Shown here piece by piece: positions 1 to 64,000 of a DNA stretch of 64,000 bases (positions within the stretch are counted from its first letter, which is position 1; the number at the start of each line of letters is the position of its first letter). This DNA comes from Pseudogymnoascus verrucosus (Eukaryota), in assembly GCA_001662655.1 (NCBI GenBank), contig KV460210.1, one strand, 5' to 3'. The notes beneath the pieces are model-generated. The model was not told the DNA's origin. It saw only the letters and a program-made list of their open reading frames with translations, and did no database searches. The position numbers were made by a program, and so were the translations under genes.

Positions 1-472
1 TTTTCTGCAGTGGTAGTGAAATGGATGAAGAAGGAAAGAAGGAAGTTTGTAAGAGACAAGCCATCCTTCATCTTAAGACTGTCGGTCCCTTGCAGCCTTA
101 CCCGGCAAGGCTCCACCGGCAAGGCTCTGGAACAGAACCCCAGCCATCAGATCTGCGCGCGACGATACGCGATATAGTGCTAAATGTGAATAAAGCTCGG
201 GCCTCAATTAAAGTCTGGAGGCGGGAGCTTCAACAATAAATCATCGACATTTTGCATTCAGCGCAGTATTCACAGTATTCGCATATTTACTTCCATTACC
301 GTCTCAAGGGGTTTCAAGACGGATCCTGTCACTTCCAGTGTTTATCTTCACAATCTCATTCCATAGAAACTATCGCTTGCCACCTTTCGCACGAATTGTC
401 CTCCACAATTTCTTGCGACTCCACCTTAAACCACCTCCCATAAAACATGCGACAGACATAAAATCACACTCA

Positions 473-3400
473 ATGGATCCTCCGCCGCGGCCGTCGATGG
501 ATCGCTTCCGGATCCGTGTTGCTGTCTTTTCTCCAGAAGAGGCTCATAATCTGGAGGCAGTCCCGAAACATACTTTCGTTATTGCGAGGAGCCAGCATTT
601 CCCCCTCCAAGATCTTCCCCTCCGCGAACTGCGTGACGTTGCGATAAGAAGATACAAGGACATATACCCCCAGGAGTCGTGAGTCCCCCCGTTGAAATTT
701 TATCCTGCTGTGTCACTGATTTCATTTCCTGCCAGGCTGTTCCAAATCGCCCAGTCTACAGATGCTTATGGCGCCGACCTATACCTCAACGATCGCGTGG
801 GCGACATATTCGCGGACAATGAAGTCTTGAGAGTTATCAAGGGCTCATCTATCAGAGACTCCCTGCCCCCAGACTACGTGAATGGGAGAGCCGGCAGTGT
901 CCAGCCCAGCTATCCACTACAGCGAAAGCGATCCCCCGCCACTTCGAATCTCGGAGACAATTCAAGGGCTGGCAAGAGGCAAAAGGTTTACAGGCCAGAC
1001 GATCCAGTCCCGTCACGCGAGCGCGACCCATCCGACTCCGAGGAGGAGAATGTACTGCCAGAAGACATACTCATCGACGAGGTCATCCCCGATTCGCAGG
1101 TAAACGAGGTCGAAGATGTCGCTAGGCATATCAAGCAGGAGAAGCCCTCCCAAGCAAGCCGGCCAAGTTATAACCCGCCATCTCCAGTCCTAGGCTACAG
1201 AGACGATGGGGGAGTCGTTATTTCTGACTCTCAGGGGAAAGAAACATCAGGACGAAATACCACCCGGCAGACCCGTCAATCACTTCGAAATACCACCGAA
1301 GCCCGGGAAGATCTTCAAATAGCTGCAAAAGCCACCCCAAAACCGAGCAATGGCGCAGCTCGCCGTCCGTCAAATAAAAGGCGCGAGCGGTCTGATGACA
1401 TCTCGGATTTCGAAGAACATACGTCTATCACACCGACCATCACGCCGTCGCGAGGAATCTCAGATACTTATAGTGATTTCGAGACCGACATCGAACAGCC
1501 TTCCAGTTTTCTCAGGCGACGTGGCCGCGTTACTCCCCTGCGCAAAAACAAGAAGGCCTCACCGATCTCTGCAAAGCCGAAAGTAATACAATATGGAAAG
1601 AAGGCAGCAACTAAGAGCAAAGCAAGCGGTTCAGACAACTCAACACCTAAAGCAATTACACCATCCACTCCTGCAATCACTCCTCGTTCGGCAAGTATGG
1701 CAAACAGTGGCCCTATACTGCCAGGTATGACTCGTCAACCCGATAGTGCTTCAACCGACAACGTCGATGACAAGAGTGAGGAGGGTGTGGACGCAGGAGC
1801 CGAAGAGGCTGCACAAGAGGTTTCAAGGCTTACATCTGAATCGGCGGGAAAGAAACGCGCCGCGGAACTAGAACAGGAGAGTCGTCGCACAGGTCAATCC
1901 GAAGGGAGACCAGAAAAGGCAATGGATCAGGCTAGGATTGAAAGAGAGGCAGTCGAGAAAAAGAGTACTGCTACAGCCATTGCTACGGCAAAGATAAAGG
2001 CAGCTAAGAGAAGGAGAGTTGATGCTGCGCGAAAACGATTAGCTGAGGAGGAGAGGCTTAAGGAGGAGGCGGAGAAGGAAGAGGAGGAGGAGGAGGCGGA
2101 GAAGGAGGCTGAGAAGGAGGCTGAGAGGGAAGCCGAGATGGAAGCCAGAGCAACTGAGGCGAAGCTCAAACGGGATCATCTGCTTGCGGAGGAAGCCCGA
2201 AGACAAACGGAAGCAAATGAAAAGGCCGAAGCCGAGGAACGTGAACAAGCCAAGAGACGAGAGGCAGAAGCGGCAGCAAAGGCGGAAGCTGTGAAGCGCA
2301 AAGAAGCTGCCAAGGGAGAGAAAGAGGCCAGTGACAAGAAAGATGCAGAGGTAGCTAGCGCCCGCAAGAGGTCTACGTCTGCCATAAGCCCAGGAGGGAT
2401 GCTTGGTAGGGCTGTAGCGAACTTCAATTCCGAGACCGCGAGCACTAGCCCTAGTGCAAATGTGGTTGATATGCCGCCACCTCCGGCAGCTGCCCGCGGC
2501 CGTCTATCAATGTCGCCAGCTCTTACTCGAAAGAGATCTGAAGATATCAGATCTACGCCAATTCTCCCCCCTCGCAGATCTAGTGACATCAGACCGGCCT
2601 CGTCTGTGGAGCTGGGTCCGGCTGCTCGACGTGTTTCCTTCGCAGAGCCATCGCCGTCCGTGGCGGGGAAGACGCCGAGCAGGGCCACTCAGTCTCCGGC
2701 TCCGGTTCAAACACCGAAGACTGTGAATGGGATCCCGAGCTTCCGTCAATCCAAGCTCGTGCCACCAGGAACTGGAGCCAAGTCGGTTACTCCCAAGGCT
2801 CCCACTCCTTCGAGTTCCCAAGCGCCACCGTCCGGGCAACAAGTTAAATCAACGCCAACGCCAACCCCGAAAACCCGAGCAGATATCACTGCTGCGTTGC
2901 TTAATACTATCAACAAAGGGAGCTGTAAGTTGCAATCCGGATCGATTATAGTATATTACTCAAACTGACTATCTATAGCATCAGCAGTGAAGGCGGCAGC
3001 GGCTGCAAAACCAAATGCCATCGCTATCTCCTCTGATGAGGAAAGCAGCGATGACGAAAGTGTGGGCGAACTAGAGTTGCCACCATTGCCTCCGCCTTCA
3101 TCTCATTCGATTGCACAGAGTCAAATCGCAGCAAGCGGTGACAATGCTAATGACACGGCTTCCAATACCTCCCGTTCCGCATCCGTGTCGACAAACAGGT
3201 CGCAGCGTGAGAGCCGCTCACCCGTACGATTTGTCAACTCTAGCTTCCATTCCAACGCAGCCTCCTCTACCCAATCATTCGATGGATCCCGCCGAGCGCA
3301 ACAAGGCCACTCAAATGGGAGCGAGACATCCGATAAAAGTACTTCGGGAGAGTCAGCTTCAGAAGACGAAGCCTCCGAGTCGGAACTCTCACCAACGAGA

Positions 3401-4093
3401 TCCAAACCTACCATCCCATCTTCTCAAAGCGCCGCATCTCAGCGCATTCTCCCACCGTCGTCGAGGCTCTCACAACTCCGCGATGGCTCAACAACACCCA
3501 AACCTCAAAACGTCGGCGCTAGAAAGGTCAGCAGCGGAAGCGACGCAGAAACATCCGTCCAGAAGCTGCTGGATAGTCAGTTGACCGAAGAGTCGGTCGC
3601 AAGCTCTGCACCAGCCAGGGGTCAAGCGTCTCCAGCACCCAGCTCGTCGCAATTCAGCGCCAGGAATTCCTCTACGCCAGTGCCAAGGCCAAAGCTCACC
3701 AACGGCAACACCTCAGATAGGGGAACACCACGCACGTCCGAGAGACCGGCGGGAATGGCCAGCATGCCGTCCTTGAAACTACGAACAGAAGCCGCCTTGG
3801 AGGAAAGCCACAGGCGGGCCGAGAAAGCCCGCCAGGAGGGCGAGGCCAAAGCAAAGGCTCTCAAGGACGCCGAGGTGGCCGACGCAGAAATCACGGAAGA
3901 GTCGGAGGCCGAGTCATCTTCCGACAGCGACTCCAACTCGGATGACGGAGACGAGAGTAACTCGGAGGCCGGCTCGAACGATGACGTCGAGATGGGTGGG
4001 ATGGGGACGCCGAAGGCCCAGAAGCCAAAGGCCAAGGTGAACTTCTCGGGACTGAGCAAGAAGTTTAGCAAGGGGTTAGCAGGGCGCCGCTAG
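473..4093 (+). CDS. Nucleolar Dnt1/Net1/Tof2-like protein (Cdc14-binding N-terminal domain followed by long low-complexity and coiled-coil regions)
   Basis: ATG at 473; GT-AG introns 679-735 and 2925-2978 join three ORFs in frame. The N-terminus RYKDIYP...STDAYGADLYLNDRVGDIF...VLRVI resembles the Net1/Dnt1 N-terminal domain as recalled from memory. The rest is S/P/E/K/A-rich with an E/K/A coiled coil. Confidence 0.65.
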
Positions 4094-5339
4094 ATTCACG
4101 GAGTGTCTGTGGCAGATGCATTATGTATTTATGATTGGTACTGTTTAATGTTTAGACAGTTCGGATGTCCCGAAGGGTCGAAGCCGATTTTCTGTATCCG
4201 AGGGTCGGGTTGACGGAATCTCAGCCCAGGGTTGGCGAGAAGGGTCTGTCTGCGTTGCCGGAGAGGGGAGTGAGACATGTATTACATGTCATACTGTATT
4301 GGAACCAGAGCGGGCCCGGGTCATCGAATAGCAAGCAGGATGTCATTGATGATGAGCGACCGGTGTGATGGATGTGCCGTCATATGGCAGCGCTATGGAA
4401 TGCAGGATGAGAGATGACTGGACCAGCAGCACGGAAGTAGACAGAAAGGACATGCAAAAGAAATGCAAAGAAATGCACCGCAAATCCCCCCCAGGGACCC
4501 TTTTCCTTCGTCGAACCCTGCATGTCCGCGAGCCTATCGTGCATCTCACATACAAAAATCTATCACATCTCACAAAAATTCGGGAGTAAATTCCACCCCA
4601 CAGCCCAACATACGACACGGAAACACGGCGGAGAGAGGGGGGGACGGATAAAATGCGCTTTTCTTTTTTGTTTGCCCATCTACCACCAATCCTGCAGGGA
4701 TAATCGGCTTGTACCTACCACATACATCGGCGCACCCTTTTTTTTTTTCGCCCCAAAACCAACCCTCTCTCGCTCAACCCTCGTCCCCGGCGGGCGACCA
4801 ATACCGCGGCCCCGTCTCCCCGGGCCCGGCTCACCCAAGGACGCGTTAGTGCTGAGACGGCACTCTGGTTGCTGGCGTCGCGGGGGCGATGGTTACTGGT
4901 CAGACGCTGCTTTGGGACTACCGACCCGCTGAACTGGGCAGTGAGGCGCGGGTGTGTGGTGGGTTGGTGTGGTGGGAAGGGTGTGGTTGGTGGCTTGGAA
5001 GATTGGGATGGTGGGATGGTGGGATGGTGGAATGGGGAATGTGTCAGTGGGTTGGTGGGTGGTGGAGCTTGGGATGCTGGTGGCTGGCCATAGAGAAGGA
5101 AGCTATCTTATGGTATTTGAATTGTAGAATGAGACCTGCATATATGTCTCGTCTGTGCCGGTAAAACGGGTGAGGGTGAGGTTCTTGGGATGATTACTGT
5201 ACGAACTGTGCTGTGTGATCTTTGTACGATGGCTGGAATGGATGCTGTCAGGCGGGAGATGTACGAGGTACACAGGCATGGAAGGGTTACAGCACAGGAC
5301 GTTGTTGGGCCTATTTATATACGGGTGCAGGAAGGACGG

Positions 5340-5770
5340 TATTCTTAGAGTCTTTTTGCTCTTTTTGCTCTTTTTGCTCTTATTGCTATTTTGACGGTCC
5401 ACAGCAGACCTCGAACAGACCCTCGATCGTCCGCCTTCGGTGCCACTATTCCACCAATTCCAGGTGTGACGTTTATGGCGTGAGTGACACCTGCACCGTC
5501 CAACCCGGCGACGAGTAACACCGTTGAAACTACTGAACTATACTGAACTATACTGAACTGCTTCCAGTGACACCGTTCATTTCAGTACCCGTTATGTAGC
5601 ACAAATACGGTATAATAGTAGAATAGTAGTAGTATAGTAGTAGTAGCAGTAGTAGTGTAATTTAGTAGCAGTGTAGTAGTAATTATATTCGTACTATACA
5701 ATTTGTACTATACAAGTGAAAGGCTCTGGTTGGGTTTGTCTGGTTTGTATGGTTTGTATGGAGTACATGC
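5340..5770. repeat. Cluster of short tandem repeats: (TTTTTGCTC)n, (TACTGAACTA)n, an imperfect (TAG/AGT)n tract and (TGGTTTGTA)n
   Basis: Directly visible at about 5352-5380, 5531-5560, 5615-5680 and 5741-5760 in the intergenic region upstream of velB. Confidence 0.8.
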
Positions 5771-7092
5771 CATCGCAGAGTACTGTCCACAGCTGTGAAC
5801 AGCTATTCACAGTAAACTGTTGTACCTCTCCCGCTAAGTTATAGTGGCCAGTACTTCCTCGCTACGACCTACTCAACTACTCTACCGTGCACTACCCGAA
5901 CATTCCTAGAGGTAGATCATCCAGCTTGCCTTTTGCCTCTTTTCGCCTTCTTGTCTTTCCTCCCCCAAACTGACTGATCCATCCTGTGTGAATACACAAT
6001 ACTCTTTGTGTATATATATATATATGCGCACAAATTCTGTTCTGTTCACCTCAATTGTTTCCACTATTTCCAACTTCCTTCAATCTTCCTTGCATCTGCC
6101 GCAATAGGTCGTATACTATAGCTATACTATCTGCACTCTCCCTTACACCTACCTTGTCGCAGTGTGTGCCACTCACTATCCGATCCGAGTACTACCCTAC
6201 CTATACGCATATACGCAGGTCCGCCAGGTTAGAGACAAAAAGACTAGGCGCCAATTTTAAGAGTCCGCTGAAAGTGGAGGTATGAGATGAGATGATGCTT
6301 GATATCAGCCGATATTGTGGAGCTGCTCCTGACTTTGGTTATTGACAGGTCCCCCATTCCAAATAATTTTGGATCGACAAAAAGAGTCTCATCGATCAGG
6401 AATCGCAATTGTAACGCCAGGAAGCTAGGACGACTTGAAAAAAAAGCTTCAAGCTTCAAAGTCTCCCATTATCGCCGCTCCTTCCCTCCTGTCAATCAGT
6501 CAGCCAACGCCCTGTGCGCGAAATCTTGCCAATCCAAAAGCACACACCATCATCCGCAGCATCCACACCACACGGACCTTTCCAACGAAGCTCCCCCCCC
6601 GCACTAGCACTGGCCGCTGAGTGAACACCACCACTCCTTTTAACGACCCCTCTGCACAGCAGATCTATATAACGCGGGCGACTGCTCACATTTTGTCTCG
6701 GACCCCGAACGCAGAAGAAGGAACTTTCTCTCTCTCTGCGCCTCGTGCTGATCCGTGTCGACCTGCAGAGAAAGGAGTCGGGTCGAACGGCATTACAGGG
6801 TACGTCCATCATTATTGTTGGGCTCCGTTGTGCAGATCACGCAAAACCTACCGCGCCCGCCAGACGACGACGTAGATGCAAAGAGAAGCAACTAGTACAG
6901 CGCGCCGTGCACGATAAGCTTTATATATAAACAGAAGGCGCGGGGATTGTCCTCAGCTACGGAGTGGGCACCATCGCATAGCGCCTTCCCTTACAGACCC
7001 CGACGCCCACAAGATTTCTTCGAGTCCTCCCCTCCTCGGTCATTGCTCGTGTCGCATCTTTCTTCTATATTCCCACGAACCCGAGTACCACC

Positions 7093-8931
7093 ATGAAAGT
7101 ATCGCACTACGCGCATGACGACCCTACCGGACACGGCGCACAATATAACATGTCTCCTCCCATGGGCAACCCCAACTATCGCCCGGATGCACCACAATAT
7201 CAGGGGCACCAGGACCAGCCCCACATGCAGCACGCACCAAACGACCAGCAGCAGTACGGTTACAGCCCAAACCCACAAGGCCATCGTGCCAGCCAGAGCT
7301 CGCAAGGGCAAGGTGGCCAGCCAGAGATGCTGGGCCGGGTCCCAACGCGAGGCCCGAATCCGTTGATGCCACTCGATTCGCCGTCAAATCACAATGGAGC
7401 GGATGGCACCCCGATCCTACCGGCCGTGCAGCAGCAGGCTAGTGATCATCCACCGAGCTTTAGTATGATTGAGCTGGGTAGGAGATATACGTAAGTCCAT
7501 TTTCGACCCCTGGATTCCAGTCGGCTACGGCCGTAGCACGGCTTGAAGAATCGTTGCTATTCCCTCTGCCTCACTTCCATAGCCCATGCTGGGGTATATT
7601 TTTTGGATGTATGCTGACTATGGTTATCTGACAGGCTTGAGGTTATGCAGCAGCCCAAACGAGCGCGGATGTGTGGCTTTGGAGACAAGGTAGGTTGTCG
7701 ACGGCGCTTTTTTATGTGTCCTGTCACTAACTTTCCAGGATCGCCGGCCCATTACCCCGCCACCATGCATAAGGGTTGTCATAACGGATGTGGCTACTGG
7801 GAATGAAATCGATACCAAGTAAGCGTCGCGAGTGCAGGTATCCTGATGTACAGCTGCTGACAATTTATAGCGACATCGATCACGGTTCCTTCGTACTGAC
7901 TGTTGATCTGTGGTCTGCCGATGGGAAGCACGAAGTCAATCTCGTCCGACACTCGTCTGCGTCCCCAGCCATCTCCTCAACTATCCCCACCTCGTACGCT
8001 CAGGCACAGGCGGGCGACCACCCGGTCTACTCAAACCCAATGCCAACGCCCACTGGCCCACCCAGTATAGTCCGCGATCCTCAATATCCGTACCATAGCA
8101 ACCAACCGCTACTTCAAGGGCAGTACAACCCTTACCCTGGCCAGCCTCAAGTAAATGCATATGGCCAAACCCAGCAGCAATTCCAACAGGGGCCGCCACA
8201 AGGACAGTATGGCCAGCCCCAGCAACAAGGTCAGTATGGTCAAGGGCAAGAGCGCCAAAATTACCACCCTGGATCAGGGGGAGAGCCTCCAAACCATCAC
8301 ATATTCTACCATACGGGTGATGCCGTCCATCCGGTCGCCTCCAACGCGCCGAGACCATCGGAGTAAGTCCTCCACCCGGGTCCAATCAGCTTTCCAATCT
8401 CATATATGCTAACCAACTCCGCAGCAATCTGATGTACGACCCAGCCGTTGCTCCACGCCCACCTATCTCAAATCCGCCACAAGGCATGTTCACCCGCAAC
8501 CTAATCGGCAGCCTCGCGGCCAGTGCTTCCAAGCTCGCGGACCCCCACGACAAGATTGGCATCTGGTTTGTCCTACAGGACATGAGCATCAGAACTGAGG
8601 GAAACTTCCGGTATGTCTGTCAATCTCCAATTTCTCACACCTCACTGACACGCATAGTCTCCGCTTCTCTTTCACCAACGTCGGCGGCCCCTCCAAGACA
8701 CCCAACGGCAACCCCGCGAACCAGATGTCTGTCCTCAACACTGGCAAGGCACCCGTTCTTGCACTGTGCTACAGTGATGTGTTTACCGTATACTCGGCCA
8801 AGAAGTTCCCGGGCGTGGTGGAGAGCACGCCGCTCAGCAAGTGTTTCGCGACACAGGGCGTTAAGATCCCGATCCGCAAGGATGGTGGAGGAAAGGCGGG
8901 ACAAGGGAGAGAGGACTATGATGAGGATTAG
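7093..8931 (+). CDS. velB: Velvet-family regulator VelB (split velvet domain)
   Basis: Spliced product contains LEVMQQPKRARMCGFGDKDRRPITPPPC, a Q/P/G-rich insertion, FTRNLIGSLAASA...GIWFVLQDMSIRTEG and YSAKKFPGVVESTPLSKCFATQGVKIPIRKD. Predicted introns: 7491-7634, 7690-7738, 7819-7870, 8363-8424, 8611-8657. A velvet domain interrupted by an insertion is characteristic of VelB. Confidence 0.93.
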
Positions 8932-9502
8932 AGGCATAAAAGAGATGTGGGGTTGGGAGAATTATTGAGAGTTATGTAGAGAAGACGGTGGGCAGGGACA
9001 GTTTTTTATTCGGCGCTCGGTGGGGTCGGCACCTTTGCTGTTTTTTTTGTAAGGCGGTGGCTACGTTGCAACCAAAACTGGATAGAACGATGTCCGTGGG
9101 AGAGGTTAGCTCTAGCATTTTTACATGCGGGGAAGTTCATGAATGAATGATATTGTTGTTTGTGTCAGTACTTTGTTTTTGTCTGCAGGTGGTTTGGTGG
9201 GAGTGCTGTTATTTTTATGATTTCAATCAATTAAAAATAATAGATACCTTTAAATATAATAAATTATACCCCAATCCAGCACCTCCAAATCCGTCAAGTA
9301 GATCAATGAGAATATAGCAATGAGTCTGAATACTTACTAGTCTAAGTTCATTGTCAATTCATAGAGCATAAATATTTTCTCGACGTTCACATAGAAATAT
9401 GAGAATGATTACACGGATCACGTGCAACCAAACTCCCGTCTACCCAGAAATCCTATTCCGAGCCAGTCCGGAGAAACGTGACTTTTTTTCCCAGCATTGA
9501 CA

Positions 9503-9522
9503 ATTACGTGACCTTTGATTGG
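9503..9522 (-). promoter_or_regulatory. CCAAT-N12-AAT bipartite motif (CBC/HapX type) upstream of sdh2
   Basis: Minus strand reads CCAAT caaaggtcacgt AAT, matching the CSAAT-N12-RWT consensus, about 270 nt upstream of the sdh2 ATG. Confidence 0.6.
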
Positions 9523-9790
9523 CCAACACACCTGACATAAGCTACCATACCCATGCAACATTTCCCTTCCAGAGCTAGATACCACAACACCCGAGGTCCT
9601 GTGCCGAGCGAACAGCGACACACATCGCCAACGACATCATTCCGAATTTCCTCTCCTGCAACCGTAGCCACGGGTTTCCTTTTGACGCCAACATTCGATT
9701 GTGCACCTCGGGGGCACTAGCGATATTTCCAATCGCTCACACGCGTTGATCATCGCTCTCGCAAGCTCCTTTTCCTTACCCGGTCTCCCA

Positions 9791-10769
9791 ATGGCTTCTC
9801 TCCGCTCCTCAGCACGCCTCGTGGCGGCATCGCGCTCCGCCTTCAGGCCTGCGACTGCTATCCGCTCCTTCGCATCCGTTGCGCCTGCAGCTACCAGCCC
9901 AGCTACTGCCCCGAGCAGTGAGCCGGCGCCAGCGGCTCCGAGGACCAAGACCTTCCACATCTACAGATGGAACCCGGATGAGCCCTCGACCAAGCCGAAG
10001 ATGCAGGCTTATACCCTGGATCTGAACAAGACCGGACCTATGATGCTCGATGCGCTTATCCGCATCAAGAACGAGGATGACCCGACACTCACCTTCCGCA
10101 GAAGCTGCAGAGAGGGAATTTGTGGCAGTTGCGCCATGAACATTGACGGTGTCAACACCCTGGCCTGCTTATGTGAGTTGCACCGGTCTTTCAGCAGACA
10201 TATGCTGGAATGGAGTCTCTTGAACATGTACTGACGCGATATTCAGGCCGCATCCCGACCGATACCACCCAAGAGTCGAAGATCTACCCTCTCCCCCACA
10301 CTTACGTTGTCAAGGACATCGTACCGGATCTCACCCACTTCTACAAGCAGTACAAGTCCATCAAGCCATACCTCCAGCGCACAACCCCAGCCGAACACGT
10401 AAGATTGCCTCCGTCCGTTTTTTGGGGTCAGGAACTAACGCAAAACAGGGCAAGGAGTATCTCCAGAGTGTAGAGGACCGCAAGAAGCTCGATGGCCTCT
10501 ACGAGTGCATTCTCTGCGCGTGCTGCTCGACCTCCTGCCCCTCATACTGGTGGAACTCGGAGGAGTACCTCGGCCCCGCCGTCCTGCTCCAGTCCTACCG
10601 CTGGCTCGCCGACTCGCGTGACGAGAAGAAGATGGAGCGCAAGGCTGCGCTCGATAACTCCATGAGCGTCTACCGCTGCCACACCATCATGAACTGCTCG
10701 AGGACATGCCCCAAGGGCCTGAACCCGGGTTTGGCGATTGCGGAGATCAAGAAGGAGTTGGCTTTCTAG
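9791..10769 (+). CDS. sdh2: Succinate dehydrogenase iron-sulfur subunit, mitochondrial
   Basis: Ser/Arg/Ala-rich presequence; Fe-S motifs [36 protein letters not shown] and [17 protein letters not shown]. Introns 10173-10246 and 10399-10448. Confidence 0.98.
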
Positions 10770-11070
10770 ATGGGGGTGTGAAAAAGGGATGAAAGTTGTT
10801 ACTTGCAGCGGGATTTTTTGAAGTGTGCTTGTTGGGGGGTGGGGGGACTGGCTTTTGTGTAGAAATATAGGTGATAGTTTTACAGAGGAATGACGAGCAT
10901 CCATGTTATTGTAAGGTTTTTCCTTGTCAGAGCCAGCCTGCTGATACCCCTTTAATGTACATGCATCCTTCGCCCACGTAAATATATATACACATTACGC
11001 GGAACAAACTTGGTTCACACGCTATGGATTGTCCGGATTCAAATAGATATCCTGGACGACTACTTTAGTC

Positions 11071-11762
11071 TCAACCCCCTCGAGTAAGCCTATGTTGATT
11101 AGCATCCATCCGCTGTAGTGTGTCTAGAGAAGAGTCTTACCCTCCATCCTTCTCCAGCTTCAGCGGCGTAAAACTGCCCGACCCAACTTTGGGCTTTGTC
11201 GTTGCCACCGCCTTTTCATCGTCATCCCCACCGCATCCACAGTCGTAGAAATCCCCGATCTTGGAGCAGTCGAACAGTTCCTTCTCCAGACGAGTATTCA
11301 CCTCGTTATGTACATGGCACGCCCACGTCGCTGCGCTCGACCGCGTCCGCACCTGCGGCGGGTACTTCTCTAACAAGAGCTGGAAATGCCGTGCACATTC
11401 ACCACATGGGTATAGTCGTGCAAAGAGATAGACAAAGGATTTGAGCGACGTGCTGTCTTCTTCCGTCGGCTGGTCCGGGAATTTCGCCATCATGGTGTGG
11501 AGCAGCTTCCAGGCTGCATTGCCCAGTTCGGCTCTGTCGATTGGGTTAGCCGCTGCCATTAGAGAGGTGCGACAGTGTCTTACTTTACTGTTGCATTCTC
11601 GAGTTTTGGCGCCGTTGCGACGCCATGGAGCACACTGTCGCTGGGGACGATACTCGTATCAAAAGCCGCACGCTGTTGACCCCCACTTGAGAGGAGGAAT
11701 GAGAAAGCGATGAACGCCACGATGGCGATGAGTGCCAACGTCACATGTCGCCGCGGAGGCAT
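11071..11762 (-). CDS. erv2: FAD-linked sulfhydryl oxidase Erv2 (Erv1/Alr family, ER type)
   Basis: N-terminal signal anchor, ELGNAAWKLLH, YPCGECARHF (CxxC), HNEVN and a C-terminal YDCGC motif. Introns 11534-11583 and 11090-11140; last mini-exon ends ...LTRGG*. Confidence 0.92.
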
Positions 11763-12228
11763 TTCATAAAGTTGGACCTTGCAGATGTTGTGAGTCGATA
11801 TGAGCCATGACACATCTTACTATGGTCTAGTTCGGCCTGAAACTGGGGATGGATGGCTATGTCGTCGCTAGCCTCGTTTGGTAGCCTCGCAGCCTCGCCA
11901 CAAATCAACACAGCCCAAGTTCGAACTTCTACCCCACGTTTGACTCATCGTCTACATTTAAAATAGCGATCAGGTAGTCTCTTGCTCTGCATCTGGGATC
12001 ATTTTGTTAGTACTGACGAGCGCTTTGTCCTACTAATATTCTCTTTTGCATTGATTGTTTTTTGAAAACGTTTGAAGTCGCCATATTTCGAAGGCGCAAG
12101 TTATTTAATATTCAGTCTCTGTTCGCCACCATTCAGAGAAGAGAGACCACCACGAGACAACCTTAAGAACAGCAATTACGAAAGTGGCGACTGCGATTCC
12201 TGCTACGTATACAGATAGAGAAGAAAGA

Positions 12229-15200
12229 ATGTCAACACCCAGCGCACCACCAGCACAAGGTGCAGGTCGAGGCGGAAGACCTCGACATTATAGAAGACCA
12301 CGGCGAGGAGGCGCACAGAACGGGACTGCTCCTATCCCAGGAGCCCCACGAGACACACCAGCACAACCGACCCTTGGAAACGCAACCGCTGTTCCTCCAG
12401 CTCCAGTGGCGCAGGCAGCTCCGGGCTCAAATCCGAACCCAAACCGAAGGAACAATGGGCAATCAAGTCGGGGCAGAGGCGGAAGGCCGGGTCAAAGAGG
12501 AGGAGCGCCTAGGCATGTGATGGGAGGTGCGGGGGGAAGAGCGTTTGGCGGGCAGCTCACGTCCGCGGGAGGAGCAAGCGGAGGCTCAGCACCTTTATCG
12601 CTGCAGGCTGACGCACCGGCGTTTACACCTGGCCAAACAGTAGTTCCCAGAACCACCGCCACCCACAACCACCCTCCGCCAAATATCGGGAGGCAGCGAC
12701 GGTTTTCGAAGTCGCAGGCTGCAGATATTGCAACCCGAACACACGAGGACATCCTACACGGCTTATACGAATGTCCAATATGCACTAGCGAAGTACTCAA
12801 GAACTCAAAGGTATGGTCGTGCAAGACCTGCTGGACCGTTTTCCACCTGTCGTGCGTAAAGAAATGGGCGAAGAACGAGGGGTCTACGCAGCAGAACCGC
12901 CAGCAACTACAGGAAGGAGAGCTACCGCCGGCAAGGCAGTGGAGATGTCCTGGGTGTAATCTACCCAAGGATGATATGCCAGAGTCATATACCTGCTGGT
13001 GTGCAAAGGATGTCGACCCGAAGGCCATTCCTGGACTACCACCGCACTCATGTGGACAGACCTGCGGGAAGCCTCGAGCACCACGGAATTGCCCGCATCC
13101 TTGCGACCTGATATGCCATGCTGGACCATGCCCACCATGTCCTCATATGGGACCTGTACAAGCTTGTTTCTGTGGGAAGGACGAGGTTAGTAAGAGGTGT
13201 ATCGACACTCATTACGATAGTGGCTGGAGCTGCGGCAAAAAGTGTGGTGATATGATGCCCTGTGGGGAGCATGAGTGCGTGAAGGGCTGCCATGAAGGGC
13301 TCTGCGGAAGCTGCGAAGTACTCGTCGAATCGCGCTGTTATTGCGGAAAGGTCGAGAAGATGGTGCCTTGCTCGGATAGAGGCGACGAAAAGGACAGTAG
13401 CATTGTGAAGGATGACAACGAGGTTGACAACTGGACCGGATCATTCGAATGTGGGAACGTTTGCAAACGCGCCTATGACTGTGGACGCCACTTTTGCGAG
13501 AAGAGCTGCCATGAACAGACAGCCGATGTACCACATTGTCCACTATCGCCAGATGTCATCACCCACTGCCCTTGTGGAAAGAGTACTTTGAAAGACCTGG
13601 ACTGTACGAGAAGTTCCTGCGAAGAGCCCATTCCGCATTGCCAGAAGCTGTGCTTAAAGCAGCTGGCTTGTGGACACGAATGCCAGCAGAAATGCCACGA
13701 AGGAGAGTGCCTGCCTTGTCTCAAGGTCGTGCCCATTGTCTGCCGATGTGGACGAACGACGTCATCAACCATCTGCCACCAAGGTACCGAGGCTCTCCCG
13801 CAGTGCATGAGGATTTGCAAGACAGCCCTCAATTGCGGACGACACGAATGTGGAGAGCATTGTTGTCCTGGCGAGAAGCCTGCTGGGGAACGCATTGCGG
13901 CGAAGCGAAAGCAGAAGGTATCTCGTGGGACAACGGAAGACTATGAGGCAGAGCACATATGCACGAGAGTCTGCGGGAGAGATTTGAAATGTGGGAACCC
14001 AGAGCATACTTGTCAAGAACTCTGCCACCGTGGCGCATGCGGTGCGTGTAGAGAAGCCATCTTTGATGAGATCTCTTGCAACTGCGGTCGGACTGTGCTT
14101 CACCCACCGCTCCCATGCGGCACTCAGCCGCCTCCTTGTCCACACCAATGCAACAGGCGCACCGCATGTGGCCACCCGGCAGTAAACCACCAGTGCCACG
14201 GCGATGGAGAGTCCTGCCCCAAGTGTCCCTACCTTGTGCAGAAGACATGCATGTGCGGCAAGAAAATCCTTAAAAACCAACCGTGTTGGTCTACGCAGAT
14301 ATCCTGTGGACAGACTTGCGGACATCGCCTTCGTTGCGGCATTCACTCCTGCCAGAAGCCATGCCATCGGGCTGGCGACTGTGAGGATGCTTTACTCACT
14401 CAATGTCCCCACGTCTGCGGTAAGACCAAAACCACACCAGGTTGCGGCCACATCTGCCTCGAGCCCTGCCATGCGCCGTATCCGTGCAAAGAAGACAAGC
14501 CGTGCCAGGCCAAGGTTATCATAACCTGCGCCTGCCAGCACCTTAAGCAAGAAGTGCGCTGCCTAGCCACCAAAGCGACGCCAGTGACTGAACGCAAGAC
14601 CCTGGCCTGCGACGACGAATGTCTCCGCCTTCAACGCAATGCCAAGCTTGCTGCCGCCCTCAATATCCCATCCGACCACACGGATGACCATATTCCATAC
14701 TCCGCGGCGACTCTCGACTTCTTCAAGGGGAGTCCAAAGTGGTGTCAGACACAAGAGCGTGAGTTCCGTGTCTTCGCTGCCGACACAACTGCCAAGCAGT
14801 TCCGATTCAAGCCCATGTCTGCCGCTCAACGTGCCTTCCTGCACTCCCTCGCGGAAGATTTTGCTCTCGACACCGAATCCGTCGACCCTGAACCCCACCG
14901 ACACGTAGTCCTCTTCAAGGCGCCACGCTTTACCAGCGCACCGATGAAGACACTCAGCCAGTGCCTCAAGCTTCGTCCTGTGGTCGAGGCACCCAAGAAC
15001 GCTCCTGCAACCACGGGTGTTCCGTTCAATGCGTTGCTACTCGCCAACCCACGCTTCGCACTCACCCTTGATGAGCTCCGCGCTGCTGTTGCATCCGATC
15101 CGGCGACTGCGCAGATCGCGGGGTGGAAAATAGAGTTCCTCCCTAGTGAGGAGATCGTGGTACGCGCGAGTCTCGCAGACGGCGTCGACGAGGCAACTCT

Positions 15201-15651
15201 GCAGCGCCTCAAGCCTGCGCTTACCAAGGTGGTGCTCGAGAAGGAGCTGGCGGGAGCTGTCGCGCTCTGCGCCGTGGACGCGAGTTTGAATGTTGCACGG
15301 AGAGAGGATACTGGATCTGCGGGAGGGTGGAGCCAGGTTGTCAAGGGTGCGCCTGTGAAGAAGAGAGTCGTCGACGAGTGGGCTGCCAGTGGCAAGAATT
15401 CGTTCACGGTTCTTGGAAGTAAGGCGGCGGGGAAGAAGAAGGAGAAGGAGAAGGGAAAGGAGAGAGAGAGGCAGGAGAGCGTTGTGGAGAATTGGGAAGA
15501 TGCGGTTGGAGCATGGGAGGAGAGTGCCGAGGGTGCAACTGGCGCAGTCGTTGCTGGCGCAGTTGATGAAACTGAGGTTGCAGATGCGAGTGCAGCAGAA
15601 GAAGCGCCGGTGCCAGCCAGTGGCCAAACGAAGATGCCAGATGTGGAGTGA
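12229..15651 (+). CDS. NFX1/FAP1 (shuttle craft)-like protein: RING/PHD-like finger, NF-X1 zinc-finger repeats and R3H domain
   Basis: YECPIC...WSCKTCWTVFHLSCVKKW...WRCPGC; many CGxHxCxxxCHxGxC repeats; R3H-like FKPMSAAQRAFLHSLAEDF. Single open frame with ATG at 12229. Confidence 0.92.
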   Translation: MSTPSAPPAQGAGRGGRPRHYRRPRRGGAQNGTAPIPGAPRDTPAQPTLGNATAVPPAPVAQAAPGSNPNPNRRNNGQSSRGRGGRPGQRGGAPRHVMGGAGGRAFGGQLTSAGGASGGSAPLSLQADAPAFTPGQTVVPRTTATHNHPPPNIGRQRRFSKSQAADIATRTHEDILHGLYECPICTSEVLKNSKVWSCKTCWTVFHLSCVKKWAKNEGSTQQNRQQLQEGELPPARQWRCPGCNLPKDDMPESYTCWCAKDVDPKAIPGLPPHSCGQTCGKPRAPRNCPHPCDLICHAGPCPPCPHMGPVQACFCGKDEVSKRCIDTHYDSGWSCGKKCGDMMPCGEHECVKGCHEGLCGSCEVLVESRCYCGKVEKMVPCSDRGDEKDSSIVKDDNEVDNWTGSFECGNVCKRAYDCGRHFCEKSCHEQTADVPHCPLSPDVITHCPCGKSTLKDLDCTRSSCEEPIPHCQKLCLKQLACGHECQQKCHEGECLPCLKVVPIVCRCGRTTSSTICHQGTEALPQCMRICKTALNCGRHECGEHCCPGEKPAGERIAAKRKQKVSRGTTEDYEAEHICTRVCGRDLKCGNPEHTCQELCHRGACGACREAIFDEISCNCGRTVLHPPLPCGTQPPPCPHQCNRRTACGHPAVNHQCHGDGESCPKCPYLVQKTCMCGKKILKNQPCWSTQISCGQTCGHRLRCGIHSCQKPCHRAGDCEDALLTQCPHVCGKTKTTPGCGHICLEPCHAPYPCKEDKPCQAKVIITCACQHLKQEVRCLATKATPVTERKTLACDDECLRLQRNAKLAAALNIPSDHTDDHIPYSAATLDFFKGSPKWCQTQEREFRVFAADTTAKQFRFKPMSAAQRAFLHSLAEDFALDTESVDPEPHRHVVLFKAPRFTSAPMKTLSQCLKLRPVVEAPKNAPATTGVPFNALLLANPRFALTLDELRAAVASDPATAQIAGWKIEFLPSEEIVVRASLADGVDEATLQRLKPALTKVVLEKELAGAVALCAVDASLNVARREDTGSAGGWSQVVKGAPVKKRVVDEWAASGKNSFTVLGSKAAGKKKEKEKGKERERQESVVENWEDAVGAWEESAEGATGAVVAGAVDETEVADASAAEEAPVPASGQTKMPDVE

Positions 15652-15824
15652 TGGAAGAAGTAGCTGTATTAGAAGCTCATTTTAAAACCTTAAACACGAC
15701 TGATTAAGCATGACATGATCATTAAATTGTGACACTGCCCTGTGGCATATATGGCCTCTATATGACAATTATTTGTAATATTACAGCTCGCCTGGGACAT
15801 CTCTAAGCCTAGTTATGCGCCCCA

Positions 15825-16961
15825 TCACGACCTCAGCGGCAGAATGTGCTGCGCCAGACAGCCTCTCCTGCAAAGCGGGCATTCTGGCTTCTCCCTCACC
15901 CAGTCTCCAATACACGTCCAGCAGAATACATGTCCACACTGCGTCGCACTCGGATCCTTCAGGTCCTCTAAACATAATGTACAGCGCCGTTGCTGGGCGC
16001 CTTTAATCCACGCCATCACATCATCACCTTTAAGCTCCACCCTCGGGACGCTGAGAACGGGTGTATGCATCGCCCTTTCGATATTTATGGTAGATCCCGC
16101 GCCCGTGGAGGCATCTAGGAGCAGCTCGCTGCTAGAAGTGAATGAATTCTCGTTGAGGGAAATCTCGACCCCATTGTCGAGGACAGCAGTGCCGCTGCCC
16201 TGGGCATTCGCGGTATGGGCCGGCTGCGAGAATTCGGCAACCGTCGAATTAAGGTGTATCCAGCTCTGGACGGCGATCTGGAGGACAAGGAGGACACCGA
16301 GGACTTCGTAGCCGATGCGGGCTTCCGATTCCCCGATTTTCTTGGTGAAGATGTAGCGCAGGCCCCAGATACGCTTGGAGAGCTGATAGTACGAGCCGGT
16401 GAAGTAGAAGACGGTGAGGGTGGCGGCGTGGATGGGTGACGGGGAAGTGATTGCGGCAAGATGCCTTAGGATATATGATTGGAACTTATAGGATCGCGAG
16501 GATTGCTGCTGGTCCTTCGATAAGCGGCGTAGGTTGCGCTCGAGCTTGGCGCGGATCCGGGCGCGGAATGAAGGAAGGAGGCGGTTGAGGGAGTATGGGA
16601 GAAGGATGGCGGTTAGGATGTAGCCAGCTCGGCGCGTTATGCTGGGTAACCTGAGGGTGTCGTCTTCAATCTGGATGATATCGCAGTATTCCTCGCCGAG
16701 TGTGCGGTTGCCAATGAGAGTTGTGAGGGCGAGATATGAGAGGTCGGCGAACGTGCTTGCTTCGGCCGTCCACTTGTGGAGGAAGCGTGCGCCGTAGAGT
16801 TGTCGCAGTATGTCGGAAATGTGGTTCATGAGGACGCCCTCAAAGTATGCATCTTTCTGATGTGACCGAATTATGTCTGGTGCGGCAGCGAAAGGGTAGT
16901 TGAAGGACGTGGAGGGCACGGATGGAGCTGGGCGAGCTGTCTTGGACACATGATCGGACAT
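15825..16961 (-). CDS. pex10: Peroxin Pex10 (RING E3 ligase)
   Basis: YPFAAAPDIIRSHQKD, TLGEEYCD motif and C-terminal C3HC4 RING CTLCLE...CGHVFCWTCI...ECPLCR. Confidence 0.95.
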   Translation of the reverse strand: MSDHVSKTARPAPSVPSTSFNYPFAAAPDIIRSHQKDAYFEGVLMNHISDILRQLYGARFLHKWTAEASTFADLSYLALTTLIGNRTLGEEYCDIIQIEDDTLRLPSITRRAGYILTAILLPYSLNRLLPSFRARIRAKLERNLRRLSKDQQQSSRSYKFQSYILRHLAAITSPSPIHAATLTVFYFTGSYYQLSKRIWGLRYIFTKKIGESEARIGYEVLGVLLVLQIAVQSWIHLNSTVAEFSQPAHTANAQGSGTAVLDNGVEISLNENSFTSSSELLLDASTGAGSTINIERAMHTPVLSVPRVELKGDDVMAWIKGAQQRRCTLCLEDLKDPSATQCGHVFCWTCIGDWVREKPECPLCRRGCLAQHILPLRS

Positions 16962-17425
16962 GGTGGGTTGAAAGGCTCAGGGCCCTTCGAGAGGTATTTC
17001 GAGCCAATTATTGAGGTCGCCAACTAATACAGATCATATACTGTATGCCGTGGTAGTAGAAGCTGATCTGGTTCGAGGAGGTTGTCGAGAAATGAAGCTG
17101 CGGCTTTGTAAAGTCGATCATGAATATGACGGATATGAAGCCGAGGCTGGACGCTGGCTGTAGTGGGGACCACGACCCGGCACTTATCAAATAGCGCCTT
17201 TCCTATCTCGGGGTCTTGGCGGCTTTTATCTATGTTCCATGTGTCACGACTGACACGCGGTCAAATCAACATTTAATTGTTTAATTGTATTAATAAATTT
17301 ATTTATTTTGCAAACTTGGCGACCTCGACATATTTTGTCTTTACCCTCACATCAGCAGGATATATCTTTAGAGATTGGAAATTCTATATCGCTGGCCTCG
17401 ATGGTTATTATTTCACAACGCTACC

Positions 17426-18761
17426 ATGGATGGAGACCCGTCTGTTGAGCCACAGCTCGACTCGTTCAGTCGGACGCTGCCGCTGCCATACAGATGCGCT
17501 CTTATAATTGTTGCTGGTACGCTCTATTCTTCTGCCATTGATACTCTCCTGCTGACATCCTCTAGCGGTCTGGGCCTGGGGCGCCAACCTGCAGTACCTG
17601 TCCTTTCTTAAAATCGTAAGTCGACTGTCCACTCCGTTGAATGCCCTCCTGACGTCGTTGCAGGACGTCCCAGCCCTCATAAGATACCCCGGCCGACAAT
17701 CTTTGACCGAAGCCGCGCATCATCTGTCTACATACCGTCTGGCGACCATCCTCTCCGGCTCCCTCGGCCTGTCACTCGTTACATTCTGGATCTTCTCCCA
17801 CCGCGATGCCGAACTCGTCATCTTCTACGACTGGATGCCGATGACCTACCTGCTCTTCCTCGCCCTCCTCTTCGTTCTCCCACTACGATACCACTCCACA
17901 ACAGGGCGATACCACTTCCTCAAAACCCTACGCCGCGTCGCTGTAGGCGGAATTGCTGAGGCGAAAGATGGCAAATTCGGCGATATCCTCCTCGCCGATG
18001 TGCTCACCTCCTATTCCAAGATCCTCGCAGACCTCTTCATATCCGTCTGCATGTTCCTGACTACCAATGGATCAGCGACAGAGCAGCCCGATCGCCGTTG
18101 CGGCGGACGTTTCTTGGTGCCGCTCATCATCGCCATCCCAAGCGCCATCCGATTTCGACAATGTCTAATCGAGTACGGTCGCGTGCGGGACGCCAACCAC
18201 CGCACAACAAGTCTGGTGTCCACTGGATCAGGCGGCGTGCACCTGGCTAACGCGCTGAAATATGCCACCGCCTTCCCCGTCATCATTTTGAGCGCCTTGC
18301 AGCGAAGCAGCTCTGATGCGTCAACCACCGCTACTGCTGCCGAGACATCACTGTACCGACTGTGGCTACTGGCGGTGATTGTCAACTCGTCCTACTCATT
18401 CTACTGGGACGTAGCTAATGACTGGGACCTCACTCTCCTGTCGCCTGCACGCTCCAACCCAGAGCACCCGTATGGCCTGCGACGCAAGATGGTCTTCCGG
18501 GCAAGCGAGATCTACTATGTCGCTATAGGTCTCGACTTTCTCCTGCGAATCACCTGGACTCTGAAATTGAGCCCCCACCTGGACCAGTTTAACGATTGGG
18601 AGGGTGGCATATTCTGCATCCAGGCTCTTGAGGTGTTCAGACGCTGGATCTGGATATTCTTCCGTGTCGAGACCGAGTGGGTGAGGAATACGAGCACGGG
18701 ATTGGGCCAGGATGATATCCTTCTTGGGGACTACTCGAGTGGAAAGGACGATGACGATTGA
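17426..18761 (+). CDS. EXS-domain membrane protein (ERD1-like)
   Basis: FGDILLADVLTSYSK, RFRQCL, HLANALKY, YSFYWDVANDWDL, LEVFRRWIWIFFRVETEW. No SPX domain. Introns 17517-17565 and 17616-17663. Confidence 0.88.
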
Positions 18762-19359
18762 ACGTATATGGGAAATGATATACGGGATGGTTATTCAATT
18801 GCCCAGGCGTCTAGGGCAATAGACTAGGATCTCTCTGTGCACATAGAACGTGTTTAGTAGGGTGTAGATGACAAGCAGAATAATATCAATACTATATATA
18901 ACAAGTACAGACGCCCCCAAACTGACCATGGATATCGCTCCGTAGCCAGACGGAGTAAGCCCTTGAACACACCATACATAGAAATCCCACGCCAGAGAAA
19001 ATCTTGGTATCTATTATCCATGACAACGAAATGCATCCGAACCCCGGGTGGCCCTAGACCGTACAACAACGCCACAGCCCCTTTCAATGCCGACATGCCA
19101 ACCGTTCTTGCGCTGAGTGCCAGACTTGTTCTCTCAACACAAACACGCAAATGCAAACTCACAAAACGTGGATGAAAATGTTCGAAATTATTAAACGGAG
19201 GTACCAAGAAGCGCACGCTCCAATGCGTCGATAACCCAACCCGCTCGCACGAATCGTGACGATGATAGTACTAAAGAGATGTATACACAAGAATCAAACT
19301 TTCGATCGATCGGTCGGCCGTAAAATGCTTTCCCTCGTCCATTCGAAATCTTAGGGATC

Positions 19360-20837
19360 CTAGAAAAACAACACTATCTCTCCCCGATCATTCTTCCGCA
19401 TCCTCAAGCTCTTCCACAGTTCCTTCTCTTCTGCACCCTTGCCAGCTCCGAGTCCGCTGGATGCCCTCATGCGATGATACCTCTTCAGAGCCTTGTTCAT
19501 GCTGACGCCGCGCTCGCTCCCTGGGCCTTTGCTCACGAATCCGAGGAGCATCCCTGCGAGCTCCTCCGGGCCATCAGACGCCTTGAACACCACCATTTGG
19601 CCTGGGTCTTGCGAGGCGCCCGCCGAGGACTTGTACTCGATCATCTTCTGGTCGGCATCCCTGTGCTTGGTTCGCGACTGTTTCCTCGGGCGGTCCTCGT
19701 CGTGTTTACGCTCCTTCTTCTCCTTGTGCTCTTTACTGCTCTTCCGCGGCTTCTTCGTGGTGGTAATCATTTGCATGATGGCTGTGCCGAATCCGCCCTC
19801 GCTATGGTGCTTCTTGGTCTCCTTGGTGCGCTTGGAGCGCTTGAGTGGGCTACCTGGCGATGCCTCCACGTTGTCACCTGAGTAGTCTGGGCTGGGTGGG
19901 AAGGCGCCATCGCGCGCCATCATCTTCTGGAGGCCGCCGGTGAGACCTGAGTGCAACACTGGTGGTGCGTCGGTCATCTCGAGGTCACGGTCGACGGATG
20001 AGGTTGCTGAGGTATCGACATGGAGGCGCTTGCGCTTCTTGTCGGATTTGGAGGCGGAGGTGACCTTGTCCTTGGACTTCGACTTGCGTTCCTTAGGTGC
20101 TGGTGTGCGGACGTCAGTTGGTACTGGGCCAGTGCCGTACTGGACGAGCGCTTCGGAACCTTCATCCTCAATCTGGCTGAAACGAACAACAGCTCCGGAG
20201 CCGTTCGCGTATGCTGGACTCGGGGTCGGAGGCGCAGCGTCTTCGAGGCGGCGCCGCTCTGCTGCGGCGAGATTGACGGTCGATGGGTTGGGCGTCTCCG
20301 CACCAACGTAGAAATCGAAGACATTTACGGGTTCCTGGTGCTCGAAGTCTGGTGCGGCTGACGGCGGCATTGGGGCCTCCGGAGGCGCATCCACGATAGC
20401 GATGTGGGAGTTGTGGTCCTCAACCTCGGGAGCATCCTCAATATATGCCTTTCTCGCGCCATTGTTGTTATTCTTTCCCTTCTTCTCCTTCTCGGGTCTG
20501 TAGAGCGCGCCTTGGTACTTTTGGGCTTCAGAGATGCAGCTCTGCGAGGGGGTTAGCAAACGCGACGAGGGTTTTGGGATAGGGTAAACAACGTACAGTA
20601 TGGCTGCGATACTCGGTGCCCCAGAAGTGCACCATGCAATCGAGACATGTAAATGAGGCACCTCGGCACTGGTTCACATGAGAGTCCAGTTTCTTCTTTG
20701 TGAGGACATCACCACAACCCTGTAGGCGCAATTAGTGAGGGCCATAAAATGAGGCCCAGGATGAAGGAAAGGGCCTGCTGGGGGGGTTGAGTGGGGTCTG
20801 TGTTGTGTGTACGTACCTCGCATGAAAACGAGACCAT
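19360..20837 (-). CDS. LYAR-type C2HC zinc-finger nucleolar protein
   Basis: Spliced N-terminus MVSFSCEGCGDVLTKKKLDSHVNQCRGASFTCLDCMVHF...HTSCISEAQKYQG via introns 20720-20816 and 20542-20596; K/R-rich C-terminal half. Confidence 0.9.
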
Positions 20838-21459
20838 GTTCGCGTGAGCGGTGTAACAGAGTGGACTTTTTATATGATGAATCTGTCTATGGAAGATGTC
20901 GGATGGCGCGAAGAAGGATGGTTGTGGGGTTGGGTTGTCGGGGGGTGGAAGGATGTGAGAGAGGCGGTGAAGATTGAAGTCGGAAAGACGTTGTTGTTGT
21001 TAAAATTGGTGTGTGTGTGTCTCTTGTTGGATAAGATGTGATTGTCGTAGTGTAATGTATGTTTTGCGACAAGTATATGGGGGGGAGAAGGGGGGGGGGT
21101 GGAGGAGGAGGAGGAAGAGTGAGTGTTGAAGTGAGACGGCGGTTCCAGATTGTCGAGCAGGTGCAGGCGCAAAGGGCAGGATTGATGGGTTTCTTGGGTT
21201 TTTCTTGGGTTGTAGTTGTGTCAGGTTGTCAGAGGGGAGGAGGGGGGAGGGGCAGTTGGGCCAACGAGAAGCCTGGACAGGGATTTCTCCCCTGGGAAAA
21301 ATGGTGGAAAATGGGGATTTTTTTGGTACGTGATGCGTTTGGGAAAAAATAGAAATAGATAGCTGATAGAGATAAATTCATAAATAGAATTTATGGCTTT
21401 ATGCTTTATGGCATAGTCTAGCCGCCCATCGATAGGGATTTGGATTTATGATTATTGCG

Positions 21460-21600
21460 GCACATCGCACATCGCACATCGCAAATCACACAGGCATAGG
21501 CACAGGCATAGGCACAGGCACAGTCAACATAGAGTCAATATCAATATAGAGTATAATAGAGTGTATTAGAGAATATTAGACAATATTAGAGCCCAGTTAT
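21460..21600. repeat. Short tandem repeats (CACATCG)n and (GGCACAGGCATA)n
   Basis: Directly visible in the intergenic region between the divergent LYAR-like and bem46 genes. Confidence 0.7.
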
Positions 21601-22109
21601 TCGATCGTGCTATATCATTTTCTCTCCGTTGGGCTGATTTACATGCCCATTGCCAGCATATACTAGCATATTTAGGCATATTTACTATATTAACGCAATT
21701 AAAATGACCAGCCGTCGGGTACCTACATTAACGTAGGGCTTATGGCGTCTCGCCAAGTACCCTTTTTATCCAAAATCCCAAAATGTACACCCACCCACCA
21801 CCCACCCTTACCTTTCCCCAGCACACAAAAAATCTCCACAATCCAAAAAAGAAACTGTACAGTACAATACAATATCCCAGTACAGAAACCAGCTCAGCAA
21901 TCTGCAACTCTTCCCTTTTGATCTCAAAACTCAAAACCCAAAACCCCAGGGCGGGGGAAGAGGCTCACCTGATGCCTGCTACCTGCTACCTGATGCTCCC
22001 GTATCTCGTCTGGAACTTAAACTTTTAGTTCATTTCTTTTGTCTCAAGTCTCTCCCGCTCTCCCTCTTCCTCCTTCCTTCCTTCTCTCTCTTCCTTGCTT
22101 TGCCGTGAG

Positions 22110-23489
22110 ATGAGCATGTCCGCTCATGGGTCAGCAGCTCCTTCCTACTTGGAGCTTCTCACGTCCTTCGGTGTGACGTGTGCTTCCTGGATGCGTGTCC
22201 CGGTGATAGTCTCGTCAGTCAGTCAGCCTTCATCCAACGCCCAGAGAGGTACGGCGATGCACCAGCCTGCTAATCTGTTTCGTCATAGGGCTTTGCCGTC
22301 ATATTGAGCTCTGCTCTCTATTTCAAACAAAAGTCAGTCTCCATTCACCCCCCCCCCCCAAACACCCAATTCAATGCAAGCTGACACGCGACACTCTCAG
22401 AGCCCTCATCTACCCATCGCACGTCCCCGGCGATGCCCGTACCAAGGTCCCCAAGCCGAGCCACTACGGCATCGACAACTATGAAGACCTCCAGATCCCC
22501 ACACCCGACGGCGAGAAGCTCTCTGCCTTCTTCATCCGCGCACCGAACCAAGCCCAGGCGGTGCCGACGACGGTGCTGATGTTCCACGGTAATGCCGGAA
22601 ACATTGGACACCGTGTCCCTATTGCGCAGATGATAGCGGAGCTGATGGGCTGCAGCGTATTCATGCTGGAGTACCGCGGCTATGGTCTGAGCACAGGTAG
22701 TCCCGACGAGAGGGGACTGATGATAGATGCACAGACCGCTCTGGACTATCTGACGAACAGGCACGAGACCAAGAACAACAAGATTGTAGTCTATGGACAG
22801 AGCCTGGGAGGTGCAGTCAGCATTCAACTGGTCGCGAAGAACCAGAAGAGCGGGAAGATCTCGGGGTTAATACTTGAGAACACCTTTCTGTCGATGAGGA
22901 AACTCATCCCTTCGTGAGTTGCTCTGGTCCCCCATTGCGGTTGTACGTCACTGACTGTTTCAGTGTTATCCCACCAGCCCGCTATCTCGCCCTCCTCTGC
23001 CACCAGATCTGGCCCTCCGAAACCATCATTCCCACCATAACCGAGGTTCCCGTGCTCTTCATCTCTGGTCTCAAGGACGAGATAGTCCCGTACGTCTCCC
23101 CCATTTCATATCCATCCCCACCGACGAAATGATGACTATATTTCCATCCACAAAACATGAGCCCTTCGGGTCCCAGATTATACAAGACGTCTTATGACAA
23201 CTCTGATCCTTCGTCCTTCGCATCATCATCATATATGTTCACAGCCGTAACCTGCTACATCAGCTGACCACATACATACAGTCCCGAACACATGCGCAAG
23301 CTCTACGAGCTCTGCCAATCCCCAACAAAGATCTGGAAGCCCATCGAAGAAGGCGACCACAACTCTTCCGTCCTGGAGCCGGGTTACTTCCATGCTATCC
23401 AGTCTTTCATGGAGAGTCTTGAGGGCCATGGCGACTTCAGCCAGATGGAGAAAGATCGCAAGAGCGTACAAGTCGAGCGAAAGGCTTAA
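22110..23489 (+). CDS. bem46: BEM46-family alpha/beta hydrolase (ABHD13-like)
   Basis: LYFKQKALIYP, FHGNAGNIGHR, EYRGYGLSTGSP, nucleophile motif YGQSLGGAV, LILENTF, SGLKDEIVP, GDHN. Introns 22218-22288, 22333-22400, 22914-22963 and 23090-23281. Confidence 0.92.
23123..23215 (+). ncRNA. Intronic box C/D snoRNA candidate in bem46 intron 4
   Basis: Box C ATGATGA 23129-23135; D' ATGA 23157-23160; cUUCGg hairpin; box D CTGA 23203-23206; terminal stem GACGAA (23123-23128) / TTCGTC (23210-23215). The host intron is 192 nt versus 50-71 nt for the other three introns of the gene. Confidence 0.8.
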
Positions 23490-24146
23490 AGCGGGACATT
23501 TTTTGACATACATGGGAGCGGGCACGGTTTTATAGGCAGGCGTTTAACTGATACTGGAGCAAAGCTGTTACAGGCTGGCGGCGTTTGGGGGATGGGCCTT
23601 GGTATTTTACTCTACGGAGAGGGATGGTCCCCAGAGAGCTTAGATTATGAGCTATATCTTTATGTTTCTTGGATGTATCAATTATCACACTCTTCCATTG
23701 TTCAACTGTCTATGTTCCACCTACTCATCATCACGGTATACCTTCCGTCAACTCCTGTCATCGCCCCACCCTTTTAGTAATATATAACATGATTTTCGCC
23801 CCGTTTCGCCCCGAATCAACTCAAATTGACTCCTATCCCGCTATCCGAGCCTCGTGTAATATCATCCCATCATAAATACAACTGATATTCCGAAAGCCTT
23901 TCATGAGTAAAGCAACATAGAAGAGTACTGGAGGTATAAAGCCAAAATGGCAAAGAGCGCTAAAGGGAAGAAAAGAAGAGAACCTGCAGAAAAAATGGCT
24001 GCCAGTCTCAGCCAAAACGCCGTGGGGAATACCAAAGTATATCCACAGCAAGAGAAGTAAAGTGGCGTTGTAAAACGCGTGGATAAATCCCAAAGGTCAG
24101 CAATCGAAGGAAAATTGTCTTTGCCAGATGTGACGGGAGGAACGGA

Positions 24147-27100
24147 TCAGTATTCCACCATCCTAGCAAAATGTTGGTTCCAAATCCAACCGATCGTTTC
24201 CATTGGGTCGTCTTGATTCTTTGCGAGCCATAGCTCGCCCTTTTCAGCAATCACGTCAAAGATCTGCAAAATGGTTAGCTGGCTGATGTTTGTCAAGGTG
24301 GAACAATTACAAACCTCGCCGTCTTCATATGTGAGGTAAGGGTAGCCCGCCTCTGTTTTCGTAGCCTCAATGTTGAACTCGTGGAGACTGGCGACTACAT
24401 AAAGAATCTTGTAGCTGGTACGAGGGATGTCCCGGTGCTCAGAAGGGACCTGAGACGACCGCCTGCTTGCGTCATTCTGAGAGGAACCGTCGGTATTGGA
24501 CCATGGGAGTGCAGAATTGAATGCGTCAGAGAACGACGGTTCAGGCGGAGGAAGCCCCTCAGCCCATCGTGTAGGAGTGTATGGCGATTCAAACAGCGAG
24601 CGGTGACCGCTGTTCGCTGACTCCCCGCTTGGTCGGGGCCTATCGCTGGATTCGACACTGAGCCGAGCATCTGGACGACCTCCCAGTGCAACAACAGCAA
24701 GGCTGGCTGAGTTTGCAACGAGAGATGCACGAGGTTGCTCGCTAGATCTGTGAGTTTGGTCTGTGGCTTCGCTTTGGGTTGACAGGCCGCGAGTACGGTT
24801 ATTGGTGGTAGACGCCCTACTCTTTGACTTCAAAGACACCTCATCGTCCCTTGCAGTCGACTGTGAGAGCCGGCTTCTAGCTGATGCCACTGTGCTCCCA
24901 TTCAGAATGCTCATAGCCTGTGCCCTGGCATCTTGGTGCTTGAAGTCGCGGTTGAACTTGTCGAGGATGTCGTTGACGTCCTTTGGTAGCTCGTTCTGTT
25001 CGAGTACGGTCTTCAGCTTATCATTCCAGATGGAGTACCACGCAACTTGTGTAGTAATCAAGCGAGCCAAGCAGAGGTCCTTGAGGTTTTCATTGAGAGA
25101 CGAAAGTTTTGGCAGTTCGAGCTTGAGCGTGTCGTTCAAGGCCGTGTATTGCTCGACTTGCTCGGCGAGCTTCTCATCGATCTTTTTATTTTGGCTCTTC
25201 AAAGTCTCGAACCTCTGGAAATCAGGGCGGCGTTTGTTGCGCTTCTTCAAAGCTGCCTGTGGTGGAATGTACGCCTTGGTGAGGCTGGAAAATGGCTCTA
25301 GGACGTGTTCCCGAATAGCAGCTTTCTGCTATGACATTAGTACAATCCCGGTAGTTGCGTATTAATGAGAGCGGCACTTACGTGTTCTTCCAAAGCTACT
25401 TTCCCCACGTCTCTCATAGACAGATTAAACCGGGCCCATTTACTCTCCAGCTCGGGATAACTGGACGGCGATGCTCGGACTACCAGTTCGATTGCAGACA
25501 AGTAGCGCAAAAAGTCGTCGACCCAACGAGTCACATTCTCGAGGTAGAGGTCGATATCTCGGATGATGAACTGCAAATGAATCCACTCGGAGTGGAATTT
25601 GTCGCAGTATTTGAGATACTCCTGGTCTTCATTCGCCCTGTCGTGTAGGACAGCTGTTTCTGCTCTCTCACGACGAGTAAATGGATTCTTTAGGCCAGAT
25701 CGGATGTCCGACTCTTTCCTCTTGCGGCCAGTAACAATCTCATTGACTTTGTGAATGCGCTTCTTTTGACCGTCTATGTTGTCAAGGAGACGCTTGATAT
25801 CCTCGAGAGATTTCTGAAGTGACGGGTAATCCGGATGTAGCTCTGGTGTGTTTTTGACAATTCCCGTCAGCAGTAACTGATATCGTGTGATACGTTGCAC
25901 CGGCTTTACTAGCAAGGCATCCAAATCCCAGGCGCCAGTCAGGTCTTTTGCAACCGCATTGCACTCCTCCAGCCAGACATTGACCGTGGGGTCTGCCTGC
26001 AGCAACTGTAGGCGATTTGTCCCTTGCTCACTGTTTTTCAGGAAATTGGCATACACCTTCTCCATCTCTTCGATGTGGCGCCCGAAATTTTCGCCGACCG
26101 TGGTCTTTTGGTCCTTTGCCCAGTCACTCTCGTCTTCTGCAAGCGACAGAGGCCTGTCTCCGGTGTCTGTAGATTCAACAGATTTCGCTGCGTCGGCCTG
26201 CTTGGACTTTGTCGAGCGAGGGATGTAGATTGCGGTACTGGAAGCCTTGATATCGGCAAGGAATCGCTCGGAAAATGCAATAACCTCGTCGCTGTTGCGG
26301 AATATGGCTTTGATATCGCCAGTGCCCAGTTTTGGGCAAGCCTCTGCTGTGCCTTGATAAATCTCAACGACCACGTTCATATCCTTGAGATAGACAGCCT
26401 CCGTATCAATTAACTCCTGGATGAGCATTTTTCGATGGCGAAGTGCCGCCGCGGCAGCTCCAGGAGCCACACTGTCGTCGCTGTTCTGCGGTGCATCGAT
26501 GGAGAGATGGTCTGTGCTCGAGAGCGATGTCTCACCGGCATCCCCCTCCACAGAAATCTGGGCGCTGGATCTGGCTGTAGAGGTAGATGGCCGATAAGAG
26601 TACATGTCATCTCCGCTGACACGTCTGGACTCGGGGTCCTTGAAGCTATAGCGATGCAAACTTGGCGGTGGGTGACGATTCCACACGTTTGAGGGTGGGG
26701 GCGTCCTTCGTCGCGTGGTAGAATGTGCAGGCGAAGACGGCGCCCCAGCAAGCCACGGCGGCGGTGCTGGTATTGGGGGTATTGTCGACTTGCTCCGAGG
26801 CGGTTTGATAGTGCGGTTGATCCCCGTTAGATCCGTCATTGACGAATAGAACTCAGAGGAATTGTCATAACTTTCATCTCCATCGGGTCTTGGGGAGAAA
26901 AGCTCCTCATAGCTTGCTGGTTTTGGAGGAACGTCTGGTTTCGCTGGAAGTATAGGCTCCTTGGGAGGCGGTGGGGGTGGTATAGACGGTTCTTGAAACA
27001 AGCCCGACGACGAATTTGTGTTGACATACCAAGACGATCTATTGCTGGCGTCGACGGTAATATCTGACCAGTTCGATGGATGGCTGGCCCTTTGATGGTT

Positions 27101-29773
27101 GTCATGTTGATCGACGTCTTCAGCTTCACCTACGCTCCCTGAGCTTCCATAGTCGATCTCCGTCACTGGCGAGCCTTCAATATCAGGTGGATTGGGAGAC
27201 TTTGTGGGTGATGAATATAGTAATGTATCTAGTTTGGACAAACCCAAAGAAGATCGGCTTGGCGAGCTGTGACGAGACGGCCAGGATGTCGGAGGTGCAA
27301 ACGCGCCAGTGTCGGATTGCACAGCCCCATCGTTGTCAGACGTGGTAATGACTTCGCTGTAGGACATGGAATGGTCTACCTTAGGCAGAGCAGCGGCGTC
27401 ATCTGGGTGGACATCACTTATAATTGGCCCTGGTTCGAACTCCGAGTGAGGAGATGAGGCCCGGACAAATGACGTGGACTCTGTCTCTTGCTCATAAGGC
27501 TGAGGGGCAATATCCACAAAGGTAAGAGGCTCCAATTGGTGCTCACCATCCAGTACCTGGCGCTGGCTATCGGCAAAGTCTGGAAACTGGGATTCCCCAT
27601 TCGACGCATCATCCAAAACGATTTGTATTGAGCCATCGTTGGCGTCAAAATAGTCATCGGGACTGCCAATGGAGTCTCGCTGAGATGACAGTGGCTGCGG
27701 GGTGGAATCTTGCGGGAAATTCGAGGCTGAATGATGCTGGGCCGGTTCCGTTTGCAGTTCGTTATCGAATAGAGTGACAGCCGTCACGTTAGATACTGCA
27801 GAGGATGGCGATTCGTCGATTTCAGCTTGCTGCCGAGGAAAGCTTCCGGGCATGCCTAAAGTTGGAGAGTCTTTCGACAGTGGCGCTGCTGAGCCGGAGA
27901 AGCTGGTATCGACGACTAACTTGGGTTCTTTGACATATTCTGTGCGCTGGTCAACTGTTGACGGGCCCTGGAGATCCGCTTCGTTCTGTGTGGCAGCTCC
28001 TTCGAGAGGTGCTTGATCATTCTCTTTCTGCTCTGTCTCTTGTATTGTCTTCGAGAATGCCTGCTGTATCCGGGCTCGCTTTGCCGCGTAGTCCACGGGC
28101 CCCGCGGAGGCTAGCCTGTTGATCCGAGCCTTCTCCTGGATCCTACTCTCTGCGCGGTTGCTGAAACTAGAACTCGCACGTGAACTGGCATCGGAGACCT
28201 TATTTCGGGAGCTTGCGGTAGTAGCCGCTGAGACGGGCTGCCTTGGCCTGGAGCTCCTGAGGGGTGGAGATTTCATTGGGGGTGGTGATGAGATATAAGC
28301 CTTCAGGCTGGCATTATTGGTAGATATTTTTGCTGGACTCCTGCCCTGGCCACGAGCGGACAGTCGACTGCCTGTGCTTCTGTGACCTGGGGGGCTCCAC
28401 GGACGTGTATCAGGCTTCTTGTTGGATGCAATCATTTTTGTCGCGAACGGAGAGGAAGACCGAGTGCTGGGAGTAGAAGAGGCTGAAGAATGGCTGGTGC
28501 GCTTGGAGCTTATGGGCAGGCGTGATTTCGACGCTGCCTTAGGTGTGGATTTTTCGTCTGTTTTTTCGTCCAATTTCATGAATGCCATTTCATTAGACCC
28601 GACGAGCACGCTGGAAGGCGGAAACCCAGAAAAATCGCTCTGGGATCGGTTGTGGGTCCTGGCATGCTTTGGAGCAGCGCCCATCCCGAGGTCATCCAAT
28701 TTTGGGGTGACGCCGAGATACCAAGCAGTTGGAGACGTCGGGGATACGTCGACATCAGACGAACTTCGCCGGTGAGACCAAGATTGTGACATGAGGCTGG
28801 AATCCGAGGTTCGGCGAGCGCGACTGCGAGGATCTGAGATGCCGTACGCTATTTGAGATCCAGATTCGGTGGGGACGATCTCTCCAAAGAGTGGTTTTCG
28901 TGTAGCGTCTGTTGCAGCGGGCTTTGGGGGGATAATCGAAATGGCAAGATTCGACACAGACCGAGAGCCGTTGGTGAACTCGCCAAACTGATTCTTTGCA
29001 TTGGGGGAACGAGCCGCGGAAGATAAAGTGTTGTTTGAACGCTGGTCTTCCACAGCGAACCTATTCCGCTGTGTGGTCCTCGATGGAGGCGTTTTCGCAG
29101 GTCCGGCGTATGCATCTCTCGTAGCCTGGCCAGGTCTTATGCCTGGTTGTTGTTTTTGAATTGACGCAGCTGGCCTATATCGGTTGGAGGCATCGAGAGG
29201 CCTGGCTGGTGGCTGTCTGGGAGGAGTTTTGCGTGGGAGTGAACTTGCCTGCTCGCCATTGGGATCGAAACGCTTCAACAAGTCTCTAACGCTTGGCTGT
29301 TGGCTTCGAGGCACGCCTTTCAGAGCTGGCGCGGGTTTTGCACGGCCGTCATTCATTGGTGCGGATACGGATCTGAATGATTGCTTTGCCGCCGTGTGCG
29401 AGCCAGCTATGACTGGGTACTTTGCTGTGGTACCATTGCTGTTCAGTAACGGAGTGGAGCTGATTCTCTGGCCAGAAGTAGGCTTGCTGGTCGGAATGCC
29501 TGCGGTTGTATCCAGCTTCCCTTGGAACCCCTTGTAGAAGTCGTCGGGCGAATCTACAAGATCTGCTGCCGCGCCGCCGCTGTTTGTGTACCCAGCCATA
29601 CCCATTGGTTGAAGACTGTTGTTCGCAAGTTCTTTGTTGTGGTCTGCGTCGCCGCTGCGAAGTTCAGACGAGGCTCCCGAGATGAAGGCGGTCTCGTTGT
29701 TTTCATCCTGGAAGGGCTGGTGCAGGTTCGATTGCGCATAGAAGTTCTGATCGGCTGTGAGGCTAGAGTCCAT
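24147..29773 (-). CDS. Rho guanine nucleotide exchange factor (DH domain, BAR-like helical region and C-terminal SH3-like domain)
   Basis: DH motifs RKMLIQELIDTEAVYLKDM and LDALLVKPVQRITRYQLLL; helical region YTALNDTLKLELPKL; SH3-like VASLHEFNI...YLTYEDGEIFDVIAEKGELWLAKN...IGWIW. Introns about 25326/25329-25381 and 24264-24314. Confidence 0.88.
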
Positions 29774-30533
29774 GCTGGCAAGGCGTCATGGACCTCTCGT
29801 ATCTAGCTTTGGCCGAGTCCTGGTGAAGGTATATTGCCGAATGCGTGGTGTGTCCTATAGCATCATCTTCGTAGGTCGGCTTGTTAAATACAGGCAGTCA
29901 CAAAGCGATTGACGAGGCCGCTAGGTTCCTGGGCTTGATAAACGTGGAATTCGACGGTTCACGAAAATAGTGACGCAGTAATCGTCGATCTTCCTCCAGG
30001 GTCCCGGAAGGAATGAGTATGGAGCGTCCGTGGGCTAAGGTGTCAAGTGAGTGCGCGTTGAGGTTATGGCGGGATTGATAGATGGTGTTTCTGCTCGCCC
30101 TTTGCAGCCCAGGACAGCGGAAGAAACGAGTGGAACGGGCGAGGAGTGGTCGTCGATGAAGTTGTGTATGCACGGAGGTGTTGTAAGTACACGCGAGTGC
30201 TTATCCTTCCCTGGCCGCTAAAATTAACCTACCTCCGCCAACTCAGAGGTCATGCAATTGGCCGCTGACGATCGGAACTTGAGCCACCGCCGCCACAACA
30301 ACAACGCCGCCCAGACGTCGCGTCTGCCACAAAAAGGACCCTTACACAAGCGAAAAGAACCGCGTTGGCGTTAAGACATCACCTGTACCTCTATAGTAAT
30401 TATAAGCGTGTGGTTCATCCACAATCAGAGAGCTGGTGTTTTACTTTTGGGGAAGTTGCTCTGTTGTCATGGCATAGCAGGGATACAGATGTGTTGAGTC
30501 GCAGAGGCAGTGATGGTTTATCACTTTCACACC

Positions 30534-33500
30534 ATGGCTCGCAGGAGAAAGAGGCACAGGGCCAAGGTGGCCATCGATGAGGCCAATAAACGTCCCACTC
30601 TCCCGTATTCTTCCCATGCGCCAGTCAACGTGGTACAGCAGTCCCTGCTCTCTCGATTCTATCCTGAGGTCCTCACGCTGAGGGAGTATCTGCTTGTGAA
30701 GCTTCCTAGCAACTCTAGGATCCGAAGGAAGAAGGTGTTGACAGCTGGCAGAAGAGATCGCGACCAGAGTGATAGAGAGACTGCAATAGATGATGCAGAT
30801 AGCCTTGGGCCGTTTCTTGACTCAACCCTAGTTGGTATACCTCATCACAACCCACAGAGTGAGCAGCGGACGACCAGGTGGAATTCCTTCACGAACCAGG
30901 CGGATTTATCTGGGTTGGACGCAACTATGACCTCTATCGACCTTGGACACTCGCAATCTGAGGTGCGTCTGTCTATTGAGAGTGGGTTGTATGGCTAAAT
31001 AATGTTTTCAGATTGTCGACTTTGCAGTATGGTTGCTCTTCAACAACAGCACGAGGGAAAACACCTCTATCAAACACCTCCTTTGTCAAGGATTTAGCAA
31101 AATCCCGTCTGCAGGGCGTATGGATGCTAACAATGCAGCTGTTCGCAGACTTGTACCAGTGTTTCCCAACAAGCACTTCGATGAGCTCAAGTTGGACCCT
31201 TGGCCGCAGGTGCTAGGCTTATTGGGAAAGGGCGGAGACCGTGTCATGATCGATTTGCTAGTTGACTGTGGGATATTTCTTGCTGCTGGTAATGGGCGTG
31301 GCAATTACTTTCAGATATGCGGTATGTATTTGCATGCAGAGGCACGGGAGGTTACTGAATTTGAAAGGTTTGCCGCTCGGAGACCTCCAAATCCTGGATC
31401 AAGGTGGACGAAGCGAACTGTCAGGCAGGACACCGACCCTACCGATAGATAGGAACCCTTCAAGCATAGCCTTCCTACGAAGCAAAATCCTTTATGCACG
31501 GCCAACACTGAATTCTAGAGGCGCTGTGACATTCGGTCTGCGCCATATCCGTAAGGATGTTTATCTGATTTTTATGGCTACGCTGACTGTTTGAGATGTC
31601 CTGAACCGTTATCCCTCAGCCTGTTTGGAAGAAGGGTCCATTCATCGAAACACGCTCCAGGTCATAAAGTACATATTCCCCAGGCAGTTTGGCCTTCACA
31701 ATGTCTTTGATTCTGTCGTCGATTTCCGCGAGACTGTCCACCCGTTTAAGGATTATACTCTTCGTGAGGACGAGATCCGTAGGTTGCCTCCAAACCACAA
31801 GGGCGCATCTTCCACCAGAATTCCCAGGCGACTGAGAGGGCCATTGGTGAGCCTCGTGCGAAAACTACAGATATTACACGAAAGATGCCCTTATGGCCAA
31901 TTAGTTGCACATTACTGTCCATCAAATGTAAGGGACTTTCTGTTCTGTCAGCTAGCAGGACTTATATTCATATAGGCACTTGCAACCTTTCCGCAACCCT
32001 CGAACGACGATGCTTCACGGAACTTTCGAACCCAGAAATCAACACCAGGAAGCCATAATGGGACTGGCCCCACGCTGGTCCATCTCCCTAAGAAACCAAA
32101 AAAGGATAGCATCATGGAACTTGCCACCCCCAGTGCAAACGTGTCAGCATTTTGCCGTGCTGTGCTGGGAAGAGTGATTCCAGACGAGTTCTTTGGAACT
32201 GGCGAGGACCAGGCACACAATATACAGGTGCTGATGAGGAACGTGGACCGATTTATTGAACTGAGGAGGTTCGAAACAATTTCTCTCCACGATGTGACGC
32301 AGGGAATGAAGGTACCTAGCCCATCCCATGAATTACAAATTATACTGACAGTCCAGATTTCCACCGTTCCGTGGCTAAACTCGGAGAACATCAACAGCTC
32401 ACAACCAGACACCCGCAAGAAATGGGATATGTTTTACGAGTTCATGTATTACATATTCGACTCCTTGATCATCCCTCTGATTCGATGCAATTTCCATGTC
32501 ACGGAATCTGGCGTACACCGCTATCGCATATTCTTCTTCCGACAGGACGTCTGGCGCAATCTGGCTGAGCCGGCGATGACATCATTAAAGCTCGCGATGT
32601 TTGAAGAAGTCGATATAAACATTGCTAATTCAGTATTGGACTCGCGCACCATTGGCTTCAGCCAGATCAGGCTCCTACCAAAAGAGAAGGGTGTCAGGCC
32701 CATACTGAATCTTCGACGACGGCAGCTTCGGCGAGACTCGAAGAGATCACTTGGACCTAGTATCAACTCGACATTGGCCCCGGTGTATAATATGTTGACT
32801 TTTGAAAAGGTGTGTACTGGCGATTGTTTCCTGGCTGATGCTAATACTGCCAGAACCTATCACCCGCGAAGTTTGGCTCTACTCTCTTCTCTGTCGGCGA
32901 CCTGTACAACAAAATCAAAAAGTTTGCGGAAGCAATCAAACCCGTGAGCAATCTATACTTTTGCAAAGTCGATGTGCAATCCGCATTCGACACGATACCC
33001 CAGGCAGCTGTCGTCAAGCTCATATCCGCCTTGCCAACGAGCGACGAATACCAGATCTCCAAGCACGTCGAGGTAAAGCCAGGAGATGGATATCGGCATG
33101 GGCAGGCGAAACCGATCCGCAAATGGACTTCTCTGGCCAGGGCGGCAGGTGACCAACCGTTTGACTTGATGACCAACGGCAAGAATACCATCTTTACTGA
33201 AAATCTTGCGGTCCAGAGCCACAGCAAGGACCAGCTTCTATCTCTGCTTTCGGAACATGTCCAGAGAAACCTGGTCAAGATTGGGAAGAAGTTCTATCGG
33301 CAAAAGAAGGGGATTCCCCAGGGATCCGTTATATCTTCATTGCTGTGCAATTACTTTTACGCCGACTTGGAAGCGAAGCATCTGTCATTCCTTAATCCCG
33401 ATGGAAGCTTGCTGCTGAGGCTTATTGATGACTTCTTGCTAATCACGATCGATCCCGAGCATGGTAGACGGTTTATCCAGACGATGCACGATGGGCTTCC

Positions 33501-34131
33501 AGAATACGGGGTTTCTGTTAATCCCGAAAAGACCCTCGTCAACTTTGAGACATCCATTAATGGTCAGAAAGTCAAGCGACTGGTCAAGGGCAAAGAGTTT
33601 CCGTACTGCGGCACGTTTATTAATACGAATACCTTGCACATATCCAAAGATCGAGAGAGACATAAGGACCTGGCTGTTGTCGACTCTCTGACAGTTGAGT
33701 TTTCAAAGACGCCGGGCAAGACATTTCACCGCAAGGTCCTCAACTCGTTCAAGATACAATGCCACGCTATGTTTATGGACACAACGTTCAATTCGCCGAC
33801 GGTCGTCGCAAGAAACATATTTGAGAGTTTCGTCGAGTGTGCGAACAAGATGTGCGCATACACGAGATGCCTTCCAACGCAGAAACAGCCTGGCGCGGAT
33901 ATCATCATTCGAACGATTGTCGGTCTGGTAGATCTCGCGTTTCTTTTGATTAAGAGCAAAGAGAAGAATCCGAAGAACTTGGCTTATCGATGCGCGATAT
34001 CCAAGACGGAGATTCGATGGCTTGCCCTGCGAGCGTTTCATAGCGTTTTGAAACCTCAACAGAGTAGGTATAGGGAGGAGATGATGTGGTTAGATGATCA
34101 GTTGCAGCCGTGGGCGGCGAGGAGGGGATAG
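30534..34131 (+). CDS. TERT: Telomerase reverse transcriptase
   Basis: T motif FHVTESGVHRYRIFFFRQDVW; motifs 1/2 IRLLPKEKGVRPI; A YFCKVDVQSAFDTIPQ; B' QKKGIPQGSVISSLLC; C LLRLIDDFLLI; E FPYCG. Seven exons; introns 30963-31011, 31322-31367, 31551-31595, 31928-31975, 32312-32356, 32810-32853. Confidence 0.96.
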
Positions 34132-34532
34132 GAGGCGTTTAGATGAGGAATATTTAGGCGGCAGGAATTACTGTCCCCTCCTCAACATCTTCTTAATCAG
34201 CCGCTTGAACAGTCCTTTAAATGTAGACCGAAGTCCGGGTAAATGGTGGTAGTGAGCCGCTCCGGCAGCGTAAGTCATGGTAGCAAGTTGATATCGGAGG
34301 ACGTCAAACCACTCTTGGGCCGGTTCCTGGCTTCCCATGTGCCTCCATTCCCCATCTAGCTGCGCTGACAGGTTGTGGAAATGTCGTTTGTGACTAGCTT
34401 GGAGTTGGTCTAGTTTGGGGATTTTATGGGTAGACCGCGGTCTCCTGTTATCGATTTACGGCTAAACACCAAAGCTGCAGAGTCTATTTTGTGGGAAACG
34501 GGTCTTTCCACATTCTGTCCTAATTTTATTTC

Positions 34533-36340
34533 CTATCCGTAAAGTCTATAGTTCTCCATTAACTTACCATCGGCTTTGTTTTCCTCCGAATATGGCTTTG
34601 CTTTACCAGTAGCTGGAGACCTAAAAAACGGTTCATCAACCCCTTTTACTTCTTTTAACTGGGGGAGTAGCCTTCCTCCTTGAAAGTCCGCCATTAAACC
34701 CGACAATAACGAATCATGCCTCTCATCATAGCCATAATGATACCCGAGGATGCAGAGATGCTCTAACTTTGGCGGAAGGGATTCGATTAGAGTTTGATAC
34801 TTTTCGTCCCTCGATCCATGCATATGTTTCGCTTCTAAGTCTTCATGGATGGCCGTTTTGTTATTCTGCTGCGACCTTTGTCCTGCTCTATCCCGGTAAG
34901 AATATCTGGGACTGTCATGGTGGTCTTGCCCACTCCCACTCACGGGCTTATCGCCCATGGCCAAATAGAATAGAAGCCTCAAGTTGATTGTCAGGCGAGT
35001 CAAGGATGTGAAATGCACCAAAATCCTTCCAGTGCCCATAAGATTTTCGATCGAAATATCAGATTGAGCACGGCAGTTTCTCTCACCCAGAGATGGCTCC
35101 AGTGGTAATGGTAGCTCCTCGGTATCAAAATCCGCTATTACATCACCTATTTCTACATCGAGCACTTCGAGGCTGAGCCGATGCGAGAGCAGCGCCCTAG
35201 CTAGAGTCTTAGGGGCTATTACACCAATCCCACGAGGGTTCGGATGATTAATATCCAGAGGGGGTCGTGTCCAAAACGTGAACTCCGTAAGTCGCTTACA
35301 AACGTCGATAAGACGCTCTAGGTATCTCGTTGTCACGTAGGAACTCTCAAAGTAGATTTTGCTGATATCAGATGAGTTTGGACGGGGCGTGGAGAATTGT
35401 CCGGCGTCGGCATTCTCTATGACGAAACCACCAGAGCGGTTTTCTCTCATCGCCCCGACACGAATACTCTCGAGATTTGGCAGCTGGTATACCAGATTGA
35501 GATTTTCTAGAAGGGCAAAACAGCGATGCACATACCAGAGATCTCGGTTCTTGAGGATGAATGTGATATGTCGGACACGCTGTAAAGCTCCCGTCTTCGC
35601 AATATTCACATTTATCCGGTCCAGAAATTCCATTAATGGGGAACTGGGCACAGGGTTGTTCCCAGCTGCTAGAACCATCCGCGTGGAAAATATTCCTCGT
35701 GTAGGATCGACCAACGGACTTAGACATAGCGATACCAGATTCGGCGAGACTGAGATAAACAAAGCGGCTAGTGCCTGGAGTTTTAGAACCACGGGGTTGT
35801 CTTCCGAAGACAGGCTACTATTGTAATAATTAGGTTATTCTTGAGCATCTGTCACCAGAGGTGGATTTTCCCTCACTATATACCGCTGTATCCACGGGGT
35901 AATTTGGGAAATTTTTCCGCTTTCTTAAGAATAAACTCTGCAACTCGTCGCTCCTCGGTTCCGCTGAAGCCAGCCTTTCTCGTGGCTGAATATACTCTAG
36001 CTGCATCTTCCTCATCTTCATCATCTTCATCATAATCTTTTATCCAACCGTTTTTCTCCCGAGTATATTCAGCCTCGGAAAGATTGGCGCAAAATTCAAG
36101 ATCGCGCACATAAGTTCCTAATATCGGCTTTCGCAGGATACTCAACAAGAGCTTGGTGAGTTTCCGGAGGTTGCAATCTCCATTGAGTGAGATACGATGG
36201 TACATCTTCCTAGTAGCCATATTGCATAGTCCATAAAGACGCTGACACTGCACCGCAAGAGCCTCAATATCCCTGATGGAGTGGACTTGAGAGATGATTA
36301 CTTCGAGCACCTCGAGGGGTAAGTCTAGGAGGGTTGGCAT
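34533..36340 (-). CDS. F-box domain protein with degenerate LRR-like C-terminal region
   Basis: N-terminal LLDLPLEVLEVIISQV F-box signature. A 59-nt intron 35818-35876 (GTGAGG...CCTAAT...TAG) joins the two ORFs in frame. LRR-like segments LPNLESIRV, FTSLTRLTI and LPPKLEHLCI. Confidence 0.72.
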
Positions 36341-37047
36341 GGTTGTGTTGGCATCAGGCAGGAGAGCGAGATGTGTGTATTTTCAGAACGCGGTAACCCA
36401 TTGACTTGATCAATAGAAGCGGGTGGTCTGGCGCCTTCGCTGTTTGTATAATTATTCTTAGGCTGGTCCGCTGGTAAAATATGAGAAGTGGGGTAATGGG
36501 GTAATTACTTGGCGGGCGCACAGTAAGTTGCTATTTATAGGTGCGATTCAAACTTAACATGCATTGATATAAATATCGTTGCCTGTTCATGTTCGAGGCA
36601 TCCTAGAGGATCTTCGAGACTATGCTTCGTGATTTTACCTTTAATACTATACTTACACTACGTCCTAGATAGCCTCGACGGAGGTGACCTTCTCCAAGTG
36701 GTTTGAAACTCATAAACGAAACAGTTGAGAATCTATACAGCTGGGGGGGTGCTGCAGATAAGTTGTTATCGCACTTTGCAAAGAAATAATGTGCCTTAAA
36801 GAACATATAGTTAATATGTGAACCATGGTGTTGATTATAGTCGTTTATAAAGCGACCTAACAGTGATAATTACGCACCATAGCAAGAAAGCTGGCGCGGA
36901 TTGGCGCCAATGATAGTCAGTTATTGAATGCGGCGTAAAAGTACACCTTAGCCATAGACTGATGACGAAGTACATCAGCGCTGGCTCAGACCGAGAGTAT
37001 ATAATCATCCGTGGCAGCCTTGAAGTTTAATGATTTGTATTAACCGT

Positions 37048-37867
37048 TCACTCAAAAGGGCTCCCAGGCACGGGGCTCTGAACCCCTCTTTTCTTTAACC
37101 AGTCATGAATGCCGTACTCCCACCTTGCAAAAAGGCTCTTCTCCTCCTTTGCCACCACACCTTCCCGAACCCATACCGCATAGGCCCCCATACGATTTGC
37201 AAGCACGACATCGGTCGCGAGGCGGTCCCCAACTATGGCCACCTCTTCAGGCTTCAGGTCGCGTAACTCAGCGTGGGAGTGGAAATAAGCCATTATCTCC
37301 GCGCTGCAGCCGGGCTTCTTGGTGCGGTGTGCGAGGACTGGGACGGACGTCGCGGCGGCGAGGAGGGCGGAGGAGGTGAGATCCGGGTCCATGGAGGGGG
37401 TGCCGGCTGTGTTGGAAACGATTAACATAGATGGGTGCGGGTAGGCTGCGCGAAGGCGAGTGAATTGTGCCTGATTTGTGGTTAGTTTAACGTTCATATA
37501 TGGCGGGGAGTTGTCAGGGGCAATAGGGATAGGAAAATAATCACGTGAAAAAAGCGACAAAAAAACAACAGAACAGCATCCATTAATTCTCAAATGGATA
37601 TTGACAATAAGAAATCAAACAACATACCTTGAACTCAGGCGCAATCTCGTTCTCGCCAGGCCTGGCGAAGCAATCATCTTTGTCCAGAACCACGGCCCGG
37701 ATATTCACCTTCCCAAAGCGCTTATCGTTGTCGAAAGCACGAGATAAGGGAAGGGGCAGATCATTGAAGTTCCGGACAACCGCTTGAGGGATGCATTGTG
37801 ATGGGCGGAAGAGGAGGCTCAGCGCCGAGAGCGTGCCCGAGAGATTGAAGGTGCGAAGATCAACCAT
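37048..37867 (-). CDS. gep4: Mitochondrial phosphatidylglycerophosphatase (HAD IIIA, Gep4-like)
   Basis: IRAVVLDKDDCFA (HAD motif I), LIVSNTAG, KKPGC, AIVGDRLATDVVLAN. Intron 37471-37627. Confidence 0.9.
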
Positions 37868-38257
37868 CGATGCGGTTGACGGAGAAAAAGGTACTTAAAA
37901 CAGTGTGGTAATACAAAAACAAGGAAAGACTATTATATATTTAACGCATAGCTCACTCCAAAAGATTCGAGGCGCACGGAGACTGATATTAGAGCTGGCT
38001 TCTTTATATCAGAAGCCAAAGTCGTGGTGAGATAATCGCGGCTAAGGTCACATGACGTCGCGTGGGCCTCAGCCTTGCGCACAGAAATCTCGCAAGGCGC
38101 GCTAGCGCCAATGCTTCAAGCTCTATCTGGGCCAACCTCAACCGCGCGGACCTCGTCTGCAACGCCCACCCCACGATTCCACACAGCCATATCCTCACCC
38201 CTCACGCACAACCCAGGTCTTCATCATTGTCATTAAGCGCCGCGACACGACGCCAAC

Positions 38258-38795
38258 ATGACGAGCACTATCGGTATTCCTATTAAGCTGCTGAACGAAG
38301 CTCAGGTACACCATCCAATTTCTTCAACCCTACCTCGCCCTCTGGTATCTCGAGCAATTGCGGGCACGACAAGACGAGCCGGGGGGATCTAGCCGTAAGA
38401 CTAATCATGCTAATATGTTTCTGTTGCAGGGTCACGTTGTCACACTCGAAATTACGTCCGGACAAGTCTACCGCGGGAAGCTGCTCGAGGCTGAGGACAA
38501 CATGAATGTGCAACTCAAGGATATCACTGTGACGGCCCGCGATGGACGCGTGTCGCATTTGGACCAGGTGTACATCAGAGGGTCGCATGTGAGGTTCTTT
38601 ATTGTGCCGGATATGTTGAGGTAAGATAACCAGGCGTTTGGACTGTGGGGGATACAAGGACGATGCTGATGAGATAACAGGAATGCTCCGATGTTCCGCT
38701 CGAGGGGCGTAAAGGGACGCGGTGTGGGATTGGCAAGAGGAAGGGCAACGGTCAGTCGGGCGAGAGCAAGCGGGAGAGGTGCTCCGAGGGGTTAA
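38258..38795 (+). CDS. smd3: Small nuclear ribonucleoprotein Sm D3
   Basis: [23 protein letters not shown]...[16 protein letters not shown]...[23 protein letters not shown] plus an RG-rich tail. Introns 38306-38429 and 38621-38680. Confidence 0.97.
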
Positions 38796-39124
38796 GCTGG
38801 GATAGGTGGAGATGGATTTGGACATGGTGATGGCGTTCACGGAAAAGCTGCGGGATATGTTAGGGTCTGAAAGAATTACAGTGATCTTTCCCACTTTCAG
38901 GTTTTGTGGGCTGTATTTGTATTGTGTTGTGACTTTAGATTCCGTGATGTTTTCTCGAAGATGTGAATTTATCGCACCATTTATGGGCCGTGGAACGTTG
39001 ACGGATAGTTTGTTACTGTTAGGCCTCTTCCTCATATCCCATGGTTTCAGCAACTACTAGCAACGAGGATAACTAGGACGATGAAGGGGAACAACAAGTG
39101 CGTGTCAAATATATATGTAATTCA

Positions 39125-42100
39125 CTACTTTCTAACCGTGGTATCCTGTGCAGCCGCTTCTATCGCCCTCTTATGTAACAGTTGGCTCACCTCCTCCTCC
39201 AACCTCCTTTTCTCCCGCTCCTCCTCTTCCTTCTCTTGCTCCTCTAATATTTCAGCCTCCGTCGCACCCTTCGTCCCGCTCAGTACATCCCTGCACGCCA
39301 TCTCAAACTTCCTCTTCATTGCCTTATCCTTCTCCAGTTCTTGGAAAACATCCGTATCAACCGGCCAGAACGTCTTGCGTACGCTGGCGACCCCAAACTC
39401 GAAAATCAGGAACGCCGTGAAAGTAACCACACCAGTTATCCACCATGGAAGCGACCCCCCAAAACTCTTGATGAATCCATTGCGTACATTATACGCTAGC
39501 GATTCTTTAGTAGCGTATATATAGTTAAGAACAATATTCCAAAGGGTCCAGAGGGAGATGGAAATAGTAAAAGCGAGTAGTGAAAGGAGAGTTTTATTCT
39601 GTTTCTCAATGAACCTGTAAAGTCACGTTAGCTTTGTGCGAAGGTTAGGAATATGTTGGCGTGAACTTACAGGAGTTTCGTGTTGATGATAACGACGCAA
39701 ATACCGAACGAGAGATCCCCCATCGCAAAAATCCCATCGTCGCCGCTAATAGCAGGCCACGAAAACAGGCTGACCACCATGAAATACACAAGGCCGGCTT
39801 CAAGGGTAGCCATGAACATCCATCCGAAATATTTCCTGATGTTGAACGCCTCGCCACGCTGGCCCTGAGAATACAATTCAGGCACGGCGAGTAAAGTCGC
39901 AGCACTCAAATCCTGCTCGAGAATACCCAAGAAGATGACAGGGAGCGACGTGAACAGCGTGTTGAACATACTCAGACTCCAGGATTCGTAGAAGGAAGTG
40001 CCGGAATACCCATTCCAGCGTTGGTACAGAGCTTGAGTCAGATAAAACAGCATCTCCTTCCAGAAAGTCCCCAGCACGTACTTTCCAGTACGGACGTAAT
40101 TCCAACGGCCGTGGACCAGTAACAGCTTCTGGAGGAAGCGAAACTGAGCTATCGAGTAATCGGAAATGCGCGCTGCTTGCAAGCCCTCCTTTCCTGTGAT
40201 ACCAATACCAACGTGGGCTTCTTGAATCATAGCGATATCGTTGGCGCCATCACCAATGGCAAGGGTGACAGATCCATTGACACGAAGGCGGATCTTCCTA
40301 ACAAGAAGCGCTTTTTGGGACGGTGAGGCGCGGCAGCAAATGACGGAGTCGGCGTGGACCGCAAGACTGAAGAATAGCTGGGATAATGTCTCGTTGGCTT
40401 CAATATCGCTGAGCGTTTGGCCATCAACGACGACAACGGAATGTGCAACTGAACCCTGGCCAATGTCCAAAAGTGACGTGGCCATGAGTTGTTCAACAGT
40501 ACTTAAAGTTGTGTCGAGAATTATCACCTTTGAGTAATCCTTAATAAGACGGCAAGAGTGGCCAATGTTGATGGCCGTCTCGCGCTTATCGCCAGTAAGC
40601 ATCCACAGCTTGATATTCGCTCGTCGAAGTTTCTCAATCGTCTCGGGCACTCCCTTCTGCAATTTGTCTTCAATAGCAGTAGCACCTGCTAGGTCGAAAT
40701 CCTGCTCTATCAAGTCTCCAGCTGCTTCGATCAGTTCCTGCCGATCTACGAGACTCGTAGCCGCATCGTGGTATACTTTCTTCCATACGTTATACTCCTG
40801 TTCATCGATAAATTTGTATCCGTAGAGCAAGGTTCGAAGACCTTCAGTCGCGAAGTCTTCGATGTGTTGAAAGCAGCGCTCAAAAACCGCCGCCTCATTG
40901 ACAGCTAGCGATTCATCGACCATGTGGTCAAAGTATTCGTCTTCATCGATGATCACGGAAGCGAATGACTTCCTAGGCATCTGAAGCGATGTTTTTGGGC
41001 TCGCATATTCAATAGAATTGGCGGCAGAGTGAGGTTCGGTATTAGTTTCGCGGTCCTCAAGCCAAGACTTCATTTCTTCGCGGAATGGCCTGAACCTGTT
41101 CCCAACTCCACTTGTCCTTGGGGCAGCACCTAGACTAGTTCGCGCGAGGTCTAGACTCCTGTTCAAGTCAATGCTCATGCTGTTCCTTGGGCTGCCATTG
41201 TATGCATCACTTCTCCGCCTTAGAGCTTGCTCCGCATCCATGCTCTTGCGCATGCTAGACCTTCGCTCAACTTCCGCCCTTTTCTGTGTGGCGAGGTGGC
41301 TGAGCTTCAATCGCTTCACAACCGCCGAGTCTGCTCCCTTGCAGAACACGCATCGGCGGCCGTCGGGAAAGCGGACTATTATGGACATGCGCTTCCTCTT
41401 ACTGGTGAACTCGATCACATCAAGAACGGTATAAACCTCGACAGTCTCGGGGCCAGTAGATCCGTTAGGGCGGGTCTTCAATGTAATCGTCTGAGCAGCT
41501 CTATCAATGACCATGTAACCAAGATCTTGAGCTGCCCGAACAAGAGCGAGTTCATCCGGTGAGGCGGCTTGAAAATCGATGGTTCCATCTTCCTGTGTCT
41601 CAGGGAGACAGGTGTGGCAAAGTGCCAATGAGAGCAAAAAGAATCTAGCTTTTCGAGCAAACACACCATGCGGCTTGTGGCGCAGGTATTCTAGTAGCTG
41701 TTGTGTCTTCAGCTGGTCCGATTGCGCCCTTATCGATCGTGCTGCAGTTTTCAAAAATTGGGTGCTTGCAAGGGCTCTCTTTCCATACTCAGCTTCCGAG
41801 CTTCTATCATCCGCGCTCGTCGAATCGATGGTATAACGGGTTGAACTCGAGCCTCGTGACTTCCTTGCCTTTTGTTTGCCTTTGCCTGTCGCTTTTCCTG
41901 CCGGCGCCGCTAAGGCAGCTTCCTTCTGAATATCAAAATCGTGGAGCCAAGAGACTCCGGCAACGCTCATCTTACGGAAGCGCATGACGTTATCTGTAAG
42001 AGTTCCCGTCTTGTCGGAGAAGACGTAGCTGATCTGGCCTAGTTCTTCGTTGATAGTTGTAGTATTGGCTTGCATGGGTGTGTCAGAAATCGGGTCGTAC

Positions 42101-43794
42101 ATGTCGATGTCGTTCATGAGTAACAGTTGCCACAACTTAATAATCTCCAAGCTCACGTACAACGAGAGTGGGATCATAGTGTTGAACATAATGATGAAGC
42201 TGGATAGAATTTGCCCAGCTGGTACTCTCGCGCCGGACAGGTACCACGATTTTGACTCGACGTTCTTTGACCAGACCTGGTAAGCAATGGTGCATATACT
42301 TGCCAAGCCAAGGACGAAGAAAACTATAATGATGACAACTCTATTGACAACGAATTGCATGGTAGGCGCCTTAATTCTCGGGTTTTTGTTGGCGTTCATT
42401 CGAATTTTGCACTCCTCTCCAGTATTAACCACCATGCCAATGGCAGTATTTGTGTTGCGAAGAACACTGCCACGGTAAACAATCTCGGCGGTAGTAAGTG
42501 GTAGGGTGTCGCCGTCTACCGTGACTCTGCCCTCAAAGTTGTACAAATCAATATTAGGATCCTCAGCCACAAAGAGCGCATCGCACTTTGCTATGGCATT
42601 CGCATTTTGACACTTGCCCGCCATATTGGGGGACGGTTGCTTGGCTTTGAGGTTGGTTTCGCCGTCCAGCGCCATGGTCTCGATATAGGCGATATTATTC
42701 ACGCCATCAGAATGGAGCAGTACAATATCCGCCGGGACTGCATCGTTTCTGGAAAGTTTAATGATGTTCCCAACCTTGACATCTTGCCACTTGGTAGCCA
42801 CCCAAACATCCGAATCGTCAGAGACAGTTTCGGACTCGGAAACCTCGCGCATAACCTGGGTCTCTCTCCTGTTTTCCGCCTTATCCAACTTATAACGGCG
42901 GACATCATCATAACCCTCCTTCGCCATACTCAAAGTGATGAAGACTAACAACGGAACGATCGTCGTATATGTACCGGTGGTACTCAGTCCTGGGATCATT
43001 TGAAGAATTGAAATAATCAGGAAGTAAAAATTGGCGATCTTCCCGAACTGGAACAAAAGCTGTCTCGGCAAGAAATTCCATAGCGTGTATCTGGAAGAAC
43101 GTATCGAGTTTCCAATGTAGTCCTTGTTTGTTCTTTCGTCCATGCAAGGCCGTCTCCTCGACGGGTCCAGGTATATATGCCGTCCATCTTTACTTGGTGG
43201 AATATCTTGAATTCTAAGAATGCGTTTTCTCAATTCCTTGTATGTCTTCTTGCAGTTCGTCTCAACTTTCGAAATCAGACCATGTTTCCTCTGCTGTATA
43301 ACCCATTGTGAGTAGTTTGGTAGAGAATCAGTCATGAAATTGCTCTTTGACTCTTGTATTGGAGGAAGATCTGCCGCAGGTGCCGCAGCAACTTCAGATC
43401 TTGTATCTTCTTTCTTCTCCTCGATTGGTGCCGCGGTTGGTGGGAATGGGTAGCCATCTTGCGGTGGTTGTGGCGGTCCGCTTTCCGCAAGCTCGATGTC
43501 TTTCGTGGCGACGACACCTCTGGTGAAAAGAGCCCGTCTCAGCGAGTAACCTCGATCGCGCCCGGTTGGAGATATCGGTGACAACGCTGGCGATACGGCA
43601 GGCTGCCATGGTGGTATAGGTGCGGTGTTTGCCCTGGGTAATGGGGTCCTGGATAATGGGCTAAGAGGCGACGGGGTCCTCTGCGCAGAACTTCCTCGGC
43701 CATCAGCTGCCCTGGTGTCTATTGTCAAGTTTTGAGGTGGCGCATTGTTTTCCACGGCGGCAGATGGAGCATCTGCCTTTGGCTCATCTGACAT
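39125..43794 (-). CDS. dnf3: P4-type ATPase phospholipid flippase (Dnf3-like)
   Basis: DGETNLK, phosphorylation motif FSDKTGTLT, FQAASPDE, MLTGDK, IGDGAND. One intron 39615-39670. Dnf3 subfamily assignment is inferred from the long cytoplasmic insertions. Confidence 0.9.
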
Positions 43795-46700
43795 GCTTCG
43801 TATGAGCCGATCCTTAACGCCCTTGGGCCTCCTCCTTCATACGGAGTGGCTTCAGCCAGAGGATTTCTCCAGCAAAGAAGGGTTCCGCTGAGGGTCGCGC
43901 GGGAGCCTTGTCGGTTGTCGGAGAAGAAGGTTGCGCACTCTAATGAAGATGATTATATTTAGTTGGCCGCATTGAATCCCCGGCCGACTTTTAACAAGAG
44001 CGCCGCGTCGTGTCGAATTGGTTGGCTCTCGCTCTGGCTAGATCGACCGACTCGATGTAGGTCGAATACTAAAATCGTTGTCTGAGAGATGTGAGATCCA
44101 GCATTTGAAGCCGCGAAAACGAATGACTTTCGACTCGAGAATTTCGAAGTAATAGTGATAAATAATAGATTAACCCTCAAGAGTAACCATGTAAAAGCGG
44201 ATTATTGTCAGGGAGCCAAGACCAGCGACAAGGTAAAACGACGGCCTTGCCTTCCGACAGTCGGTTGGATAGAGTTGTGGCAGTGCTAAGCCACGTGGTG
44301 GCTGACTAGTAATAGAAAAAGTGGCTGTTCTAGAAATAGTTACTTATTAGCCCCCACTGTCAATTTCCCCGCAACCGGTCGATTCAGCGCCTTCTTTTAT
44401 ATATCAGAGCGGTTCTCTCTTTTGAAAATAGTCGTTTCTTACTCTGATTGATCACCATCGATCCTAATTGATCTCCGTTGATTTTCATTGATATTGATCC
44501 TCATTGTTTGTTACCATGGTATGGTAGGTGACGTACGCTCCACACAACACGAGTCGTCGACACGTCGTCGCCCCCGCAAGTTTACACAGCCCCACGTCCA
44601 CCAACGCCCACGAACGCCCACGAACGCTCACGACAGATCGTTCTTTCCTCGTTTTTTGGTTTTTGGCCCACAAAAGTCATCCCCGCCTCCCCGTATTGCG
44701 CGAGTATTGTGCCGTTGTTTTCGCCTGAGTAACGTTTTTCTCTCGTCATGCCCCCTTCCAGGTGTTTATATGTCTCACAACGCTCCAAAACCAAACTAGA
44801 GGGATTCGGTCAGTAAACACTGGTTGCATAGCACCAGTTGGCAGTAGGGGTCCATGTAGCAACGTTTGAACACAGCGTTGTCTCGGAAACTTTATGCTCC
44901 TGCTTGCATTCGCGCATTGTGTTACAGTGGGGGCGATTTTGGGGACTGAATATCGCCCGGCACGAGACCAAAATGCCAATGATTGAGGGCATGATAACCA
45001 AGATGATAACCAAGTCCAGGGCAGTTTTGATCATTATGCACTTATTTTCTACATCCAACGGGCCGTTGATGATTGATGATTATCAATATTAAAATATTAT
45101 CGCCAATCTATCACTAATATATATCGTAGAGGCTGAAGCGTCCCGTCTTCTCACAACCCGTGCCTCAGGGGTCCTTATTAAGAACCCAATTTCTATATCC
45201 CGTCACTGAACAGGCTCTCCCAGTCATCATCATTTATGCCATCCTAAAGAAGCTACCATCATCCGAACTTCCCTGCCTCATTCCCGTCCTAAATCTAGGA
45301 ACGAGGGTTTAAGGTAGCTAAGAGCATGGTCAGTTTGGCCTCCCGTTCATCGACACCAGGCACTCCCTGTCATCACTATTTTCAGCTACATCTCCCATCT
45401 GTCTCTAACCTCACCATCCTCGATTTCTGGTCACCAGCGTCACTGTCAGACACCTCTGAAACCGCATGACAGCGCTGCATCACGCTCACTCACGCCCAAA
45501 ATCCTGTGCCGGGCCGTTCGTTGCCGTGCAATAGGTACTTCTACCATAGGCACACATACAGCCGCTCAGCACTTCGGCTGTAAGTACTTTCTCACGGCCA
45601 TGCACGAAGGGGAAAAAAGAATCTGGACCGGCCTCGGGCCAGTGGAATTAGGGAACAGGGGGCAAGAGCCCTCGGAGGATTTCCGGTTCATCTACTGCCG
45701 ACAGGCCTTCGTACAATCCCCAACCGGCCATCCGCCGTGATAGACCCGGTCTGAAAGCCATCGATCGATGCAAGTGGACGCATCGCGGGCAAAAAGACAC
45801 AGAAAGGCTAGACCTCAACGACCTTGGCGCAACGTGGCGAATAGATTGGAGACACCGGAGATGTTGGTTGTTGATATATGATATACTATCGGGGCGGCGA
45901 GGGCACATACCCCGCACTGAAACTTGTGATGATGTGTATGAGGTCGGGAAGTTTTGGGAAGGCGCGGGGATCATATGGATAATCCGCGCGGGCGATGTGT
46001 TTCGGGAGTTACGACAACGCTTGGCGGGCGTGTCGCCTCACTACTCGAGGAGCTGCGTGGCTAGTTTATTAAGATGGCAAATATACTCTAGGGGTAGCAC
46101 TGTAGGTGCCCAGGGAGTGTTAGATTGTGGCTCGTGGTCCTGTGGTCCGTAGGGCAATCTCAAGAAAACACCTTCCCCTTTAACGCTGACGACATTAGCG
46201 ATCGCAGGGCGGGAAAGGACCTGGATTGGATTTCAATAGTTCCATATAGCTCCGCTGCCAGTCAATGGATTGGGCGTTGTGCTCTTAGGCACATTCCTGA
46301 AGTATTCGGCATCCCCTGTCCGCGCATGAGGTCCAGCCTGGCCCATTAGAAAGTCGGTCAGTGAGGTAGGTCGTGTAACAGCTGTGAATCACCGCATGTT
46401 GTCAACAGCCCAACAGTTGTTAGAAGAGGAGTGTTCCAATTAAAGTGTTTACAGTCTATATAATTCTACCTGAAAAGCCAAAAGATGTGCGGCGCGAGCC
46501 AATGAACGCAAAATTATTACTGTAGCTCGTAAATTACAAGGTTGACCATGCCTGTCTGGAATACCGTAGGAAAATGAAAATGCAAAATAGTGATGCGATT
46601 GGACCGAAGGGGGTATTCCGTTCTATAACCTGTTGTCATATCGCCCATTCCTCAAAATAACCTCCCTCATAAACCGCGTAGCGAATGTTATAGACAAAGG

Positions 46701-47087
46701 AAAGAAGTCGAGGTCCTGCCCGAGCGTATTATGTAGTGTGCGGCGAGATTTGAAAATAGTATGCGTAGCTGTCGTCGTCGCCGTCTTCGTTTCCGCCTGT
46801 GGATGCCCATATATGTTTTTTTTTCCTCCGGGCCAATTTGCCATCTATCCCATTCAATTCGTATTCACTCTGTCATCAACCAACCGCCAAACTCCGTATC
46901 CGTGCCATCATATCCTAATATCCCCTAAATACCTCTCAAGTGAAAGATCCCTAAGGTCCTCCTCGTTTCTAGAATCACCACTCTCACTGTCATTGTCGCT
47001 GTCGCTGTCGCTATCCTCAGCAAGATCTGAATACCCTTGATTGTCCCCGAACTCAGAAGCTTGCGCTCCTGTTGGAGACGCTGACTG

Positions 47088-47971
47088 CTATAATTCATCT
47101 GCCTTCTCCCGGCACGCTGCCGGCGTAAAGCCTGTCCCCACCTTGCCTGCAACGATACGCCACTTCTCCTGCTCATAGTCTTGAAGTGCGACACGAAGCT
47201 TCTGAACCTAAAGTAGAACAATGTTAGCTAGTAAATTTGCAAAGGCGGGGTTATTCTTACGGTTTCATCGGTCCACTGCGTAGTCTTAGCTTTGAGCTTC
47301 GTACAGTAGCGTACTTGCAGTGTTCCAGATGATCGTCCAGGGAAAAACTCGGCAATTTGCTTCCAGGTCAAAGATTTGTTCTCTTTGAGGTCGACGAGCA
47401 GTTGGTCATCTTCGGGTGTGAACTTCAGCTTCGGTCCGCGCGGCTTCTGAGCTGGCGATGGCATCCCGGGTTGGCCGACTACGCTTGGGGCGCCTTGAGA
47501 CATCATTGAATCATCAGCACCATGTCTTGACATTTTCGACGGCCGTCCCGAGTCCGGAATGTGATGGTGATGATGGTGCTGCGGGGGTGGAGGCTGGCCG
47601 TACCCCACCATACTTTGCTGTCCCAGAGATTCCAGGCCATCGTCCTCCAGTCCTAGATTCATATCCAGCTCCTCGTGTGGCCGCACTCTCTTCAGACTTG
47701 ACGGGCGCTGCTGGCTTGGAGTACCGTATGTTAGATGCTGACCGCTTCTGCTGAAGTGCGGCTGACCGGCGAGCTGGGCCATGGGATCTCCAAGCAGCAT
47801 GGGTTGGTGGTGATGCTGCGACTGCTGCCCACCAAGGTCTTGCAGCGAGTCATGGTTTTGAGCGCCAGCGTGTTGGAGCTGTTGATGATGCTGCTGTGGC
47901 TCGTACAAATGCTGTTGTTGGGTGCCTTCGTCCGCATTTGATACTTGTGCAGAGTAATTGTAGCCCGGCAC
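47088..47971 (-). CDS. Myb/SANT two-repeat transcription factor (start codon uncertain; first in-frame ATG is at 47800)
   Basis: KFTPEDDQLLVDLKENKSLTWKQIAEFFPGRSSGTLQVRY and WTDET|VQKLRVALQDYEQEKWRIVAGKVGTGFTPAACREKADEL*, joined by intron 47208-47260. TAG at 47090-47088. Confidence 0.9.
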
Positions 47972-49609
47972 TACTCGATATGGTGCCGCCAGTGTGCATG
48001 GATTCTTCCAGAGCGGATCGCTCTGGCAGCTTGCCGAAAATGAGAAATGTGGGAGAAGTATGGTGCTTGTTTGGTGATGTTTCTGAATCTCGCGAAGCTT
48101 ATCGCGTGTGTTTGGTGTTTTCCACGGTGGGTGATTTTGTTGTGGTCTATATCAGACTTTATTATAGGAGGGTCAACCGAGTTTGTTTCCTTTCACGTAA
48201 ACAAATAGGCTGAAGGATGTGCGGTAGGCGGGAGTAATATAGATATAGCTAGTATCAAGAGCGGAGGAAGATCGAGGATATGGCAACTTATTATATGGGG
48301 TGGCCCTTGATCCGATATTCCACATGCCAAGCAGACGACTGAGAGATCTCCCCCATAGAGTACAACGATCTATGCGCCAGGCGGATAACCTAATTACTGG
48401 CATTAAAGCGAGCCCTCGAACTCGCTGGGGAGCTGGGATGAGACAGAGCCTGATGGTGGGTTGTGGCGTGTGTGGCTATCCTTGGAGTACCGGTCATGGA
48501 TGCGGTGGTTCTTGGGCATTGCCGTATGCATAATCCGTGGATCCCCTCCTCTAGGGTCCTGGCCCAAAGTGGACTCTCTAACTATGCTGGTATCCATTGC
48601 AATCCCAGGGCTTCCAGGCACCCGCTGACCGCATTATTGTAGGGCAAGCAGGGGGGAGAGGGGCGATGATCAGATTGGCTTTTCCCGATATGGGGGTCAA
48701 ATTGCCAACTATGTGAAAGAACAGGAAGGGGTTCCCATCGAGCATGAAGTCTGGAAACAAAAGGGAGGCTGATGCGACGCGGCGGGGCAACGGCATCGAA
48801 GAATCTGAGGGAGACGTGTGTGGCGTGGGAGTATGAAACCAGTGCCACATTGTGACTCGGACGAGCAGAAAGGGGGCAGGAGACACGTGGGAATGCAAAT
48901 ACTACCGCGGCCTCCAGGCGGCTATCGGATAGAACACCATTCCTTCTGTCACTTCTTGCTTATTCCTCTGCAGACAGACACACTCTGGTCCCGTGTAAGG
49001 AAGGTACTATTGAATCCCACGCCGGGCATACTTTTCGTCCTGATTCAGGGAGCACCGTTGAACACATCCCTGCCCCCCTAAAGTGTAGTTAGCAACAATT
49101 CTGTAAGGTACTGGTGCTAGTGAACGCCAACGCAGCCCACACTAAAATTGGTGATGTACTGAAATACAGGTACAGTGCAAATTCACACGGGTGACATGGA
49201 TGACAGGCATGGCCTTCTCCTTTTCCACAGGAACGCGGCGAAATATCACGGAGATGACGTGATGAAACGGTCCAATGGATACTTAGGGCGGAGAATTCGT
49301 CCCATGGGGTCTAGGGTTGGCCGTGGAGATTGTCAAGGCTTTTTTTGCTGGTGGCCACGTTGGATTTCCCTATGGAGACAAGAATAGCCACGAGAAGAGT
49401 TATCTTACTTTGGTAGGCGTAGTGAGGCACGAGAGACCCAGCATTAATCCCACTCAATCCCGCCTCACTAACGCTACCGAGCCGTAGTGAGACATTACCA
49501 CGAGGTCCGATGAATAATCTGGGGACGATGATGGTGATCGCTACCTGCCTGCGCAACATTAGGGCGAAGTACCGAGTTAACCCCGGCAACATAGAGTCCA
49601 GTAGTTTCT

Positions 49610-49780
49610 CATTAGTTCAAGTAGTTCAAGTAGTTCAGTCTGACCAGTCTGACCAGTCTGACTACAGTTGTTCTGGTGCGAATCTGGTGCAAATTATGTA
49701 TGTACAAAGCATCCAAACGCCACAAGTCGCATGCTCCTAGTACATCCAGTATTGTGGTTATTGTGGTTATTGTGGTTCTT
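49610..49780. repeat. Triplicated 9-mers (TAGTTCAAG)n, (TCTGACCAG)n and (TTGTGGTTA)n
   Basis: Directly visible in the long upstream region of the Myb gene. Confidence 0.75.
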
Positions 49781-50534
49781 GCAACGCGTATACAGGACGC
49801 CCTGCCTGTAAAATGAAACTATTGTCGAATGAGCATCTTTGCGTCCGAAGCTACTACGTAGCTGTGGTTCATGTGGGCAATCGATATCCTTGGCCTTAAT
49901 CTGTGTCGGTATTACCGTCCGCTCGCCGTCAATGCCATACACGGCGAGTTTCATGCGTGCTAATTTCTGTTAAAGCATAGTCCGGTCAGGCGTCCAAACA
50001 ACACGGCCCGTACCAAACAAAAATCGGAGTTCGATCATTACTGTTAAGATTGCGTTTACATGCGCTTCAATGGAAGTTCAATAGAAGGAAAAGAATGACG
50101 GAATGATGAAATGACGAGTCGACTAAAATCCTATTCTTGTCAAGCCCCTGTCCAGCTATTTCTGTTCGCGCGCACGCCCGGAAATTTCACTACCGTTAGA
50201 AGAGGTCATCACCGTCAATGCATACACTCTGGTAAATATCGTCGCGTTCCAAAATTATGCCCCTCCAGCACGGCGTCAAGCCACCGCGTGCTCAATAATG
50301 ACTTATCAATCAGGTTCATAATCGATAGTGCGCTAGAGTGTGTATATTTTTGGGAATCTAAACCGAATTCAATCAATACATATGGTAAAGTACAGTACAC
50401 AATATTACACTACAGCCCTGCCCAGGCGCCCGCAAACGCCCCTTAAATTGTCATGTCCCATCCCAAGCCACAATCCATGCCTTGACGCGTAGAACGATCC
50501 AAATTGCTTCTAGAAGCTCGCAATCTTATAACCA

Positions 50535-53500
50535 TTAAGCAAAATTATCCGACCGGTCCACCCAGATATCTTCCAGTTCGGCAAAATTCTGGAAGTGTAG
50601 GGGTCGATGTTGGTCGTTGTAAAAGGGTAGGGGTGTATCAATTTTCACGTGAACTGGCTTCTTCTCGATTCCGCCGAATGCGCTTCCCATGAAGCTGTAA
50701 TTCCAGGTGTTGTTCTCTGGTACGAGGAAATATCCTCGGATCTTGTCGGATAACAGCAGTTGGCATTTCTCCCCCATGCTCGTACTGAATCCTTGAGGTT
50801 GTTCGCTACCGAGGTCCTTGTTCTCAGCTCCCCATTTGTATCCTTGCGGAGTGAGTGCCCACGACGCGAGAGAAACACTTCCTGGTGTGAAAGAAACCGT
50901 CATAGTGATGGTTTTCTTGTCCCATGAGTTGTGAGAATTCATGAGGCGCGCATGCTGTGTAACATCGGCCGCAGTCATGTATGGGGGCTCATTTCCAGAA
51001 ATAGTGTGGATAATACCGAGCGGCTCCAGCTTCTCCAGGTACTCATGCTGGGGTAACTGATGTGGTAGTTGGACATCGCGAGTATTACCAATCTGAGGAA
51101 CCATAACGATACAGCGAATCTCCTTAACTTGGTCATTATCAGGCGGGGATGATCCATACAGGTACCCAGCAACTTGAACGCGCAGATCCGCAATGGTGAT
51201 GAAGCGCTTCAGTACATTTTTAGGCATGATATAGGTAAAATGATCATCCTCCTTGATGTCATCCGAAGAGATGTAAATGTTGTTCGCACGGGTTCGTAGA
51301 TTAGACGTGGCAATAGCCCTCGTACGCCACTCAGTTTTCGATGCGAAGGTTTGCTGCTCGAACTGGGATGTGGTTGTGACAATGATATCCTCTCCGTGGA
51401 CATTTTGAGTCTTGGTGGTAACGGCAGTAAGCTGTTGCTGCTCCTGTTGCTGCTTCTCGATTTCCGCTGCCTGTTGACGTTGCATGGAAGGAGCACTGAT
51501 CTCCATACCCAAGATAATATCACGGACTTCGCTACTAGTCAAACTGGAGGTGTTGACATTGTTCTTCTTGCCGTAATCATTCAGGATGAGATCTCGGAGT
51601 TGTGTTTCAACCTTGATCCAATCCTCGTCTGACAAGCTTGGCCAGATATGATGCTCCTGAGTGATGACGGTTTTGTCAGGTCTCAGCAGAAGCTTTGTCT
51701 TGTCTGCATTGACGTGGAGCGCACGCAAGATTAAGACGAGACGAGAGAACGCCGTGTAAGACGAGATCGTCTTCAGCCAGTCGTCGTACAGATTGAAAAG
51801 TACCATCTGAGGCTCCGTAGCTCGAAGAATCATGTCGTTGAGCTTTTCCAACTTGATTGCAGATTGGAACGGCAGCTGCAACTCGGAGGCACGGATGGAG
51901 ATATTCGGGAAGTCGAGTAAATGGACCTCTAGAGGATCCAATAGACCCTTTCTGGTCACAATAAGTTGCTTCGGCTGTTCTTCAACTGGGAGCGAGCGGA
52001 TGAGAGCAGCCACTTCTTCGGCAGTTTTCCACTTCGCTAGTTGACCTAAACGCTTCTGTCCTGCCCAAACACTGGTATGGATGATCTTCAAGAAGAGCTG
52101 GCCTGTCCGAGGATTGAAGATAAAGATAGCGCCGTTGATAGGTTTTGTTGTCAAGTTACCCTCGAAAGTCTTGTGAATGGTGACACGGTAAACGTTAGTG
52201 TCGTCAATGAAAAGCTGAATTTGGTTGCTAAACAGCTCAGAGTAATTCTGAGAGTTCAGGAACTCTTGGTTGCTCTCCGAAGCGTAGAGCTGAAGACCCT
52301 TGCGGATACGTTCTCGGAGAACGTACAGGGCCGGGTTAGCCTTCATGATCTTGGCCATAGCTTGCTGAACAAGCGTTTTCAAACCTGGGAAGTATTGCCC
52401 ATAGGCCGAGTATAGATTGTATGCCAAGTCAATACCAATCATGAGACCTGTCGCCGAAGGGTAAATACTCATGCTATCAGTCGTATAGTCCAGGTACTTC
52501 GCACGGGTGTATCGCTCAATGTCATGAGAATCGTAGTCACCATAGCGTAGCTGTACATCGACCCAGAATTTGTTGGTTGTCGTCGGCTCAATAACATCCT
52601 TGGTATCAAATAGAATTGATGGTCTCGTTACGTTCCATTTGTGACTCGCGAACAGGAGGATATCAGCGCAAGAGCTGTTCATCTTGTAAGACTTTCTCGG
52701 ATGAATCGTCTCCTTTTGAACCGTCTCGATTCCCAAAGACTCCAGCTCTTGATCAAATACTTGACAAAGATCCATGACGACGTTCTCGTGGATCTTTTGC
52801 CACAAATGAGCTCTGAAGATTTGGATAAGAGAGATCTTCAAGGTGGGAATCTTTCCGTGCAAGAAAATACCAGTGAGATCCAGCTGTACTTGGAAGCCGA
52901 CGTAGACGTTGGCGCGGTTGATAGTTGGCGACCACCACAATGTAAATCGACGGTTGGGAATTTGGTTCAAACCAGACCGTTGAGCGTTGGTCAGCTTCTT
53001 AAACTTCATCGATTCTTCGAACCCACTGGCTTTCTCCCAGAAAAGGCCTTCCCAAGACGGGAAAGCTGTAGCCTTGAAGAGAGTATGTTCCAAAATAGTT
53101 TCCACGCCGCCAAGCGCCTGGATAACATCTGTTCGGTATGCATTCAGGTTCCACAGTTTACCATCGTGTCTTTGACTGGTCCACCAGAATGGATTACTCT
53201 TCATAAGCTGGTATGTTTTGAATTCTGTGCGAGCACGGAAACCTTTGTCAAAGCTCAGGGTACTCCTATCCTTCTGGAACAGAGTATTGATACGGGGCAA
53301 TCCTCGATCCCAGCTGTCCTCGAGATCCTCCAGTGTTAAGCGTCGGTTTTGCTGGTTGGCTTCAAGGCGCTTCTGGGAGTATTCGGTCCAGACTCGCTGA
53401 GAATCTATGAATTCTGCCTCCCAAGGGATAATATATCGGAAGATATTTGGAATCAAAGTATCCTCATCGTGGGTCATACCAGCACGGTAATGGGTGACAC

Positions 53501-56500
53501 CAGTGTCCGTCTGCTTCGACCAGCGCTTATCACTCGTTGGGATCAGGATATGCGAGCCGGATATCATGCCTAAACCACCTAACTCCTTCGGCGTGTAGAA
53601 TACAGCTGGCGGGAACCTAGAAGGCATCTTAGAGTTCAATCCGATCTTGACTCTCGTCTGAATCTTGGTTTCGCATTTGACAATAGTGTCGAGAAGATTG
53701 ACCGTAGAGACGGCAGCTTCTCGATAGTATGTAAAAAGCGCAATCAGACTGGTGTTCCATTTGTTGGCAATTTTCGTGAACGTTGTCGAACCAGAAGACA
53801 TCAAAATCTGCCGAATGCGATTATTGAACTTGGCAATATCTTCCTCGGTGACCTGCAAGAAAGCATGTGCAGTCCTCTCTTTGCTTGTATTGTCGACCAG
53901 CGACCAAACACTGTCCTTGACTGGGAACTCATCGTTCATGTTTCTGGACTTCGGTAGGATTCGGACCTCAAATCCACACATGGAGAATAGCAAGTTCGGG
54001 TTGTCCCTGCTGTAAACACTTGCGAAAGTGTCGTCCCACTCAATAGTGGTAACTGAGCGTGGCAATCTATTCTTCAAGTCCCAGAACACTGCCCGACCGA
54101 GGTTCACATCGTGCCTCATTAAACGCATGCGAGAATCCCTTGGCCAGCACTTTTTATTGCGATATCCAATGACATTCTCAAAGTTGGGATCAGGCTGCTC
54201 CGTTAAGAAGCGCTGAATAAGGTCTCTCGACTCGTCGGCTGAGAATCGGAAAAACACCCAAATTCGGTCGATATATCTCGTGTAAAGTCTGATAGGATGC
54301 CTGGTCTCGGTCTCTCGATCTCTAAATTGCAAGAAATCGTTGGGGCTTTGAGGGGGGCCAGCAATCTCGCTGGCACGCTGCAGACCCAGCAGGAGCAGAT
54401 CCAATACAAGGCCATAATATTGGAAAACAAATGCCGAAAATTGCAGGCCGCGGATCATACCATAACTGTTAACATGGTTCATGTCCTTGTAGGTCAGTTG
54501 GACGTTGTTCTTTGACGTGATGTAATCTGCTAGATTGTGGTCCATAATCAGGCGGAGAAGTCGGTTGAGAAGCGTCAAGTCAATCTTCTCGTACACTTTA
54601 GACAACTGAGTTTCAATCATTACATCACATTCTCCATTCTCAGTCTCCCAGACTTTATCAAGGTTGTTGATACCTTGCGCCCATTTGTAGGTCAAAAGGG
54701 GTGGGACTTCGGAGTCAGAAGGCTTGATCCAAGCCGGGAACAAATGGCGCTGGTCAGCTTGATACCACAGATATTGGTCAAGGTATGCATCGCTGATTTT
54801 CTCGACCGGCTCAATATCGTAGACTGGGTTTATAGTGCTGTAATTGTCGTTCATATCAATTCCAACTTCCTTAAATGCTCTTTGAGTAAGCAAGAAACGC
54901 TTAATTCTCTCCAGTGTAGTTCCAGGGCTGTCATATGCTTGCTCGATCAACGCAAGCTCTTCGCGCTGGCTCTGGTTCAGCCGACCCTTGACGGAATAAG
55001 CTTCCCGTAAACGTTCGAGGGCAAGGATTAGGATTTTGGTATCATGCTTGTAGGACACACTCGGGAATGGGATAGGAGAGAACTTTCGGGACTCCAGCCA
55101 GTGAACAGTTGTCGTGTAAATGGCGACAGCTTCCTCTGAGGAAACATAAGGTCCATCCTTCATATAGTTGTGCTGCCTCTCTTGTTCTGCCTTAAGCCAA
55201 AGGCGTGTCAACCTACCCAAGTTCTTCTTCGCGACTGTTTTGTCGACCGTTGCGCCTCTGCGAATACGTTCGCGGTTGTAATGTGCCACAGAAATCCACC
55301 AATCTGCTTTGCTTTTAACATAGCGCAGAATAATGTTCTCAATTGGTGCAGGTAGGCCAGGCACCTTCCAGGGAATGTTACTCTTCCAGCATCTCCATGC
55401 CTCGGACAAATGCTGCAAAACGGTGTTGACCTTGTTTTGCTTAATTCCCTCCGGCATCATGTCCATTAGATCCGCCATAACTGATGCACGAAGTTCGAGA
55501 TCAAAGTGAGACTCTACACGTTGCTTTGTGACGGTCTTGGCAACTCCCTTGCTGTGCCTCCCTTCGAATTGACGAGAAAGCAAATTCCCAAGCCACCTTT
55601 CCAGGAGTGGGATAATACCACGCATGAAAAAGAGCCATACTCTCCACGCAGGCGCCCAGAAACCACAGCCAGGACCTTTGCCAACTGGGCCAGAGTTAAA
55701 TCGGTAGTAAATGAGATGCTTTAAATCCTTGCAAGAACGGATTTGATGCATGAGCTTGTACTTATATCGGTACATGCCGGTCAACTGGCCCACGTGGTTG
55801 AAAGCATACAGAATTCCATCTGCCAGTTGGAATGCATCGATGTTTCCCAGTCGATATTGGACTTGGGCATCAACAATGAGCTTGGTGAGTCTCAAAATTT
55901 CTCTCATCAAGTGGAAAGCATTTCCGAAGCGCGACTTCTTTCGCTCCTTGGTGGTCAGCGTCTTGACGGGCTTCAAATTAAAATTGTAATCGAGATGAAG
56001 GTACGTAAGGTTCTTTCTGTGTATCAGGAGATTCAGCATGTTGAAGCCTTGGCGACAAACTTGAAGACCTGCTTCGACCCAGTCGATTGTGGTCTGTTGA
56101 AAGAATTTGGTCTGCTTTAGCGATTTCATAAGATTTTGCTTGTTTTGGGCTTTGGGCTTCTTCTTGTGTAGTTCGTTCAAAACGTAGGTCTTCAGTAGCT
56201 TCTGGTATGAAACACGGACCTTAACCGGCTGGCCTTGGGGACAATGCTCAAGGTACCACTGCTTGACAAGGGGCACATCTTGTGCCCGAACCATTCGGCC
56301 TGACCTTCTATCAAAGGGATAGGGGGCCCACCAGAGCGCAATCGCCGATGCTGTCTCACTAGTATACAGCTCCTCATCCGCAAAAAACGGCTCAGCTTCT
56401 TGCGGAAGTACGAATGCGTCCTCCTCCGGTTCCTCATTATTGCCATATCCAAATAGCTCGTCCTCGTGGCTAACCGTGATGTTCTTCGGCGCCACTGATC

Positions 56501-57626
56501 TAGACGAGATTGGATTGATAACGGGGTCGAAATAAAATGCTGGCAAACTCGGATCTTCTGCCCGCACATATACAATTTGTGGGTATGAGTAGTTGCTTAT
56601 ATGAACGCTTCGTGGTAATGAATTGTACAGGAAGGGAAACTCGACGCGGTATTCAGTGCGGATAGGTGCCCGGAATATGATTCGGTCAATGGCATTGAAC
56701 TCTCCAAAATCTTCGTCATTTGGATCGACATCCTTGTACAGAGGCTCGAATCTTGGGCCACCTGGAATGGCGACATTGAGAGCCTTTGCGGTGAGGAAAG
56801 ACTTCAGTTCGAACATGTGAAAGTAGTTCTTGTCAACCAAATCACTCAAGAGTTGGTGGCTTAATCGGTACAATGTTGCCATTTGGGGTAACGTCAAATT
56901 CCACTCCTTGTAGCTTGGGCCGTTGACATGAGGTGTGTCAAGTAACGGACGATTCTCGTAAAACCATTCGTAAACAGCTGCATCTTCGTTTTCGTCCAAC
57001 TCCATCTGGATAGGCTCCAACGGCTCAACGTCCTCGATATTCTCAGACCAGGAGAGAGGCGGCTCCTCATCGTCGAAGGGCGGAAATCGCATTCTCTTAA
57101 AGTGGCGTCGATCGCTCTTCTCCCTTCTCATAACAACCCACATCGATGCCCATTGCGCATGGAATACGGGTTCGATAACTCGTGGTATCTCGTTCACAAG
57201 AGTCAAACAGCCGTTGACGTGGTATAGAACCTTGACTTCTCGTGCGGACTCCCAAGGCATCGGCATGTTCTCCAACAACTTCATAACTGCATGCGGCATA
57301 TATTTCAATGCCCCCAGATAGCTACGCTTGTCGCTGCTGAATTTCTTTTGCGAAACATCTCCTATGTCCTTGACGATCTTTCGTAAATGTTCGGGCGGCA
57401 TATCGGCCTTTTGCGTCTCTACGAAGCCGCCTTTGCGCTTCTCCCCGAATCGGTTCTTTTGTGACCGTACCCAATCTTTCTTCTTTTGCGCAAATTTGGC
57501 GACATGGGGATCTTGAGGTGGTCGGTATCCTGGGGGGGGAGGTGCGCCAGGTGGTGCGCCCAAAGGCTGAGCTGGCTGAGCAGATGAGCTCCATCCGGGC
57601 GGTGGGGGGGGAGGTATAGACGACAT
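50535..57626 (-). CDS. prp8: Pre-mRNA splicing factor Prp8 (intronless, intein-free)
   Basis: 2363-aa single ORF with [62 protein letters not shown] and a C-terminal MPN region. Confidence 0.99.
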
Positions 57627-58131
57627 CGTGAAATCGGATCTATAATGACTGTATGTGGTGGAGTCGTTGAAGTCGTGGATGCCGTTGATCAGTCGATTAC
57701 TTCCAGGTTGCAGTATCCATGCGTTTACTGCACCCCTCGAGACGCGCCGAACGCGACGGCAAATGAAAGAAAAGCGCGATCACAGAATGCGCAAAGGAAA
57801 ACAATTATGCGACAGATTTCGAGTATCTTTTTGTTCTCGCTCCGATGCAAATTGGAGGAGTTAAACAGGAGCTGTCGATAGCTTTGCCTCGTCGACTCTT
57901 GTCAGGTCAACATCATTATTTTTCCGAGCCACGGTATAATTGACGCTAGTATAATTTAGGAACGACATCATGTGACCATGCGCGGGTTCCATTCATCGCA
58001 CTAATAAAATTAAGCGAACTCTTAGCCCGCACAACCCCAAATTTACCAGAGTGAGAGAAATCTTGAGATCTCTAATCGTCGACAACACCAAACGCACGAC
58101 TTCCCGACAATCGAGACATCACGAAGTCACA

Positions 58132-58980
58132 ATGCCGTCCAACAGATTGACATACGTACGTTGCCCGTCATTTCGCCATATTTCGAGTTCAAAATACTAA
58201 CAATTGCTTCCTACAGAGACGGAGGAACCCGTAAGCACACCCGAACCCATACCATCGTCGCGCTGTCGCCATACGATACGACAACGATGGGCGCGAAGAA
58301 TGCGGCATATGGGCATTTGCTGATACTTCAATAACAGGTACAACACGACCTCCAACAAGGTCCGCGTTATCAGGACTCCAGGTGGCAAGCTCCGTTACCT
58401 CCACCTCAAGAAGAAGGGTACCGCACCCAAGTGCGGTGACTGCGGCATCAAGCTCCCAGGTGTAAGTAAACCATCTCAATATTTGTCTTCCTGGAACCGG
58501 TCCAGGGTCGAAATGGGTGGATAAGAAAACTTGGAGGGGCTTTGAGGGGGAAGGGTGGTGGGGTGCAAAATACTCGGAATCAGAAAACAACTCGACGGAC
58601 AGACACTCGTGCCATCGCAGCGCACAACCAGGCAGACTATCACCAACGTTGGAAATGCGCAATAAACCTTTCGAAGAGTGGAATATGAACAGGGAGGGAA
58701 TTGGCGATACCAGTTTCCACTCGCATTGTGGCACAACATTCGGACCTGGAAAACAAATGCAAGGCTTGCACTGAACAGTAACTGACATTTTGTCTCACAG
58801 GTCCCAGCTCTCCGCCCTCGCGAGTATGCTCAAATCTCCCGCCCAAAGAAGACCGTCCAGCGTGCATATGGTGGATCGCGCTGCGCCAACTGCGTCCGTG
58901 ACCGCATCGTCCGTGCTTTCCTGATTGAGGAGCAGAAGATTGTCAAGAAGGTCCTTAAGGAGTCCCAGAAGGCTCGTTAA
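58132..58980 (+). CDS. rpl34: 60S ribosomal protein eL34
   Basis: Exons 58132-58155, 58217-58230, 58338-58461 and 58801-58980 give [31 protein letters not shown]...[21 protein letters not shown]...[29 protein letters not shown]. Confidence 0.96.
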
Positions 58981-59421
58981 GTGTGTGGATTGGGCTGTCT
59001 TTGTTATGGGGTGCAATATCTGGGCAGGGCGACATGAATCAGCATGGGGTTGCTGTATTTAGCACAAAGCTTTCTTCGTTCCTAATTCAGAAGAATTCAC
59101 GACCATGACACTTTACGCCAAAGATTATGTTCCATTTGTGATTTAGACTTTGTCATGTGCGGAGTGTCTGGGCTGTATTCCTTGGGAAATCTTGGCGCGT
59201 GATGTGTAGTAGTACAGGACCAGTCAGACATTGTAGAGCGTGACGCCCAGTTGTAAAATACCAGTCAGGCACATTAGATCCCCTAAGCGATACCGATAAC
59301 AGATGGACCTGCACCGTAAAACCAACGACCATCTTCCCTATTCGAGTATTGCAAGCTCCGTCGAGCGAATTTGTCGGCTACGACCGCACTATTTCATTCA
59401 TTACTGTGTTCTCCGGGCGCA

Positions 59422-61220
59422 ATGTCGTCCTCGAATAAACCATTACTTGCACCAGATCGACCATCCTCGGAGCATTCGTTTGAGATGTCGGCATCCGAAG
59501 AGGATACACTGCTGACCGGCACTCGTGCCCGAGAAGCTTCACCTCAACGCCGTTCTCCCTTCTGGAGAGAAGTTGGCTTATTCATATGGGCAGTTGTAGC
59601 TACAGCTGCCGTCATAATTCTCGGGGTCCTTACCCAGCACCGACGAGAGACAACTCCTGGCGATGTCGGGAACAAACCAAGTGGGAAGCGCAACCTCGTC
59701 TTCATGGTTTCCGACGGCATGGGACCTGCAAGTCTTTCCCTGACACGAAGCTTTAGGCAATACGAAGGGAAACTGGCTATCGATGATATCTTACAACTGG
59801 ACCAGCATCTCATAGGGCAGTCACGCACCAGGTCCAGCAGCAGCTTGGTTACAGACTCGGCAGCCGGCGCAACAGCATTCTCCTGCGGACTCAAGAGCTA
59901 CAATGGAGCCATTTCAGTTCTACCAGACCACACAGCGTGTGGAACCGTGTTAGAGGCAGCAAAGAAGGCGGGATACCTGACGGGACTAGTGGTTACGACA
60001 GACCTCACGGATGCGACACCTGCGTGCTTCGCTTCCCATGTGAACTTGCGTTCAGAGGGGGACAGCATTGCCGCACAAGAAGTCGGAGAACACCCGCTTG
60101 GCAGAGTTGTGGACTTGATGCTCGGCGGTGGCCGCTGTCACTTCCTGCCCAACACGACAGAGGGGAGCTGCAGAAAAGACACCAGAGACATCACCAAGCT
60201 CGCTCAAGAGAAATACGGATGGAACTACATCAATGATAGGGCAGGATTTGATAAGCTGAAGCTCGGAAAGGACGTGAAGCTGCCGCTGCTAGGGCTGTTT
60301 GCTGGGTCTGACATTCCTTATGAAATCGATCGTCGCAATCAGAACGATATCTACCCATCATTGGATGAAATGGCTAGAACCGCTCTCACTGCCCTGGAGG
60401 CAGCCACCAAGGACAGCGATAAGGGATTCTTTCTCTTGATCGAGGGAAGCCGTATTGATCATGCTGGTCACGGTAACGACCCAGCAGCACAGGTCCACGA
60501 GGTTCTTGCCTATGACAAGGCCTTTGGTAGCGTCCTGAAATTCCTCGCCGAGAGCAAGGATGAAGGAGTTGTTGTCGGTACTAGCGATCACGAAACCGGC
60601 GGCTTGTCCATCGCAAGGCGTAAGTCAATCCTACGATTTCCACTAAGCATACCTAACGTCTCGCAGAAAACAACCCAACCTACCCGGAATACCTCTGGTA
60701 CCCAGAGGTGCTCTCCAAGGCCACCCACTCTGCTGAGCATCTCGGTTTTGAACTCTTCGATCGCGCTGAGGCAGCTAAGTCTACATCGGAGGATATCGAG
60801 AAATTTGTTCGCAACACCCTTGTGAAAGACGGCCTTGGTATTACTGATGCTAAAGACGATGAAATCCGTGCCATTTTAGATAACCCACTAGTGGCCTCTC
60901 CTCTCTTCGCCAACATGATCAGCAAGCGGGCGCAGATCGGCTGGAGCACTCACGGCCACTCCGGCGTGGATGTGAATATTTATGGGTCGAAGGGCTCTGA
61001 GAAGCTAATCGGCAACCATGAAAACACCGATGTCGGGAAGTTCCTGAGGGAGTATTTGGACGTCGATGTTGAGGCTATTACAAAGGAGCTGAACAAGAAG
61101 TCCAGCGCGTTCGGGGTAGCGAGCGTAGGAGAGGGGTGGACTGGGCCTATTCCCACTGAGGAAGAGATGTTAAAGGCAGCTGATCATTACGATGCTTCTC
61201 TGAACCATCGCAGACATTGA
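59422..61220 (+). CDS. pho8: Vacuolar/repressible alkaline phosphatase (type II membrane protein)
   Basis: TM segment, FMVSDGMG, VTDSAAGATA (catalytic Ser), TDATPA, EGSRIDHAGH, SDHETGG, THGHSGVDV. Intron 60620-60666. Confidence 0.95.
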
Positions 61221-62188
61221 GGCTTAGTCCACAATATAAGGCGAGTCCATTATTGTCATTTCAACACTTTTGTTTAGCCTTGTGCTTGTCATGAATACCT
61301 ACGGGGTTATCATTTCAGAGTTCAACGGTCGTTTATGTAACAATATACCCATGAATTTTATCTCTCTGTATTCTGCTCACTGACCCGTATCTTACTTACG
61401 CAGCGCAATCTACGTTCAGTCGTCAATAACACCAAATTTTATTACAACTGAGCCCGGGCACGTGATTACAATAGGTGCAAGAGGCAACAAACTTCTCACA
61501 AACCATCCCAGAGTTTCACGAACCCGTAACTCATTGTGGATCGGGTAGTCGTTTGATTCCACGTCTCTATAACTAATTTTCTGGGACACAAACGCGTCTT
61601 TTTTCCGCTTTTGTCCGCTATACAACCCCAATGTTCCGGTAACCTTATTCTCGTCCCCCGGTTTGCCTCCGCATGTCAGCCTTAGTATCAAACAACCTCA
61701 AAGCACCATACAAGTGTATGACTACGCCATGGCAATCGCCACCAGAAGGTTGCCTGGTGGGTACTAGCAAGAGGTTTGGGCGGGGAGGCGAAACGATTTT
61801 GGAGAGATATGGAACGCAAAAGTGATTCCAGACAGGAAATGATTGTGGAAGGAGTCATATTGTATACTTTTTGCTATGAGGCATATGGAAGTAAGTCAGG
61901 CTTGGGATCCAGATGACACGCGGCTCTTGGTGAGATGCCATATGAATCGAGGCTTTGCTGCTGCTGGTCTGACCTGGGTTTTGGAAGTGCGCCCTACCTC
62001 CAAGACCAAAGCACGATTAAAGCTTGGAAATAAATCTTGGATATAGCTCTGGATGCTTGCAAGATCTGCCCTAGAAAGTGCAATTTCATACTGAGTTCGT
62101 CTATACTCTCTGCTGGGAACTGGGTCCAGGTTGATATCAAGGACGCCCATACATCTTCAGCACACAGAACACCCAAACACAGCTGACA

Positions 62189-62506
62189 ATGTGCAACTAT
62201 CACCTACTGCATTACCTTTGCGGCCACACCTCTCTCTGGGCCGGCAGCAACTGCTACGACCTCTACACACAGCTCCAGCGCATCAACGACCCGCTCTACT
62301 ACACCTCGCCGTACGCCCACCAGGTCCCATTCGAGATGCTGAGGCAGTGCTTGCCGAGTAGGAATAATATCAGACAGCAGAGAGTTGGAGAGTGCTGTGG
62401 GTTGGTCGAGTGTTCGAATGATATGGGGTCTCTGTATGCGAGGAGATATGGATGCGGGACGGAGGATGCGGCTTGGGGGAAGAGGATTGGCGTTGGGTGG
62501 AGATAG
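62189..62506 (+). CDS. Small Cys-rich hypothetical protein (MCxY...CGH type)
   Basis: ATG in ACAATG context; 105-aa ORF MCNYHLLHYLCGH...C...C...CCGLVEC, a pattern seen in small fungal proteins of unknown function. Confidence 0.6.
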   Translation: MCNYHLLHYLCGHTSLWAGSNCYDLYTQLQRINDPLYYTSPYAHQVPFEMLRQCLPSRNNIRQQRVGECCGLVECSNDMGSLYARRYGCGTEDAAWGKRIGVGWR

Positions 62507-62844
62507 GGGGAGGTTTTGTTATTCGAGTTGGAATGCCAGAGCTGGTAGAAATTGGGGGCTCTCTTGTGGGCTCGGAAGGTGTGAAAATGGTTGGGTGTGG
62601 CATCTGTATTCGTTATTGAAGATTTTCAAGCAGCTCATATTTATGGAGGCTTATTGACGGAGGAGTAGTATTTTCTCGCAGCCTTCTCCCTTGGCCCATG
62701 ACAATACAATGACTTTGAAGGGTGATATATTCGATGATATATTCAAGGTTTAATAAATTTTACACGTTATCCCATATATTCCCCAGCGGAGACGTTAACG
62801 GGCGGTCTCCTCTTGTTCGCATATCTTACAGTCGGACTCTCCAT

Positions 62845-63642
62845 TCAACGCTTCGCAGCTGTCGCCTTTCCAGACACAACACCAACACCATCTCTCCACC
62901 CCAACGGCACTAAAGCGGCTGCCACACTACCCAGGCCCCTTTCAGTTGCCAGCAGGTTATACTGTGCAGCCGCATTCCTCGTGTCTTGTATCTCAACCTG
63001 GATTCCAAGTGAATTAATCGCCTTCCTCGTCGCCGGACTCAGCGGCATCATATTCGGTCCCAATCCTAGAATCAACAGATCTATGGCATGTCAGTCTCCC
63101 ATTATAGCTCTCAACACAAGTTTCGGTAACATACCAGGTTTCGGCCACACCATTCCCAGAACTCCCCAACTCTCGTCCCCAACCTCCCACAGCCCTTTAT
63201 CGTTCGCCAGTCTCTTATTCTCCTCTCCTTCCGCCCTATTCGCATTCCACGGCTTCCATGAAAACACCTCCCCATTCACCAGAAGTACACCAGCCCCATT
63301 CGTAATCTTCACTCCGTTATTAAGGTGGAACCCGTCCCAGAGACACGCGTCGATCGCGGTACTGGGCACGGGTGTGCCGCCGAGGACGTCAAGGTTGGAG
63401 AAGTCAGTCTGTGTGCTCTCTTCACTAACTGGGCCGCGGTCGCGGGATGGCGGTTTGTGCATTGAGACTAGTGTAGTAGATAGAGAGCGCGAAGGCGACG
63501 ATAGTGCTCGTGGGGTAAGGAGGGAGGTCGCGGGGCGGCGGGTAGAGTAACAGCGGGAGCTGGGAGAGAGGATCGAGCGGGCGATTTCATGGATGCTAGG
63601 ACGCGCAGAGGCGCGTTGAAGATGTCGGAGAGGCTGCATCAT
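62845..63642 (-). CDS. Mth938-domain complex I assembly factor (NDUFAF3-like)
   Basis: Arg/Ser-rich mitochondrial presequence; GFHLNNG; WPKP|DLLILGLG...IQDTRNAAAQYNLLATERG via intron 63081-63134. Confidence 0.88.
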
Positions 63643-64000
63643 GTTGGTTGAGCCCGTACGACAGGAATTAATGGGTGAAAGGTCGTAGGTTCTTCGGTTA
63701 GTGTTGGCACTTCGGAGATGGAGCTGTCAAGTTGATATATTTTTAGCGGCGCGCGATAAGATTACAAGCGCCGACGTCACTAATTCCAAGGGTAAAATTC
63801 CAGGAACGGAAGGAACGATCTATCAATTTTGATAAGATGGCTTTGGAATACAAAACTATTAATCATGAGAAACTAATCTACGTAGCTATTGTTAAATTAT
63901 TGTTCCTCCTGAAATATTGTGGTTACATTGTTCACATAGTATATTTATTTTAAACGCTAATTATTTATATATTTATTCATTTTTATAACATCGTTGCACT

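Follow-up and report, generated by a model that had tools for sequence, protein, structure and literature searches.

A conserved UAG between the DNA-binding domain and an ancestral tail of a Pseudogymnoascus Myb-like factor as a putative recoding site

We examine here a stop codon in a 64,000-nucleotide stretch of Pseudogymnoascus verrucosus DNA (the window), where a UAG on the minus strand (47088–47090) directly follows the second repeat of a Myb DNA-binding protein and the frame behind it stays open for 59 codons. We will show that the position of this stop is conserved in relatives, and that the first 16–19 post-stop codons are conserved and homologous to tails that other fungi translate. 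Our tentative reading of the comparisons, to which we give somewhat less than an even chance, is that selection maintains the UAG as a recodable stop and that an ancestral tail is thereby added only conditionally, most likely by ribosomal readthrough of the tobacco mosaic virus (TMV) type.

In this mechanism, the UAG would divide an ancestral open reading frame in two, a DNA-binding protein with two Myb repeats and, behind it, a C-terminal tail. Where translation terminates normally, the tail-less form ending ...ACREKADEL would result, while a minority of ribosomes, aided by the CAG-UCA (CAR-YYA) context, would insert a near-cognate amino acid at the UAG and go on for 59 codons. Readthrough would restore the ancestral tail (QSASPTGAQASEFGDNQGY) and add a lineage-specific acidic stretch, and one gene would give two isoforms with common DNA binding and a different acidic/aromatic tail. 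The tail would most likely be an activation segment or a segment that controls stability. The passage of ribosomes through the stop, the causal part of the context and the role of the tail are inferred.

The gene lies on the minus strand. Exon 1 (47261–47800) starts at the first in-frame ATG (MLLGDP...) and has ...QWTDET as its last residues, with a His tract and Myb repeat 1 in between; upstream of this ATG the frame is still open and conserved, to 48151. The window is a 100% match to Pseudogymnoascus strain 24MN13; the exon is 96–100% identical to proteins of the genus, and its PF13921 score is 50.8 bits (cut-off 22.9). On residues 191–246 of P0001, Pfam gives PF13921 (1.9e-13) and PF00249 (6.7e-05), and both are present in the precomputed annotation of full-length orthologues. 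A canonical phase-0 intron of 53 nt follows (47208–47260; GTAAGA ... CTAAC ... TAG), the splice of which is confirmed by the orthologues P0002, P0003 and P0007 that read through the junction as ...WTDETVQKLRVAL.... Exon 2 (47091–47207) carries Myb repeat 2 (VQKLRVALQDYEQEKWRIVAGKVGTGFTPAACREKADEL), with 16 invariant columns in the family alignment, and ends ...GCA GAT GAA TTA; searched alone against Pfam it gave no Myb match, because only part of repeat 2 lies in it. After the putatively recodable UAG comes CAG TCA (47082–47087), which fits the CAR-YYA context of type I readthrough and with which the in-frame extension of 59 sense codons begins (46911–47087). The next in-frame stop, a TGA at 46908–46910, would be the end of the long isoform. 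The anatomy given in the original prediction, GAA TTA TAG CAG TCA followed by 59 codons with the exact peptide and the TGA at 46910–46908, is thus borne out. Within the extension, we distinguish zone A, a conserved ancestral tail segment comprising codons 1–19 (47031–47087), from zone B, the distal 40 codons (46911–47030; SDLAEDSDSDSDNDSESGDSRNEEDLRDLSLERYLGDIRI), which are acidic, of low complexity and lineage-specific.

The protein resembles the fungal two-repeat Myb-like factors (PF13921/PF00249) in its Pfam matches and in the conserved Trp/aromatic pattern. Its orthologues in the Pezizomycotina number in the hundreds and go under the names 'Myb-like domain-containing protein' or 'transcriptional activator Myb'. 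It differs from FlbD (AN0279), in which the Myb repeats are N-terminal (residues 6–110), while they are C-terminal here. No functional study of the present orthogroup was found in the literature.

It should be stressed that the stop, the motif and the open frame by themselves would be expected in about one gene per genome by chance. The probability of at least 59 open codons is 0.063 with the composition of the window and 0.034 with the local one, and 515 of the 4419 stop-to-stop intervals in the window are that long, real genes included in the count. By chance, CARYYA should follow about one TAG in 512 with uniform base use. The full TAGCARYYA occurs three times on the two strands of the window, where shuffled sequences lead one to expect 2.85 and 50 out of 100 of them contain three or more; no enrichment is therefore seen across the window, and the motif is notable only for its place on the stop codon of a gene. 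As the observation alone is near chance level, the weight has to rest on the comparative evidence. The acidic, D/E/S-rich character ascribed to the extension is real in terms of composition (17 D+E, 4 K+R and 11 S among 59 residues), but the run that had been emphasised is a (GACAGC)n microsatellite coding for DSDSDS (46979–47012, Tandem Repeats Finder), with 3.2 perfect copies of the period-6 repeat at 46994–47012 and 5.2 imperfect ones at 46979–47009, and is the least conserved part.

We now consider the stop in relatives. Three of the four named Pseudogymnoascus models (P0002, P0003 and P0007) stop at the same position, ending ...A[DE]EL, the P. destructans orthologue has the same end point, and a stop at ...EL is also found in two further open reading frames (ORFs), including P0122. 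A sense codon in close relatives had been named beforehand as the finding that would speak against recoding; the stop is instead common to three of the four named models, which rules out a strain-specific nonsense mutation or an assembly error. More widely, 150 proteins contain the repeat-2 motif, 94 of which continue into longer, mostly acidic, sense-coded tails, while the other 56 have tails of at most 16 residues (42 of the 56 end in Leu). Where relatives have a sense codon in the stop column, it encodes K, E, Q, W or R, so that any inserted residue should be tolerated. Gln-Ser is retained after this codon in relatives without the stop, and CAR-YYA may therefore be a by-product of a conserved Gln-Ser. 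Trp stands directly before the Q-S motif in three Sordariomycete-type representatives (P0147, P0153 and P0182). Another Trp, after EEL in P0124, P0130 and P0140, was dropped as a counterpart of the TAG, the alignment being ambiguous there. A TAG in Botrytis galanthina and B. hyacinthi was likewise rejected; their odd models reflect a real Sclerotiniaceae intron right after TEL, which is seen via the retained-intron ORFs P0151 and P0159.

The nucleotides of relatives around the stop were obtained by back-translating shifted-frame protein predictions into the Myb frame, anchored at the stop. Such ORFs hide the first (or second) codon positions, and the stop itself can only be called compatible (YAG or THG). 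At this level, eight of nine frame-shifted ORFs have a TAG-compatible triplet, followed in the back-translation by CAA YCA, and the +9 base is A wherever it is determinable. The Sordariomycete-type ORFs imply TTA-TAG-CAA-YCA and then about 16 conserved codons that vary mainly at third positions. P0020, with 74% identity in exon 1, has YGA YAT HTG where the window has TAG CAG TCA, and a different frame holds its D/N run. The context is therefore not universal: the predicted conservation of TAG-CARYYA would hold in the eight compatible ORFs, as far as their visible codon positions tell, but does not extend to P0020.

Behind the stop, P0070, P0079, P0099 and P0086 match the window at 13–16 of 23–26 determinable positions, and none of 980 control offsets is as good. 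Altogether, six of the nine frame-shifted ORFs beat all 980 controls, with P0080 (15/980), P0059 (111/980) and P0163 (585/980, with an indel) falling below this. As a control of the frame, the repeat-2 motif was recovered at 22 of 22 positions, compared to 13–16 of 22 with the wrong frame conversion. In the six Sordariomycete-type ORFs, codon positions 1 and 2 match at 41 of 57 sites and position 3 at 33 of 69 (Fisher p=0.007). When a shifted-frame ORF was searched against longer proteins, only P0008 was found (one of 136 candidates).

At the protein level, zone A aligns without gaps to the translated tails of P0123 (KHLQSPGEAPASDLGDAEY) and P0145. In shuffle tests, 10 of 2000 shuffles did as well for P0123, 2 of 2000 for P0145 and 21 of 2000 for P0147, while 14 of the 17 pairwise tail comparisons were not significant. 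Judged by these alignments, codons 1–19 of the extension correspond by homology to C-terminal tails translated in relatives. Within the genus, codons 1–15 after the stop offer 20 strictly determinable positions, and window and congener agree at all of them; in exon 2, by contrast, 9 of 39 third positions have changed (p=0.022), and these nine are the only changes inferred there. All 10 inferred substitutions in the extension, and a 6-nt indel, fall beyond codon 15. There, three second-position and six third-position changes (p=0.25) include inferred replacements, one of them at the conserved Tyr of zone A, a pattern that this test does not distinguish from neutral change. The 59-residue extension, searched against longer proteins, returned only the model of the window's own strain (one of 37 candidates), and no relative was found with the zone B segment except that same model. 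Conservation of the extension as protein, as originally proposed, is accordingly supported for the first 16–19 codons with their homology to translated tails, while the changes against the congener beyond codon 15 look near-neutral.

How, then, could these observations be explained otherwise? We consider plain termination rather unlikely: the protein would always end ...ADEL, the post-stop conservation would reflect a 3'UTR RNA element or the slowly decaying relic of a nonsense-lost tail, and the open frame would be due to chance and the microsatellite. The p values of 0.03–0.06 for a frame that stays open over 59 or more codons are consistent with this, as are the motif that is not enriched, the microsatellite nature of the acidic run, the near-neutral look of the changes beyond the first 15 codons, and the end at EL that most annotators choose. 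Nor do third positions differ from the congener in codons 1–15, an indication of constraint that acts on the nucleotides and not purely on the protein. However, for a relic it is unexpected to find 0/20 changes after the stop against 9/39 at exon 2 third positions, and a sequence still alignable to Sordariomycete-type loci with 0/980 control offsets as good. For a pure RNA element, the higher match at codon positions 1 and 2 than at position 3 (41/57 vs 33/69) is unexpected, and so is the peptide-level similarity to translated tails. A known RNA family was rejected, with no Rfam match in 46600–47400. Alternative splicing is very improbable. The public model VE04_01040 (P0006) already includes the extension and reads ...WRIVAGK joined to QSASPTG..., by means of a 54-nt in-frame intron (47088–47141, GTGGGG...TTATAG) that would take out the stop and, before it, the final 17 codons of Myb repeat 2. 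This intron has GT...AG ends, keeps the frame and is of acceptable length, its 5' site AAG/GTGGGG fits the general consensus at −2, −1, +1, +2, +3 and +5, and UUAUAG is a good 3' site that could account for the conserved TTA TAG as well. Spliceosomal introns have, besides the 5' site, a CTRAY branch point as a consensus feature, and none is visible in the 54 nt. Removal would also cost repeat 2 its third helix, a part conserved family-wide (16 invariant columns; motif in 150 proteins), and the intron is absent from the other three named models of the genus. The similar-looking B. galanthina and B. hyacinthi models are explained by the genuine Sclerotiniaceae intron after TEL, and a GTN Val codon upstream of any TAG hands gene predictors such an escape automatically. 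The intron is thus probably an annotation artefact.

Stop-loss A-to-I editing, in which the A at 47089 would be deaminated in sexual development and the UAG read as UGG (Trp), the edited transcripts giving the long isoform, is in our view distinctly unlikely. Fusarium graminearum and Neurospora crassa are known to edit hundreds of their UAG stops in this way. The site UUA UAG CAG has U at −1, and U-A-G is the preferred triplet; PMC4817773 gives U at −1 in 85.7% of sites and editing of almost 9% of UAG or UAA triplets. A 61-nt fold (30 nt on each side) puts the UAG, with the base to be edited, in an 11-nt hairpin loop (z=−1.95; 9/200 shuffles fold as well), but the 121-nt fold loses that hairpin. 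The Trp of P0147, P0153 and P0182 fits the A/G interchange expected at edited sites, but in other relatives the column is K, E, Q or R, not W alone. PMC13123824 documents functional stop-loss extensions in F. graminearum. Pseudogymnoascus, on the other hand, is a Leotiomycete. According to PMC11156358, A-to-I editing was not identified in Botrytis cinerea apothecia, and the only documented hosts of stop-loss editing are Sordariomycetes and one Pezizomycete. No Leotiomycete with sexual-stage mRNA editing was found in the literature consulted, and a search for RNA editing in Pseudogymnoascus returned nothing relevant. A single Myb gene, FGRRES_01915 (FG1G29070; 12.9% and 14%), is on the stop-loss lists of F. 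graminearum. It is a sporulation regulator and probably FlbD, a member of a different Myb family, for which reason it was set aside. SMAC_02112 is absent from the searchable text of two Sordaria supplements (Teichert 2017 and a proteogenomics one, its picture PDF apart), one file being perhaps incomplete.

Comparison with known systems bears on both kinds of recoding. Stop-loss editing in Sordariomycetes (FgDBF2, FgMOB1, FgCDC14) shares with the present gene the UAG with U at −1 and a disordered extension at the C-terminus, tens of residues long, that gives, or here would give, a second isoform. Transcription factors are among its known targets; the host here is, by contrast, from a class in which no editing has been found. 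The Dbf2 extension is poorly conserved except in close species, whereas conservation of the first 16–19 codons here reaches across classes, and relatives have a translated tail that corresponds to them. Restorative editing of premature stops in fungal 'pseudogenes' of the PUK1 type (PMC4817773, PMC10776026) similarly involves an in-frame UAG that breaks an ORF continuous in relatives. Some relatives of the present gene have TGG (Trp) at the site, another point of likeness. The stop here is, however, at a domain boundary, so that the short product is a complete DNA-binding domain instead of a truncated, inactive protein; the Leotiomycete host is again a difference.

The reading we prefer, ribosomal readthrough of a maintained UAG, has its closest counterpart in type I (tobamovirus-type) UAG-CAR-YYA readthrough. 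CAR-YYA also works in yeast. UAG CAG UCA is an exact fit to the consensus, with C at +4 and an open in-frame extension, and the predicted outcome, a major short and a minor C-terminally extended product, is the same. The definition of CAR-YYA and the importance of the +4 C are given in PMC3542737 and PMC5397192. The known cases are viral replicase or coat genes, whereas this would be a cellular fungal transcription-factor gene in which readthrough is only predicted; and since Gln-Ser after the stop also occurs in stop-less relatives, the motif may not be the selected feature.

A broader proposal, which we regard as unlikely, is that the UAG with its TTA-UAG-CAR-YCA context is a recoding site older than the Leotiomycete/Sordariomycete split, retained so that the ancestral tail of this Myb factor stays conditional, and used for readthrough in Leotiomycetes and possibly taken over by A-to-I editing in Sordariomycetes. 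If so, one codon would record a hand-over between two recoding mechanisms.

To our knowledge, metabolic enzymes that are targeted to peroxisomes are the main case of conserved functional readthrough in fungal nuclear genes. If the preferred reading is true, the conserved UAG between the DNA-binding domain and the tail of this transcription factor would be a clean example of recoding that controls isoforms, in a group to which the bat pathogen P. destructans belongs. The locus is also a concrete place to ask if there is any mRNA editing in Leotiomycetes. By 'repairing' such stops with apparently false introns (VE04_01040 here, DL765_011616 in Monosporascus), gene predictors corrupt the Myb domain in public protein sets.

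The gene lies on the minus strand. Its exon 1 is open from 48151, has its first in-frame ATG at 47800 and ends at 47261, and Pfam finds Myb_DNA-bind_6 (1.9e-13) and Myb_DNA-binding in it. A canonical phase-0 intron of 53 nt follows (47260-47208; GTAAGA, CTAAC, TAG), and on translation exon 2 (47207-47091) completes the second Myb repeat, ending ...EKWRIVAGKVGTGFTPAACREKADEL. The stop TAG (47090-47088) is followed by CAG TCA and by a frame of 59 open codons that runs to a TGA at 46910-46908. In the TAG, the two codons after it, the open frame and the peptide, the sequence agrees exactly with the original prediction. A run of nine A lies at 46816-46824 on the same strand, about 90 nt past the TGA.

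Four different start positions occur among the public models of the gene. Conservation and the open exon-1 frame both extend farther upstream than the first in-frame ATG (47801-48151 and also 48403-48633, minus strand); the stretch CQSDPLWKNPCTLAAPYRVVPGYNYSAQ... found there is common to the retrieved proteins P0002-P0004, and its S-L-W-[RK]-N-P-C core is present also in the Sordariomycete models P0029 and P0087. No in-frame ATG precedes 47800 in the window, and translation may in fact begin in an exon further upstream, as the P0003 model has it, or at a non-AUG codon. Exon 1 also contains six His codons in a run (PPPPQHHHHHHIPDSGRP, about 47557-47574, minus strand), and a His run before [LI]P is recurrent among orthologues of several classes.

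Judged alone, the open extension and the motif are barely more than chance would give. From base composition, a frame would stay open for 59 codons or more with a probability of 0.03-0.06, and TAGCARYYA is found three times in the window, with 2.85 expected. The extension has 17 D+E and 4 K+R among its 59 residues. Its D/S run, on which the original prediction laid stress, is a (GACAGC)n microsatellite, and the evidence for a functional segment concerns the first 19 codons.

The exon 1 search gave 954 proteins at E <=0.001 among 1330 candidates, and among the best 120 of the 954 the top matches are from Pseudogymnoascus. One of them, P0006 (VE04_01040, Pseudogymnoascus sp. 24MN13), shows 100% identity in this search, so the window belongs to this strain or to one almost identical to it. 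The public model of P0006 already includes the whole extension, with VGTGFTPAACREKADEL and the stop skipped by a predicted 54-nt intron (47141-47088, minus strand). It is very improbable that this intron is genuine, since the branch-site consensus is absent and repeat 2 would lose its conserved third helix. A sense codon in close relatives had been named beforehand as counting against the original prediction, and this is not what they have: the other three Pseudogymnoascus models (VKM F-3808, VKM F-3775 and P. destructans) end ...ADEL or ...AEEL, and so does the ORF P0122. The stop is therefore neither an assembly error nor a mutation private to this strain. Gene predictors seem to mishandle this locus systematically; the Monosporascus model DL765_011616 (P0070) jumps into the wrong frame past its stop.

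The predicted short isoform would end ADEL (47088-47099, minus strand), and AEEL in other Pseudogymnoascus. The Leu codon before the stop is TTA in the window, and TTA is also inferred in distant relatives; the terminal Leu/TTA may belong to the recoding context or serve as a C-terminal motif.

The bases of relatives were inferred from prokaryote-style or mis-spliced ORFs, in which the reading passes from exon 1 into the intron and then takes exon 2 and its 3' flank in one of the other two frames. These ORFs were back-translated to degenerate codons and shifted into the Myb frame, from frame S for P0008 (from a congener), P0020, P0070 (Monosporascus), P0079 and P0099, and from frame T for P0059, P0080, P0086 and P0163. 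As a frame control, the repeat-2 motif was recovered at 22/22 positions in 7/7 ORFs tested, compared with 13-16/22 for the wrong conversion. At the stop, the inferred bases of the Sordariomycete-type ORFs are xTA YAG/THG CAA YCA RCG TCY CCN ... GGN GAC, and the window has TTA TAG CAG TCA GCG TCT CCA ... GGG GAC; the inferred stop triplet is compatible with TAG in 8/9 of the shifted-frame ORFs. P0020 (jgi), which is 74% identical in exon 1, has an inferred YGA (TGA or CGA) at the TAG and two different codons after it (YGA YAT HTG), and a D/N-rich repeat further downstream lies in frame S and not in the Myb frame. In this relative the site must work in some other way, unless its tail is constitutive and short.

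Matches to the window were counted gap-free over 16 codons anchored on the stop, at determinable bases only, and compared with 980 control offsets. None of the offsets was as good as P0008 (20/21 matches), P0070 (16/24), P0079 (16/26), P0099 (13/23), P0086 (15/25) or P0020 (16/28), while 15 were as good for P0080 (8/14), 111 for P0059 (6/14) and 585 for P0163 (6/25), which carries an indel. With six Sordariomycete-type ORFs pooled, P0163 being excluded for its indel, codon positions 1+2 match at 41/57 and position 3 at 33/69 (Fisher p=0.007, only indicative because the pooled ORFs are phylogenetically non-independent). The pattern past the stop appears codon-like in the Myb frame.

In exon 1, P0008 and the window share 97% identity, and in exon 2 the inferred differences fall at third codon positions in 9/9 cases. 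The first 15 post-stop codons have changes at 0/20 strictly determinable positions, compared with 9/39 third positions in exon 2 (p=0.022), and the later extension codons differ at no fewer than 1 first, 3 second and 6 third positions. This 3:6 ratio beyond the first 15 codons is indistinguishable from neutral (p=0.25), and a 6-nt indel lies inside the microsatellite. Because of the unchanged first 15 codons and the near-neutral pattern beyond, the extension can be divided into two zones, a proximal one of ~16-19 codons that is conserved and ancestral, and a distal acidic segment of 40 codons that looks specific to the lineage and under little or no constraint.

A HMMER query of exon 2 and the extension, with the TAG read as W, gave 134 matches at E <=0.001 against 1.84 billion representatives. 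By hand count from the table, 54 of these reach query position 46 or further, which is past the stop (position 40), the overlap being largely acidic low complexity. Among 150 family proteins with the repeat-2 motif, 94 have a sense-coded, mostly acidic tail of more than 16 residues and 56 have short tails, with Leu as the last residue in 42 of the 56. The Leotiomycete-type ORFs P0123 and P0145 end ...ASEL KHLQSPGEAPASDLGDAEY and ...AQEL EHLAPPAEAPASNLGDVEC, and MAFFT aligns the window's WQSASPTGAQASEFGDNQGY gap-free to both tails, directly past the Myb domain. When the first 26 extension residues were aligned locally, 10/2000 shuffles were not beaten for P0123, 2/2000 for P0145 and 21/2000 for P0147; the other 14 of the 17 tail comparisons were not significant. 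The column aligned to the stop holds Lys in P0123 and Glu in P0145, and the sense codon immediately ahead of Q-S is Trp in P0147, P0153 and P0182, Gln in P0125 and Arg in P0198. Sclerotiniaceae proteins have a related tail (...TEL MHPDDSELQSPEPEDLPEDAEY) in a further exon, with an intron starting directly after TEL in the retained-intron ORFs P0151 and P0159. These comparisons point to an ancestral C-terminal tail. The Sclerotiniaceae intron after ...KWTEL (P0151, P0159, P0021, P0023) has the position of the window's TAG. Its 3' site is joined to a wrong 5' site lying upstream in the models of B. galanthina and B. hyacinthi, and this is why they too lack helix 3 of repeat 2.

A constant TAG with its flanking codons before a conserved in-frame segment seems best explained by conditional decoding of the stop, since the TAG and flanks are kept, the segment beyond is conserved in frame, and relatives translate it. 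Ribosomal readthrough is the reading we favour, tentatively, because the six bases behind the stop agree with the type I consensus and the context is found again in distant relatives. The window matches UAG-CAR-YYA including the +4 C, which is described as critical in PMC3542737 and PMC5397192, and some ribosomes would pass the UAG in this context. Evidence of moderate strength, comparative and indirect, points to a functional segment in the first 19 post-stop codons. It is rather unlikely that translation simply ends at the TAG and that what follows is a relic or a conserved 3'UTR element; third positions are invariant in the first 15 codons, a hint of RNA-level constraint, and this invariance could belong to a readthrough signal or have nothing to do with translation.

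Editing of UAG to UGG in this organism is improbable. The triplet preference reported in PMC4817773 fits the site, a weak local hairpin forms at the stop (absent from the longer fold), and some relatives have Trp before Q-S. However, the Ame1-Tad3 interaction that makes editing possible is an innovation of the Sordariomycetes, and no editing was identified in Botrytis cinerea apothecia according to PMC11156358. Editing of the same codon in Sordariomycetes is quite possible. The Sordaria locus SMAC_02112 is absent from the two Sordaria supplements searched, and the literature searches found nothing on stop codon readthrough in ascomycete Myb-like genes and nothing relevant on RNA editing in Pseudogymnoascus. 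In F. graminearum, two published data sets of stop-loss A-to-I editing share a single Myb gene, FGRRES_01915 (FG1G29070), edited at 12.9% and 14%. It is probably FlbD, which has an N-terminal Myb and is of a different family than the window gene. It is by description a sporulation regulator, and is needed for normal sexual development according to PMC3983115.

The proposal of readthrough or editing in the original prediction is thus partly supported: it has gained the conserved in-frame first 19 codons and a stop shared by relatives, and has lost the acidic run. In the conserved core of the tail (ASEFGD..Y, ASDLGDAEY, DLPEDAEY) acidic and aromatic residues are mixed, and in this mix the predicted core resembles acidic activation segments. 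The tail may be such a segment, or it may be destabilising like the stop-loss extensions of FgDbf2, shown to be so in PMC13123824. The mechanism itself is not new, and the locus is a candidate for programmed readthrough or stop-loss recoding.
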